Positions 1 through 36,072 of a DNA stretch of 36,072 nucleotides are shown here, one piece after another. Source of the DNA: an uncultured archaeon (GTDB taxonomy: Archaea; Asgardarchaeota; Thorarchaeia; Thorarchaeales; Thorarchaeaceae); assembly GCA_964610875.1 (NCBI GenBank), contig CAZSWP010000037.1, forward strand, positions 1-36,072, given 5' to 3'. The notes beneath the pieces were generated by a model that saw nothing but the letters and a program-made list of their open reading frames with translations, did no database searches and was not told where the DNA came from. The translations under genes and the position numbers were made by a program. Within the stretch, counting starts at the first letter, position 1, and each line of letters starts with the position of its first letter.

Positions 1-84
1 TATGGAGGTACATCACTCTGGTGTCCAAGTTTGTACAAGTTACAATGAACGGTTATCTTCCAATCAATTCAATGGCGTTATTCC

Positions 85-735
85 TTGTTTGAACATCTAG
101 AATATTCTGGTTATAATGGACGAGCTATCTCTTGTACGTTGTACAGCAATAATGAGACCAAGGATCTAGCAATCATTCTTCCAGGAAGAGGCTATACTAG
201 TCATATGCCACTTCTATATTATTCTGCAGATATGTTATCAAATATGAGCAAGAATGTATTGACGGTGAATCATAACTATTCGTTAGATCCAATATATTCT
301 GAAGGAGACGTTGAAACACGCGAGCGTATATTGCGACGGGACATTCAATCTCTTCATTCTACAATCAGTGAAAGATTAGAACTCGTTCCAAAGTATCTTG
401 TAGTCAAGTCACTTGGTACAAAATCAGCCCTCATACTTTTGGAAATTCATGAGGAATACTTGGATTGTAAATACATATGGATGACACCGGTAATCAACAA
501 GTACACAGTAGATGAGATTATGAAGTACAAACCGGAGTCAATGTTTATCATCGGGACAGCAGACCCGTTCTATAATAAGCTTGATCTTGAAGAACTAGTA
601 AAAGCTACGAATGGAAAACTCTTGGAGATTGATGATGCAAATCATAGTATGCAAGTACCATCAGGGACAATTGACTCCTTGGAAATCCTGTTACGTATTG
701 TAAGAGAAATGCAAGATTTTTTGAGAGAAAAATGA
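85..735 (+). CDS. Alpha/beta hydrolase family protein
   Basis: 216 aa. Has LPGRGY oxyanion motif, VKSLG nucleophile elbow, GTAD Asp and ANHS His. TTG start. Confidence 0.8.
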   Translation: MFEHLEYSGYNGRAISCTLYSNNETKDLAIILPGRGYTSHMPLLYYSADMLSNMSKNVLTVNHNYSLDPIYSEGDVETRERILRRDIQSLHSTISERLELVPKYLVVKSLGTKSALILLEIHEEYLDCKYIWMTPVINKYTVDEIMKYKPESMFIIGTADPFYNKLDLEELVKATNGKLLEIDDANHSMQVPSGTIDSLEILLRIVREMQDFLREK

Positions 736-736
736 T

Positions 737-2095
737 TCATTTCTGAAGGATGATTACCCATTCACCCATCATCCGTTCTTTTCTTGGAATCCTTATGAAA
801 TGGCGAATTAGTCCTGAGAAGAAACATCTATCCAGATTAAACCCAACCGCATCTGATGTTGCAATCTCAGACAGTATATCATGGGATTTGACGCGCACTT
901 CACGGATGACATTGTTTCCTATTGCAATACAATAGCGAGCACCAGTCTTCAACACACGATAGGTTTCTTGTAATTGCTTCATCATATCTTCGAAAAATTT
1001 GTAGACAATATATGACCGACGAGGATCGGTTTCATATATGTTCGATAGGATTTCATTCAAACCATCGTAGGGAGTTGTTCGCAATTCAGAGTATTCTTCA
1101 CTATAGACAGTTTCAGTGCCAATATATTTTCTCTTCATTTTTGATAGCGGACCATCAGGAGCTAGACCCAACCAGTACATCTCAAGTTGATGTGTGCGAG
1201 GATAATCAACCGCATTTATGTAGGGGGGAGAAGTGATAGCTAAGTCAATACTCTCACTTCTAAGGCAGATATCCGTAGCACTCCCACCCACTATGAATGG
1301 GGGATGCCAATCTATCTCATTCAACTTGGCATGGAACTCCATCATCGAGCCCAATTGCAATTCTACCACTTGCTTGAATTTCTCAATCGCTACGCCTTTG
1401 GGAAGGTCCTTTCTAAGATCCTGACGAATCACCGTTCTTGTACAATGAGGGTCTGCATTTGATACATCTCGAACTATGGAGGAGAAAAGGACTAGGAAGA
1501 AAGTTTTGATGGCAGGACTTTTCTCATAAGCAAAAATGAGTTCAATCGCATCCTTGATGACACCCAACTCATTGAGAATATGAGGTTTGAACCAATTATC
1601 TCGGTAGTTGAATGTTGGGATTGTAGGCGAATATCCAGTTCTGATGAATTCATCAATTCGTCTTCTAAGATCATTCCATATCTTATGAAGAGAATAACGA
1701 CTAATTGGTGTTGTCTTCGCCTTTGATATCATTTGTGCCATAGGATCAATATCAAAACCAATAGACCTCCGTTTATTGAGAAGCGATTCAAGTATTACCG
1801 TACCACTCCCACACATGGGATCAAGAATCATATCATTTGGATTCGAATATCGTTTAAGGAGATAGCGTGGGAGTTCTGGAAAGAATTTTGCAGGAAATTT
1901 ATGGATGCCATGAGTCAAGAAAGATTGATCCTTACTGATGATTAGTACTTCTGCACCATCGGGAATAGTGAGATTTTCATCGATATCTCCATTGAATTCG
2001 AAATCAATTGATGTGTCTTCTTCGACCGACGATGCGTCTGCTTTTTCATAACTATTCATGAGTAAGTGCATCCAATCTATAGATATGGAAAACAA
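737..2095 (-). CDS. DNA amino-methyltransferase (N4-C/N6-A family, SPPY type), orphan
   Basis: THGIHKFPAKF motif X, then DPMCGSGT SAM-binding motif I, then TSPPY motif IV. True start may be 2071 or 2059. Confidence 0.85.
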   Translation of the reverse strand: MFSISIDWMHLLMNSYEKADASSVEEDTSIDFEFNGDIDENLTIPDGAEVLIISKDQSFLTHGIHKFPAKFFPELPRYLLKRYSNPNDMILDPMCGSGTVILESLLNKRRSIGFDIDPMAQMISKAKTTPISRYSLHKIWNDLRRRIDEFIRTGYSPTIPTFNYRDNWFKPHILNELGVIKDAIELIFAYEKSPAIKTFFLVLFSSIVRDVSNADPHCTRTVIRQDLRKDLPKGVAIEKFKQVVELQLGSMMEFHAKLNEIDWHPPFIVGGSATDICLRSESIDLAITSPPYINAVDYPRTHQLEMYWLGLAPDGPLSKMKRKYIGTETVYSEEYSELRTTPYDGLNEILSNIYETDPRRSYIVYKFFEDMMKQLQETYRVLKTGARYCIAIGNNVIREVRVKSHDILSEIATSDAVGFNLDRCFFSGLIRHFIRIPRKERMMGEWVIILQK

Positions 2096-2289
2096 CCACC
2101 AATGTATCCCATAAAACTAGTGGCTTTTATACTGACAAAGTTCGTTAATCAACGTAATGGAATATATCAAAATCAAAACCTTCAAATTGAAAAATCAATA
2201 CGATGTTTATTCGGTTTGACACGCCAGAGGAGGAGATTGAACGCTCAACTCCCGGTCAAACTTCATAGAAAATATGGAGAATCGCTAAA

Positions 2290-2619
2290 ATGGCAACTGA
2301 TCTAAAGAAAATCGGTGGACTTCTAATCTTGATAGGCGGTATTCTAGGATTACTCTTCGGAATACTCGGTCTTCTTGGAATGGGTATCGCTCTACTGCCG
2401 TCAGTGGATTTGGCATTCCTTGGAATCATTGGATCAATAATTTTGATAGTCCTCTCATTGATTGTATTAGCAACCAGTGGAGTTATAAAAATCGCAATGC
2501 TAAAGATGGACAATACATGGGTCATTAATCTGATTCTTGGTATCTTGATGTACATCTTTGGAGGAGGATTAGGAGCAATCCTAGTTATTATTGGTGCTAT
2601 CCTCTATATGATAAAGTAG
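2290..2619 (+). CDS. Small Gly-rich multi-TM membrane protein
   Basis: 109 aa, about 4 hydrophobic segments. Clear paralog of 4128..4496. Confidence 0.8.
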   Translation: MATDLKKIGGLLILIGGILGLLFGILGLLGMGIALLPSVDLAFLGIIGSIILIVLSLIVLATSGVIKIAMLKMDNTWVINLILGILMYIFGGGLGAILVIIGAILYMIK

Positions 2620-2686
2620 AACATGAAAATGGAAATTGGAAGGCAGAGTGGAAAGTAACATTTCTAGGCTGCCTTTCTTTCTTCTT

Positions 2687-4036
2687 TTATTTCGAATCGC
2701 TAATAGCTCTATCAATCCGACCTACCACATCGTCAATCTCAGCCTTAGTGATGATGTAACTTGGGGTAAGACGGATACAATTTTGACCAGCTCCAAGAAT
2801 CCAAAGATGCTGTTTCTGAACTGCATTTTTAACAATTGCATCGCGTAATTTTGGTGCTTTCTCTTTCGTCCTTTTATCTTTGACAATTTCAATGCCAACC
2901 ATGAGACCCAAACCACGAACATCGCCCACAACATCGTGCTTATCCTTGAGTTCATTCAGTCGTTCAATGAGATAAGCTCCTTTCTCGGCGTTCTTCTTCA
3001 GATAGTCACCATCTTCAATCTGTTTCAAGATGAAAATAGAGAGAAGAGACATCTTTGGTTCGGCAGAGAAGGTTTCAGAGTGACGAGAGCCCCCAGTATA
3101 CATTGGAGCAGGACCAATAGATGCACCCATTGGATATCCACCACCAAGGGCCTTTGCCATGCAAATATAATCTGGAACAACACCATGATTCTCAATTGCA
3201 CACCACTTTCCAGTTCTCCCCATTCCAGCTTGAACCTCATCTGACATGAAGTAAGAACCATTTTCTTTCGTCACCTCATACATGCCTTTCACAGCTTTTG
3301 CAGGAGGTACAATGAGACCACCTTCTCCACACAATGGTTCCATCACTGTTGCAGCAATATCGTTTCCTTCCACTTGAAGGGCGTAACGTAAAGCTTCAAC
3401 ACATTCTAGATTACAATCCTCTACATCCTGACCATAAGGACATCTGTAGCAATATGGATAGAATACTCGAATGACATCTACTCCCTGTGGAAATCCAGCT
3501 TTGTGTTTCCAGTTTGTAGAAGTGAGAGCCAATGCATAACCAGTCCTACCATGAAATGCTGGCCTGAATGCAACAAAACGGCGTTTACCTGAAAGGTCCA
3601 TTGCAGACTTCATGCACCCCTCAACTGCACGTCCTCCTGAGGTTGTGAATACTACGCGTTTCTTGTGGTCGCCAGGAGTAATCTCTGATAGTTTTTCTGC
3701 TAGCAATGTTTGAGGAATGGCATCAAAATCCATTCCAGGAAGCTCTCGGATTACATCATTAATCCTCATCTCAAATTCAAGAGATGGCTTATGTTGCAGA
3801 CCTAATGCTCTTACAGCAACACCACCAGTGACATCGAGATACTCGGTTCCTTCGATATCGTAAATCTTCGTGCCTTCACCACGAGTATGATCCAAACAAC
3901 CGTAGACATCTCTGTCTTGTGTGGTTATTGCAAGAGCCTCAGCAGCCCTTTTCTTCCAGTAATCATTGGTCATTGTTTGGGGACCTAAATCATAACCCAG
4001 TTCCTTTAGAATTTGAATGTGCTTTTCGTCCATCAC
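2687..4036 (-). CDS. Class-III PLP-dependent aminotransferase (GabT/ArgD-like)
   Basis: FHGRT, EPLCGEGG, DEVQAGMGRTG, MAKALGGG (PLP lysine) and DVRGLGLM motifs. Confidence 0.92.
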   Translation of the reverse strand: MMDEKHIQILKELGYDLGPQTMTNDYWKKRAAEALAITTQDRDVYGCLDHTRGEGTKIYDIEGTEYLDVTGGVAVRALGLQHKPSLEFEMRINDVIRELPGMDFDAIPQTLLAEKLSEITPGDHKKRVVFTTSGGRAVEGCMKSAMDLSGKRRFVAFRPAFHGRTGYALALTSTNWKHKAGFPQGVDVIRVFYPYCYRCPYGQDVEDCNLECVEALRYALQVEGNDIAATVMEPLCGEGGLIVPPAKAVKGMYEVTKENGSYFMSDEVQAGMGRTGKWCAIENHGVVPDYICMAKALGGGYPMGASIGPAPMYTGGSRHSETFSAEPKMSLLSIFILKQIEDGDYLKKNAEKGAYLIERLNELKDKHDVVGDVRGLGLMVGIEIVKDKRTKEKAPKLRDAIVKNAVQKQHLWILGAGQNCIRLTPSYIITKAEIDDVVGRIDRAISDSK

Positions 4037-4127
4037 TTACACTGTCCATGGATAAGCAAGTCTTTTGCGGACAGCGGCACATTATCTAATTTGCGATACG
4101 TGCCAAAGCAAGAAGAACCAGTAATAA

Positions 4128-4496
4128 TCAGAATAGAAGCAAAATCGCACCAATAATCACTAGAAGGCCACCAAGCGTACCGCCTAATACATACATCACT
4201 AATCCGAGTATGAGATAGATTATCCAACTGCGACCAAGTTCCAACGGATCAAAATCAATCTTACCGCTTGATGCAAGGGTGATAATAGAAACCAAAATGA
4301 GCGAACCACCACGAAAAATCGTGGTAAGAGCTCCTAATATTCCACTCAAATTTAGTGTTGGTAGAAAAGTTATACCAACACCCAAGTCTAGAATAAACAA
4401 AATGCCGAAGAAGAGAGAAACCAGAGTCCCAAGAAGAATAAGAATCTCACCTAATCTTTGCGCATCAGATTTCCTCTTCTTTGACACATTCTGCAC
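4128..4496 (-). CDS. Small Gly-rich multi-TM membrane protein
   Basis: 122 aa, hydrophobic. C-terminus WIIYLILGLVMYVLGGTLGGLLVIIGAIL matches 2290..2619. Confidence 0.8.
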   Translation of the reverse strand: MQNVSKKRKSDAQRLGEILILLGTLVSLFFGILFILDLGVGITFLPTLNLSGILGALTTIFRGGSLILVSIITLASSGKIDFDPLELGRSWIIYLILGLVMYVLGGTLGGLLVIIGAILLLF

Positions 4497-4499
4497 ATC

Positions 4500-4871
4500 C
4501 TACGATTTTTCACCAATCAGTAAGATTCCAGCCAGCAAAATCATTAGTCCAGCCAGAGTACCCAAGTTGTTCAACCATCCAAGAATATCGAATGTCAATG
4601 TTCTTACTACTAGAATGATGGAGATGAAACCTATGAGTGCAAGAAGAATTCCAGAACGTTGTATTTTCCAGTTCACAAAACCACATGCATCAAAGGCAAG
4701 TAGCACCATCAGCAAAAGAGCAATAGCAAGAACTACATCAATCAATGCTTCAAAGATTCCACCTAAGACTCCGTTTAGACCATTGATAAGCCATTGAATA
4801 CCATAAAGAAGGAGCACAAGTCCACCCAAAACCGTGTATCCCTGTGCTGCACCTACTGCTTTACAACCCAT
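4500..4871 (-). CDS. Small multi-TM membrane protein
   Basis: Start moved to ATG 4871 (MGCKAV), which has GGAGG upstream. About 4 hydrophobic helices, 3-nt gap to the next gene. Confidence 0.75.
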   Translation of the reverse strand: MGCKAVGAAQGYTVLGGLVLLLYGIQWLINGLNGVLGGIFEALIDVVLAIALLLMVLLAFDACGFVNWKIQRSGILLALIGFISIILVVRTLTFDILGWLNNLGTLAGLMILLAGILLIGEKS

Positions 4872-5058
4872 AATATTGTCCTCCAGAACATATTGTAGCA
4901 TACATCTACAAATTTTCTGACTTACTAATGATGTACGAATCACACTATAAATAGACTCCGAGAGGCTTTTTCCTCCAAAGTATGGACTACCCACATAATA
5001 CACAGGGTTGTATTTCTGTAAAACATGGTTTTGGTGTCAACCAAGAGGTGCCCAGTGA

Positions 5059-5916
5059 ATGTATTCTGGATATGGAGAAGATAAACGCGAAGATAGACCA
5101 GTTCGACTCGACAGAACAGAGGGTACTGTTGTAATTGAAGGAAGAGTGTATCCTGCACGAGAGATTGTAGAAGCTCTTGCTCAAAGTGGATATACTGAAA
5201 TTAGATTCCAAGGAGATTCATTAATTCTGGGGAGAAGAAGAGTTGCACCAATATTCAAATCGCGAAAAGAGCGCGCAATGGCTGCTCTCTGTCATGGAAG
5301 TCTTGCATACTGTTGTCCGATGTCAAAGAGATGTGCACAGAGAGACCGAGCATTGGAGATTCTTGGATTGACTAAAGACGACTATGATAAGATGAAGAGT
5401 GATGCCCATTGTCAATTTGTTGATGCTTCACGACAACATACGTCCGATGACTTTTCATGGTCAAGAAGGACATCAGACAGAATGGCAAATCGTCCAGCTG
5501 TTGACAGAGGATTTGGATCAGACGACTATCAACGAGATTTTGATGTTCTTGATAGAGCCCTGCAGAGTGACAGAACGCCCCATAGAGAGAATCGTGGTTG
5601 GAGAGATGAAGAGAGTTCAAGAAGACATCAACTCGAACCGGGATCGGAAATAAGGCGTTCAGGCAATCCTTTCACGGATATGCCCATGGATGGGAGTTTG
5701 ATGGATGAAATGAGAAGATCAACAGAGAGTCTCGCATGTAGGTCTTGTAACGATGAGTCAGTTGATGGAATTGGGTCGTTGTTCTCACAGGGAGAGCTCA
5801 GTCCTTACAAAGATGAATCATCAAGGGATAGTTCTCAATTGAATTTTTGTTTCTCCTGTGGAAGAACTTTTGAACCAGGGACTAAAGTATGCCCGTTCTG
5901 TGGTGTGCCTCAGTAA
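5059..5916 (+). CDS. Cys-cluster protein (methanogenesis-marker-9-like unit) with C-terminal zinc ribbon
   Basis: CHGSLAYCCPMSKRCAQRDRAL motif, charged low-complexity linker, terminal CFSC-x10-CPFC. GAGGTG RBS upstream. Confidence 0.7.
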   Translation: MYSGYGEDKREDRPVRLDRTEGTVVIEGRVYPAREIVEALAQSGYTEIRFQGDSLILGRRRVAPIFKSRKERAMAALCHGSLAYCCPMSKRCAQRDRALEILGLTKDDYDKMKSDAHCQFVDASRQHTSDDFSWSRRTSDRMANRPAVDRGFGSDDYQRDFDVLDRALQSDRTPHRENRGWRDEESSRRHQLEPGSEIRRSGNPFTDMPMDGSLMDEMRRSTESLACRSCNDESVDGIGSLFSQGELSPYKDESSRDSSQLNFCFSCGRTFEPGTKVCPFCGVPQ

Positions 5917-6965
5917 TTCCCAATTGCAGCTTCTCTGCGACGTGAATAATCATTTGGGTAATGAAAAGTTGTGACAATACGGTCAATGCCCGCATCAGCT
6001 GCTAAGGTCTTCAGTTCTCGGAGTTGTTCCATCGTGGTAACACCCCATCTGAATAGAGATGCACGACCACCGCGTCGCCCAAACTCGTTTGTAAAGTACA
6101 GTGACTCTACAAGATTATCATATTCTTTTGTGCCCTTTTCAGGTAATAATGGAGACCATGGAAACAGATTGATAAGAACATTCTTTGTGATATCACCAAT
6201 ACGTTTGTAGTCATATCCATACTCATTCTTTGCGCCTTCTGCGAGGCCTGTTTCTGGGTCAAGCAGAACCTCCACTGCAAGACGTAATGGTTCCTCTCTT
6301 CCAACAGCTTGGTCTACTTCGCGTGCAGCATCCTGTAAATATGAGAAACCTTCGTGTAACTTATTGGACCTGAAACGATGCCACTCTGCGTGATAGTCAG
6401 GATTTTCAGTTATGTATGCATAGTTTAGCCGATCTGGTTCCGTATTGACCAAGGGGGCGAATTCCTTTCGGCATCTATCACAGAAACAGAATTGATCACG
6501 TATATATCCTGTGCCGAAAAGGAGGATCTCCTCAATCGGATATGACCCGATTTCCTTTACAATCTCAGCACCATACTGCCAAAACTCCTCTCGGTTTGGA
6601 CATATTTGATGTTCCATTGCTTTCCCATTAGCGGTCATTGTCTGATACTTGGGATCCTTAGCAAACCAACTATCAGTGTAAAAATCCATACCAATCACAC
6701 CTTTAATTCCCAATGCATGCGTGAGCTCAACCCATTCCTCAAAGAATTGTGTGTACGCCTCATTTACTGGAGCTGTACGACTTGGATAGAAGGCATGACC
6801 AGTGGGCGCCTTCCCAACTAGCCCCACGCTTTCCATATACGAAGCGTAAGTAGAAAGAAACTCTTTTGCAGACATCTCCACATCTTCTGGTTTCAGGAGA
6901 ATGACCATCTTTTGCATGAAGAACTCGCGATAGTTGATTTTCATATCATATGGCCCCTTACTCAA
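5910..6965 (-). CDS. Putative glycoside-hydrolase-like TIM-barrel protein (GHL10/GH42-like) with CxCxxC motif
   Basis: 351 aa. ICPN and FCFCDRCRKEF...W.RFR pattern typical of these barrels. Confidence 0.55.
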   Translation of the reverse strand: MSKGPYDMKINYREFFMQKMVILLKPEDVEMSAKEFLSTYASYMESVGLVGKAPTGHAFYPSRTAPVNEAYTQFFEEWVELTHALGIKGVIGMDFYTDSWFAKDPKYQTMTANGKAMEHQICPNREEFWQYGAEIVKEIGSYPIEEILLFGTGYIRDQFCFCDRCRKEFAPLVNTEPDRLNYAYITENPDYHAEWHRFRSNKLHEGFSYLQDAAREVDQAVGREEPLRLAVEVLLDPETGLAEGAKNEYGYDYKRIGDITKNVLINLFPWSPLLPEKGTKEYDNLVESLYFTNEFGRRGGRASLFRWGVTTMEQLRELKTLAADAGIDRIVTTFHYPNDYSRRREAAIGNY

Positions 6966-7065
6966 TATTGGAATCAGTACTGATGATTACTTGCTTGTAT
7001 TCAAACGTTCGCTAAAAGCATTTCTTCGCTAGACTGACTACCTGATATGTGTTTTACATTCCTAG

Positions 7066-9894
7066 TTAAAAGAACTCCTCTAGTGTAGTAAATCCCAATA
7101 ATGACTCAAAATCAAGCCCTATTGACTCAAGAACCTGCTCAAACACAGAACGTAATGTATCGATATACTTGTCTTTATCAATCCAATAGCTAGTTTCCTT
7201 AGCCATGGGAACGGGTAGTATATCATCACGACCCTTGGTTTTTATATACTCTACAAGCATTCCAGCTTGTACATCATGACCAGCATCTTCTAACATATGG
7301 GCAGCTCGTACATGTTGTGGTTTTACATCCCCATATTGTGAGAGGGTTTTTGTCAATTGTACTCTATATGCAAGTTCTTCTGGAGTATATTCTTCTGCTT
7401 TCCCTTCAAGTCGATCAATGACACGATTTATTATCTCACGGATCTCTTCACGTGCAGTATCAAAGCCATCAGGACTATCAACTTTGGCTAAAGCTTCTAA
7501 CATCTCATTGAATGCCTTTTGGATGAATAGAGGTGTGTTTCGTTTCTTGCCGCTCAGTCCTTTTACTTCAACATAGCCAGATTGATAGACTCCGATGTAA
7601 TTCTTCTTCCTATCTGAAAGCGCAACATACTTGTAAGTCTTTTCAACCTCTAGGTCGATACCAAGGAATTTGCTGGACCACTTGACTAGTTCTTGTTGTT
7701 GCTCCATTGAGGGATTATCTAAGAAGACCGAATCAGTATCACCATATAGAACGCGAATCCCCATAGATTCAGCTTTTTCTTTCGTTCTAACAATGGCATT
7801 TCGACCATAAGCTGTAACACTCTCTGCTGCGGGCATACAAAACAGTTCAAAGTGTTGAGCACCCGTGACCCCATAGGAAGCATTAACGAACACTTTCAGT
7901 GCTTTTTCAACAACAGTATACCAATTTCGTGTCTTTTCATCAATAGACGTGTCTTTGCTCTTTCCTTTGAACCACTTAACACGAGTATCTCTGAAGAAGC
8001 CAATAGTCTGACTAATCATACCTCGGTTCTTCTTACATATCCAATGATCTGTTTCTGGAACTCGATTGTCATCAGCATTTCTACACTCTTCATGAGGACA
8101 ATCTACAGTTTCGTAGCTGATGTTATGTCGTTTCATAATAGTTGGATACAGGCTGGCAAAGTCCAAGACGGTAGCATTGAAGTGAACGCCTGCAACAGGT
8201 TCTATAACAATGGCACCCTTGAAAGCCTTGTCCTTTATCATTGCTTCAGTATGGGGATCACTTGCTTTGAGAGTGCGTATTTCTTCAGGTTGGGGTATGA
8301 GTATGTTTCTTGAGCGATGTTCCTGTCTGAATAGTGACTGGATCCACGAAGATATCCCTAGTCTTGTCACATCTTCCATTGATAGTCGGGATATTCGCAT
8401 GAGTAATATAATGAGTCTGAGTAAGAGATTATCATCAAACTGGGTGATCCTAAGAGTGATGTTTGCATCTAACCAACAGTAATGAGCTAGTTCATGATAA
8501 GGCAGATACGCGATATCAGTACTCAGTTCTAGTTTACCGATATCCAGGAGCCCCTGTGCAATGCTTTCAAGATTGTTTCGTTCGTAGGCCCCAGACATAG
8601 CATATAATCTGATAGAGGGGTTCTTTAGAAATCGATAGAGATCGACATGAATCCCGCCACCAAGAAGTGCAATGTCACGTCCTAGATAGATGGGACAGTG
8701 TTGGTCCAAATTAACGCCAAGTCGTTTTGCTCGGTGATAAAGATAGTTCAAGTCAAACACATCACCAACAAAAGTTAGCACTACAGGGTATTTGTCAATA
8801 ATCCTGAAAGCTTGAATTAGCATCTCTTTCTCGTCTTCGTAATAGACTATATCTAGTTCTTTTGGAAAATCAGGACCTTTTTCGCCAGTCTTATGTCCAG
8901 GTCGTTTGAGAATGAAGCATTTGTTGAAACCTTCGTTATCTGAAAGGCCAATTGCTGTTACTATTTCACTCGCCGTGTTTGCATCAGGAATTCTATTCTT
9001 TTCTGGTGAGAAGACTTCAATGTCTACTGCCAATCTTCTGATATCAGGTACTTCAGTGAAGAACATTGGAGCATATTCTTGGATAATGCGTTCTAATCCG
9101 TCATCCTCTTCTTGAATTATACTCTTGAATTCATTGAGGGTTTTAGTATTGAGGTCGGGAGGACATTCTACCAGATTCCCATTTTCAATTTTGTATATCA
9201 GTCCTGGAACAATTTTCTGATCATACGCATAGCAATTACGATATCTAATTTTCGCTTCCCACGTATGACTGACAATCTCATCTGGCCCAATTCGTTCAGA
9301 AAGCCGGTCTCGGATCGCATCTCTACCACCACCAATGCTCAAGGGGTCCTCTGCGATCACCTTAGTCATTGTTCTAGGCTGATCGCGAAGGAGATCCTTC
9401 AGTTCCACAGTTTCGGTTCGTACTAATCCTCGATGTCCTGCAAGCTTATAGTCAATTGTCTGAGGAGGTAGTTCAGAATAACAGTAAGGAAGATGTCCAG
9501 TATTATCATACCAGAAGTAGATTTTCTTAGATATGGGTTCATAGAGCCGAACGATTGCTTTCTTGAGCGGGCCTGCATAATCCACAGAGAGGAGATAAGA
9601 AGGAGGTAGATTCTTAGGGGATTCTCTTAGTCCAGCTTTTGGTATCGCAAATACCTCTTCTTCCTCATCTACTACTTCAGCCTCATCATCATTTGTTGGA
9701 ACTTCAGTAGACCAACTGCGAGTGGATTTTGATGACGAAGTGGATTGACGAGGCGCAGCTGATTCCTTTCGTTCAGAAGGAGATGACGGATTGTCCTCTA
9801 CCTTTACAGATTCTGATTTCTCAGGATCTGCACTAAAGAAGTCCTCCAGATTTGACTGCTGATCGTCATTACTCTTCTCTTTCAAGTATGCCAC
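7066..9894 (-). CDS. polB1: Family B DNA polymerase, PolB1 clade
   Basis: ExoI DIE, DFASLYP, KVFVNASYG, YGDTDS and KKNY motifs. YDNTGHLPY N-terminal segment resembles Sulfolobus Dpo1. Confidence 0.95.
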   Translation of the reverse strand: MAYLKEKSNDDQQSNLEDFFSADPEKSESVKVEDNPSSPSERKESAAPRQSTSSSKSTRSWSTEVPTNDDEAEVVDEEEEVFAIPKAGLRESPKNLPPSYLLSVDYAGPLKKAIVRLYEPISKKIYFWYDNTGHLPYCYSELPPQTIDYKLAGHRGLVRTETVELKDLLRDQPRTMTKVIAEDPLSIGGGRDAIRDRLSERIGPDEIVSHTWEAKIRYRNCYAYDQKIVPGLIYKIENGNLVECPPDLNTKTLNEFKSIIQEEDDGLERIIQEYAPMFFTEVPDIRRLAVDIEVFSPEKNRIPDANTASEIVTAIGLSDNEGFNKCFILKRPGHKTGEKGPDFPKELDIVYYEDEKEMLIQAFRIIDKYPVVLTFVGDVFDLNYLYHRAKRLGVNLDQHCPIYLGRDIALLGGGIHVDLYRFLKNPSIRLYAMSGAYERNNLESIAQGLLDIGKLELSTDIAYLPYHELAHYCWLDANITLRITQFDDNLLLRLIILLMRISRLSMEDVTRLGISSWIQSLFRQEHRSRNILIPQPEEIRTLKASDPHTEAMIKDKAFKGAIVIEPVAGVHFNATVLDFASLYPTIMKRHNISYETVDCPHEECRNADDNRVPETDHWICKKNRGMISQTIGFFRDTRVKWFKGKSKDTSIDEKTRNWYTVVEKALKVFVNASYGVTGAQHFELFCMPAAESVTAYGRNAIVRTKEKAESMGIRVLYGDTDSVFLDNPSMEQQQELVKWSSKFLGIDLEVEKTYKYVALSDRKKNYIGVYQSGYVEVKGLSGKKRNTPLFIQKAFNEMLEALAKVDSPDGFDTAREEIREIINRVIDRLEGKAEEYTPEELAYRVQLTKTLSQYGDVKPQHVRAAHMLEDAGHDVQAGMLVEYIKTKGRDDILPVPMAKETSYWIDKDKYIDTLRSVFEQVLESIGLDFESLLGFTTLEEFF

Positions 9895-9991
9895 TCACAT
9901 TTTCATGGTTGCTGGGACCTTGATAAGCACTTCCCAATATCATTATGATGATTCCGCTCGCTTCATTAGAGGGTTTCACTTATACCTAATC

Positions 9992-10432
9992 ATGGCGGAC
10001 ATCATTGAATCACGTACTAGTAGAGTAGTCATTGCTAGAATGAAACCGGAAGAAGATGTGCTCATCACAGCAAAAAAAATTGCGGATGATTACAACATTC
10101 GTTCTGGTTCTCTGAAAATGATTGGAGCAGTTTCCAGTATCACTTTGGGATATTTTCATGTTGAAGAAAAGGTCTACAAACAATTCACAGTTGATGAAGA
10201 CCTAGAGGTCATATCCTGCATAGGTAATATCGCTAGGACAGAAGATGGAGAAGTAGTCGTTCATGCGCACATGGTCGTCGCTGATGTAAACGGTAAGTGC
10301 TATGGAGGACATTTACTTGAAGGCTGTATAGTATCTGTGACAATCGAACTCATCATTCAGGAGATAGTAGACACCCTAACGAGAAAGAAGGATCCAGAGT
10401 TTGGTCTGCAACTCCTTGCACTCAAGGATTAG
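9992..10432 (+). CDS. PPC/DUF296 domain protein
   Basis: IGAV, EVISCIGNI, HAH and YGGHL motifs. Start moved to ATG 9992. Confidence 0.9.
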   Translation: MADIIESRTSRVVIARMKPEEDVLITAKKIADDYNIRSGSLKMIGAVSSITLGYFHVEEKVYKQFTVDEDLEVISCIGNIARTEDGEVVVHAHMVVADVNGKCYGGHLLEGCIVSVTIELIIQEIVDTLTRKKDPEFGLQLLALKD

Positions 10433-10853
10433 CATCACGGATTTGATCTGCTATCTTTTCAAGTACTTCTCGCTTAGCCATCTCAGAGCGGTAGTCAGGG
10501 GGGAATCTGAAACCAAAGTTGGCACCCCGTTTCCTAGGAATCACATGCATATGAAGATGAGGAACCTCCTGCCCAGCTTCTCTATTATTTGCTATGCTGT
10601 TTATGATGCCTACAGGTTTATAGACCTCATGCACTTTCTTGGTGAGTTCTGCAAGCTTTATCCCCAAATGAGCCATAGTATCTGGATCTACGTCTAGGAG
10701 ATTCGTAAAATGTTGCTTTGGGACCAATAGACAGTGTCCTTCACTGACTGGAAAGACGTCCATGAAAGCTACACAGATGTCATCTTCGAAAATAATGGAT
10801 GCAGGCAGCTCTCCTTTCACAATCTTACAAAATATACAGTCTTCATCGGTCAT
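10422..10853 (-). CDS. HIT family nucleotide hydrolase
   Basis: CIFC, GHCLLVPKQH and AGQEVPHLHMHVIPR motifs. Start moved to ATG 10853. Confidence 0.95.
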   Translation of the reverse strand: MTDEDCIFCKIVKGELPASIIFEDDICVAFMDVFPVSEGHCLLVPKQHFTNLLDVDPDTMAHLGIKLAELTKKVHEVYKPVGIINSIANNREAGQEVPHLHMHVIPRKRGANFGFRFPPDYRSEMAKREVLEKIADQIRDANP

Positions 10854-10970
10854 GGCTAGAGTGTAGAATACAATGGAGATAAAAGATTCGGGGTAATCCA
10901 AACATAGGCAGAAGTCTCATTAGTCTTTTACTGCATGAGAACATATATTGACAGCTGAGAGGTAAATGAA

Positions 10971-12164
10971 TTGAGTCGACGGCGACCCCTTATCTACTTT
11001 GATCAAACACAGAATGAACGAGGACGGCTTGATAGTACGTACTCAGAGTTAGGTCGGTTGCTGAAGGACAACGATTTTGACGTGCAACCATATTCGGAAT
11101 TCATGATTCTCCCAAAGGTCTTGGAGCATGCACAAGTCATTGTCTTCGGTTGCCCAAACAGCTCGAAGTTGCGAAAAGCAGAAATTGACACTCTTCACAA
11201 CTATGTGAAGAATGGGGGAGGGCTTATGCTTCTTTCACTCTCTGGTGGAGACAAAGGGCTCATGAATAACATGAGCCAAGTTTCCGAAGAGTTCGGAGTT
11301 ACTTTTGAGAACACTGCTGTCAAGGACGATAGAGAAAATGCCGGACTCCCAACAATGCCACTGATTAAAGAATTGACGGATCACCCAACAACACAAGGAA
11401 TCCAGAACTTGTTGCTACCATCTGCATGCACGTTAAAGGTGACTGGTGATGCCGAAGCTGTAGCGACTACTTCTGATACAGCAGACCCACCATCACAACC
11501 AGTCATAGCAATCTGTGAATATGGTAAGGGTAGAGTCGTCTGCATTAGTAGCTACGAAGTCTTTAGAAGAGGCGGAGGGCTAAAACACAAAGGGAATCAA
11601 ACTTTTGCGGTCAATACTTTTTCATGGCTGTCAAGAATGGTGACGACGGAACCAGAAACAAGTACAGATGAAGAGCAACCTACGAGAAAGAAGAAGAGAA
11701 AAACTGCAACATCAAAGGTGACTGCTACATCTGAAGAGATGGAAAATACAATGAAACGATTAGTTGATGCTGTTTTTGACCTTCAGAAAGATATCACAGA
11801 ACTGACTAAGAAGACAGATGGCATTGATAAAAATATTGAGGAGTTGCGAAACCAATTTCAATCATTTGCTGAAAAGACACAATCACAGCTTGGCGTCATG
11901 ATCCCAGCAAAACAGTTCAAGACTGAAGAAGAGAACAAAGTAGCTATCATAGAAGACGAAATAAAGTCCATAGAATCAGAGCTAAAATCGGTCGAGAACC
12001 TGCAAGATCACATAGAACAACGATATTCCTCAGGAGCTATGCCCAGAGAAGCTTACGAAGAACAATCAGAGAAACTGGATGAACGTGCAAAAGCTATCAC
12101 AAAGAAAATCGAGAAGAAGAAAAAAGAACTCGAGAAATTAAATGAATCCGAGAGAAAGAAGTAA
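10971..12164 (+). CDS. GIFT/IFT52-like (DUF4350, GATase-like fold) domain plus C-terminal coiled coil
   Basis: N-terminal ~220 aa with EIDTLHNYVKNGGGLML and YGKGRVV. Basic linker, then heptad-rich C-terminus. No signal peptide. GAGGT RBS, TTG start. Confidence 0.7.
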   Translation: MSRRRPLIYFDQTQNERGRLDSTYSELGRLLKDNDFDVQPYSEFMILPKVLEHAQVIVFGCPNSSKLRKAEIDTLHNYVKNGGGLMLLSLSGGDKGLMNNMSQVSEEFGVTFENTAVKDDRENAGLPTMPLIKELTDHPTTQGIQNLLLPSACTLKVTGDAEAVATTSDTADPPSQPVIAICEYGKGRVVCISSYEVFRRGGGLKHKGNQTFAVNTFSWLSRMVTTEPETSTDEEQPTRKKKRKTATSKVTATSEEMENTMKRLVDAVFDLQKDITELTKKTDGIDKNIEELRNQFQSFAEKTQSQLGVMIPAKQFKTEEENKVAIIEDEIKSIESELKSVENLQDHIEQRYSSGAMPREAYEEQSEKLDERAKAITKKIEKKKKELEKLNESERKK

Positions 12165-12190
12165 ACAGGCTTCAAGTATCACTACAAACA

Positions 12191-13813
12191 CTATCCACTA
12201 TTTACTCCAATTACAACAGGCTTCTTCTTTTCACCGATGAAGTATTCAAATCTTAGTTTGAGAAATCTTGCTTTTGAGAGATATGGCGACAATCGTAATC
12301 CTAGGTGGCATTTTATCATACCAAAAGGCGCTGTAATGAATCTCCAGAACATTCCCACTTTATCAGGTGCAAAATAACCGACAGCAATAATGATTACCGA
12401 AAAGAGGTACAGATTTCGATTCGGTATAAGAATGGAGAGACTGAGAAACAATGGTACTATGAACATCGATAATGAAACAGATACATGTTCCTTATCAGAT
12501 TCTATCATCTTCTGGGAAGATAGGATGCAGAAGAATGGAGCAAATATGACAAAGTAGTATTTGAACACACCTCGGGGACCCATAAGATGTACCCATAGCA
12601 TAATCAGGAGGGTGAAATAGAGTAGTCTTCTCATATAATGAGTTTCATTTCCTATCACTCTTCGCTCGAGGAACATAAATCCCATTATCAACATAACTCC
12701 GAATGATAACAAGAATCCATAGTAAACGATGAGATTCAATATCTCAGCCAGCCAAGGAATCCCTGCCATTACTGGTAGAACAGAGATTCTCATGGGAACC
12801 CCGTAGGAGGGCGGTTCTGAAGTATCATCAAGCCAAAAGCCACCTCCCGCTAAGCTCATAAAACGTAGGGTATTTGGATTTGCCAATAAAAATGGAAACA
12901 TGATAGCTAAGACAAAGATTACTACCATTGCTGCGCTACGTGCAAACCCTTTGAGATCAAATACATCATTTAGGAAGTGCCAAGTCCTCCTCAGTTCACG
13001 AACAATTCTATGCTGTAGACTCTCTGTTTTTGAGCCACCAGTGGATTCAGTGGTTGGTTCTCGTAGTCTTTTATACCAATCTTGAGGTTGTGGTTTTACG
13101 AGGAGATATACAACTAGGGGTATCCCTAGAAACCAAGCCGTCTGTTTGAATAATGCAGCAATAACGATAAAGAGAGTCCCAACATCTTTCCTTCCGCGAA
13201 CTAAGAAATAAAACCCTAGAAAGAAACAGAAGACAAATGGTGCAGGATTGAGCCAAACGAAAACTGTATGATAGAGAACATTAGGTGTGATCAAATAAGT
13301 AAAAGCTGCAATCTCTCCCACTCGGCGATTATTCGAGAGTTCTTTAGCAATGCCGTATATTGGAAAAACAGTAAGATAGCCAAATGTAGTGATCAATAGA
13401 CCAATACCCCAATTATCAACGGGGATTGCAATCCCTGCAGCATATAGGTAAGCATACAAAGGAGGGAAGATATAGGCACCATTTTCATTTACATATCCAT
13501 TCAACTCTATGTACCCAAATTGGTTAGTGTATGGCATCACGCCTCGCAACATGTTTGTGCCCCAATGGACATAGTAGAAACTATAATCGGTATATCCCTC
13601 CATTTGGTATTCGATTGTATATCCAAATAGTTCGTACTCACCTAGTCCCAACCAGACTCCTCTTGTACGCCATAGATTTGTGTTTAGGTAGTCTTGAACA
13701 GCCAGGTTGAATACTGTGTACCACAACCAGAAACCAAAGATAAGAATTAAGATAAGAAGAGAATATCTATAGAAGAAGCGAATTATCCTCTTACCTATCT
13801 TTACAGCTCGCAT
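12191..13813 (-). CDS. GT-C fold membrane glycosyltransferase (GT87/PIG-M-like)
   Basis: Multi-TM protein. DYSFYY...GVMPY...YIFPPLY first-loop signature and FKQ motif. Confidence 0.7.
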   Translation of the reverse strand: MRAVKIGKRIIRFFYRYSLLILILIFGFWLWYTVFNLAVQDYLNTNLWRTRGVWLGLGEYELFGYTIEYQMEGYTDYSFYYVHWGTNMLRGVMPYTNQFGYIELNGYVNENGAYIFPPLYAYLYAAGIAIPVDNWGIGLLITTFGYLTVFPIYGIAKELSNNRRVGEIAAFTYLITPNVLYHTVFVWLNPAPFVFCFFLGFYFLVRGRKDVGTLFIVIAALFKQTAWFLGIPLVVYLLVKPQPQDWYKRLREPTTESTGGSKTESLQHRIVRELRRTWHFLNDVFDLKGFARSAAMVVIFVLAIMFPFLLANPNTLRFMSLAGGGFWLDDTSEPPSYGVPMRISVLPVMAGIPWLAEILNLIVYYGFLLSFGVMLIMGFMFLERRVIGNETHYMRRLLYFTLLIMLWVHLMGPRGVFKYYFVIFAPFFCILSSQKMIESDKEHVSVSLSMFIVPLFLSLSILIPNRNLYLFSVIIIAVGYFAPDKVGMFWRFITAPFGMIKCHLGLRLSPYLSKARFLKLRFEYFIGEKKKPVVIGVNSG

Positions 13814-13869
13814 GAATCAGAATCCAACATTTCCCACTGATTAATCCTTCTCAAAACGCGTATGAACTA

Positions 13870-15951
13870 TCACTCATCAGCTTCAATAACAAGCTGTGCA
13901 GTGCTTGAAGAGCCTTCCTTAGAAACCTCGATTACTGGTACTCCTGCCCAACCTTGAACGTCAGTATGCGTGATTAGTAAGATTTGCTCGAATGAACGGT
14001 CGTTCACAAGGTTTTGTACAACTGATGTGCGTCTTTTCCTATCCAAACCACCTAGGGGTTCATCTAATAGAACACACCGGATCCGAGGGGCCAAAGCAGG
14101 ACTGTCTTTCAGGGGACGTATCGAACTCATGGTTCTACTTATCCCAAGGCGCAGTGCGAGGCTTATGGCAGTCCTATCACCAAAACTCAACTGAGTGTTC
14201 TTCTTCTCAGCATTATCACGTTGGTCCTTGATTTTCAGGGACAGACCAGCACCACCCCTACCTTTACCTCTCGTAGGAACTAAATCTACACCACTATACT
14301 GGTCATTAGTGAAAGCACGAACGTAGGGGTTTGTTGCACCACGTATGATACCAATTAGTCGCTTCTGAATAACATAATCAGCAAGAAAACCACTTACAAG
14401 TTTTCTACGTACATATTGAGTATGCTCATTGAGAATCCTCAATTCTTCAATCTCAGCACCAATCTTCTCACTTTCTTTAATCTTCTCTTGGTTCGTCTTA
14501 ATGAGACCCCTTTCCTCTGTGATATTCCGTTTTATTGATTCACGATTTCTCTGTAGAGACCCGATCTTTTCATAGAACCTTGCAATCTGTGTTTGAAGTT
14601 CTGAAAGACTCCTCACATCAAATTCCTGTAATAGTGCATCCAAATCTTTGACACCAAGCTGTTCAATCGCAGAATTCATTTCTGTTTCAATATCAGTGAC
14701 TTTCTTTGTAGTACTGATGACCTCTTTTTGCTCTTCCTCGATTCGTTTCAAAGCGTCTGTTGCTCTTCCAAGATCTGTAGCACGATTCATATTTTGTTGA
14801 CCTTTTTCTGAGCTTTGCTTTCGAATTGTTCGCAGTTTTGTTACTCTGTCATTTCCAGTTTTGATTGTGTCCCTGTATTCTTTGATTAGTGACTTCCTTT
14901 CATCCTCAGTAAGAGGTTTTGAGCAGGTTGGACAATTGGCGCCTTCGGATGTTCGTTCCAAGTCTTCTAATGCTCTCTCAAGGTTGTTTTTAGTCGCTTC
15001 AATCCCACCAATCTCTTGGTCCACATTCTCGATAGCAGATTTCAGTTGTTTCTGTTCTTCTTCTAATTTTTCTAGTTCTTTCTTTAGTGATTGTGCTCTA
15101 GCTTTTACCAGCTTTGGGTCGTATGCTAAGATACCTGCTTTTTCGAGTTCTCTCTCAATATTCTTTTCCACTCTCTCAAGCTCGCCCTTTGCTCGATCGA
15201 GCTCTTTGGTTTTTTCTTCTATCAAATCTAACAACGAAGGATCTGGAGATTTCTTGACGATTTTCTCTAATTTTTCTAGTTCTTGCTCAGTTGTTTCTAA
15301 CTCCTCATTATACCGTGCAATCTTCTTCTCAGAAACAACAATATTCTCCTCAAGCGCTTTCGGGGGAATATGCTTGTCTGTGAGTATCTGAATCTTGGTT
15401 CCTATATCGGACTCCAAGCTGTTTAGATGGCTACTCATGTTATCAAGTAGTTCTATGTTGTAAACATCTTCCAACAACTTTCTGAGGTCGGTAGGTGTAG
15501 CATACGCTATTGTTGCTACCTCACCCTGTCGTACGAGCAAGGTGTTGAGAGCTTGCTTGTATCCTAAATTGAGAATCTCTTCGAGTTTTGACTCCACTGA
15601 TCGACTCTTATCAGCTATCTTTCTCCACTTCGACCCCTTCTTTTCCCAAAAGACAACTTCCATTCCATTGGCGGGATCATATGTACGATCCATCTTGAAG
15701 ATAGTACCAGCTACTTCAAATTCCATGACCACTTGGCAATGAGTCGCGGTGAAACTAATCAGCTCCTCATTTTTCAGTTCCACAACACCAGGCCCCCAGA
15801 GACCCCAAAGGATAGCTTCGAAAAGAGAAGACTTTCCAGTAGAGTTGGGACCTTTTACCAGAATTAGACCTGGAGGGAGTTCTCCATCCTCCGGTATCCG
15901 GAGGTCTCTGAAGGGTTTGAAGTTCTTCATTTCAATGCTAAGAATCTTCAA
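13870..15951 (-). CDS. rad50: Rad50 ATPase
   Basis: Walker A GPNSTGKS, Q-loop RQGE, coiled coil with central CPTC hook, LSFGD signature, LLDEP, ITH. Confidence 0.93.
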   Translation of the reverse strand: MKILSIEMKNFKPFRDLRIPEDGELPPGLILVKGPNSTGKSSLFEAILWGLWGPGVVELKNEELISFTATHCQVVMEFEVAGTIFKMDRTYDPANGMEVVFWEKKGSKWRKIADKSRSVESKLEEILNLGYKQALNTLLVRQGEVATIAYATPTDLRKLLEDVYNIELLDNMSSHLNSLESDIGTKIQILTDKHIPPKALEENIVVSEKKIARYNEELETTEQELEKLEKIVKKSPDPSLLDLIEEKTKELDRAKGELERVEKNIERELEKAGILAYDPKLVKARAQSLKKELEKLEEEQKQLKSAIENVDQEIGGIEATKNNLERALEDLERTSEGANCPTCSKPLTEDERKSLIKEYRDTIKTGNDRVTKLRTIRKQSSEKGQQNMNRATDLGRATDALKRIEEEQKEVISTTKKVTDIETEMNSAIEQLGVKDLDALLQEFDVRSLSELQTQIARFYEKIGSLQRNRESIKRNITEERGLIKTNQEKIKESEKIGAEIEELRILNEHTQYVRRKLVSGFLADYVIQKRLIGIIRGATNPYVRAFTNDQYSGVDLVPTRGKGRGGAGLSLKIKDQRDNAEKKNTQLSFGDRTAISLALRLGISRTMSSIRPLKDSPALAPRIRCVLLDEPLGGLDRKRRTSVVQNLVNDRSFEQILLITHTDVQGWAGVPVIEVSKEGSSSTAQLVIEADE

Positions 15952-17255
15952 ATCTTGTCCTCCAGAATTTTGTCAAGGGTCAGTTTCTGGTCTTTATCAG
16001 TCACTGCAGCTTTCAAAGCACCAACAGCAATCTGTGTCAATTTCGACGGATCATACCTTTCATCAAGGGTCAGCGTGTCCAGATATGCAAGAAAATCTTC
16101 TTCAGGGTCTTCAATCAAATACTCTGATACTATTTCAGGATAAGCGGCTTCGTCAAACTCTTTGCTTTGGTGCTTTATTGACCATACCAGCTGGGCTAGA
16201 TTGTATCCAGAGTCTTGAGAGAGCGCTTTCATTCTAAAGGCTTCTAGACCCATAGCAATGTCAAGACTGCTCATTCTTGGTGATGTGCCTTGAAAGACAA
16301 ATCGCACTCGAGCTGCTGTATCGATATCCCAATCAGTCTTGATTCCGGCTGAGTCCATCCAATCATCGATTTTTGTTATCAGAGCATCAACGTTATCGTC
16401 TTTCTCAATCTTGACCTTCTCGTTGAAGACTGGCCTTCGAGGAGGCAAGTCCATCTCTGTAACCTTCGGTTGCTTACCAGCATCAATATCAATTACTAAA
16501 AATCCCTTGTCATGTTTACTCTCATCGAATCTCCATATCTCAGGAGACCCTGCATACCAGGCATTCTTTGCATGAGCGTGTCTATGATGGTCATGTCCTA
16601 ATGCAATGTAATCGTAGCCCATACCAAATATTGGAGAATATAGACTCCCATCAATATCCATCCCATGAGATACAGCAATAGATGGTTTTCCACTTTTGGG
16701 TTTTTGATAGGTGGAAATCCAATCAATGAAATCAGTCATTAAATCTGCAGACTTTAACACACTTGGGTCCATAAACGGAAAACAGTACACATCTAACTTC
16801 TCAAAAGAACGTACAAGAGGTTCCTCGTTTGCTAGTGCTTGTGCTAGATCTTGCTGTGTTGCAATTTCAAGCCCAGGAATAGCCAATTTGAGTGTGTCCA
16901 AAAGGGACACTTTCAAAGAGCGGTAAATACCATGATTACCTTCAAGTATTAAGACAGGAATTCCTGTTGTTGAGATAAAGTCTTGAATTACAGCTATCGC
17001 TGTTTCTTGTGCTACTACAGGAGGCTGTAATGGGTTGCCTTCCCAAGGAGAATTATAGAGGTCTCCAGAGTGTACCACTATATCAACAGGAGGGTCAAGT
17101 TCTTGTATTCTCTTAAAAATCTCTTGAAACTGATCATAGAAATCGTGCTCAAGAAGCCTAGCTCTCATCTCCACTCCCCATACATTCTGGCGTACACCCT
17201 GACCAGGTCTGGTACCCAGATGTGTGTCTGAAATGTGAGCTATTCTTGCGGACAT
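15948..17255 (-). CDS. mre11: Mre11 nuclease
   Basis: Phosphoesterase motifs SDTHLG, GDLY, GNH, SHG and LGHDH. Overlaps the rad50 start by 4 nt. Confidence 0.92.
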   Translation of the reverse strand: MSARIAHISDTHLGTRPGQGVRQNVWGVEMRARLLEHDFYDQFQEIFKRIQELDPPVDIVVHSGDLYNSPWEGNPLQPPVVAQETAIAVIQDFISTTGIPVLILEGNHGIYRSLKVSLLDTLKLAIPGLEIATQQDLAQALANEEPLVRSFEKLDVYCFPFMDPSVLKSADLMTDFIDWISTYQKPKSGKPSIAVSHGMDIDGSLYSPIFGMGYDYIALGHDHHRHAHAKNAWYAGSPEIWRFDESKHDKGFLVIDIDAGKQPKVTEMDLPPRRPVFNEKVKIEKDDNVDALITKIDDWMDSAGIKTDWDIDTAARVRFVFQGTSPRMSSLDIAMGLEAFRMKALSQDSGYNLAQLVWSIKHQSKEFDEAAYPEIVSEYLIEDPEEDFLAYLDTLTLDERYDPSKLTQIAVGALKAAVTDKDQKLTLDKILEDKI

Positions 17256-17264
17256 CTATTGACC

Positions 17265-19043
17265 TCAGATTTCATGTTTCTCTTTTTTACTGGATTTTCC
17301 TTTCTTCTCGTATTTGTCCATATCACGTTCAAATACCGTATCAAATAAGGGAATTCGTACAGGAAGTGGAAGTTCGCGATACGAGGCTGTGAGAATCGCC
17401 TCACCCCTAGACATGACACGAAATTCATTCTCGAATCCTGCTATGTTAACACTTGCGTTCTCAATACAAGCGCGTATCTCACGTTCATTCCCTAAGCGCA
17501 GATTTACCTCTGTGTTCATTTGGGAAAGAATCACATTATCTAAGACACTTACTTGCTGACTTACTACAAGAAGTCCAATATTGAACTTACGCCCTTGACG
17601 AGAGATATCTTTGAACACCGATTGTCCTTTCATTAATTCTGGATTGAGAATTGATGGTGCTTCTTCAACAGTGATGAGAATAACAGGAAGATCTCTTGGG
17701 TCTCTCACTACTGTGTCATCTGCAGAACCATCCTTTCCATAGTAGGACCTAGCCTTCAATCGCACTCGATTGAAAAATGGGTCTGGAAGACGCATTCGTG
17801 CTTGTCTGTCAAAGTCAGCTAGAGTTCCACTGCTCTTTAATGCTCGACGAAGATCAGACAGAGTCCTTGTGACGATGGTTGTGAGAAGGAATTGTTCTTG
17901 ATCACTCATCAGGCTGGTGTTCACAACTAATACTCGTCCGGTTTCCATGCATTCAAAGATCAAGTCCAATACCGAAGTACCACTCTCTTCGAAGATAGGA
18001 GAACGCTCTAGAAATCGAAGACGCCTTTGAACGCCCCTAAGAGTACCTTTTGGAGTACCATCAGGGTCTTCATCCATCGAGAGAATCGTTGATATCCAAT
18101 CGTGATGTACTTGAGTGTAGATAGAATCGATAAACGAAGACATTTGCGGGGTGAATTCCATGATAGAGTAAAGATCTCTTGGTTGTATCTCTTCCCAGAG
18201 TATTCGGATATCTCGTGCGTATCTTCGTACCTCACGTTGTACAGCTTGTCTATGAGTTGTTAGATAATAATAATCACCAATCACATTCTTTCTTGTTCGC
18301 TCATCCATACTCTCAATTATGTCCTGGATGCCATATGTGTCAACACCAAGTGCAAATTCATCATGAGGATCAATACAGAATGCAGACACTTTCAGAGTGT
18401 CATCCTTTGGTTGTCTATCAAGTTCCAGATTAGTATCGATAAATGATTTGATGAGAACCATCATCAAGTTGCTTTTTCCAGAGCCGGTCGATCCAAAAAT
18501 GCCAACATGCATGGGCAGGTATTTTGATGGAATTTCAACAGGGACATCAAGTGTATCCTCACCAATCTGCAGGTCACCAACATAGACCTCTCCACCAGTC
18601 TGTTCTACTAGCATATCCTGAACGATTTCATCCGAGGTTCCAGGGAGTGGACGAAAGACATCAGCGAGATGATCTGGAAGACGTCTTGGAGAACGAAATA
18701 CCCATTTTCCATCTTCATTCTCAGCATATCCAAGCATTTTACCTCTGACTGCTAAGAGCATGTTACGTTCTATGCCGGAAAGATAGGAATCACCCTCGAC
18801 CATTAGTGTACTTGCAACACGTGCAATATCATCAACCTGACGGAGATAATTTTGGAGCCCCAGAACACGGAAGAAGAAGACACGCTCATGACCGTCTCTG
18901 CAGGAATAGATCAGAAATATCTCTCCCACGCTGACATCACGATTGTCCCCCATAATTCCCAATAAGTTCTGGTCACCTACTCCGACCTTCCCATATGCTT
19001 CTCCAAGGTTTTCTTTCTGTATTGTCATGATTATGTTCTCCAA
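17265..19043 (-). CDS. herA: HerA helicase/translocase
   Basis: N-terminal HAS-barrel-like region, GSTGSGKS, DPHDE, EEAP Walker B, RQGRKF Arg finger, SQQ. Confidence 0.93.
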   Translation of the reverse strand: MENIIMTIQKENLGEAYGKVGVGDQNLLGIMGDNRDVSVGEIFLIYSCRDGHERVFFFRVLGLQNYLRQVDDIARVASTLMVEGDSYLSGIERNMLLAVRGKMLGYAENEDGKWVFRSPRRLPDHLADVFRPLPGTSDEIVQDMLVEQTGGEVYVGDLQIGEDTLDVPVEIPSKYLPMHVGIFGSTGSGKSNLMMVLIKSFIDTNLELDRQPKDDTLKVSAFCIDPHDEFALGVDTYGIQDIIESMDERTRKNVIGDYYYLTTHRQAVQREVRRYARDIRILWEEIQPRDLYSIMEFTPQMSSFIDSIYTQVHHDWISTILSMDEDPDGTPKGTLRGVQRRLRFLERSPIFEESGTSVLDLIFECMETGRVLVVNTSLMSDQEQFLLTTIVTRTLSDLRRALKSSGTLADFDRQARMRLPDPFFNRVRLKARSYYGKDGSADDTVVRDPRDLPVILITVEEAPSILNPELMKGQSVFKDISRQGRKFNIGLLVVSQQVSVLDNVILSQMNTEVNLRLGNEREIRACIENASVNIAGFENEFRVMSRGEAILTASYRELPLPVRIPLFDTVFERDMDKYEKKGKSSKKEKHEI

Positions 19044-20339
19044 TTATAGATTGTAATCAGTTCGTTTATCTTCAGCACGCCTTCCTTCCATCTTTAGTTC
19101 ACGCAGTAAATCATCACATATTTCCTTTGCTAATCTGAGGTCTTCAAAACTAATCTTGCAACTCTCGTGTGCTAATGCTAAAGCTACGGGATACCCGTAC
19201 CAACGGGCATCACGTGACATGAATTCCAAATCCCTAAAGATGGCTTTCTCATTATTCCGAGTGGCTTCTGAATCATCTCTTACAAATACATTCTCAAGCC
19301 ACCAGACACGATCAAAATCGATTCTGGACGGCCGGTTGTCCTGTGAAAAACAGTAGAGATAAGGTACTGCTAATTTGGGAGGAATATAGGTCCTGTCCTG
19401 AGTGATATGCAAGCCACCATTTGGATCATCTTTACAAGGCAACTGACAGAACCATTTTACTCCAGTACCAAGTTCATCGTAAGCCATGCGTGCAATACGA
19501 TGAGCAAAAGGTATTGTATGGTTCTTACTGACAGCACATAATACAACACCATTCTTTCTTGCGATTGCGCTGAGTTCTCTTAACATGAAACCACTAGGCA
19601 TCGACGGATAGTCACGGACAAAGTGCATGAAGACCGACATTGAACCATCAAGAAGGAGATATTTTGGATTAATACCACTGGCAAGTAATTTGCGTGCAGC
19701 CGTATATTCAGCCACTGTACGTAGTTCGTCATGTACAACAGGATTGGTCAAAATCTGTGCTCGTGATATCAAGGACTCAATGGTTGCCAACTGATTGACA
19801 TATCTCGTATATTGTGCGGATTTACCAATATCCTGTAGGGTCTGTATCCTTCTATTAGTAAAGTCCTGGAAAAACGGTAGTATTAGTTCACCAATGTCTT
19901 TTACGGGATATATCTGAGCAAGTTTTGCAGCCATTTTACCTTTTGCGTCATGACGTACACCAGAATGCCAATGAGAATCTAGAAAGGGTTGGGTCCCAAT
20001 AGCTTCTTCTAATTTGTTTCTAGGAACTGAATCAAACAGATTGCCATTTCGTGTGTTACTATCAAGCACGATGGTGGATGTGCTGAGAAGATGAACTCTT
20101 ACATCATCCAGTGTCATCAGATTACTTGTCCCAGAGCCATCTACTGCCGCTACAAGAAAATCATCATCGAGTACCACGTTGGAGGGGTATGTTTCAACGG
20201 TATCAAGAAGTTCTTCACGGATACGTACCTCATCCTTTGAGAACTCCTCCTCATCTCTACGATCTTGTTGATTCTGAATGTCCTTGATAGTATATTCTAA
20301 CAAGCGTCTGAATTCTTTTGTAAGGATTTTCTCGAGCAT
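19044..20339 (-). CDS. nurA: NurA nuclease
   Basis: AAVDGS, LLLDGS, VSK and GYPVALALAHE motifs. Abuts herA. Confidence 0.92.
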   Translation of the reverse strand: MLEKILTKEFRRLLEYTIKDIQNQQDRRDEEEFSKDEVRIREELLDTVETYPSNVVLDDDFLVAAVDGSGTSNLMTLDDVRVHLLSTSTIVLDSNTRNGNLFDSVPRNKLEEAIGTQPFLDSHWHSGVRHDAKGKMAAKLAQIYPVKDIGELILPFFQDFTNRRIQTLQDIGKSAQYTRYVNQLATIESLISRAQILTNPVVHDELRTVAEYTAARKLLASGINPKYLLLDGSMSVFMHFVRDYPSMPSGFMLRELSAIARKNGVVLCAVSKNHTIPFAHRIARMAYDELGTGVKWFCQLPCKDDPNGGLHITQDRTYIPPKLAVPYLYCFSQDNRPSRIDFDRVWWLENVFVRDDSEATRNNEKAIFRDLEFMSRDARWYGYPVALALAHESCKISFEDLRLAKEICDDLLRELKMEGRRAEDKRTDYNL

Positions 20340-20596
20340 AGAACCCCTTCTCTTATAGACATGTGAGGACTACGAAATGTTCCTCAAAGACAGGTCATTA
20401 TGAGGTCATAAAAACCTAGCACTCGCTAATAATGAGAAGATAAAAGCGCAATTCTTTGCAATTTTGATGCAAAATACCCGGGCTTTTTCTGTAAAGTAAC
20501 CCACGATTTCTTTTTAAGAAAGGATTGAAATTGCTACGTAGCAGCAAGATATTAGACCTGCTGCTATCAGTCGAGACCTCGACGGGAAGTGGTTAA

Positions 20597-21289
20597 TTGC
20601 TTAGGATTTCGTATCTAGGTCAAACAACATTTCGATTGGACTCTGGTGAAAACTCTCTCCTCCTGAATCCAGGAATATGGGAGGGTGAACCCTTAGTTCC
20701 AGATGATCATGATATTCGTTTGATTGCAGTCACAAATCATGATGATGATGCATTAGGTAATGCTACACAGATTGCTGCAAATTCAAAATCATGGATTCTA
20801 GGCAATAAGACAACCATTGACAAAGTCAGTGAACAGGGAGGAAAGCCTTGGTTACTTCATGTGTTAAAATCTGAAGAACCATATGAAATCCCTGGATTGA
20901 AAATATCCCCACATTCGCTCAAGAAAGGTGCAATGGGAGCAGATAGAATTGAAAACCTCGGGCTCTTAATTGAGATGGGCAAGATGAGAATTGCTTATCT
21001 AGGGGACGCAAATACACGTGGACCCTTCGGACAGCTTGAGGCGGAGATTCTCATAACACCAGTTGGTGGTGGAGATATCTTTGAAGTCAAAGATGCCACG
21101 AGTTTGTGTGTTGATATGAAACCTCGAATTGTGATTCCAATGAGGTGGACTGCACCTGAACAACGTGAAAAATTTACCAAATACATTGACCAATTTGGTG
21201 GCGGAACCGAAGTTGTTTTGATGAACCCAGGTCAGGTAATAGAAACACAATGGGCAGCTGGGAACGAGTTTCAATACACATTAGACTGA
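20597..21289 (+). CDS. MBL-fold protein (UPF0173-like), metal ligands degenerate
   Basis: ISYLGQTTFRL, YLGD, PVGG and VIPM pattern. The HxHxDH motif is replaced by NHDDDA. Confidence 0.75.
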   Translation: MLRISYLGQTTFRLDSGENSLLLNPGIWEGEPLVPDDHDIRLIAVTNHDDDALGNATQIAANSKSWILGNKTTIDKVSEQGGKPWLLHVLKSEEPYEIPGLKISPHSLKKGAMGADRIENLGLLIEMGKMRIAYLGDANTRGPFGQLEAEILITPVGGGDIFEVKDATSLCVDMKPRIVIPMRWTAPEQREKFTKYIDQFGGGTEVVLMNPGQVIETQWAAGNEFQYTLD

Positions 21290-21361
21290 TATTAGTAGGA
21301 GTCTTTACCTTGCATCGAGCAATGTTAAGTTCGAGTAGAATAGATAGAAGGTGACCATCCT

Positions 21362-23143
21362 ATGAGTGAGCACAAGTCGGTTGTCATAGATATTGAAGAA
21401 ACAGAAAAGAGTCAGCTTGGCGAGTTCAGTGAACTCGAGAGCATAGAAACTTCTGGCGTACTTACTGTCCACAATGTTTCCGAGAGAGTTAGAATTTGGA
21501 ACGTAAGGGTACTACTTGGAGATAGTAGAGACGGTACAGATATTGAAGAAGAGGATCTCATGGCTGGAGAGATAGATGCCGGCCAAAAATGGGAACAAGC
21601 CTATAGTGTAGACACTGATGCACCTGTATTGACATTAACAGAAGTTTATGATACATGTGCAGAGGTTCAAAGCGACGAACCACATTGGGCTTATGTCAGC
21701 GGCAAAGACAACCGAATCCGAATAATATTGACCATTAAAAATGAAACAGATGTTCAGTTTGAAAGTGTAGTGTTGAACAAAGCTGTTCCACCGGAGATTG
21801 CTGAGATTGATATTGAGAGTGCAAAATCTGGTGTTGCTGAATTCGATGAAGGCACCAGACAAATTGTTTGGAAGGATCTTGTGTTATATCCAAATGAAGA
21901 CTCTACACTAGTACTCGTTGCCACTGCTCGCGCCGATGACGTTGAAATAAAGAAAGCTGGTGAAGTTGTAGTAACTTACAAAGCAGAAGGTCTGAAGAGG
22001 TCTGTCCTCACGCCAGATATGACTGCTCTTACAGAATTCTTGGCAGGAATCGAAACTTCAGAAACCCAGCCAAATCACTGGGAATGCATTCTTGAATGTT
22101 CAAATGAGAGCGATATCATGGTTCGATTAGACAAAGCAGATGTCTATCTCACTCCACCAGATGGCAGTGAAAAGGAACTCAAGATTGATGAGGCTCCAGC
22201 AAAGGAACTTGCACCTGGAGAAGAGTGGTCAGCCAAATTCGAGGTTGATAGCTCAAGTCCACCCATATGTACACATGAGATAACCTACACCGCAACAAAC
22301 ACTGTAAAACAACGAGTGGTTGGCACCATCAAGAAGACACCACAACCAATACCCGTCATGAGCATTAGCTATGAAAAGGATTTTGACCCGCCAGAAGTGG
22401 CAAGTTTCGATAAGACTCCGGTAGAGGTCACAATTGAGATATTGAATAATGGCACAGCAAAGCTTAATGATTTCAAGATTGTCGATAAAGTCCCAGATGA
22501 TGTGATGCCACCAAAGAAGGAACACATCGCTATCTGGGTGAGAGGAGAAGAATATTCAGGACCCTTTGAAATGACAATCGATCCAGACGATCAGGACCCA
22601 GAGAAAGCACACACTCTTACCTTTGAGATGAATAATCTTAGAGAAACAGTTGGTGAACTAGCGCCTGGAGAATCACTGAAAGTCAACTATGCGATTATGG
22701 CATGGAGGAGTAGACCCGAAAAAGAATACCCAAGTCCTATTGCATGTTATGCAAATATACATCCAAGAGGTGTTGACGTAGAAACGGTCAGTACTGATGA
22801 TGCTCACAAGATTGCAGTAGTTTACAAGAAACGCAGGCTTTCAGTTAAGAAAGCTATTAACAAAGGCGCAAATCCTGGAGAATATATCGTCTTGCTTGTT
22901 ATTGAGAATAAAGGCGAGGTCACTGTAGAGAATGTTGAAGTCACGGACTGGCTTCCATCAGGCTTCGAGTATCTTTCTGTTGACCAATCCGAAGAGGCAC
23001 CCAGTGTTGTTCCAGTGGAAGATGGAAGTAATCTCGTGTGGAACTGGACTAGGATGAGCCCAGGTGACAAGATGACAATACATGTGACTGTGCAAGGCGA
23101 AGGCGAATACGAACGCCGCGAACCTGAGATCACATCAGATTAA
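21362..23143 (+). CDS. Acidic multi-beta-sandwich protein (DUF11-like repeats; N-terminus resembles a mu-homology domain)
   Basis: 593 aa with repeated I.N.G....NV.V.D.LP.G Ig-like motifs. No signal peptide or TM segment. AGGTGA RBS. Confidence 0.65.
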   Translation: MSEHKSVVIDIEETEKSQLGEFSELESIETSGVLTVHNVSERVRIWNVRVLLGDSRDGTDIEEEDLMAGEIDAGQKWEQAYSVDTDAPVLTLTEVYDTCAEVQSDEPHWAYVSGKDNRIRIILTIKNETDVQFESVVLNKAVPPEIAEIDIESAKSGVAEFDEGTRQIVWKDLVLYPNEDSTLVLVATARADDVEIKKAGEVVVTYKAEGLKRSVLTPDMTALTEFLAGIETSETQPNHWECILECSNESDIMVRLDKADVYLTPPDGSEKELKIDEAPAKELAPGEEWSAKFEVDSSSPPICTHEITYTATNTVKQRVVGTIKKTPQPIPVMSISYEKDFDPPEVASFDKTPVEVTIEILNNGTAKLNDFKIVDKVPDDVMPPKKEHIAIWVRGEEYSGPFEMTIDPDDQDPEKAHTLTFEMNNLRETVGELAPGESLKVNYAIMAWRSRPEKEYPSPIACYANIHPRGVDVETVSTDDAHKIAVVYKKRRLSVKKAINKGANPGEYIVLLVIENKGEVTVENVEVTDWLPSGFEYLSVDQSEEAPSVVPVEDGSNLVWNWTRMSPGDKMTIHVTVQGEGEYERREPEITSD

Positions 23144-23154
23144 AGAGCAAAATA

Positions 23155-23177
23155 TGAAGGGGTCTAAACCCCCTTCA
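23155..23177. terminator. Hairpin between convergent genes, possible bidirectional terminator
   Basis: TGAAGGGG-tctaaac-CCCCTTCA, a perfect 8-bp stem in the 37-nt gap between two stop codons. Confidence 0.55.
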
Positions 23178-23180
23178 CAT

Positions 23181-23531
23181 CTATTCATTTTCAATTTCGG
23201 ATTCTAGTTCTTCAAGTTCCCTGCGAGTTGTTTCCAATTCTTTATCAATATCCTCTATCGGAACGAAATCTTCACCCTCATCTTCAGGATAGGTATTAAG
23301 ACTATAGAGAACTTGAAAGCCTGCTAAGGTTTCATGAAGAGCATTAGAAATCTCAAGGATGGAGTTTATCAAATCTGCATCACTCATATCACCATTTGTT
23401 TCGTGATGATATACAAAATCATAAGCACCTCTTACCAGAGTGAACCCCATTTCAAGGAGTTTTGTTATTACCACTGCTGGGGATGCACCTTCACTATTGA
23501 ACCAGACTGAAACCTTTGTTACATATGACAT
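23181..23531 (-). CDS. Conserved archaeal hypothetical protein
   Basis: WFNSEGASP...MGF..VRG.YDFVY motif recalled from small archaeal proteins, plus an acidic tail. Start moved to ATG 23531. Confidence 0.7.
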   Translation of the reverse strand: MSYVTKVSVWFNSEGASPAVVITKLLEMGFTLVRGAYDFVYHHETNGDMSDADLINSILEISNALHETLAGFQVLYSLNTYPEDEGEDFVPIEDIDKELETTRRELEELESEIENE

Positions 23532-23596
23532 TACAACAGACCTCATTGTACGCAATAATTCGGAACGCGATGGGATTTGCTATAAGCCTTTTCGGA

Positions 23597-24703
23597 TTAG
23601 ACCAAGTCCCTATCATTATGAATAACTAGGGAAGAATCCTCATGTAAAAGCGTGTGTTGCCATTGTTTCTTACAATCACAATGTAGTTTTTTGAGTATTG
23701 CCACATCTTGTTTCAAGGAAAAGGTTCGGATTGCTTTTACAATCTGTTTGTCACATTTCCCACAATTATGGGTTCCACGTTGTTTGCCAGCAGCAACAGG
23801 ATCACAGATAATTGGGGTTTTTGCATCGGTCTGTTCTCTGGCACGATTTAATACTTCAACAACAGTCCATAACCAGGGAGGCCTATAGACACCTCGAAAC
23901 CACAATCTATCTACTAATGTGTTCTTTTGGATATTTACTGGGTTAACTGAAACCGTAGTTACACCCATTTCTATTGCCTTCGTTATCGTTTCTACTGAAT
24001 CTTCCAATGCATCACGTTCGGTCAAGAAGGGAGGTTTAACAAGAACATATGCTCGTACATCAATATCATGGTTTCTGGCAATTGTCAGTGCCTGCTGGAA
24101 ATCAGAGAGAGAAAATCCTTTGTTTATACAGATCGATCGAATTGCATCATTTACACTCTCTAGACCAATCCCAATTTCTACATCCTTTTGAGGTATACAG
24201 TCACGTATATGTGCCATCGTAGAGGGTGTAACATATTCTGGTCTTGATTCGAGCACCACTTGTTTGAGCCGGTCATCTTCCTGAATCTTAGTGAGTATAT
24301 CAGACCTTACGGAGACAGGAACTTCTGATTCATCAAGAAAACTTCCACTTGTGTATAGTTTAACCGCTAGAGGCTCACTCAGCCCATCCAATTTTTTCAT
24401 ACCCATAATGAACTGATTGAGAAGCTGCTCATTTGTGGGAGGTGTTGAGGTTCCATCCAGTAGATAACTGCACATTGTACATCCAGCAGCATCACTACGA
24501 GCATGAGTGCATCCAATGGTATTGAGCACCAAAGACAAAGCAGTTCCTGTCATATTTCCAATGATATTCTCTGCTGTCCAAGCAGCTGCAGGGTGATTGA
24601 GATTTCCAGAGCGGCGTTGACGAATAGATTTTCCTCTTGATTGAATAGAGGCAGATATGATTTCGTGAACAATTTTCTCTTCAGCATAACCCATTTTTCT
24701 CAC
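23597..24703 (-). CDS. Archaeosine biosynthesis radical SAM enzyme RaSEA
   Basis: GC-x7-GCTMC, YTSGSFLD, ESRPEY, YRPPWLW and RGTHNCGKC motifs. Translationally coupled to arcS. Confidence 0.92.
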   Translation of the reverse strand: MRKMGYAEEKIVHEIISASIQSRGKSIRQRRSGNLNHPAAAWTAENIIGNMTGTALSLVLNTIGCTHARSDAAGCTMCSYLLDGTSTPPTNEQLLNQFIMGMKKLDGLSEPLAVKLYTSGSFLDESEVPVSVRSDILTKIQEDDRLKQVVLESRPEYVTPSTMAHIRDCIPQKDVEIGIGLESVNDAIRSICINKGFSLSDFQQALTIARNHDIDVRAYVLVKPPFLTERDALEDSVETITKAIEMGVTTVSVNPVNIQKNTLVDRLWFRGVYRPPWLWTVVEVLNRAREQTDAKTPIICDPVAAGKQRGTHNCGKCDKQIVKAIRTFSLKQDVAILKKLHCDCKKQWQHTLLHEDSSLVIHNDRDLV

Positions 24704-26610
24704 TCCTTATGACGGACTCTTACTGCATGCCCATTCTTCATTTCCATCATTTCCATACCTGACATCTCGCTCTTACCTACTCCAACAACAACTCCTTTTG
24801 CATTGATGATAATCACTTCGTCGCCCGGCCGTATTTGCTCATCAGCTTTGTCAACTCCTACAGCAAATAAGGTAGAACCTTGGAGCTCTGTTCCTTCGAA
24901 ATGAACTAAGTAACTACCATAATCGACAAGACGTTTTCCACCTGGAAGTGTTAGAGAAATACTCCCGGAATCTCCCAAGTAAGAACACAATTGTTCATTT
25001 TGAAAACGACATACTATCATTCCATAGGTTTTACCACCAAACGTGGCATCATTTGCTACTAATACCTTTGAAGCACTTCGTCCAAATTGAAAGTCAACTG
25101 TTGCACGAAGGACATCTTCTAGTAGCGTAGAAGCCCCACTGGGAATTGAGAGTTCTTCTAGCTCAGAAGTGAGCACATCTCTCAAGACATTCAATGACCA
25201 TCTGCTAGTAGAGGAGTGAATACCTGTTGTGTATATGATTTTTTGTTCGATCCCATCCTCAGCCTTTCGTACTATCTTCTGATATCCTCCTGAAACATGA
25301 GCAACAATAGTGGCATCATTATCAAATTTTGAGAGATGCTTTACTAGAGATTTTGCTCCAATATCCAACTCCTCATTGTCCCATTCACCACTAACGGGAA
25401 TATCGTAGACACTTGCAGGAAAAGTACGTTCCAATTCACGAGGGACTACACCGAGGGGAGAGGTCAGTATTACTTCTGCTATGGCATGATCCCTCCCTCG
25501 AGTAACTCCTTCAATTGCTTGTTTGATTCTTCTGTGAGACCTTGAATCAGAGTAGGGTTTCCTTGCAGAACATGGGAGAAGTATGACTATCTTCTTTCCA
25601 ATAGGTGGTATGTATCGATCAGAAACACGGCCTCTAAACCGCCTGATTGCTGGGGCATGGTAGGATTCAGGACCTATCAGTGGGCGGGTTTCCAATCCCA
25701 TCACTGGAGTAAATCGCTCTATATAATCGTAATTAATTGAATCACTAATACGAATGAAGGATGCCAGATTTGGGCTTGCATGAGTGCTAGACTCCACTAA
25801 CCAACGCAGGTTTTCTCTGTTGAATGTATGTACTGATTTTGATAGTTGTTGTACATAGATACTGTAGTTGTGAGTCCGGATGTTTTCTACAGACAAGCTG
25901 GATGCATTTTCACAATGATGACAAGCACAATAGCGTGGTTGTTCTTTTGGTCTGATATGTTCAATACAGTCAGGCCACAGTCTAATATGCGCTATAGCCA
26001 AAGAGTCTGCCAAACTTGTATCAATACCATCAAACCCAAAATAGAAGAGATAGGGAATTAACCATGGTGCTATTCGCCCCAGAGCAAGAGTCATAATATT
26101 TGCTGGCATACAGCTTCTGAGCTCCATAGAAGATATATCAGATTCACCAAGAAGACCATCAAACGAAAAAGATGCGGCGGCTATATCAAGTTCCCTGAAT
26201 TTCGGAATATGTTGCATCAAATCATCTTTTTTGATGGATGATGGTATTCTCACTACTGCTTTTGCTGGGTCGATAATTTCCTGATTCTCCCATAGAAACT
26301 CAAACTGAAGTTCGAGAAGAGCACTTCCAAAGGTACTACCCATAATATTAGCATTGGGAAATGACGGAAAGAGAAGAAGATAATCATGACCCTGTAAAGA
26401 CGAAATATCGATATTTGAAAATGATGAACCTAGTGAGATTAGCAATGGATGTTCAGACTTAATTTGATCACGCAAGTATGTTTTGACTTGTTGTATCTCA
26501 GGATATTCTTCCAATCCAAACAGAAAGGGTGTAGTGAAACGAGTATCTTCTAATCGAATCTCAGCGAGACGCGCAGGACCATCATGACCACGTTTCAGCA
26601 TAAACCGCAA
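24700..26610 (-). CDS. arcS: Archaeosine synthase alpha subunit ArcS
   Basis: Degenerate TGT-like N-terminus (DGPAR), LLPCSARKPYSDSRSH, TSPLGVVPRELE, YDIPVSGEW and C-terminal PUA domain. Confidence 0.92.
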   Translation of the reverse strand: MRFMLKRGHDGPARLAEIRLEDTRFTTPFLFGLEEYPEIQQVKTYLRDQIKSEHPLLISLGSSFSNIDISSLQGHDYLLLFPSFPNANIMGSTFGSALLELQFEFLWENQEIIDPAKAVVRIPSSIKKDDLMQHIPKFRELDIAAASFSFDGLLGESDISSMELRSCMPANIMTLALGRIAPWLIPYLFYFGFDGIDTSLADSLAIAHIRLWPDCIEHIRPKEQPRYCACHHCENASSLSVENIRTHNYSIYVQQLSKSVHTFNRENLRWLVESSTHASPNLASFIRISDSINYDYIERFTPVMGLETRPLIGPESYHAPAIRRFRGRVSDRYIPPIGKKIVILLPCSARKPYSDSRSHRRIKQAIEGVTRGRDHAIAEVILTSPLGVVPRELERTFPASVYDIPVSGEWDNEELDIGAKSLVKHLSKFDNDATIVAHVSGGYQKIVRKAEDGIEQKIIYTTGIHSSTSRWSLNVLRDVLTSELEELSIPSGASTLLEDVLRATVDFQFGRSASKVLVANDATFGGKTYGMIVCRFQNEQLCSYLGDSGSISLTLPGGKRLVDYGSYLVHFEGTELQGSTLFAVGVDKADEQIRPGDEVIIINAKGVVVGVGKSEMSGMEMMEMKNGHAVRVRHKE

Positions 26611-26624
26611 TTCTACATCATCTC

Positions 26625-29267
26625 CTACACAAGTGGTTGATAGCCAAGATATCCTTTAGTATCCACCTTGGTTTCAACCTTTTGTAGTATTTTCTTGATG
26701 CTCTCTAGAGCTCCAACCTTAAAGAGAGGACTGTTATTGTTACCACATTGGTACGAATAAGTACATAGAGGACAACCATCAATTGTTTTACAGTCACATT
26801 CTTCAAGTATGGTCTGAGTCCGTGAGAGAGCCTCTTCAAATCTTTTGAAAAGTAATTTTGATGCACCATTTCCACCAGGACTGCCATCATAGACAAAAAT
26901 GATGCCAGAGTCACCCATTGATACACCACCTATCTCTCGTGTGCTTCCACCCGTCAGCATGTCGCTTGACTCTATCACAACGTGCTCTAAGGCGTGAAAA
27001 GCACCACCATAGAGTTCAACAGGTGACATCTCAGGACCATCTATATAATCCAGACGCCCTTGAACGAAGCCATTGATAGAATCAACAGGTTCTGGTGCTT
27101 TGAATGCGAACCCTCTAGTGAGATAACTATACACAAGGGGATCTTTAATGTCATATTTCCCAATGGTCTTTCCACTTCTGGTTTCCCTTTTCACATAACC
27201 ATATACTGTCTGAGTCATTTCGAGTGTACAGTAGATAAGATTCATACCAAGGACCTTTTGTTTCTCATGAATTTCAATAATCCTTGGCATCGTTTCGTAC
27301 AGGGGTTTTGTATAGTAATAACGGTCGGGGGATTTTACAACAGCTGCTCGACCAAGCCCAGGGGTGTATCGAAATTCAACTGACTGATAATTTTGTCCAC
27401 CGTGAAGATAAATTGCCCCAGGATGTAATTCTTGAGCGGCCATGGGCATTGATCTTTCACCTAGGTCTTTTTTCTGTAGTTTAATCTGAACAGTATCACC
27501 GATGCCACGGATACTATATCCTCTCCATTCTTTCTGTGCACGGTCAAAATCATCAACACGGATAGTACCATCTTCACGAATATGTAAAATACCATCTTCC
27601 ACTAGACGGGAGATTATTTTCTTTTGTTTTGGAAATGTCGAGAGAGTCATCTTTCCGGTCATTGCTGCTGCAATCAGTTGATAATAGCCCACTACTTCAT
27701 TTTCAGGTTCCATATACGCTGCATCAACATCTGTGAAATATTTCTCTGGTCGATATCTGTAGAATGATGAAATTGGATCTTTCTCACGTAGTGCAAGAAC
27801 TGCAATGCTCTCTTGACCCTTACGTCCAGCTCTACCAATACGCTGAGTCAGTCGCGTAATGGAAGTAATCATACTCACTACACTATCGAGATCTCCAATG
27901 TCTATACCAAGTTCAAGAGTCGGTGTTGAAACAAGAACAGACAACTCTCCAGATCTGAATTGGTCCTCCACCTTGCTACGATATTTTTTTGGCAGACCTG
28001 CTCTATGTACCATTGATTTCACATCAATATCATTTAGTAACATGTTCAGAACTTCGGCCTCAGAGTGAGTATTTCCAAATACCAATGTCTTGAAATCATA
28101 CTGATTCAGTTTACTCACCAAATCAACAATCATGCTATACTTTGACCTATCCCCTGGATAGAACATCAAGAAATGTATGGGGCCTCTCTTTGCAGTTTCC
28201 GACAAGATCAGTTCAACTTTGTCATCAAAAATCTGTTCAGTAAATTCTTGTGGATTCGAAATGGTAGCTGATGCACCGATTTTCTGAAAGGAGTCCGCCT
28301 CGAGCGCTAATCGTTTTAGAATATAGTACACATTGGCACCCATTGAACCAGTGTAAAGATGAATCTCATCTAAAACAACATATTCAACCGTCCTAAGAAT
28401 AGGCACTAGTCGAGAGCGATTCCAACCAATGTGATAGTGAAGGACATCAGGATTCGTGAGTAGTATATCAGGGGGAGAGTCATATATCTTCTGCCTGTCA
28501 TTTTGTGATACATCACCATCAAAGATTGCTACATGGATTCCAGATGTTTCACACATCTCAGTTATTTTCTCATATTGATCTCTAGCAAGAGCCTTGGTTG
28601 GGTATAATAGAAGTGCTCTAACACCCGGACGTCTTAGAGAATCACTGATTCCTAATAGAAGGTTTCGAATAATAGGAAGTACGAAGGCTTCAGTTTTGCC
28701 TTGTCCAGTTGGAGCTGCAATGACTACATGCGCACCATTTGATATCTGTTCAAAAGCAGTTTCTTGGAATTCATATAACCGATGGACACCCTTTTTCTTC
28801 AACAATTCCTTCAAACGACTAGGTAGTTTGAGATCATCTAATTCGCATCCATACTCTGCATCTGTTTCACCCATCAAACGATAGCTAACCAAGAAATCAA
28901 AACCAGGGGTCACTAATTCCTTGACTGACTCAGGCAATGTATCCAAGCTTACCCCATTATCTGAAATTATCTTCTTGACTCGTGAGAGGGATTGTACTCT
29001 TTTTGGAATAAGACCTGTACGTCTTCGACGTCTGCCTTTGCGTTTTACCTTAGTAGTTTCAGTAGAATCCGAAACTGTTGTACTAGTGCTAGTCAGAGTG
29101 CCACCTCGAAGAGCTTCGACGTAAGCATCGTAAGCGTCAAACAAATCATTACTCCTACCATCTACCATCAACTCTGCATCACACCGGTAGCATGCAACAG
29201 TCCAAATATGACCACCTTTTTTTATTTCGAGCGTGGAACCACATTTTGGGCAATGCAAAATAGGCAA
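26625..29267 (-). CDS. Hrq1/MrfA(YprA)-like SF2 helicase with DUF1998 and N-terminal zinc ribbon
   Basis: PTGQGKT, PTKALARDQ, DEIH, SAT, LELGIDIG, QRIGRAGR, YDGSPGGNG and CDC..DGCPLC motifs. N-terminal CPKC/CYRC. Confidence 0.9.
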   Translation of the reverse strand: MPILHCPKCGSTLEIKKGGHIWTVACYRCDAELMVDGRSNDLFDAYDAYVEALRGGTLTSTSTTVSDSTETTKVKRKGRRRRRTGLIPKRVQSLSRVKKIISDNGVSLDTLPESVKELVTPGFDFLVSYRLMGETDAEYGCELDDLKLPSRLKELLKKKGVHRLYEFQETAFEQISNGAHVVIAAPTGQGKTEAFVLPIIRNLLLGISDSLRRPGVRALLLYPTKALARDQYEKITEMCETSGIHVAIFDGDVSQNDRQKIYDSPPDILLTNPDVLHYHIGWNRSRLVPILRTVEYVVLDEIHLYTGSMGANVYYILKRLALEADSFQKIGASATISNPQEFTEQIFDDKVELILSETAKRGPIHFLMFYPGDRSKYSMIVDLVSKLNQYDFKTLVFGNTHSEAEVLNMLLNDIDVKSMVHRAGLPKKYRSKVEDQFRSGELSVLVSTPTLELGIDIGDLDSVVSMITSITRLTQRIGRAGRKGQESIAVLALREKDPISSFYRYRPEKYFTDVDAAYMEPENEVVGYYQLIAAAMTGKMTLSTFPKQKKIISRLVEDGILHIREDGTIRVDDFDRAQKEWRGYSIRGIGDTVQIKLQKKDLGERSMPMAAQELHPGAIYLHGGQNYQSVEFRYTPGLGRAAVVKSPDRYYYTKPLYETMPRIIEIHEKQKVLGMNLIYCTLEMTQTVYGYVKRETRSGKTIGKYDIKDPLVYSYLTRGFAFKAPEPVDSINGFVQGRLDYIDGPEMSPVELYGGAFHALEHVVIESSDMLTGGSTREIGGVSMGDSGIIFVYDGSPGGNGASKLLFKRFEEALSRTQTILEECDCKTIDGCPLCTYSYQCGNNNSPLFKVGALESIKKILQKVETKVDTKGYLGYQPLV

Positions 29268-29377
29268 ATATACATCACTAGCTGACCAAAAACAGGAAAG
29301 AGCTTATCAAAGTTGGCTTGCATCTCACGTTTTATCCCTTGGGAAAACACAGCCGCTAGCACAACTCTTTTAACAGG

Positions 29378-29396
29378 TGTGCATAGATTATGCACA
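29378..29396. promoter_or_regulatory. Palindromic operator candidate upstream of the thioredoxin genes
   Basis: TGTGCATA-gat-TATGCACA perfect inverted repeat just downstream of a TTTTAA TATA-like box at 29368-29373. Confidence 0.5.
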
Positions 29397-29422
29397 ACTG
29401 ATTGTAAAGTGAGGAAACACTC

Positions 29423-29785
29423 ATGGTTCAAGAGATAAAATCAGAAGAACTTGAAGTAATTATTGCAGAGAATAAAGTGGTATTCGTAGACTGTCATGCT
29501 GTTTGGTGTGGACCCTGCAAAGCACTCTCACCCATAATGGCAGAGATAGCAGAAAAATACGGAGAAAAAGGAGTCAAAGTTGTCAAACTTGATGTTGACC
29601 AAAACCGTGAATTTAGCATGGAAAATCGAATCACTGGTGTTCCAAGCGTATTAGTTTATGCCGAGGGTAAAAGAGTCGTCTTTGACGATGGTCGAGGTCA
29701 AAAAACAGACAAGCTTGTTGGTGTAATGCCACCCGAAGTTTATGACCAGATTGCAGAGAACCTACTTGCTGATACTACAGCATAA
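29423..29785 (+). CDS. trxA: Thioredoxin
   Basis: WCGPC active site, GVP cis-Pro loop, GTGAGG RBS. Confidence 0.92.
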   Translation: MVQEIKSEELEVIIAENKVVFVDCHAVWCGPCKALSPIMAEIAEKYGEKGVKVVKLDVDQNREFSMENRITGVPSVLVYAEGKRVVFDDGRGQKTDKLVGVMPPEVYDQIAENLLADTTA

Positions 29786-29887
29786 CCAGAATAACTGTGG
29801 GTACGATGTACCTACAGCTTTACTATATTTGACGTAGCAAGATTCATAGGACAACTTAGCCCCATAATTTTTTGAGTGTGGCTACGT

Positions 29888-30253
29888 GTGGTAAAGGATA
29901 TGTCACCAGATGATGTTAAAGACATTATCAATACAACAAAACTTGTTTTGATTGATTGTTGGGCACCCTGGTGTAAACCGTGCTTGACGCTAACTCCAAT
30001 TCTTGAAGAACTGGACGAAAAATTTTCTAATAACGATGATGTACAATTTATGAAAATTAACACACAAGACCATCGAGGTTTTGCAATGGAAAACAAAGTT
30101 GTAGCAATACCATGTGTCTTGATATACCATAATGGTGAACCAGCAAGGCTGGAAGTTCCAGACCCACGAGGAGGACCACCGAAGATATTAGATAGACTAG
30201 TTGGTCTTAGACCAATAGAACATTATGAAGCTGTTATTGAAAAATTACTATGA
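29888..30253 (+). CDS. Thioredoxin paralog
   Basis: WAPWCKPC and AIP motifs. Start uncertain (29876, 29888 or 29900). Confidence 0.88.
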   Translation: MVKDMSPDDVKDIINTTKLVLIDCWAPWCKPCLTLTPILEELDEKFSNNDDVQFMKINTQDHRGFAMENKVVAIPCVLIYHNGEPARLEVPDPRGGPPKILDRLVGLRPIEHYEAVIEKLL

Positions 30254-30263
30254 GGTGTAGAAA

Positions 30264-30788
30264 TTGCCAATCCTTCCATTTGGAGATCATAATCCACGAA
30301 TTGATTCAAAAGCCTATGTGAGTGCACAAGCAACAATAGTAGGCAATGTAGAAATTGGAGAGAATGCCAGTGTATGGCCAGGTGCTGTTATTCGAGGCGA
30401 TATCGCATCTGTTAGAATAGGTAATGGAAGTTGTATCCAAGACAGTGTTGTCGTTCATGCGCATACCGAAGAGAACCCGACCATTATCGGTAACAAGACT
30501 GTCATTGGAACCGCTTCAGTGATACATGGTGTTTATGTTGGGGATTCTGTGAACATCGGTGAAGGCAGCGTTGTCTATGATGGTGCTACTCTTGGAGAAG
30601 GTGTTATGCTTGCCCCAGGCAGCATTGTTCCTGCGAACGTTGTTATCCCTCCGAGAAGTCTTAATTCAGGGGTGCCTGCAGCTCAGATCAGAGAGTTGTC
30701 AAGAGAGGAAGTAGAGAAGCATACAGCCCGTGCCGATGCAATTGCAGATGTATTTCGAAAATTGAAACGCTGGCAATTCACAGTATGA
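30264..30788 (+). CDS. Gamma carbonic anhydrase-like hexapeptide-repeat protein
   Basis: Left-handed beta-helix repeats with VIRGD, IQD, IHG and GVPA motifs. GAGGTG RBS. Confidence 0.88.
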   Translation: MPILPFGDHNPRIDSKAYVSAQATIVGNVEIGENASVWPGAVIRGDIASVRIGNGSCIQDSVVVHAHTEENPTIIGNKTVIGTASVIHGVYVGDSVNIGEGSVVYDGATLGEGVMLAPGSIVPANVVIPPRSLNSGVPAAQIRELSREEVEKHTARADAIADVFRKLKRWQFTV

Positions 30789-30789
30789 C

Positions 30790-31923
30790 CTACATCGTTT
30801 CTTTTGCTAAGGAAGTCAATCTTTTGCATCCATTAGAAGTGACCTGCAAAACATCTGATATTCTTGTAGTGCCTGCATTCTTTGAATAGCATGTTGGGTG
30901 AAGTGAAATCACCATGTCCTCACGAAGAATTACATCACTTCCAGAGGAGAGAGATGGTGGTTCCTGCAAGTCCAGACCAATTCCATTTCCAACTGGTTGG
31001 ATGAGCATTTTACAACAATCATCTCCAGCTTCAGACATAACAGAGTCCATGATTTCTCCGATGGAAGCATTAGGCGTCAGGTTTTCCTCAAGTCCATCTG
31101 CCACGGTAAGATTACACTCAAACAAAGCCCGTTGTTCTTTGTTGGGAGAGCTGGTCTGGATAGTTCGAGCCACCTCTGCAAAGTAACCGTCCTGACTGAC
31201 TGTGATATCAACGACCACAGGTTCATCGTTCGATATTCGATGCGTGCTTGGTTGTGCAAAAGGAAACTTGGCGGAAGTACCGGTAAGTATCGCAGCACGT
31301 ATTCCACGAAGTTGTCCACCAGCAGCTCTCATTGCAGATTCAATCTCGATTGAAGCTTCAACTTCTGTTTTTCCGGGGTAGACCACCTCTAGTGCTGTTC
31401 TTACGCCGATTTCAGCAATCTTTGTAGCTTCACTGATTGCTGCTATCTCAGTTGGACCTTTTATCTGTCGTAGTCGCCAGAGTTGACTGGAAAAGTCTTT
31501 GAAACCAGCATTGGGTAACGCGGTCTTGAGACGTTCAAAGTCTCTTACAGCGAGCCATTCTAGTTGCAGTCCCAGCATTCCATTCTGTATACCATCCTCC
31601 ATAATGACATCCAGTAATTTTTTCCAAAACGATTCAGAATGAGAAGGATGTCGAGAACCAGAAGCATCCTCAGAGAATTGTACAATCTTCGACATGAAAT
31701 TCTCCTTTAGAATAGCTTCATACTGGAGCTCTGAGAGAAGAAGAGTGGGTTGTTGACCAAGTGAGAGAAGACATCCTACTGGAATATCATGAAGGGGATT
31801 ATAATATCCAGTAAGATAATGGACATCCTGTGATCTTGTTACAAGAAGTGCATCAAGGTCATCACGACGCATCTTTCGATACACTTTCTCAAGTCGTTGT
31901 GGAGTAAACTGCATGACAGACAT
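30790..31923 (-). CDS. M24 (Xaa-Pro peptidase/creatinase) fold protein, metal ligands degenerate
   Basis: Creatinase-N domain (YLTGY), LRQIK..EI, GYFAEVART and GNGIGLDLQEPP motifs. Confidence 0.85.
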   Translation of the reverse strand: MSVMQFTPQRLEKVYRKMRRDDLDALLVTRSQDVHYLTGYYNPLHDIPVGCLLSLGQQPTLLLSELQYEAILKENFMSKIVQFSEDASGSRHPSHSESFWKKLLDVIMEDGIQNGMLGLQLEWLAVRDFERLKTALPNAGFKDFSSQLWRLRQIKGPTEIAAISEATKIAEIGVRTALEVVYPGKTEVEASIEIESAMRAAGGQLRGIRAAILTGTSAKFPFAQPSTHRISNDEPVVVDITVSQDGYFAEVARTIQTSSPNKEQRALFECNLTVADGLEENLTPNASIGEIMDSVMSEAGDDCCKMLIQPVGNGIGLDLQEPPSLSSGSDVILREDMVISLHPTCYSKNAGTTRISDVLQVTSNGCKRLTSLAKETM

Positions 31924-32047
31924 CTCTGGACAGGTAAATCACTGGGATTCAATGATTAAGTGCATGGGTTGTCGAAGTCACACCTCATTTAAGCTTCTCG
32001 CCGATGTAATTCAACTAACTTATCGTCGTAAATACTGAAGAAATTAA

Positions 32048-32096
32048 TGGCGGGACCGCCCAGATTCGAACTGGGGAAAACCGACTCCGCAGGCTG
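32048..32096 (-). tRNA. 3' half of tRNA-Arg(GCG), a fragment and probable att-site duplication
   Basis: Minus strand reads CAGC-CTGCGGA-GTCGG-TTTTC-CCCAG-TTCGAAT-CTGGG-CGGTCCC-G-CCA (anticodon loop, T arm, acceptor 3' strand, CCA). No D arm or 5' acceptor strand adjacent. Confidence 0.85.
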
Positions 32097-32123
32097 CACT
32101 ATGAACAATAATAATATGTTTCA

Positions 32124-32751
32124 ATGAATTCCACAATTGAGGTTTTGTTAGTGGCGGAGGATGAAAATATAGACGTAATACATATCAATCCTAAGAACAG
32201 AGTTCTAGAATTCATCCTAGTCATTGTAAATTCATTATTTATGGCGTTCTTAGTCAATCAACTAAGTGGGATTATCGACTCAATTGGTAGGAACCAATTT
32301 AGCTATGATGCACTCTATATTGGTAATTCTGATTCACGTGAATTCAGTCCAGATACCACGAGCTATAAGAGTTAGAGATATCGGTTCAGAACACTGAAGT
32401 GGATTCAGTATTTTTGGTAAAGGTATCGATATAACAATATCATATGAAAGCGCAAGAACAGTGCTTCCAGAACAACTAGATTTGACCATAATCAACACTA
32501 ACAAAAATACAAAAAGAATAATGATTAATCAACTAGAATTAACTGCAATAGTCAAAGTAACCATTTTTGGTTTTCTCCGTTTTAGAGAAGAATTCCAGAG
32601 GCTGATAAAATGGGTAGAAAGTTTTGTCAATAAATTAATTTCGGATTACAATTGGTACAAGTTCAGAACACAGAATGGAATTACTAGTTACAGATTAATC
32701 AATATTGAACATAAATGTGCCAAGCTAGAGAGAAAACAGAATAGTGAGTGA
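32124..32751 (+). pseudogene. Possible decayed gene (two short AT-rich ORFs in different frames)
   Basis: ORFs 32124..32375 (one hydrophobic stretch) and 32461..32751. No recognisable motifs. Confidence 0.25.
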
Positions 32752-32941
32752 AATCTCCATCCAGAAATACGAATTCGTACAAATATAATACACTACTATA
32801 CCATTTGAAACACTTTTTATTGAGAGAATTGAATCGTATTTTCGGATGGTTATCTTCAGCAATTTCATCATTCTTTTTGGACCTCTCTCAGGCTTTTGAA
32901 ATAGATAGTAAATAATAGTTCCATTCATTGTAACACAAAAA

Positions 32942-33414
32942 GGCACCAGCCTGCGGATGACCTATTTCTAAATAGTGAGTGAACCTCAACTGATTGAAAC
33001 TTCTGTGTTCCACCCTTCTCTTGCCAGTGTCGCCACCACTCAGCAATCCAGAAGATATGCCAAGATTAGCAAGAACTTTGTCTGTCATCATTGAGATGGA
33101 ATCCCTCCTACAGACCGGGCTTCTTTCTCCTGTTTTAGTACTGGTTCATCACTACCAGTGACAGAGAGATTTTCCACAGTTTTTCCCACGGCAGGGTCAT
33201 CATCACCCACCCCAGCATCATCACTGAAACTGAGAAGACTCATCTGAGCATGGTGAACGGCCGCGGACTCTCCAGAATTTGATATTAATTCCTTTTCGGA
33301 GAGTAAGGACTTCCCTTGAGAAGGCTTCTTCTCTTGGGCTTTCGGTCGTGTGCTTCGTGCAATAGCACTAGCCCACTTACCTAGTCCTCTCACAGAGTGT
33401 AATGACTTTGTGAG
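32942..33414 (-). ncRNA. Candidate omegaRNA overlapping the tnpB 3' end
   Basis: Hairpins at 33389-33414, 33318-33333, 33267-33304 and 33140-33159 lie downstream of RuvC-III. T5 run at 32937-32941. Boundaries are inferred. Confidence 0.5.
32970..32993 (-). repeat. 24-bp imperfect inverted repeat, copy downstream of tnpB
   Basis: Minus strand TCAGTTGAGGTTCACTCACTATTT versus plus strand 34804-34827 TCAGTTGAGTTCACTCTCCTATTT. Confidence 0.8.
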
Positions 33415-34758
33415 CATAAGAAATCGTGCTGCGATATTGATACTACCATTTCTGTCTGCATTGGTTTTCAGCCCACAACTTGGGCAATGAAAATAGTTTT
33501 GCTTTGGTCTCTTACCCTTAGCACCACATTTCCAACATATGATAGAGGTCCATGCTTCAGGTACTGCCTTACAACGGGCATTCTTCCCATCAACCTTCCA
33601 ACCAAGCTGAGCCAGCCCATGTTTCAAACTCTCCGTTACTCGCGAATAAGCCCAAGAATGTATCATCCCTCTGAACCTGCGCGATTGGTAGTTTCCTCTC
33701 TTGGCACGTATTCGAATATTTTTCAGGCGACCAATGGCAACATAGAGTGTGTATTTTTCAGACAACTCCGATATGTAATCAAGAAGATTACGAACTAGAA
33801 CACGATCGTATTCTTTAGCAATGTTCTCTCTTTTTGACCTTATCCTGCGAAGTTTCTTTGCAACCATATCATGAAGCTGTCCGTTATTCTGTCGATTATG
33901 CATCTCTCTCTGCAGGTCCGAAAAGAGTCTGTCATATCGCTTGATGATTTTGACCTTCTCTTTTTGTATAAAGTACTTGGTCTCTCTAACTTTTTGTGGA
34001 GTAAGAAGTGTTGAACAGGCTGCTTTCTCAATCCCAAGGTCAATACCAAGAACTGCAACCGGAAGATTGGTTTCGGGCGGTTCATCGATATTGATACGGA
34101 CTGCGAAGCTGACCCACCACTTGCGTCTTTTATCAGTAAAAATCTGAAGTGCCTTTATCTCTCCGCGTTCTATTTGATTCAGATGATAGGGGGACATCTT
34201 TAGAGGAATCATCAATCGGTCATGATGTGCTCTTTGTTCCTTTGCAGAATCAAGAGCATCACGAAGGTCTATCCACCAACGGACAACAGATGTCTTTTTC
34301 TCAATGATGTTGAATCTTTGAGAGAACACCCATCGAAGAATTCGTCGAGAACTTGTGATGGTTGTAGGACGTGAAGCAGTAAAACCTCTCTTCATTCTTA
34401 GTTTGAGATAACTCTCATAGAGAGCAACAGCTGTCTGTCGACACTCAGTCATCTCATTCTGAGAGATACGAGGAAAACGGACCTTGAAATCGTGGAGCAC
34501 ACTGGTTCTCGGTTCCACACCTGACTTCACCTTGAGTGCGGTCATTGTCAGCTGGTCAACCTTACCATCACTAATTCGGTCTTTTTTCTTGCCTGTCAAC
34601 AGTTCATCTTCATGTTGTTCAATTATTCCAAGAAATGCACGTATTACTCTGGTATCTCGTCCAACAGTCTGCCTAAGCCTTTGCCTTGTCCTTTTTGTCA
34701 TGGATTCCCAGTTGATTGGAACCTTCACCGCGATTGTCACACCCTTGGACCGAGCCAT
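33088..34758 (-). CDS. tnpB: TnpB-family RNA-guided endonuclease with rearranged RuvC-II
   Basis: RuvC-I LGIDLG (D240), AIGRL (G343 at the usual Glu), VPEAWTS (E401), CWKC/CPSC zinc finger, RuvC-III NADRNGSINIA (D435). Confidence 0.92.
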   Translation of the reverse strand: MARSKGVTIAVKVPINWESMTKRTRQRLRQTVGRDTRVIRAFLGIIEQHEDELLTGKKKDRISDGKVDQLTMTALKVKSGVEPRTSVLHDFKVRFPRISQNEMTECRQTAVALYESYLKLRMKRGFTASRPTTITSSRRILRWVFSQRFNIIEKKTSVVRWWIDLRDALDSAKEQRAHHDRLMIPLKMSPYHLNQIERGEIKALQIFTDKRRKWWVSFAVRINIDEPPETNLPVAVLGIDLGIEKAACSTLLTPQKVRETKYFIQKEKVKIIKRYDRLFSDLQREMHNRQNNGQLHDMVAKKLRRIRSKRENIAKEYDRVLVRNLLDYISELSEKYTLYVAIGRLKNIRIRAKRGNYQSRRFRGMIHSWAYSRVTESLKHGLAQLGWKVDGKNARCKAVPEAWTSIICWKCGAKGKRPKQNYFHCPSCGLKTNADRNGSINIAARFLMLTKSLHSVRGLGKWASAIARSTRPKAQEKKPSQGKSLLSEKELISNSGESAAVHHAQMSLLSFSDDAGVGDDDPAVGKTVENLSVTGSDEPVLKQEKEARSVGGIPSQ

Positions 34759-34772
34759 TGTCTTTCGCCTGA

Positions 34773-34786
34773 TTCTATATAAAGTT
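34773..34786 (-). promoter_or_regulatory. TATA box of tnpB, probably a leaderless or short-leader transcript
   Basis: Minus strand AACTTTATATAGAA, with TTTATATA about 18-25 nt upstream of the ATG. Identical 14-mer at 34870-34883. Confidence 0.6.
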
Positions 34787-34803
34787 CTGACCCGTTTCTT
34801 GAG

Positions 34804-34827
34804 TCAGTTGAGTTCACTCTCCTATTT
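34804..34827 (+). repeat. 24-bp imperfect inverted repeat, copy upstream of tnpB
   Basis: Partner of 32970-32993; 22 of 25 aligned columns are identical. Confidence 0.8.
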
Positions 34828-35004
34828 GTACGTAGAGAGTCTTTTGAACTCGTATTAGAGTCATCATATTTCTATATAAAGTTATTAAGATAAAATATCA
34901 AATAATATTTTGATTTTAGTTAGATTGTTTCTAGCTCAAATATTTTCCAATAAATTAATTTAGATAAATGTTTTAAATACCCAGCAAAACAGGAGATAAT
35001 TACT

Positions 35005-36072
35005 GTGTGGGAAGTGGGAAGACCTGAGAAAGGCTATCCAAAACACCCAAACAGAATACTCTACAATGCAATCAAGACAGGACTATCTACAACGATATTG
35101 CTTCAGAGAGAGATTGTATCGAAGGCAGGTAATCATCTCTATGAAGGATCAAAAGAGAACTGGGAAAGAGCAAAGATTCAGTACAGATACTCAGTGGAAA
35201 GAGGGGACCCAGACTTCACAATACTGACGAAATCTGAGAATAACATCCGGAAAAATCTGTACAGAATTCTAGTTGAACGTGCTGCGGCGTTTGGTATCCT
35301 TGAATCCGTCCGTGTGACAAACAGATACGAGAGTCTAGGTCCACTGAATCAACGTCTTAATATTATTGGAGCTGTGCTTCGTTTCCTTGGGATGAGCCAA
35401 TATGGTTTCATAGAAATGCAACAGCTAGTCCACAATGGCGAATTGGTCAAGGGTTTTGCTGCAAATTCGTATGCACCTCAAGTCATTCCAATTCATAATC
35501 TTCCAGAACTGGACTTCATTGATTCCTGTAGGTCACCGCTTCAGACACTTGCAATGCATTGCACTATCTTTGATGTGCCGCATACTGATACCAAGAGATA
35601 TGCCAATCTTTACATGCTCAAAATGTCACCATATCTAGACTATGTGTATACAGAACACGCAATAGGAGAACCTGGACTGAACAGGAAACTGATCTCTATT
35701 CTGAGAGAACTGAAAAATGATATTGCTGACCACTTTAGTACATGCCTATACCAAAATGATACAGTCACTGGCAAACAATCGTTTCCAACTCCTAAGTTCG
35801 AGAAGGAATTCTTTGAAACGCAATTACTAGAAGCTCAGCGTGCCGGTGTGCATCCTCTAGCACTCACGGAGTTCGAACGAATATTCACAGGCGGTTCAGT
35901 AGTCACTAAGACTGATAAAATAGAAGACGGGAAGATCGAGGAACATCCAGCTCCATGCTTAGTAGAAGAAGATGTCAAGCATCTATGGTCATTAATGTCC
36001 CAGAGTAGCATACGTATGGGTTCGCATATTCATCATCGACTCTCTCGCCATCTTCCAACCTACCGCAGCATC
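35005..36072 (+). CDS. Hypothetical protein, truncated by the window end (absent from the ORF track)
   Basis: GTG at 35005 with AGGAG at 34991 and TTTAAATA at 34972. 356 codons with no stop (MWEVGRPEKGYPKHPNRILYNAIK...SIRMGSHIHHRLSRHLPTYRSI). Confidence 0.8.
   Translation, partial: MWEVGRPEKGYPKHPNRILYNAIKTGLSTTILLQREIVSKAGNHLYEGSKENWERAKIQYRYSVERGDPDFTILTKSENNIRKNLYRILVERAAAFGILESVRVTNRYESLGPLNQRLNIIGAVLRFLGMSQYGFIEMQQLVHNGELVKGFAANSYAPQVIPIHNLPELDFIDSCRSPLQTLAMHCTIFDVPHTDTKRYANLYMLKMSPYLDYVYTEHAIGEPGLNRKLISILRELKNDIADHFSTCLYQNDTVTGKQSFPTPKFEKEFFETQLLEAQRAGVHPLALTEFERIFTGGSVVTKTDKIEDGKIEEHPAPCLVEEDVKHLWSLMSQSSIRMGSHIHHRLSRHLPTYRSI

Follow-up and report, generated by a model that had tools for sequence, protein, structure and literature searches.

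Cas12 descends from TnpB, to which the eukaryotic Fanzor proteins are also related; the natural role known for TnpB is that of retaining small insertion sequences at their sites. Together with its omegaRNA, TnpB cuts the site that lacks the element, and repair then proceeds from the occupied copy (IS605-type homing). Systems of this kind (OMEGA) are reportedly encoded by insertion sequences of the IS200/IS605 and IS607 families, ISDra2 being one example, in which TnpB is said to cleave the empty site so that the element is then copied in. Guides that home on tRNA genes are carried by the CRISPR-associated Tn7-like transposons (CASTs) of types V-K and I-F3. Among the Asgard archaea, the aloposons of Heimdallarchaeia are giant-gene elements that integrate at tRNA sites; they are described as two tandem genes of 3,000–6,000 aa with an upstream ParA-like gene set, distant relatives of their giant genes occur in Thorarchaeota, and TnpB goes unmentioned in that account (Wu et al. 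2022, PMC8813620). A full-text literature search returned no account of TnpB guides derived from tRNA genes.

The window analyzed here is the entire contig C37 (36,072 nt) of the source MAG, G000, which consists of 3.75 Mb in 124 contigs and is 95% complete with 5.8% contamination. The candidate guide of its tnpB was searched for as a 16-mer in 60 genomes of the same taxonomic family, and the end of the omegaRNA scaffold was searched for as a profile in the contigs of G000 and in the genomes of relatives. The features of the locus are listed in Table 1. The explanation that we favor, at a probability of roughly 60%, is a joint one: the omegaRNA guide would be derived from the flank of the element, the island would split the native tRNA-Arg(GCG) gene, one inversion would have followed, and the TnpB-omegaRNA complex would cut the island-free allele, which would result in homing or retention of the island.

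Table 1. Features of the tnpB locus and its surroundings in the window.
Feature	Position	Strand	Description
M24 peptidase gene	30790-31923	-	adjoins the half-tRNA, as in relatives
Half-tRNA	32048..32096	-	3' part of the native tRNA-Arg(GCG), positions 28-76, with encoded CCA; upstream of the M24 peptidase gene
AT-rich inserted segment	32097..32939	.	34% GC, 843 bp, unique in the genome
T5 run	32937..32941	-	directly past the guide; first two T are tRNA-derived
Guide-bearing stub	32940..32957	+	18 nt of native tRNA-Arg(GCG), positions 21-38, sense on +; putative guide TCCGCAGGCTGGTGCC at 32957-32942 (-)
Predicted omegaRNA scaffold	32958..33400	-	130 nt of conserved non-coding DNA (32958-33087) plus the 3' ~100 codons of tnpB; ends GTTCACTCAC..ATAGGTCA
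tnpB	33088..34758	-	556 aa; RuvC-I D (GIDLG), zinc finger, and RuvC-III D (NADRN) present
Left end / 5' leader	34759..34898	-	common to the C16 paralogue; hairpin and imperfect inverted copy of the right-end GTTCACTC motif
Gene X, N-terminal part	35005..36072	+	356 aa, divergent from tnpB, cut by the contig end

The TnpB protein of the window has the RuvC-like core and the zinc finger by which members of the family are recognized. It matched PF07282 (C-terminal zinc-finger, Cas12f1-like TNB domain) with 45.9 bits against a cut-off of 26.3 and PF01385 (OrfB_IS605) with 25.5 bits, which is under the cut-off of 30.5, and solved TnpB/Cas12f structures matched it at E = 1e-9. The score against the NCBIfam model guided_TnpB (NF040570) was 92.3 bits, below the cut-off of 100, and this TnpB is a divergent member of that family. 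The canonical RuvC-II glutamate is absent; the aligned position reads LKNIRIRA, and a candidate displaced glutamate is present in VPEAWTS. The gene is intact and free of stops here and in dozens of relatives, and many truncated tnpB remnants are also found among the loci, with ~9 related tnpB copies or remnants in G000. A Y1 TnpA (PF01797) was not matched anywhere in G000, and no serine recombinase (PF00239) was found near this element type in G000, G001, G003, G005, G008, or G023. The PF00239 matches in G000 are confined to the neighborhood of distinct copies on contig C18 that combine gene X with a 731-aa TnpB. These are two copies (C18:16218-16838 and C18:60861-61253) of a second element type, which consists of an IS607-like serine recombinase, a 1,838-aa relative of gene X, and the 731-aa TnpB-like protein. 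In the 5' leader of the window's tnpB, a comparison of 34809-34868 with 32975-33000 showed the hairpin GAGTTCA...TGAACTC and an imperfect inverted copy of the right-end motif CAGTTGAGGTTCACTC; from this copy it follows that the element has subterminal inverted repeats, an unusual property for IS200/IS605.

The boundary between the omegaRNA scaffold and the guide was located by alignment. A conserved block, GGTGGAACACAGAAGT...GTTGAGGTTCACTCAC...ATAGGTCA, lies downstream of the paralogous tnpB copies in G000, and past ATAGGTCA (32958) no two copies agree. The profile of this block identified 7 strong scaffold ends in G000 and ~50 in the relatives, with a sharp boundary every time, conservation being halted right after GGTCA/GGTYA. 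The minus strand of the window reads ...AATAGGTCA, then TCCGCAGGCTGGTGCC, then TTTTT (the longer scaffold side being ...GTTCACTCACTATTTAGAAATAGGTCA), so that the scaffold ends at 32958, the 16-mer occupies 32957-32942 at a distance of 130 nt past the tnpB stop codon, and the T run occupies 32941-32937. The variable part is the next 16–18 nt (32957-32940), and because its sequence differs in every tnpB copy it can be taken as the guide; judging from these alignments, the 16-mer is the guide segment of an omegaRNA. The preliminary description, which was made from the window's sequence by itself, had drawn the boundary between 32958 and 32957 and had called for an alignment of other tnpB copies, and the conservation among paralogues and relatives ends at precisely that point.

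The overlap of the scaffold with the 3' end of tnpB, its sharp 3' boundary, and the copy-specific sequence that follows are the marks of an omegaRNA. Its 5' start, ~300 nt inside tnpB, is approximate, since it was placed where orphan units begin. The T5 run is a possible archaeal terminator. An Rfam search of the window gave no match to an omegaRNA family, and the single-sequence fold of the scaffold was no better than that of shuffled sequences (z = -0.14). Stand-alone units, consisting of the last ~100 codons of tnpB, the scaffold, and a distinct guide, are common and sometimes number several per genome (L040-L060); examples in G000 are C3:138194-138929, C25:56902-56488, and C15:45939-46044. 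Such units might serve as additional guide genes in trans, or they might be products of decay. They were also considered as miniature derivatives composed of a left end and a right end, and this was ruled out when a search for the left-end sequence found none in them.

The guide is the antisense of positions 21-38, the anticodon arm, of the native tRNA-Arg(GCG), and the tRNA-derived stretch AAGGCACCAGCCTGCGGA comprises 18 nt (32940-32957, plus strand). The exact 16-mer was found in the anticodon arm of the intact native gene in 20 of the 60 related genomes, and most of the others differ from it by 1 base. This supports the earlier proposal that the 16-mer is antisense to the anticodon arm of a tRNA-Arg(GCG) at the island's own attachment site. 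A comparison of the 16-mer with the intact gene had been suggested as the check on that proposal, and the answer was divided: the native gene of those relatives matches exactly, and the intact copy in the assembly matches at 13 of 16 positions. An imperfect pairing between CCAGC and the GTCGG of the window, which had been raised as a caveat, is accounted for by the native sequence GTTGG, which pairs with CCAGC, the window having a decayed copy.

In relatives, the native order on one strand is tRNA-Arg(CCG), ~450 nt, tRNA-Arg(GCG), ~100 nt, and the M24 peptidase gene. The half-tRNA of the window occupies the same place upstream of the M24 peptidase gene as the intact tRNA of relatives and is thus a remnant of the native gene. 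It holds the side with the putative TAM (CCGAC, native CCAAC) and the first 11 nt of the guide target. The window has two copies of this 11-mer, CAGCCTGCGGA, one at 32947-32957 (+) and one within the half-tRNA at 32086-32096 (-), and none of 100 dinucleotide shuffles gave such a match; the preliminary description had reported the same 11-nt match to the attachment-site fragment, with the same flank. Neither ARAGORN nor Rfam called a tRNA on the window. The possibility that the half-tRNA is part of a split tRNA was ruled out, as the homology passes through the anticodon loop and the synteny is that of the native gene.

A further piece of the native gene is found on another contig, where C104:441-462 corresponds to its 5' 22 nt (GGGGCCGTAGTCTAGCATGGAT) and is followed by unrelated DNA. 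This fragment ends precisely at the start of the 18-nt stub, with which it is contiguous in the native gene, and the acceptor strands of this fragment and of the half-tRNA are complementary. As reconstructed from these alignments, the native tRNA-Arg(GCG) is present once in G000, in three pieces: the 5' 22 nt (positions 1-20) on C104, the stub (21-38), and positions 28-76 in the window, with the 11 nt of CAGCCTGCGGA as the duplicated part. In 6 of the 19 related genomes examined (L093, L095, L099, L100, L103, L106), tRNA-Arg(GCG) has a D-loop intron of ~30 nt (after ...GCATGG), the site of which lies two bases past the distal end of the 18-nt target; other genomes have T-arm introns. The stub was also considered as an exon beside such a D-loop intron, and this was ruled out because the 5' fragment on C104 runs beyond the intron site and abuts the stub exactly.

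A full target for the guide is lacking in G000. The half-tRNA retains 11 nt of it. The tRNA-Arg(CCG) on C24, which lies beside a gene that is syntenic with the left side of the native locus in 5 relatives, matches the 16-mer at 15 of 16 positions, the exception being guide position 5, and is likewise flanked by CCAAC. The sole intact tRNA-Arg(GCG) of the assembly (C104:634-711, L127), referred to here as the substitute tRNA, has 3 mismatches, at guide positions 10, 11, and 13, and its anticodon stem is CTTGC rather than CCAGC. It is a different gene and not a hybrid, because its acceptor stem is incompatible with the half-tRNA. Anticodon stems of the substitute type are rare, being present in 3 of 61 genomes (G000, G052, G062), and among these three the native 16-mer with the GCG anticodon, at most 1 mismatch being allowed, is absent from G052 and G062 and is found in G000 in the stub alone. 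The substitute tRNA lies inside the inserted DNA and, together with ~40 nt upstream, is 76% identical to the host tRNA-Arg(UCG) (C3:128477-128554); it could be a recruited paralogue with an altered anticodon that replaced the destroyed native gene. In G062, a tRNA-Arg(GCG) on contig C70 (L118) occupies the native position at the M24 gene and has the native acceptor stem and a CTTGC/GCAAG anticodon stem, which is the same stem that escapes the guide of the window.

The large gene that is divergent from tnpB, gene X, accompanies this TnpB in most full-length loci of the family, in many genera. Complete copies (L066:3506-8350 and L067:1820-7336) encode 1,614 aa (C78) and 1,838 aa (C18). Gene X is cut by the ends of contigs C37 and C3, which have its N-terminal part (93.5% identity between the two), and by the ends of C104 and C47, which have its C-terminal part (94% identity). 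On C104 a tRNA-Arg(GCG), and on C47 a tRNA-Asp(GTC), follows 0.03–0.8 kb past the 3' terminus of the gene. The C37 copy has the arm of a tRNA-Arg(GCG) as its guide, and the guide of the C3 copy matches tRNA-Asp(GTC) at 17 of 17 positions. Since both the halves of gene X and the guide-matched tRNA species correspond, C37 can be joined to C104 and C3 to C47. The joins C24-C104-C37 and C3-C47 are ones that we infer rather than assembled ones, and the C-terminal part of the window's gene X would lie at C104:1475-3907. Comparisons of gene X with Pfam, NCBIfam, PADLOC, and, by phmmer, the PDB gave nothing usable, and no recognizable transposase fold was found in it. The ESM Atlas gave scores below 0.8, with weak STAND/AAA-like leads alone, and the AlphaFold model of the N-terminal 356 aa had a pLDDT of 65 and drew no match from Foldseek.

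Between the pieces of the native tRNA lies an insert of ~10 kb or more, which contains gene X, tnpB, the substitute tRNA-Arg(GCG), and the AT-rich segment of 0.84 kb, whose small ORFs (32124-32375 and 32461-32751, both on the plus strand) had no family match. With the contigs joined, the order would be native positions 1-20, 170 nt, the substitute tRNA-Arg(GCG), ~0.8 kb, gene X in antisense, tnpB with the omegaRNA, the stub (antisense, 38 to 21), the 843-bp AT-rich segment, native positions 28-76, and the M24 peptidase gene.

The history of this arrangement can be read from G052. There, the 5' half of a native-type tRNA-Arg(CCG) is complete and in antisense, and its position 38 directly adjoins the end (...GGATTA) of a related tnpB remnant; the M24 peptidase gene again has the 28-76 fragment next to it, though the flank of that fragment on the island side differs; and a tRNA that is 89% identical to the substitute on C104 is located between the remnant with its 5' half and the 28-76 fragment. 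By comparison of the two loci, G052 represents the un-inverted state, with the layout usual for TnpB: the right end adjoins the target, and the flanking DNA supplies the guide. A single later inversion would convert the G052-like order into that of G000, one of its breakpoints separating native nucleotides 22 and 23 at 18 nt from the right end, where the guide has its distal end. In the un-inverted state, 11 nt of the anticodon stem-loop are present as a direct repeat on the two sides of the insert. An alternative in which the island was captured at a TnpB break with the loss of 7 nt was given up in favor of the inversion once the G052 locus was available. The rearrangements at this locus are layered in both G000 and G052, and because the locus is rearranged, precise excision can no longer restore attB. 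On C3, a second motif resembling a scaffold end, GGACAGGTCG, occurs 53 nt past the tRNA-Asp guide (C3:148741-148797, L068) and is followed by a diverged tRNA-Asp arm, TTCGAGACTGTCAGGC, and, ~100 nt farther on, by a short remnant of the 3' end of gene X. The motif and the remnant suggest tandem or nested insertions at one site.

The association with tRNA genes is not confined to the window. In sequence comparisons across genomes, this thorarchaeal TnpB family is repeatedly positioned at tRNA genes, and its guides match the resident tRNA species, often as stubs of 14–21 nt. The tRNA species of the guide and of the island agree in G000 (Arg, Asp, Tyr, Leu), G001 (Gly), G018 (Arg), G023 (Tyr), and G007 (Leu). 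Within G000, an orphan guide on C3 is an exon of the adjoining tRNA-Tyr, and the guide on C16 is the antisense of an arm of tRNA-Leu(UAG) within a small tRNA-Leu island. The guide in G005 matches the 5' end of the tRNA beyond gene X, which ARAGORN calls Arg, yet its 14 nt equal the 5' end of the tRNA-Asp of G000. Right ends abut or lie near full tRNA-Gly(TCC) genes (G001, G006, G011, G018), the 3' half of a tRNA-Arg (G018), or short pieces of the T arm or 5' end of a tRNA (G001, G005, G016, G017, G023). A second copy of the guide was found in the tRNA beyond gene X in G005 (15 nt), G023 (16 nt), G018 (19 nt), and G001 (19 nt), and in G005, G018, and G023 this tRNA is located 0.6–0.7 kb beyond the 3' end of gene X. 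With the tRNAs of G000 alone as the reference, exact tRNA matches of at least 12 nt were present in 8 of 52 right-end flanks of relatives, compared with 3 of 139 control segments.

The lengths of these flanks are bimodal, the tRNA being either long or complete, or else a stub of 14–21 nt after which unrelated DNA follows (~9 independent stub cases). When the C16 island is compared with its counterpart in G007, the homology covers the element and the guide and then stops; the guide is identical at 14 of 15 positions and the element at 72%. Since TnpB enzymes cut 15–21 nt from the TAM, the stubs may be scars of TnpB cuts that were imprecisely repaired. The stub ends were also considered as typical tRNA-fragment ends, and this was dropped as inconsistent across cases. 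The candidate TAM at the present locus is CCAAC (native) or CCGAC (window), and the 5' flanks of six guide copies in tRNAs, from different islands, showed no common motif.

In the favored reading, the right end of the element would meet the native tRNA-Arg(GCG) in antisense at its position 38, where the anticodon loop has its 3' edge; the 16-mer is then the guide because the guide is the DNA that flanks the right end. The insert would split the native tRNA, and TnpB-omegaRNA would recognize and cut only the uninterrupted native gene, which is the island-free allele, since the half-tRNA keeps only the putative TAM and 11 nt and the full target is thus confined to the uninterrupted gene. Repair of the break from an island-bearing copy would lead to the island being copied or kept. 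By analogy with known TnpB systems, RNA-guided homing or retention of the whole island is plausible; the arrangement suggests it but is no proof, and the pattern fits a dependence of the cell on the island's substitute tRNA. Several findings weigh against such a function. The tRNA-Arg(CCG), with 15 of 16 matches and the same CCAAC flank, survives in G000, as does an intact tRNA-Asp with 17 of 17 matches to the C3 guide; with perfect and near-perfect guide matches tolerated, cleavage may not occur. In addition, the six guide copies have unrelated 5' flanks, the canonical RuvC-II glutamate is missing, and no transposase was found.

The structural part of the preliminary description was largely right. 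Its proposal that TnpB could tell the empty attB from the integrated state is upheld insofar as the half-tRNA keeps 11 nt of the target, and it is weakened by the loss of precise excision and by the coexistence of intact tRNAs with 15 of 16 and 17 of 17 matches. A special tRNA-homing spacer, of the kind that it had mentioned for some CASTs, is unnecessary, as a guide made of flanking DNA is the ordinary rule for TnpB.

The same tolerated matches would be expected if the stub were a passive relic, that is, the leftover flank of an old insertion at a rearrangement-prone tRNA hotspot, and if TnpB and its omegaRNA no longer acted on the tRNA. This is the most serious of the alternatives, though we regard it as doubtful. 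The lack of a target in G000, the layered rearrangements in G000 and G052, the many truncated tnpB remnants, and the missing transposase are all consistent with it; however, tnpB is intact in the window and in dozens of relatives, guides have been kept at 14–21 nt while the remaining flank was replaced in ~9 independent cases, and between the C16 copy and that of G007 the guide has changed less than the element. A more far-reaching form of the favored reading was also considered, in which the island behaves like a drive: TnpB would cut the native tRNA-Arg(GCG) of island-free genomes, the substitute tRNA would escape the guide, and the island would home and become indispensable, with TnpB guides more broadly serving thorarchaeal giant-gene (aloposon-like) islands in the selection or retention of tRNA sites, and the stubs being scars of cuts made at the guide-distal end. 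Taken as a whole, this combination is unlikely.

A conventional site-specific recombinase could also account for direct tRNA repeats, which would then be att cores, with tnpB as cargo beside attP and the guide match as a coincidence. Direct tRNA repeats do bracket several of the islands (Arg, 11 nt, in the pre-inversion state and in G052; Asp, 17 nt; Tyr, 16 nt; Leu, 30–36 nt; Gly, at least 19 nt), and a half-tRNA that starts from the anticodon stem is the classical form of an att site. We consider this explanation quite improbable: no integrase or recombinase was detected beside this element type, and the repeat begins exactly at the scaffold end across different tRNAs, different parts of the tRNA, and both orientations, a pattern that would not be predicted for an integrase of fixed specificity. 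Least credible is that TnpB-omegaRNA, perhaps with gene X, determines at which tRNA the island integrates, by a guide that is inherited with the element, in analogy to the tRNA-homing guides of CASTs; the guide-length stubs followed by unrelated DNA, the same Leu guide in two genera, the second guide copy in the tRNA beyond gene X (G005, G023, and the Asp island of G000), and the integration of aloposons at tRNA sites downstream of giant genes, to which no mechanism is assigned (PMC8813620), are in its favor, but the flanks in G052 and at the tRNA-Gly genes are long or complete tRNAs, which is what one would expect of a guide that is no more than flanking DNA, the guide copies vary in their distance and orientation relative to the island end, and gene X lacks a recognizable transposase fold.

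If homing and retention are taken as the function, the retention logic of TnpB appears in this locus to be tied to whole Asgard islands in tRNA genes and paired with a giant gene, and the island also bears a replacement tRNA that the guide cannot match. If active, such a system would be a natural RNA-guided drive on an essential gene, and it could explain how aloposon-like elements move between tRNA sites.

The locus resembles several described systems in part. Like the archaeal elements that a tyrosine integrase inserts at tRNA genes, it has a half-tRNA with an encoded CCA at its border and an intact tRNA of the same isoacceptor; unlike them, it has no integrase that could be found, and the intact tRNA is not a hybrid of a host 5' part and an element 3' part. 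It shares with the CASTs a guide at one end of the element that matches the tRNA gene serving as the attachment site. In contrast to CASTs, however, neither a CRISPR repeat nor Cas12k was seen near tnpB, the guide abuts the element end and is the flank itself, and the match lies inside a disrupted tRNA, whereas CASTs are located beside an intact tRNA at a fixed distance. As in aloposons, a tRNA site lies downstream of the giant gene, but here that gene is single, of 1,600–1,800 aa (1,614–1,838 aa seen), and divergent from tnpB. Gene X may be related to the giant genes of aloposons (Otus/Ephialtes).

A further similarity is to the OMEGA systems. A TnpB with a RuvC-like domain and a zinc finger, a scaffold that overlaps the 3' end of tnpB, a guide formed by the variable DNA just outside the right end, and a TAM (here putative) and full target confined to the element-free site are common to both. 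The differences are that neither a Y1 nor a serine TnpA is present in cis, and no Y1 TnpA in G000; that the 556-aa TnpB has a rearranged RuvC-II position and a constant partner gene of 1,600–1,800 aa; that the flanks are tRNA genes, often reduced to stubs of 14–21 nt; and that the unit to be copied would be an island of ~10 kb or more with its own substitute tRNA. Membership in the IS200/IS605 or IS607 families thus fails on the transposase, and the putative mechanism is of the OMEGA/TnpB kind.

Follow-up and report, generated by a model that had tools for sequence, protein, structure and literature searches.

A subterminal, imperfect inverted repeat around tnpB in a mobile, transposase-less Thorarchaeota cassette, with a tentative link to IS607-like end recognition

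The imperfect inverted repeat (IR) that flanks a tnpB gene in the DNA analysed here is not a true terminal repeat, and its two arms are not a guide and its target. It lies inside the mapped ends of a mobile cassette of ~1.9 kb that recurs at related loci, codes for no transposase and is a member of the Thorarchaeota family of Cas1-associated TnpBs. As for its function, the explanation put first, held tentatively and with slightly less than even chances of being correct, is that the repeat is the subterminal imperfect repeat of a non-autonomous IS607-like cassette and would serve end recognition. The window, i.e., the whole stretch of 36,072 nucleotides analysed (contig CAZSWP010000037.1 of an uncultured thorarchaeon), is listed as contained in two DNA sequencing runs of one microbial-mat study, with no RNA run among them. 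Its relevant features are the following, with tnpB read on the minus strand.

32740..32760, minus strand: second, degenerate right-end-like remnant, GGATGGAGATTTCACTCACTATT
32937..32957, minus strand: flank right after AGGTCA, duplicating the anticodon arm of tRNA-Arg(GCG) (tRNA-like sequence confirmed)
32958..32999, minus strand: right-end tail, i.e., last omegaRNA hairpin and terminal AGGTCA (32963->32958), the cassette right end
32970..32998, minus strand: right (downstream) IR arm, read 32998->32970 as TTCAA-TCAGTTGA-G-GTTCACTC-AC-TATTT, core at 32977-32984
33000..33175, minus strand: omegaRNA scaffold, overlapping the tnpB 3' end, 5' limit approximate, ending GGAACACAGAAG (33011->33000)
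33088..34758, minus strand: tnpB (P0001), 556 aa, assigned by Pfam and NCBIfam
34773..34786, minus strand: P1 box, AACTTTATATAGAA, a promoter-like TATA box directly after GGGTCAG and 28 nt before the ATG
34787..34854, minus strand: left-end unit, starting with TACGAG (34854) and ending GGGTCAG
about 34807-34788, minus strand: left-end hairpin 2, CTGAC..GTCAG
34799..34827, plus strand: left (upstream) IR arm, TTGAG TCAGTTGA - GTTCACTC TCC TATTT, with core GAGTGAAC on the minus strand (34819->34812)
about 34851-34810, minus strand: left-end hairpin 1, with the left IR arm in its 3' strand
34870..34883, minus strand: P2 box, 14 nt, identical to P1 and oriented alike, its start 29-30 nt 5' of the left end
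35005..36072, plus strand: giant Cas1-like (aCas1) gene, truncated at its 3' side by the contig end and divergent from tnpB

The 24-bp IR is present exactly as described in an earlier note on this DNA, with 9 perfectly matched nucleotides, a 1-nt bulge, 7 nt more and then TATTT, the downstream copy being prefaced by TTCAA and the upstream copy, which lies 22-45 bp from the tnpB TATA box at 34776-34783, by TTGAG; CCTATTT indeed occurs at both 32961 and 34821. When the 150 nt upstream and the reverse complement of the 150 nt downstream were aligned locally with gaps, the score was 18, compared with 9.9 +/- 1.5 in 2000 dinucleotide shuffles, of which 2 reached 18. Recurrence is stronger evidence than these shuffle statistics. 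Related loci carrying the IR number about 100, of which almost all are from Thorarchaeota. GAGTGAA stands upstream and TTCACTC downstream in 7/7 tnpB paralogs of the genome and in ~55/60 loci of other genomes having both flanks, and GAGTGAA is the sequence of the two cores in 80 of the 98 unique loci. Matched core variants occur inside single loci, namely GAATGAA/TTCATTC (L086) and GAGTGAG/CTCACTC (L065 and L067), and one copy (C12) is without either core. Left and right arms co-vary at the lineage level (observed score reached in 0/5000 permutations). Indels in the left/right match are conserved, mismatch and indel positions varying by locus with no constant seed. When the genome was scanned for the longer IR motif, it was found at tnpB copies only, the remaining matches being those expected by chance.

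The cassette runs from TACGAG to AGGTCA (window 32958-34854), two mutually unrelated termini. At least 11 solo copies lie in unrelated flanks with homology breaking exactly before TACGAG, right flanks diverge immediately past AGGT(C/T)A even between near-identical right-end tails, and solo units measure 1842-1902 nt. For one solo copy (L106), the two flanks stand 15-75 nt apart in 9 related genomes, the element being absent between them, i.e., an empty site, the empty and occupied sites being 75-81% identical and as such too diverged for a junction at the nucleotide level. Given these ends, the IR is subterminal, its left core lying 35 nt inside the TACGAG end (34854) and its right core 19 nt inside the AGGTCA end (32958). 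Since TnpB is the only coding product of the cassette and no transposase is present, a unit of this kind that has moved needs a trans-acting enzyme. The proposal of a non-autonomous element mobilised in trans, made in the earlier note, thus stands on the solo copies, the empty site in 9 genomes and the lack of an own transposase. The remainder of that proposal does not: the arms are not the ends, which was its own boundary test, both copies of CCTATTT are internal to the element and therefore no target duplication, and nothing points to a DDE enzyme, IS607 serine recombinases or the Cas1-like neighbour being the candidates. Paralogs in the window genome are at most 74% identical, so this genome gives no evidence for recent mobility. 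Between two copies (C37 and C3b), the ends share 81-85% nucleotide identity and TnpB only 44% amino acid identity; the cassette ends evolve slower than the tnpB gene.

TnpB is a full-length RuvC-like nuclease with a TNB zinc-finger domain, as found with Pfam (Cas12f1-like TNB domain PF07282, 6.2e-12; OrfB_IS605, PF01385), NCBIfam (guided_TnpB, 3.6e-26) and a PDB search, in which TnpB and Cas12f were matched. Its active site departs from the canonical D-E-D triad in that the RuvC-II Glu is replaced by Gly (Gly343) in 7/7 paralogs, D240, E401 (VPEAWTS, preceding the zinc finger) and D435 being invariant. It is of the rearranged RuvC type described in PMC10691335, where this class is presumed active, not dead.

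At the right end, the arm is not a guide but makes up the 5' strand and the loop of the final hairpin in the omegaRNA scaffold. The long stem of the scaffold (GCUCUUGC/GCAAGAGA) carries compensatory variants in an alignment of 110 loci, and the right-end hairpin is predicted in 74 loci, its two strands matching best within a locus; right-arm variants (GUUGUG) are compensated within this local hairpin, not by the left arm. Among close relatives the right arm is as conserved as the scaffold. Beyond it come ~20 nt, the conserved AGGTCA and then the flank, where locus-to-locus variation only starts, and the segment after AGGTCA (32937..32957) is the probable true guide. The right arm equals the published "hypervariable region + GTTCACTCA motif" of Asgard Cas1-associated TnpBs; in the main text of PMC10691335, the hypervariable stretch is a possible guide, the GTTCACTCA region is left unexplained and an upstream copy is not mentioned. 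For none of the 7 copies did this segment have a trans target in the genome at <=1 mismatch over 16 nt. Tandem right-end remnants like the one at 32740..32760 are found at two other loci (L034 and L037). A tRNA intron was considered for the element and rejected, as orientation and left flank do not fit, and Rfam applied to positions 31900-35100 matched no family and detected no group I intron.

At the left end, RNAalifold on a MAFFT alignment returned no consensus structure because stem registers shift between sequences, and the unit was instead folded sequence by sequence. Over 100 loci the mean z was -4.4 and the sense strand was more stable than the antisense strand in 91/100 (p 1.7e-16). 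A K-turn in hairpin 1 was rejected by eye, not being conserved across subfamilies. P2 is present in 93/128 loci, with its distance to the left end constant at 29-30 nt, and P1 and P2 agree at 13.9/16 positions within a locus vs 10.0/16 between loci. An SD-like AGGYGA precedes the tnpB ATG, implying transcripts that start upstream. Taken together, the strand-biased fold and the fixed P2 point to a single-stranded, probably RNA, role, which a double-stranded binding site leaves unexplained. The left-end unit is not an independent MITE, no free-standing module being found away from tnpB in the genome.

For the IR itself, the tentatively preferred explanation rests on the ends, since unrelated termini with an imperfect IR at unequal distances from them constitute the published end architecture of IS607, whose termini are unrelated, lack terminal IRs and create no target duplications (Chen et al., 2018, PMC6188088). 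From this likeness we infer both the acting enzyme and a role of the IR in end pairing: the arms would be cis-acting sites through which a trans-encoded recombinase, most likely an IS607 serine TnpA or else the Cas1-like neighbour, might recognise and pair both ends, jointly with the RGGTYA motif directly repeated at both ends. AGAAAYRGGTYA is indeed found in direct orientation at both cassette ends, and TAGGTTA at both ends of the genome's own IS607 elements. The genome encodes two IS607-type serine recombinases (Resolvase + MerR HTH, contig C18), each adjoining a giant-gene homolog and a distant TnpB, and no Y1 TnpA (PF01797) was found in it at 95% completeness. On the other side, the genome's own IS607 elements have a different IR (AACCTAGAC/GTCTAGGTT) without GAGTGAAC, for which reason cross-mobilisation is only proposed; the cassette termini are not GG as in typical IS607; and the strand-specific left-end fold and the P2 box at fixed spacing both count against this explanation. 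With no TnpA inside, the cassette is at best non-autonomous.

The main rival, a possible reading albeit a rather unlikely one, attributes the IR to RNA: a left-end leader or small RNA driven by P2 would pair, through the 3' half of the left-end unit (GAGUGAAC-UCAACUGA...AGAAA), with the last omegaRNA hairpin (duplex cores GAGUGAAC/GUUCACUC), either as an antisense regulator or as a repeat/anti-repeat-like duplex, and would so control how the omegaRNA matures, how TnpB is loaded or how tnpB is translated. It accommodates the more stable sense fold, the constant position of P2 and the SD-like AGGYGA, to which are added G:U-type substitutions in stems and the fact that both RNAs run on into AGAAAYRGGUYA past the paired segment. 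The predicted duplex between left arm and hypervariable strand reaches -10.2 kcal/mol in matched loci vs -8.4 in unmatched ones (0/3000 permutations), and cofolding in the window favours the heteroduplex (ddG -6.2 kcal/mol); random partners, however, cofold almost equally (-2.1 vs -2.9 kcal/mol). An interplay between left- and right-end RNA has a precedent in IStrons (bioRxiv 10.1101/2023.11.20.567912). Against such pairing, the GUUGUG variants of the right arm are compensated in the local hairpin and not in the left arm, and solo copies retain the left-end unit without P2. The left/right duplex (6+8+8 bp with a 1-nt bulge) was also inspected by eye as a bulge-helix-bulge motif, which was rejected, the motif being 3-4-3.

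A more speculative idea, considered improbable, is that the left-end unit forms a second, minimal guide module steering TnpB to its own promoter for cleavage-free autoregulation. The P2 transcript would dock on the TnpB-omegaRNA scaffold via the IR in a repeat/anti-repeat-like duplex, the leader would end in GGGUCAG as the omegaRNA ends in AGGUCA, and the next 14-15 nt would be the P1 box, which, duplicating the P2 TATA box in a locus-specific way, would give a short target match. If true, such a split guide would explain the IR, the shared AGAAAYRGGTYA tail and the fixed spacing between P2 and left end, as well as why P1 and P2 are identical within a locus and different between loci. It would keep the spirit of the autorepression suggested in the earlier note, with both guide and target changed.

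Somewhat more doubtful still is that the arms are CRISPR-repeat-like sites for the Cas1-like protein as an integrase, which would move the cassette or swap the segment after AGGTCA. In 49/80 loci the tnpB ATG has a giant homolog (1400-1880 aa) about 250 nt away, and this pairing at constant distance speaks for the idea. The N-terminal 340 aa have the fold of a Cas1 catalytic domain (predicted structure, pLDDT 80.9; Z up to 12.8), the best 37 structural matches being all Cas1 (Z 8.3-12.8, 140-187 residues aligned), nearest to type I-F Cas1, and the next unrelated entry having Z 5.8; a PD-(D/E)xK motif lies downstream of this domain. Sequence searches of the giant protein with Pfam (including Cas1), NCBIfam and PDB sequence profiles gave no match, and the ESM Atlas gave weak leads only, below 0.8. 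The type I-F repeat begins GTTCACTG, a likeness already pointed out in PMC10691335. The left core is exactly GAGTGAAC in 81/93 loci with P2 vs 25/40 others, a difference confounded by subfamily. Solo cassettes, however, moved without the giant gene; in passing, neither a Cas2 gene nor a CRISPR array was seen at these loci; and there is no arm copy at the far end of the giant gene, local alignment for a third copy past its stop scoring as shuffles do; for the same lack, a tnpB and giant-gene pair bounded as a whole by the IRs was rejected.

Partial-match autoregulation is known for Cas9 tracr-L. It is the precedent for the earlier suggestion that the downstream copy is a guide whose partial match upstream represses the tnpB promoter without cleavage, which the complementarity of the two copies and the position of the upstream one next to the promoter would permit. 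As written, this suggestion is not supported and is very unlikely: the segment is a conserved omegaRNA scaffold hairpin and not a variable guide, mismatches and indels shift from locus to locus with no constant seed, locus-specific sequence starts past AGGTCA, and the catalytic site is rearranged, not lost, in a RuvC presumed active. Least credible of all is the literal reading of the arms as true terminal IRs of a DDE-type element with CCTATTT as target-site duplication, for although the arms are inverted with tnpB between them, the mapped ends, 19-35 nt beyond the arms and mutually unrelated, together with the empty site and the internal position of both CCTATTT, refute it, the IRs at the very termini and the duplication of a TIR transposon or MITE being absent.

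Asgard Cas1-associated TnpB elements are known from computation only. This analysis adds (i) the exact ends of the TnpB cassette and an empty site, (ii) the re-reading of the "hypervariable guide" as a strand of a scaffold hairpin, (iii) the inverted counterpart that matches this strand within a folded left-end unit, and (iv) a locus-specific duplicated promoter box. Small testable substrates are now defined, namely two ends of 40-70 nt and their 8-nt cores, which bear on the mover enzyme (IS607 TnpA vs the Cas1-like giant) and on RNA communication between left and right ends. If the leader serves as a guide module that docks, a TnpB system would have a naturally split guide RNA, an intermediate step towards tracrRNA/crRNA.

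Among known systems, TldR and tracr-L autorepression share with the present case the notion of a guide with a partial promoter match. They differ in that D240, E401 and D435 are conserved here and the proposed guide segment is scaffold; neither RuvC loss nor C-terminal truncation is found, and the segment has no genomic target at <=1 mismatch over 16 nt. In IStrons, i.e., a group I intron combined with TnpB (bioRxiv 10.1101/2023.11.20.567912), the ends interact as RNA and compete with omegaRNA, whereas the cassette has no Rfam group I intron match and the pairing proposed is a simple predicted duplex of ~22 bp. With IS200/IS605 elements (IS608, ISDra2), it has in common the hairpins close to either end and, on prediction, an omegaRNA that reaches across the right end with a guide drawn from the right flank; the scaffold stem co-varies and the flank past AGGTCA is locus-specific. 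In IS200/IS605, however, the hairpins resemble each other on one and the same strand and serve a Y1 HUH TnpA, whereas here the similarity of the ends is inverted, not direct, and no such enzyme was found in the 95%-complete genome.

The IS607 family (IS607, IS1535, ISC1926; PMC6188088) resembles the cassette in its unrelated termini, an imperfect IR at unequal distances from the ends, a short direct-repeat motif at both ends and a tnpB facing the right end, and the genome that carries the cassette also codes for IS607 TnpA. The cassette differs by having no serine tnpA inside and termini in TACGAG/AGGTCA instead of GG, by showing no clear target duplication at its single empty site, where divergence is too great to settle the point, by an IR unlike that of the genome's own IS607 copies, and by being usually paired with a giant Cas1-like gene. 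This last trait is shared with the Asgard aCas1-associated TnpBs (Cas1H-Asgard-1/-2; Altae-Tran et al., 2023, PMC10691335), to which the cassette corresponds in its Asgard host, nearly all 80 genome loci being labelled Candidatus Thorarchaeota, in the adjacent and highly diverged Cas1 homolog, and in the order of conserved T, hypervariable stretch and GTTCACTCA downstream of tnpB. The difference is that the "hypervariable" stretch here belongs to a co-varying hairpin, of which it makes up one strand, and recurs in inverted form upstream of tnpB.

The imperfect 24-bp inverted repeat (IR) around tnpB may well be, by analogy with IS607-type elements, a subterminal repeat of a non-autonomous cassette, most likely serving for end recognition or pairing, a reading held here tentatively. 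Both repeat copies have exactly the sequence given in the earlier note, and the features concerned are as follows:

32998 onwards, minus strand: right IR copy, downstream of tnpB, TTCAA-TCAGTTGA-G-GTTCACTC-AC-TATTT
33088-34758, minus strand: tnpB, 556 aa, with TNB zinc-finger and OrfB_IS605 domains
34799 onwards, plus strand: left IR copy, upstream of tnpB, TTGAG-TCAGTTGA-GTTCACTC-TCC-TATTT
35005-36072, plus strand: giant neighbour gene, divergent from tnpB, with a predicted N-terminal Cas1 catalytic-domain fold

Gapped local alignment of the 150-nt flanks of tnpB scores 18, against 9.9±1.5 in dinucleotide shuffles, 2 of 2000 reaching 18. The RuvC-II position of TnpB is a Gly, and an invariant Glu precedes the zinc finger; this is a catalytic site of the "rearranged" type, which is presumably active.

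The source genome, a 3.75-Mb, 95%-complete assembly of which the window is contig C37, encodes about nine TnpB paralogs with 44-73% amino acid identity to that of the window. Both GAGTGAA, some 60 nt upstream of the ATG, and GGAACAYAGRAG-(10-19 nt)-GTTCACTC, after the stop, are kept in all full own-genome copies but one; the copy at C12:84505-85989 lacks both cores, upstream GAGTGAAC and downstream GTTCACTC, its right-end hairpin being reduced to the outer stem. Scans of genome and metagenome collections yielded 160 loci, namely 80 genome loci, nearly all titled Candidatus Thorarchaeota, and metagenome loci carrying no organism names; both motifs occur in the great majority of loci having both flanks. 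Of 98 unique loci, 80 have GAGTGAA as the sequence of both cores, and some variants are matched within a single locus (GAATGAA/TTCATTC in L086, GAGTGAG/CTCACTC in L065 and L067), while the adjoining 8-10 nt co-vary by lineage (CTCAACTG, CTCCACT, CCCTC..GAC, ACTCCC). The arm match score is higher in matched than in unmatched loci (6.07 vs 5.45; 0 of 5000 permutations), but since the true partner arm ranks only 22nd of 98, the coupling is lineage-level rather than exact.

Homology begins exactly at TACGAG in at least 11 loci without the usual upstream context, and solo units, i.e., those without the giant neighbour, measure 1842-1902 nt. In nine related genomes (L193, L194, L197-L203), the flanks of one solo copy (L106:2914-4755) are separated by only 15-75 nt that hold no element, and from such starts and this empty site the window cassette is delimited as 32958-34854. 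The left IR core thus lies 35 nt, and the right one 19 nt, inward of its cassette end, so that the repeats are not true terminal IRs; the termini are unrelated to each other. Both copies of CCTATTT, earlier proposed as a possible target duplication, turn out to be internal to the cassette. A tenth genome (L196) carries an internally deleted cassette copy at the L106 site. Both occupied sites show a tandem second copy of ~27 nt of the target directly after AGGTCA, absent from the empty sites, and the right-end core of L196 is flipped (GGGTGAACTCACCC). As a separate observation, the C37 locus is mosaic when compared with C3:148802-152503, with giant proteins 93%, cassette-end DNA 81-85% and TnpB proteins only 44% identical. 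One TnpB subfamily is found upstream of a conserved small gene (MPPKDMNI...FGCMQC...) that recurs in L089, L099, L104, L107 and the own genome (C3:15331-15741), with a common flank, GGTCGGTGCATGCA, which points to an orthologous, immobile position or a very specific target.

Altae-Tran et al. (PMC10691335) suggest that a hypervariable stretch ahead of a conserved motif downstream of tnpB may be the guide, and the region so described is exactly the right IR arm. A 110-locus alignment clearly resolves the scaffold of the omegaRNA, the TnpB guide RNA, with a long stem GCUCUUGC/GCAAGAGA carrying compensatory variants and an end at GGAACACAGAAG. Among close relatives, the stretch beyond that end (e.g., UUUCUUACAGUUGAGG) shows the same degree of conservation as the scaffold, and it pairs with sequence on the other side of the conserved motif; this right-end hairpin has an outer stem UCUUACA/UGUAAGA, an inner stem GUUGAG/CUCAAC or GUUGUG/CACAAU, and a loop GUUCA, its strands fitting best within their own locus (-9.2 vs -6.7 kcal/mol; 0 of 3000 permutations). 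After it comes (A/U)RGGUYA, and loci with near-identical tails diverge completely only beyond. The right arm is thus a conserved scaffold hairpin rather than the guide envisaged in the earlier note, and its "hypervariable" 16-mers find no target in the own genome. The flank after AGGTCA (32937-32960) contains a tRNA-like sequence, and the data fit this flank as a putative guide. Pieces of tRNA genes adjoin the cassette right end, and whole tRNA genes adjoin the giant-gene 3' end in several loci; the sites concerned are 32048-32096 and 32937-32960 in the window, L032, L034, L037, L051, L061, L079, L140, L146 and C47, and ARAGORN did not call most of these tRNA sequences. Degenerate extra right-end tails, downstream of intact cassettes or alone (window 32740-32760, L034, L037, C15:45982), suggest repeated insertion at one site or older copies decaying.

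At the left end, the upstream 330 nt align in a conserved block, namely TACGAG, hairpin 1 (its 3' strand being GAGTGAAC), hairpin 2 (CTGACC-N-GGTCAG, with alternative compensating 5' arms CTGACC, GACTCGT and ACCCATC), TATA box and ATG. Across 100 loci, this unit folds with a mean z of -4.4, the tnpB-sense strand being stabler than the antisense in 91 (-23.8 vs -17.9 kcal/mol; p 1.7e-16). Two equally oriented copies of a 14-nt box, AACTTTATATAGAA, lie at 34773-34786 and 34870-34883, and a promoter-like box of 13-15 nt is directly repeated in 93 of 128 related loci, one copy starting 29-30 nt before the left end and the other directly after GGGTCAG, 28 nt upstream of the ATG. Within a locus the two copies are almost the same (13.9/16), but between loci they differ (10.0/16; 0 of 2000 permutations), a concerted pattern not easily explained by any neutral process, which underlies the reading, considered improbable, of the left-end unit as a second guide module that would be aimed at the tnpB promoter. 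The IS607-type reading leaves this strand-specific folding and the box before the left end unexplained, and both favour an RNA role of the IR, e.g., a duplex between the leader and the hairpin of the omegaRNA; such pairing is computed to be energetically feasible but not partner-specific, and this role is considered possible, if rather unlikely.

Recognition of the IR by the Cas1-like protein is deemed improbable. In 49 of 80 loci, a homolog of the giant gene (1400-1880 aa) starts at a distance of ~250 nt from the ATG of tnpB, and the window protein is 93% identical to the neighbour of paralog C3b and 26% to that of paralog C78. Sequence methods, including Pfam and NCBIfam, matched it to nothing and missed both its Cas1 fold and a PD-(D/E)xK motif (IDLVLF...LEIKTK) after the Cas1-like domain. 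Its N-terminal 340 aa have a confident predicted fold (pLDDT 80.9) matching Cas1 catalytic domains only (top 37 entries, Z 8.3-12.8; next unrelated fold, 5.8), with invariant E100, H164 and D173, spaced as in the Cas1 E-H-D triad. Given this fold, the window locus belongs to the published aCas1-TnpB kind, to which the present analysis contributes the anatomy of the IR. Taken literally, the two readings of the earlier note, a DDE-type element with true terminal IRs and a downstream guide repressing the tnpB promoter, are each highly improbable.

For the IS607-type reading, a trans-acting recombinase would most likely recognise or pair the ends through the IR. No Y1 TnpA was found in the 95%-complete own genome, which encodes two IS607-type serine recombinases, each standing beside a homolog of the giant gene and a distantly related TnpB. 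Both elements (L204, C18:16218-24704; L205, C18:60669-67782) comprise the recombinase, a giant Cas1-like gene on the opposite strand and a 731-aa TnpB-like gene, and their ends carry AACCTAGAC/GTCTAGGTT and, at both ends, TAGGTTA, without GAGTGAAC. According to Chen et al. (PMC6188088), IS607 elements have unrelated termini, no terminal IRs or target duplications, and an imperfect inverted repeat near the two ends at differing distances from them, and the ends bear short direct-repeat motifs bound by TnpA; the IR is read as IS607-type because the cassette shares this end layout, including a direct motif, AGAAAYRGGTYA, at both of its ends.

Follow-up and report, generated by a model that had tools for sequence, protein, structure and literature searches.

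The 36,072-nucleotide stretch of DNA analyzed here (the window) carries a tnpB gene that is one half of a known two-gene element of Asgard archaea, the other half being a giant Cas1-like protein. Both the pairing of Cas1 with TnpB in Asgard archaea and the relocated-glutamate site have already been published, and the locus adds one member. The gene product is probably an Ealt-type TnpB, an RNA-guided DNA endonuclease of an Asgard aCas1-TnpB element.

Rearranged active site of the TnpB protein

An earlier note, made from the sequence letters, had described a TnpB of 556 amino acids, in which D240 and D435 are intact, Gly occupies the canonical RuvC-II Glu position and E401 precedes the zinc finger. 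The ORF was borne out on the minus strand, and the residues, with Gly at position 343, were confirmed by direct reading.

33088..34758, minus strand: tnpB ORF, 556 aa (P0001), stop codon included
34039..34041, minus strand: codon of D240, RuvC-I, in GIDLG (D-L-G)
33730..33732, minus strand: codon of G343, in AIGRL, at the canonical RuvC-II Glu position
33556..33558, minus strand: codon of E401, in VPEAWTS, the alternative Glu
33475..33537, minus strand: C4 zinc finger, C408/C411/C425/C428
33454..33456, minus strand: codon of D435, RuvC-III, in NADRNG

The window TnpB possesses a RuvC-like D-E-D triad, and its RuvC-II and RuvC-III motifs are separated by a C4 zinc finger. The CxxC pairs are formed by residues 408-411 and 425-428, and E401 is located six residues ahead of C408, where the first CxxC begins. 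When the 54-sequence family profile was aligned with the solved AsCas12f (8j12), G343 was matched exactly to the catalytic Glu in IQMEDL, and E401 to the Pro in IDPQYTS. The family alignment contains a single relative with the canonical Glu, P0239 (VMENLKGI), and its register agrees with that of AsCas12f. The published Ealt pattern is D{P}G x(120-160) E x6 CxxC x(12-18) CxxC x(4-8) D (PMC10711439), and residue counting showed that the window TnpB fits it. The protein has no acidic residue where the canonical Glu would be, and its conserved Glu precedes the first CxxC by six residues. As judged from its sequence, the window TnpB is of the published type called Ealt, TnpB2 or RIIr (RuvC-II-rearranged).

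In the 75 sequences compared, with identity down to ~25%, Gly was found at the canonical position in 71 and the alternative Glu in 73. E401, C408, C411, C425 and D435 were invariant in the 54-sequence alignment (A1), and D240, E401, D435 and the zinc-finger cysteines were invariant or nearly so across the clade. All seven paralogs in the Thorarchaeota genome studied (7/7) retain D/G/E/D. Since the identity of the paralogs is 44-73%, there is no sign of recent transposition. The Gly/alternative-Glu pair is also common to hundreds of Thorarchaeota homologs (70-79% identity) and to relatives with identity down to ~25%, of which the few named ones are two from Heimdall and one from Odin. The pair is, on these comparisons, not peculiar to the window gene. 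Since the relatives found, near and far, share it, the change is older than a large Asgard clade, and the independent rearrangement that the earlier note had suggested gained no support. The Asgard host, which that note had called probable, was confirmed by the close homologs, which belong to Candidatus Thorarchaeota MAGs.

Pfam Cas12f1-like_TNB matched the window TnpB above its cut-off (E 6e-12, 45.9 bits); NCBIfam guided_TnpB (92.3 bits) and Pfam OrfB_IS605 (25.5 bits) remained under their curated cut-offs of 100 and 30.5, respectively. The AF2 model of the protein had a pLDDT of 80.7, with values below 50 from residue 471 on. In this model, G343 ends the strand 337-344 and E401 is directly behind the strand 396-400. 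The two residues end neighbouring strands, and this is the topology published for rearranged TnpBs (PMC10691335). With the model as query, the best Foldseek matches were Cas12f and TnpB (E 1e-17, TM 0.63-0.73); the TM was 0.68-0.73 for AsCas12f and OsCas12f, and 0.63-0.66 for ISDra2 and ISFba1 TnpB. The family-profile search of the PDB sequences matched Cas12f at 1e-33.

Predicted activity of the TnpB protein

In the catalytic site that we infer, Gly stands at the end of beta-strand 4 in place of the canonical RuvC-II Glu, and E401 at the end of beta-strand 5 would complete a D-E-D site with D240 and D435. The Glu at this position is essential in ApmFNuc, of which the E467A mutant is dead, and TvTnpB, which has such a site, is active (PMC10530073). 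The claim that the window TnpB is an active nuclease and not a dead TldR-type protein gained indirect support from these precedents and from the conservation of the acidic residues and cysteines and of the putative 3′ RNA described below.

An exapted, dead TnpB (TldR-like) would perform RNA-guided DNA binding only, and might regulate the tRNA or the partner gene, for example. Such a protein would suit the loss of the canonical Glu from the window TnpB, the old age of the TnpB copies in the source genome and the match of the guide-like segment to a tRNA gene. However, the rearranged site keeps its three acidic residues almost without exception across the clade, the published dead derivatives are devoid of these residues or of the C-terminal RuvC-III segment (PMC10691335), and both TvTnpB and Fanzors are active with the same type of site (PMC10530073). 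We consider a dead protein improbable.

Predicted conserved RNA at the 3′ end of tnpB

The 3′ part of tnpB and the region beyond it contain the following features.

33091..33453, minus strand: last ~120 codons of tnpB; predicted disordered tail; probable 5′ part of the guide-RNA scaffold inside the ORF
32958..33087, minus strand: conserved non-coding scaffold past the stop codon, with compensatory stems, ending in AGGTCA (32958-32963)
32938..32957, minus strand: presumed guide, the first bases beyond the conserved right end
32048..32096, minus strand: partial tRNA-Arg(GCG) gene (3′ part, CCA included), stopping in the anticodon stem (read directly); probable border of the inserted region

Synonymous sites showed unusual conservation over codons 436-556, where codon identity was 0.71-0.77, against ~0.5 in the ORF body. 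In the locus alignment, the 3′ element of tnpB was conserved, and its stems contained compensatory pairs. The cognate hairpin arms gave -9.7 kcal/mol, compared with -7.4 kcal/mol for swapped arms, and none of 5000 permutations (0/5000) reached the observed value. The terminal hairpin of the window itself is weak (-3.6 kcal/mol), and thus the window copy may be decaying. A search of 32000-35100 against Rfam was negative at E <= 1. The similarity between loci ends right after the AGGTCA right end. The alignments predict a structured RNA, conserved and covarying, at and after the 3′ end of tnpB, which ends at the right end of the element. Because this scaffold is conserved and covarying, it favours an active RNA-guided nuclease.

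An exact GTTCACTCA was found at 32976-32984 on the minus strand, which is the tnpB strand, 104-112 nt past the tnpB stop. It is the single exact copy in the whole window, and the motif is conserved across 31 loci. A chance occurrence was considered and rejected: ~0.3 exact copies are expected per window, and the sole copy is on the right strand in a conserved place. In Cas1H-Asgard loci, a short variable stretch followed by GTTCACTCA is found downstream of tnpB, and the stretch was tentatively proposed as the guide (PMC10691335). In our loci, the variable stretch ahead of GTTCACTCA is 8-11 nt long and pairs with the stretch behind GTTCACTCA, and thus it is a hairpin stem. This behaviour suggests that the guide more likely begins after the AGGTCA end, which would be a small correction to the literature.

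In the proposed mechanism, the RNA bound by TnpB would have its 5′ end within the last ~120 codons, its scaffold would include the 130 conserved non-coding bases and finish with AGGTCA, and the ~16-20 bases that follow would be the guide, which in the window is antisense to the anticodon arm of tRNA-Arg. The protein probably does the usual job of a TnpB, in which the matching site would be cut, favouring retention or re-copying of the element.

Origin of the guide-like segment

Positions 32942-32957 are the reverse complement of the tRNA-Arg(GCG) anticodon arm. ARAGORN made no tRNA call for the window, nor for eight loci, despite visible tRNA-like sequence; Rfam picked up tRNAs in four loci.

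These flanks bear on a second alternative, a CRISPR-like single-guide system. In it, a guide beside the GTTCACTCA unit would be put in or replaced by the Cas1-like partner, so that the guide would be acquired and not be flanking DNA. Only ~18 nt past the right end are tRNA-like, and their orientation is opposite to that of the tRNA half, which lies 860 nt away. Some relatives (L016, L018 and L048) have partial right-end units in ladders, the partner has a Cas1 fold, and GTTCACTCA has been likened to the start of a CRISPR repeat (PMC10691335). All of these would suit acquisition. However, there is no repeat array, and the stretch before GTTCACTCA that was regarded as hypervariable is the short hairpin stem described above. 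Moreover, in another locus (L068) the right end continues straight into a duplicated tRNA 5′ part and its upstream region, like an ordinary flank. An acquired guide is accordingly an unlikely reading, and we prefer a guide formed by the DNA next to the right end.

The Cas1-like partner and the limits of the element

The partner gene is divergent from tnpB, 246 nt upstream on the opposite strand.

35005..36072, plus strand: giant Cas1-like partner (aCas1 type), of which the contig end leaves the first 356 aa
34759..34925, minus strand: conserved left-end region with TATA-like boxes (34773-34786 and 34870-34883), a hairpin and GAGTGAAC

Among the 34 related loci with at least 1.2 kb of upstream sequence, 25 have the partner next to TnpB. 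In relatives it is a multidomain protein of 1400-1840 aa. The model of a full-length relative (C78) contains a Cas1-like integrase domain at residues 1 to ~240, a PD-(D/E)xK nuclease motif at ~370-415 and a RecA-like ATPase at ~585-800. In the VIA-align fold search with the partner N-terminus, Cas1 structures came out on top (Z 13.0, rmsd 3.5, 177 residues), where a Z near 13 on a helical domain is possible without homology. Cas1 or casposase accounted for 12 of the best 16 matches, with Z 9.5-13 for Cas1 catalytic domains. In weak profile alignments, E72, N110, H159 and D167/D170 of the partner fell on the invariant E, N, H and D of Cas1. The hhalign comparison with one or 16 Cas1s gave E ~0.2, which is not significant alone. 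No match to the partner was found, as a single protein or as a profile, in Pfam (Cas1 model included), NCBIfam, PADLOC or the PDB sequences. The language-model atlas gave scores below 0.8 only, and in Foldseek the RecA-like part alone was matched, weakly. The assignment of the partner as Cas1-like comes mainly from VIA-align, to which sequence adds weak indications. The partner would presumably move the element.

The Y1_Tnp search of the 95%-complete assembly gave no match. No serine recombinase was found in the window or next to the Ealt copies examined; in the assembly, serine recombinases occur only beside distant 731-aa TnpB copies with the canonical Glu (contig C18). The Cas1 genes detectable with Pfam are on other contigs only. 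By these searches, the locus is without the Y1 or serine-recombinase TnpA that marks IS200/IS605 or IS607 elements. The earlier note had described the TnpB as solo, without tnpA nearby. The lack of tnpA stood, but the gene is not solo, given the conserved partner.

At the left end, GAGTGAAC has the opposite orientation to the motif of the right end, the two arms being 32985-32998 and 34799-34812. No right-end-type motifs were found past the 3′ end of the partner gene in the loci L067-L069. Thus, the far end of the composite element is not defined by the same repeat.

Relation to Fanzors

The earlier note had regarded the lineage as informative on the origin of Fanzors. It would be so if the Asgard Ealt TnpBs were the archaeal ancestors of eukaryotic Fanzors, inherited vertically from an Asgard-related host. 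The spacing of exactly six residues from the alternative Glu to the zinc finger, which Fanzors share, and the Asgard host of the window TnpB would be in line with this, as would a published tree with one group of all Ealt sequences, then D-Phi-G and DPG clades (PMC10711439). However, Fanzors are recognised by DPG in combination with the alternative Glu (PMC10711439), and RuvC-I reads DLG in the window TnpB and D-hydrophobic-G in nearly every family member. In the PDB family-profile search that matched Cas12f, no Fanzor-named entry appeared at E <= 0.01, and in Foldseek the mimivirus Fanzor2 (ApmFanzor2) was at rank 20 with TM 0.56. According to the published analysis, the origin of Fanzors lies in cyanobacterial IS607 pro-Fanzors (PMC10711439). 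Fanzors and pro-Fanzors occur in eukaryotes, giant viruses or a cyanobacterial IS607 context, and the hosts here are Thorarchaeota MAGs. In the IMG/VR profile scan, none of 80 TnpB loci had DPG with the alternative Glu; 78 were outside the alternative-Glu pattern, most with a canonical-type DPxYTS-like motif before the zinc finger. With DLG in place of DPG and Cas12f/TnpB as neighbours in sequence and fold, the claim found no support, and we regard Asgard ancestry of Fanzors as very unlikely. It is equally doubtful in the extreme that the Asgard Ealt TnpBs branch at the base of the alternative-Glu clade including pro-Fanzors and Fanzors; such branching, if true, would mean that the active site of eukaryotic Fanzors came from an archaeal host-side lineage and not by cyanobacterial transfer.

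Comparison with known systems

To our knowledge, an Asgard Cas1-linked TnpB has never been tested experimentally. The locus is a well-defined test case: its nuclease is predicted to be intact, the limits of its guide RNA can be set, and its candidate guide of 16-20 nt would be directed at a tRNA gene. It would also allow a test of whether Ealt enzymes are generally free of collateral cleavage. Cas1 homologs linked to Asgard TnpBs were reportedly described by Makarova et al. in 2020.

Cas12f (AsCas12f, OsCas12f) and the ISDra2 and ISFba1 TnpBs are the best profile and fold matches over WED, REC, RuvC and the zinc finger. They keep the canonical Glu, whereas the window TnpB does not. Furthermore, the type V-F effector Cas12f adjoins a CRISPR array, and no CRISPR array was found in the window.

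Fanzor1, Fanzor2 and pro-Fanzors share with the window TnpB the place of the alternative Glu and an RNA scaffold that extends into the 3′ part of the gene. The window TnpB differs from them in DLG for DPG, in the archaeal genome, in having no IS607 TnpA beside its subfamily and in its mid-rank structural match to Fanzor2.

The RIIr branches (PMC10691335), the TvTnpB-like TnpB2 (PMC10530073) and the Ealt D-Phi-G clade (PMC10711439) resemble the window TnpB in Gly at the canonical Glu, the alternative Glu six residues before CxxC, a D-hydrophobic-G RuvC-I and a C4 zinc finger. The window TnpB exceeds them in size (556 aa) and has an N-terminal extension and a disordered tail of ~100 aa. TvTnpB of Thermoplasma volcanium sits with an IS605 TnpA, whereas the window TnpB is linked to the Cas1-like protein.

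The groups Cas1H-Asgard-1 and -2 of Altae-Tran et al. (2023) comprise the aCas1-associated TnpBs of Asgard archaea (PMC10691335). As in these groups, the window locus has an Asgard host, tnpB beside a Cas1 homolog, and a downstream variable stretch with GTTCACTCA. In contrast to the published description, the partner in relatives is a giant multidomain protein that the Pfam Cas1 model misses, and the variable stretch looks like one arm of a hairpin instead of the tentative guide. Judging from its gene neighbourhood, the locus fits Cas1H-Asgard by the adjacent Cas1 homolog and GTTCACTCA.

P0001 Carries a Relocated RuvC-II Glu

P0001, the 556-aa TnpB-family protein under study, is encoded by a 556-codon open frame (33088-34758, - strand). 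It matched the Pfam model Cas12f1-like_TNB (E 6e-12) and fell below the curated cut-offs of OrfB_IS605, Cas12f2 and the NCBIfam model guided_TnpB (92 bits, cut-off 100). The residues that the earlier note had picked out were all confirmed in P0001.

D240, in GIDLG
G343, in AIGRL
E401, in VPEAWTS
C408/C411/C425/C428, zinc finger
D435, in NADRNG

The profile of the 54-sequence family alignment (A1) was aligned with AsCas12f, the structure of which is solved. In this alignment, G343 pairs with the catalytic Glu in 'IQMEDL' and E401 with the Pro in 'IDPQYTS', with GIDLG and NAD of the family in register with their AsCas12f counterparts. Thus, Gly occupies the canonical RuvC-II position in P0001, and E401 lies 58 residues after it and six before the zinc finger. 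The enzyme is probably active.

An AlphaFold2 model of P0001 built on A1 had a mean pLDDT of 80.7 (core mostly >90; tail from residue 471 <50). In the model, G343 is within strand 337-344, E401 comes just after strand 396-400, and helix 434-449 begins at D435. This predicted topology fits the published Glu shift from beta-4 to beta-5. In a Foldseek search of the PDB, AsCas12f and OsCas12f came top (E 1e-17, target TM 0.68-0.73), followed by ISFba1 and ISDra2 TnpB (target TM 0.63-0.66), and mimivirus Fanzor2 was found at rank 20 (TM 0.56). When the family profile was compared with PDB sequences, Cas12f (1e-33) and ISDra2 TnpB (7e-6) were matched, and no Fanzor-named entry appeared at E <= 0.01.

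The Arrangement Is Old and of the Ealt Type

The genome (124 contigs, 95% complete) contains seven full-length paralogs of P0001 (44-73% identity) as well as fragments, and D/G/E/D is retained in all seven. Hundreds of same-length proteins at 70-79% identity come from Candidatus Thorarchaeota MAGs, and of 1.84 billion cluster representatives searched, 971 matched at E <= 0.001; the remote relatives with names are Heimdallarchaeota and Odinarchaeia. Among 75 aligned near and remote relatives, down to ~25% identity, Gly was present in 71 and the alternative Glu in 73. The sole canonical sequence, P0239, has Glu in the Gly column and lacks the alternative Glu. In A1, E401, T404, S405, the cysteines and D435 are invariant. 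Since Gly and the alternative Glu are kept across paralogs and relatives, the change is not an event in this gene, and the independent rearrangement once proposed for P0001 is not supported. The relocated-Glu arrangement is an old, selected trait of an Asgard-wide clade.

In Fanzors and a TnpB subset, 'TnpB2', Jiang et al. 2023 (PMC10530073) found the canonical position taken by Pro or Gly, with an alternative Glu ~45 residues away; E467A inactivates ApmFNuc, and the rearranged TvTnpB shows TAM-dependent DNA cutting and has no collateral activity. A map of the RuvC-II-rearranged clades comes from Altae-Tran et al. 2023 (PMC10691335); in the largest, RIIr-5, Glu is changed to Gly, and some branches are nearly all archaeal. 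According to Yoon et al. 2023 (PMC10711439), the Fanzor fingerprint combines a RuvC-I motif of DPG with a Glu placed six residues ahead of the zinc finger, and the alternative-Glu type of TnpB (Ealt) forms two clades, one with D-Phi-G and one with DPG (pro-Fanzors and Fanzors). P0001 fits the Ealt pattern. However, when P0001 and its family were checked for DPG, the RuvC-I motif of P0001 proved to be D-L-G, as in nearly the whole family. With DPG absent and no special similarity to Fanzors (see the Fanzor2 fold rank), the suggested Fanzor link was not supported. The P0001 arrangement is the known Ealt type.

The 3' RNA Scaffold and Presumed Guide

Over 31 loci, conservation covers the final 45 nt of the tnpB ORF and ~130-150 nt past the stop, and likeness between loci ends after AGGTCA/AGGTTA. 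RNAalifold detected compensatory changes in the stems (e.g., CTCTTGC/GCAAGAG) and an inner hairpin with strong covariation in this 3' element. A variable stretch of 8-11 nt before GTTCACTCA pairs with a stretch 3' of GTTCACTCA; cognate arms gave -9.7 versus -7.4 kcal/mol for swapped arms, and 0 of 5000 permutations reached the observed mean, although kinship of the sequences may inflate this result. In codons 436-556, synonymous-codon identity is 0.71-0.77, up from ~0.5, which argues that the RNA 5' start is probably inside the disordered TnpB tail.

Synonymous sites are also conserved (0.65-0.75 vs ~0.5) in two other blocks, a pattern of the sequence that suggests further RNA or regulatory elements within the ORF.

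33667-33762, codons 333-364, including the RuvC-II Gly codon
34579-34758, codons 1-60

In the window, the conserved 3' end is at 32958, and the terminal hairpin of this copy is weak. The following 16 nt (32942-32957) occur once in the genome and read antisense to the anticodon arm of a tRNA-Arg; contig C24 carries them with one mismatch, in a tRNA-Arg(CCG) gene. A second copy of TTCACTCACTATT (32740-32754, - strand), 231 nt past the first, is perhaps a remnant of another right end. At the related loci L016, L018 and L048, one or two additional partial right-end units (hairpin and AGGTCA) stand in tandem 3' of the element as a short ladder.

Element Ends, tRNA Genes and Recombinases

Upstream of the tnpB start codon, ~128-165 nt are conserved; this region contains a hairpin, two TATA-like boxes and GAGTGAAC, which is inverted with respect to the right end. 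At L024 and L043, Rfam placed tRNA genes 20-50 nt beyond the right end. The corresponding part of the window is as follows.

32048-32096, 3' part of tRNA-Arg(GCG)
32086-32096 (+), copy of TCCGCAGGCTG
32097-32941, ~845 nt, AT-rich (GC 0.34), without a convincing gene, from the tRNA-Arg 3' part to the presumed guide
32947-32957 (-), inverted copy of TCCGCAGGCTG

Because inverted TCCGCAGGCTG copies bound the ~845-nt stretch, the split tRNA does not simply run on into the tRNA-like guide segment.

At L068, the two-gene unit (Cas1-like/TnpB; 7.7 kb) has direct repeats on either side, one an exact 22-nt copy and one a 20-nt copy at 90% identity, both made up of the 5' part of a tRNA together with the region upstream of it. 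On the far side is what looks by eye like a complete intron-containing tRNA gene, where ARAGORN made no call. This apparent gene and the ~65 nt duplicated on both sides of the unit are at L068:4040-4221 and 11818-11883. The duplication looks like att-type repeats; yet the unit has no tyrosine integrase.

No Y1 transposase was found in the genome (124 contigs, 95% complete). Its two serine recombinases adjoin remote 731-aa TnpB copies, in which the canonical Glu is retained and which are accompanied by a giant partner of their own. One three-gene unit is present twice, at L061 (G000:C18:14000-28000) and L062 (G000:C18:58000-67782); it encodes an IS607-type serine recombinase (~205 aa, MerR HTH and Resolvase), TnpB and a giant Cas1-like protein (1764-1838 aa). 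In L061, TnpB has 731 aa and the canonical Glu (LYFENL); in L062, the contig ends after 346 aa of TnpB.

The Giant Cas1-like Partner

A divergent ORF (35005-36072, + strand), 246 nt upstream of tnpB, exits the contig and encodes the N-terminal 356 aa of a giant partner protein. Homologs occupy the same place at 25 of the 34 related loci with enough upstream sequence; the TnpB, described earlier as solo, thus has a neighbor. Full-length versions (1420-1838 aa) had no match in Pfam, NCBIfam, PADLOC or PDB sequences, and the homologs are all annotated 'hypothetical', from Thorarchaeota. In a 27-sequence alignment, E72, N110, H159 and D170 are invariant, and a PD-(D/E)xK-type block (E372...D385...x-K413) is present.

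The AF2 model of residues 1-800 (pLDDT 81.9) was aligned with 48,161 PDB representatives. Residues 1 to ~215-244 matched the fold of Cas1 catalytic domains and casposase (Z 13.0, 12.7, 12.0, 11.4, 11.2), and residues 585-800 that of RecA/KaiC-type ATPases (Z 9-10). Profile comparison with Cas1 was non-significant (E ~0.2), but in these alignments E72, N110, H159 and D167/D170 fall on invariant Cas1 residues. With the Pfam Cas1 model, just two genes were detected in the genome, both for ordinary Cas1 and both outside this locus. In one relative (L067:3317-5517), the giant partner is next to a RadA/Rad51-like gene and two small genes without annotation, which may be cargo or host genes.

The TnpB unit occurs without the partner at nine loci (e.g., L066), which resemble the tnpB-only derivatives of IS605. 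The window itself carries an exact GTTCACTCA at 32976-32984, and with this motif and the Cas1-like partner it matches the aCas1-TnpB loci of Altae-Tran et al. 2023. The locus is probably the known Asgard Cas1-TnpB element.
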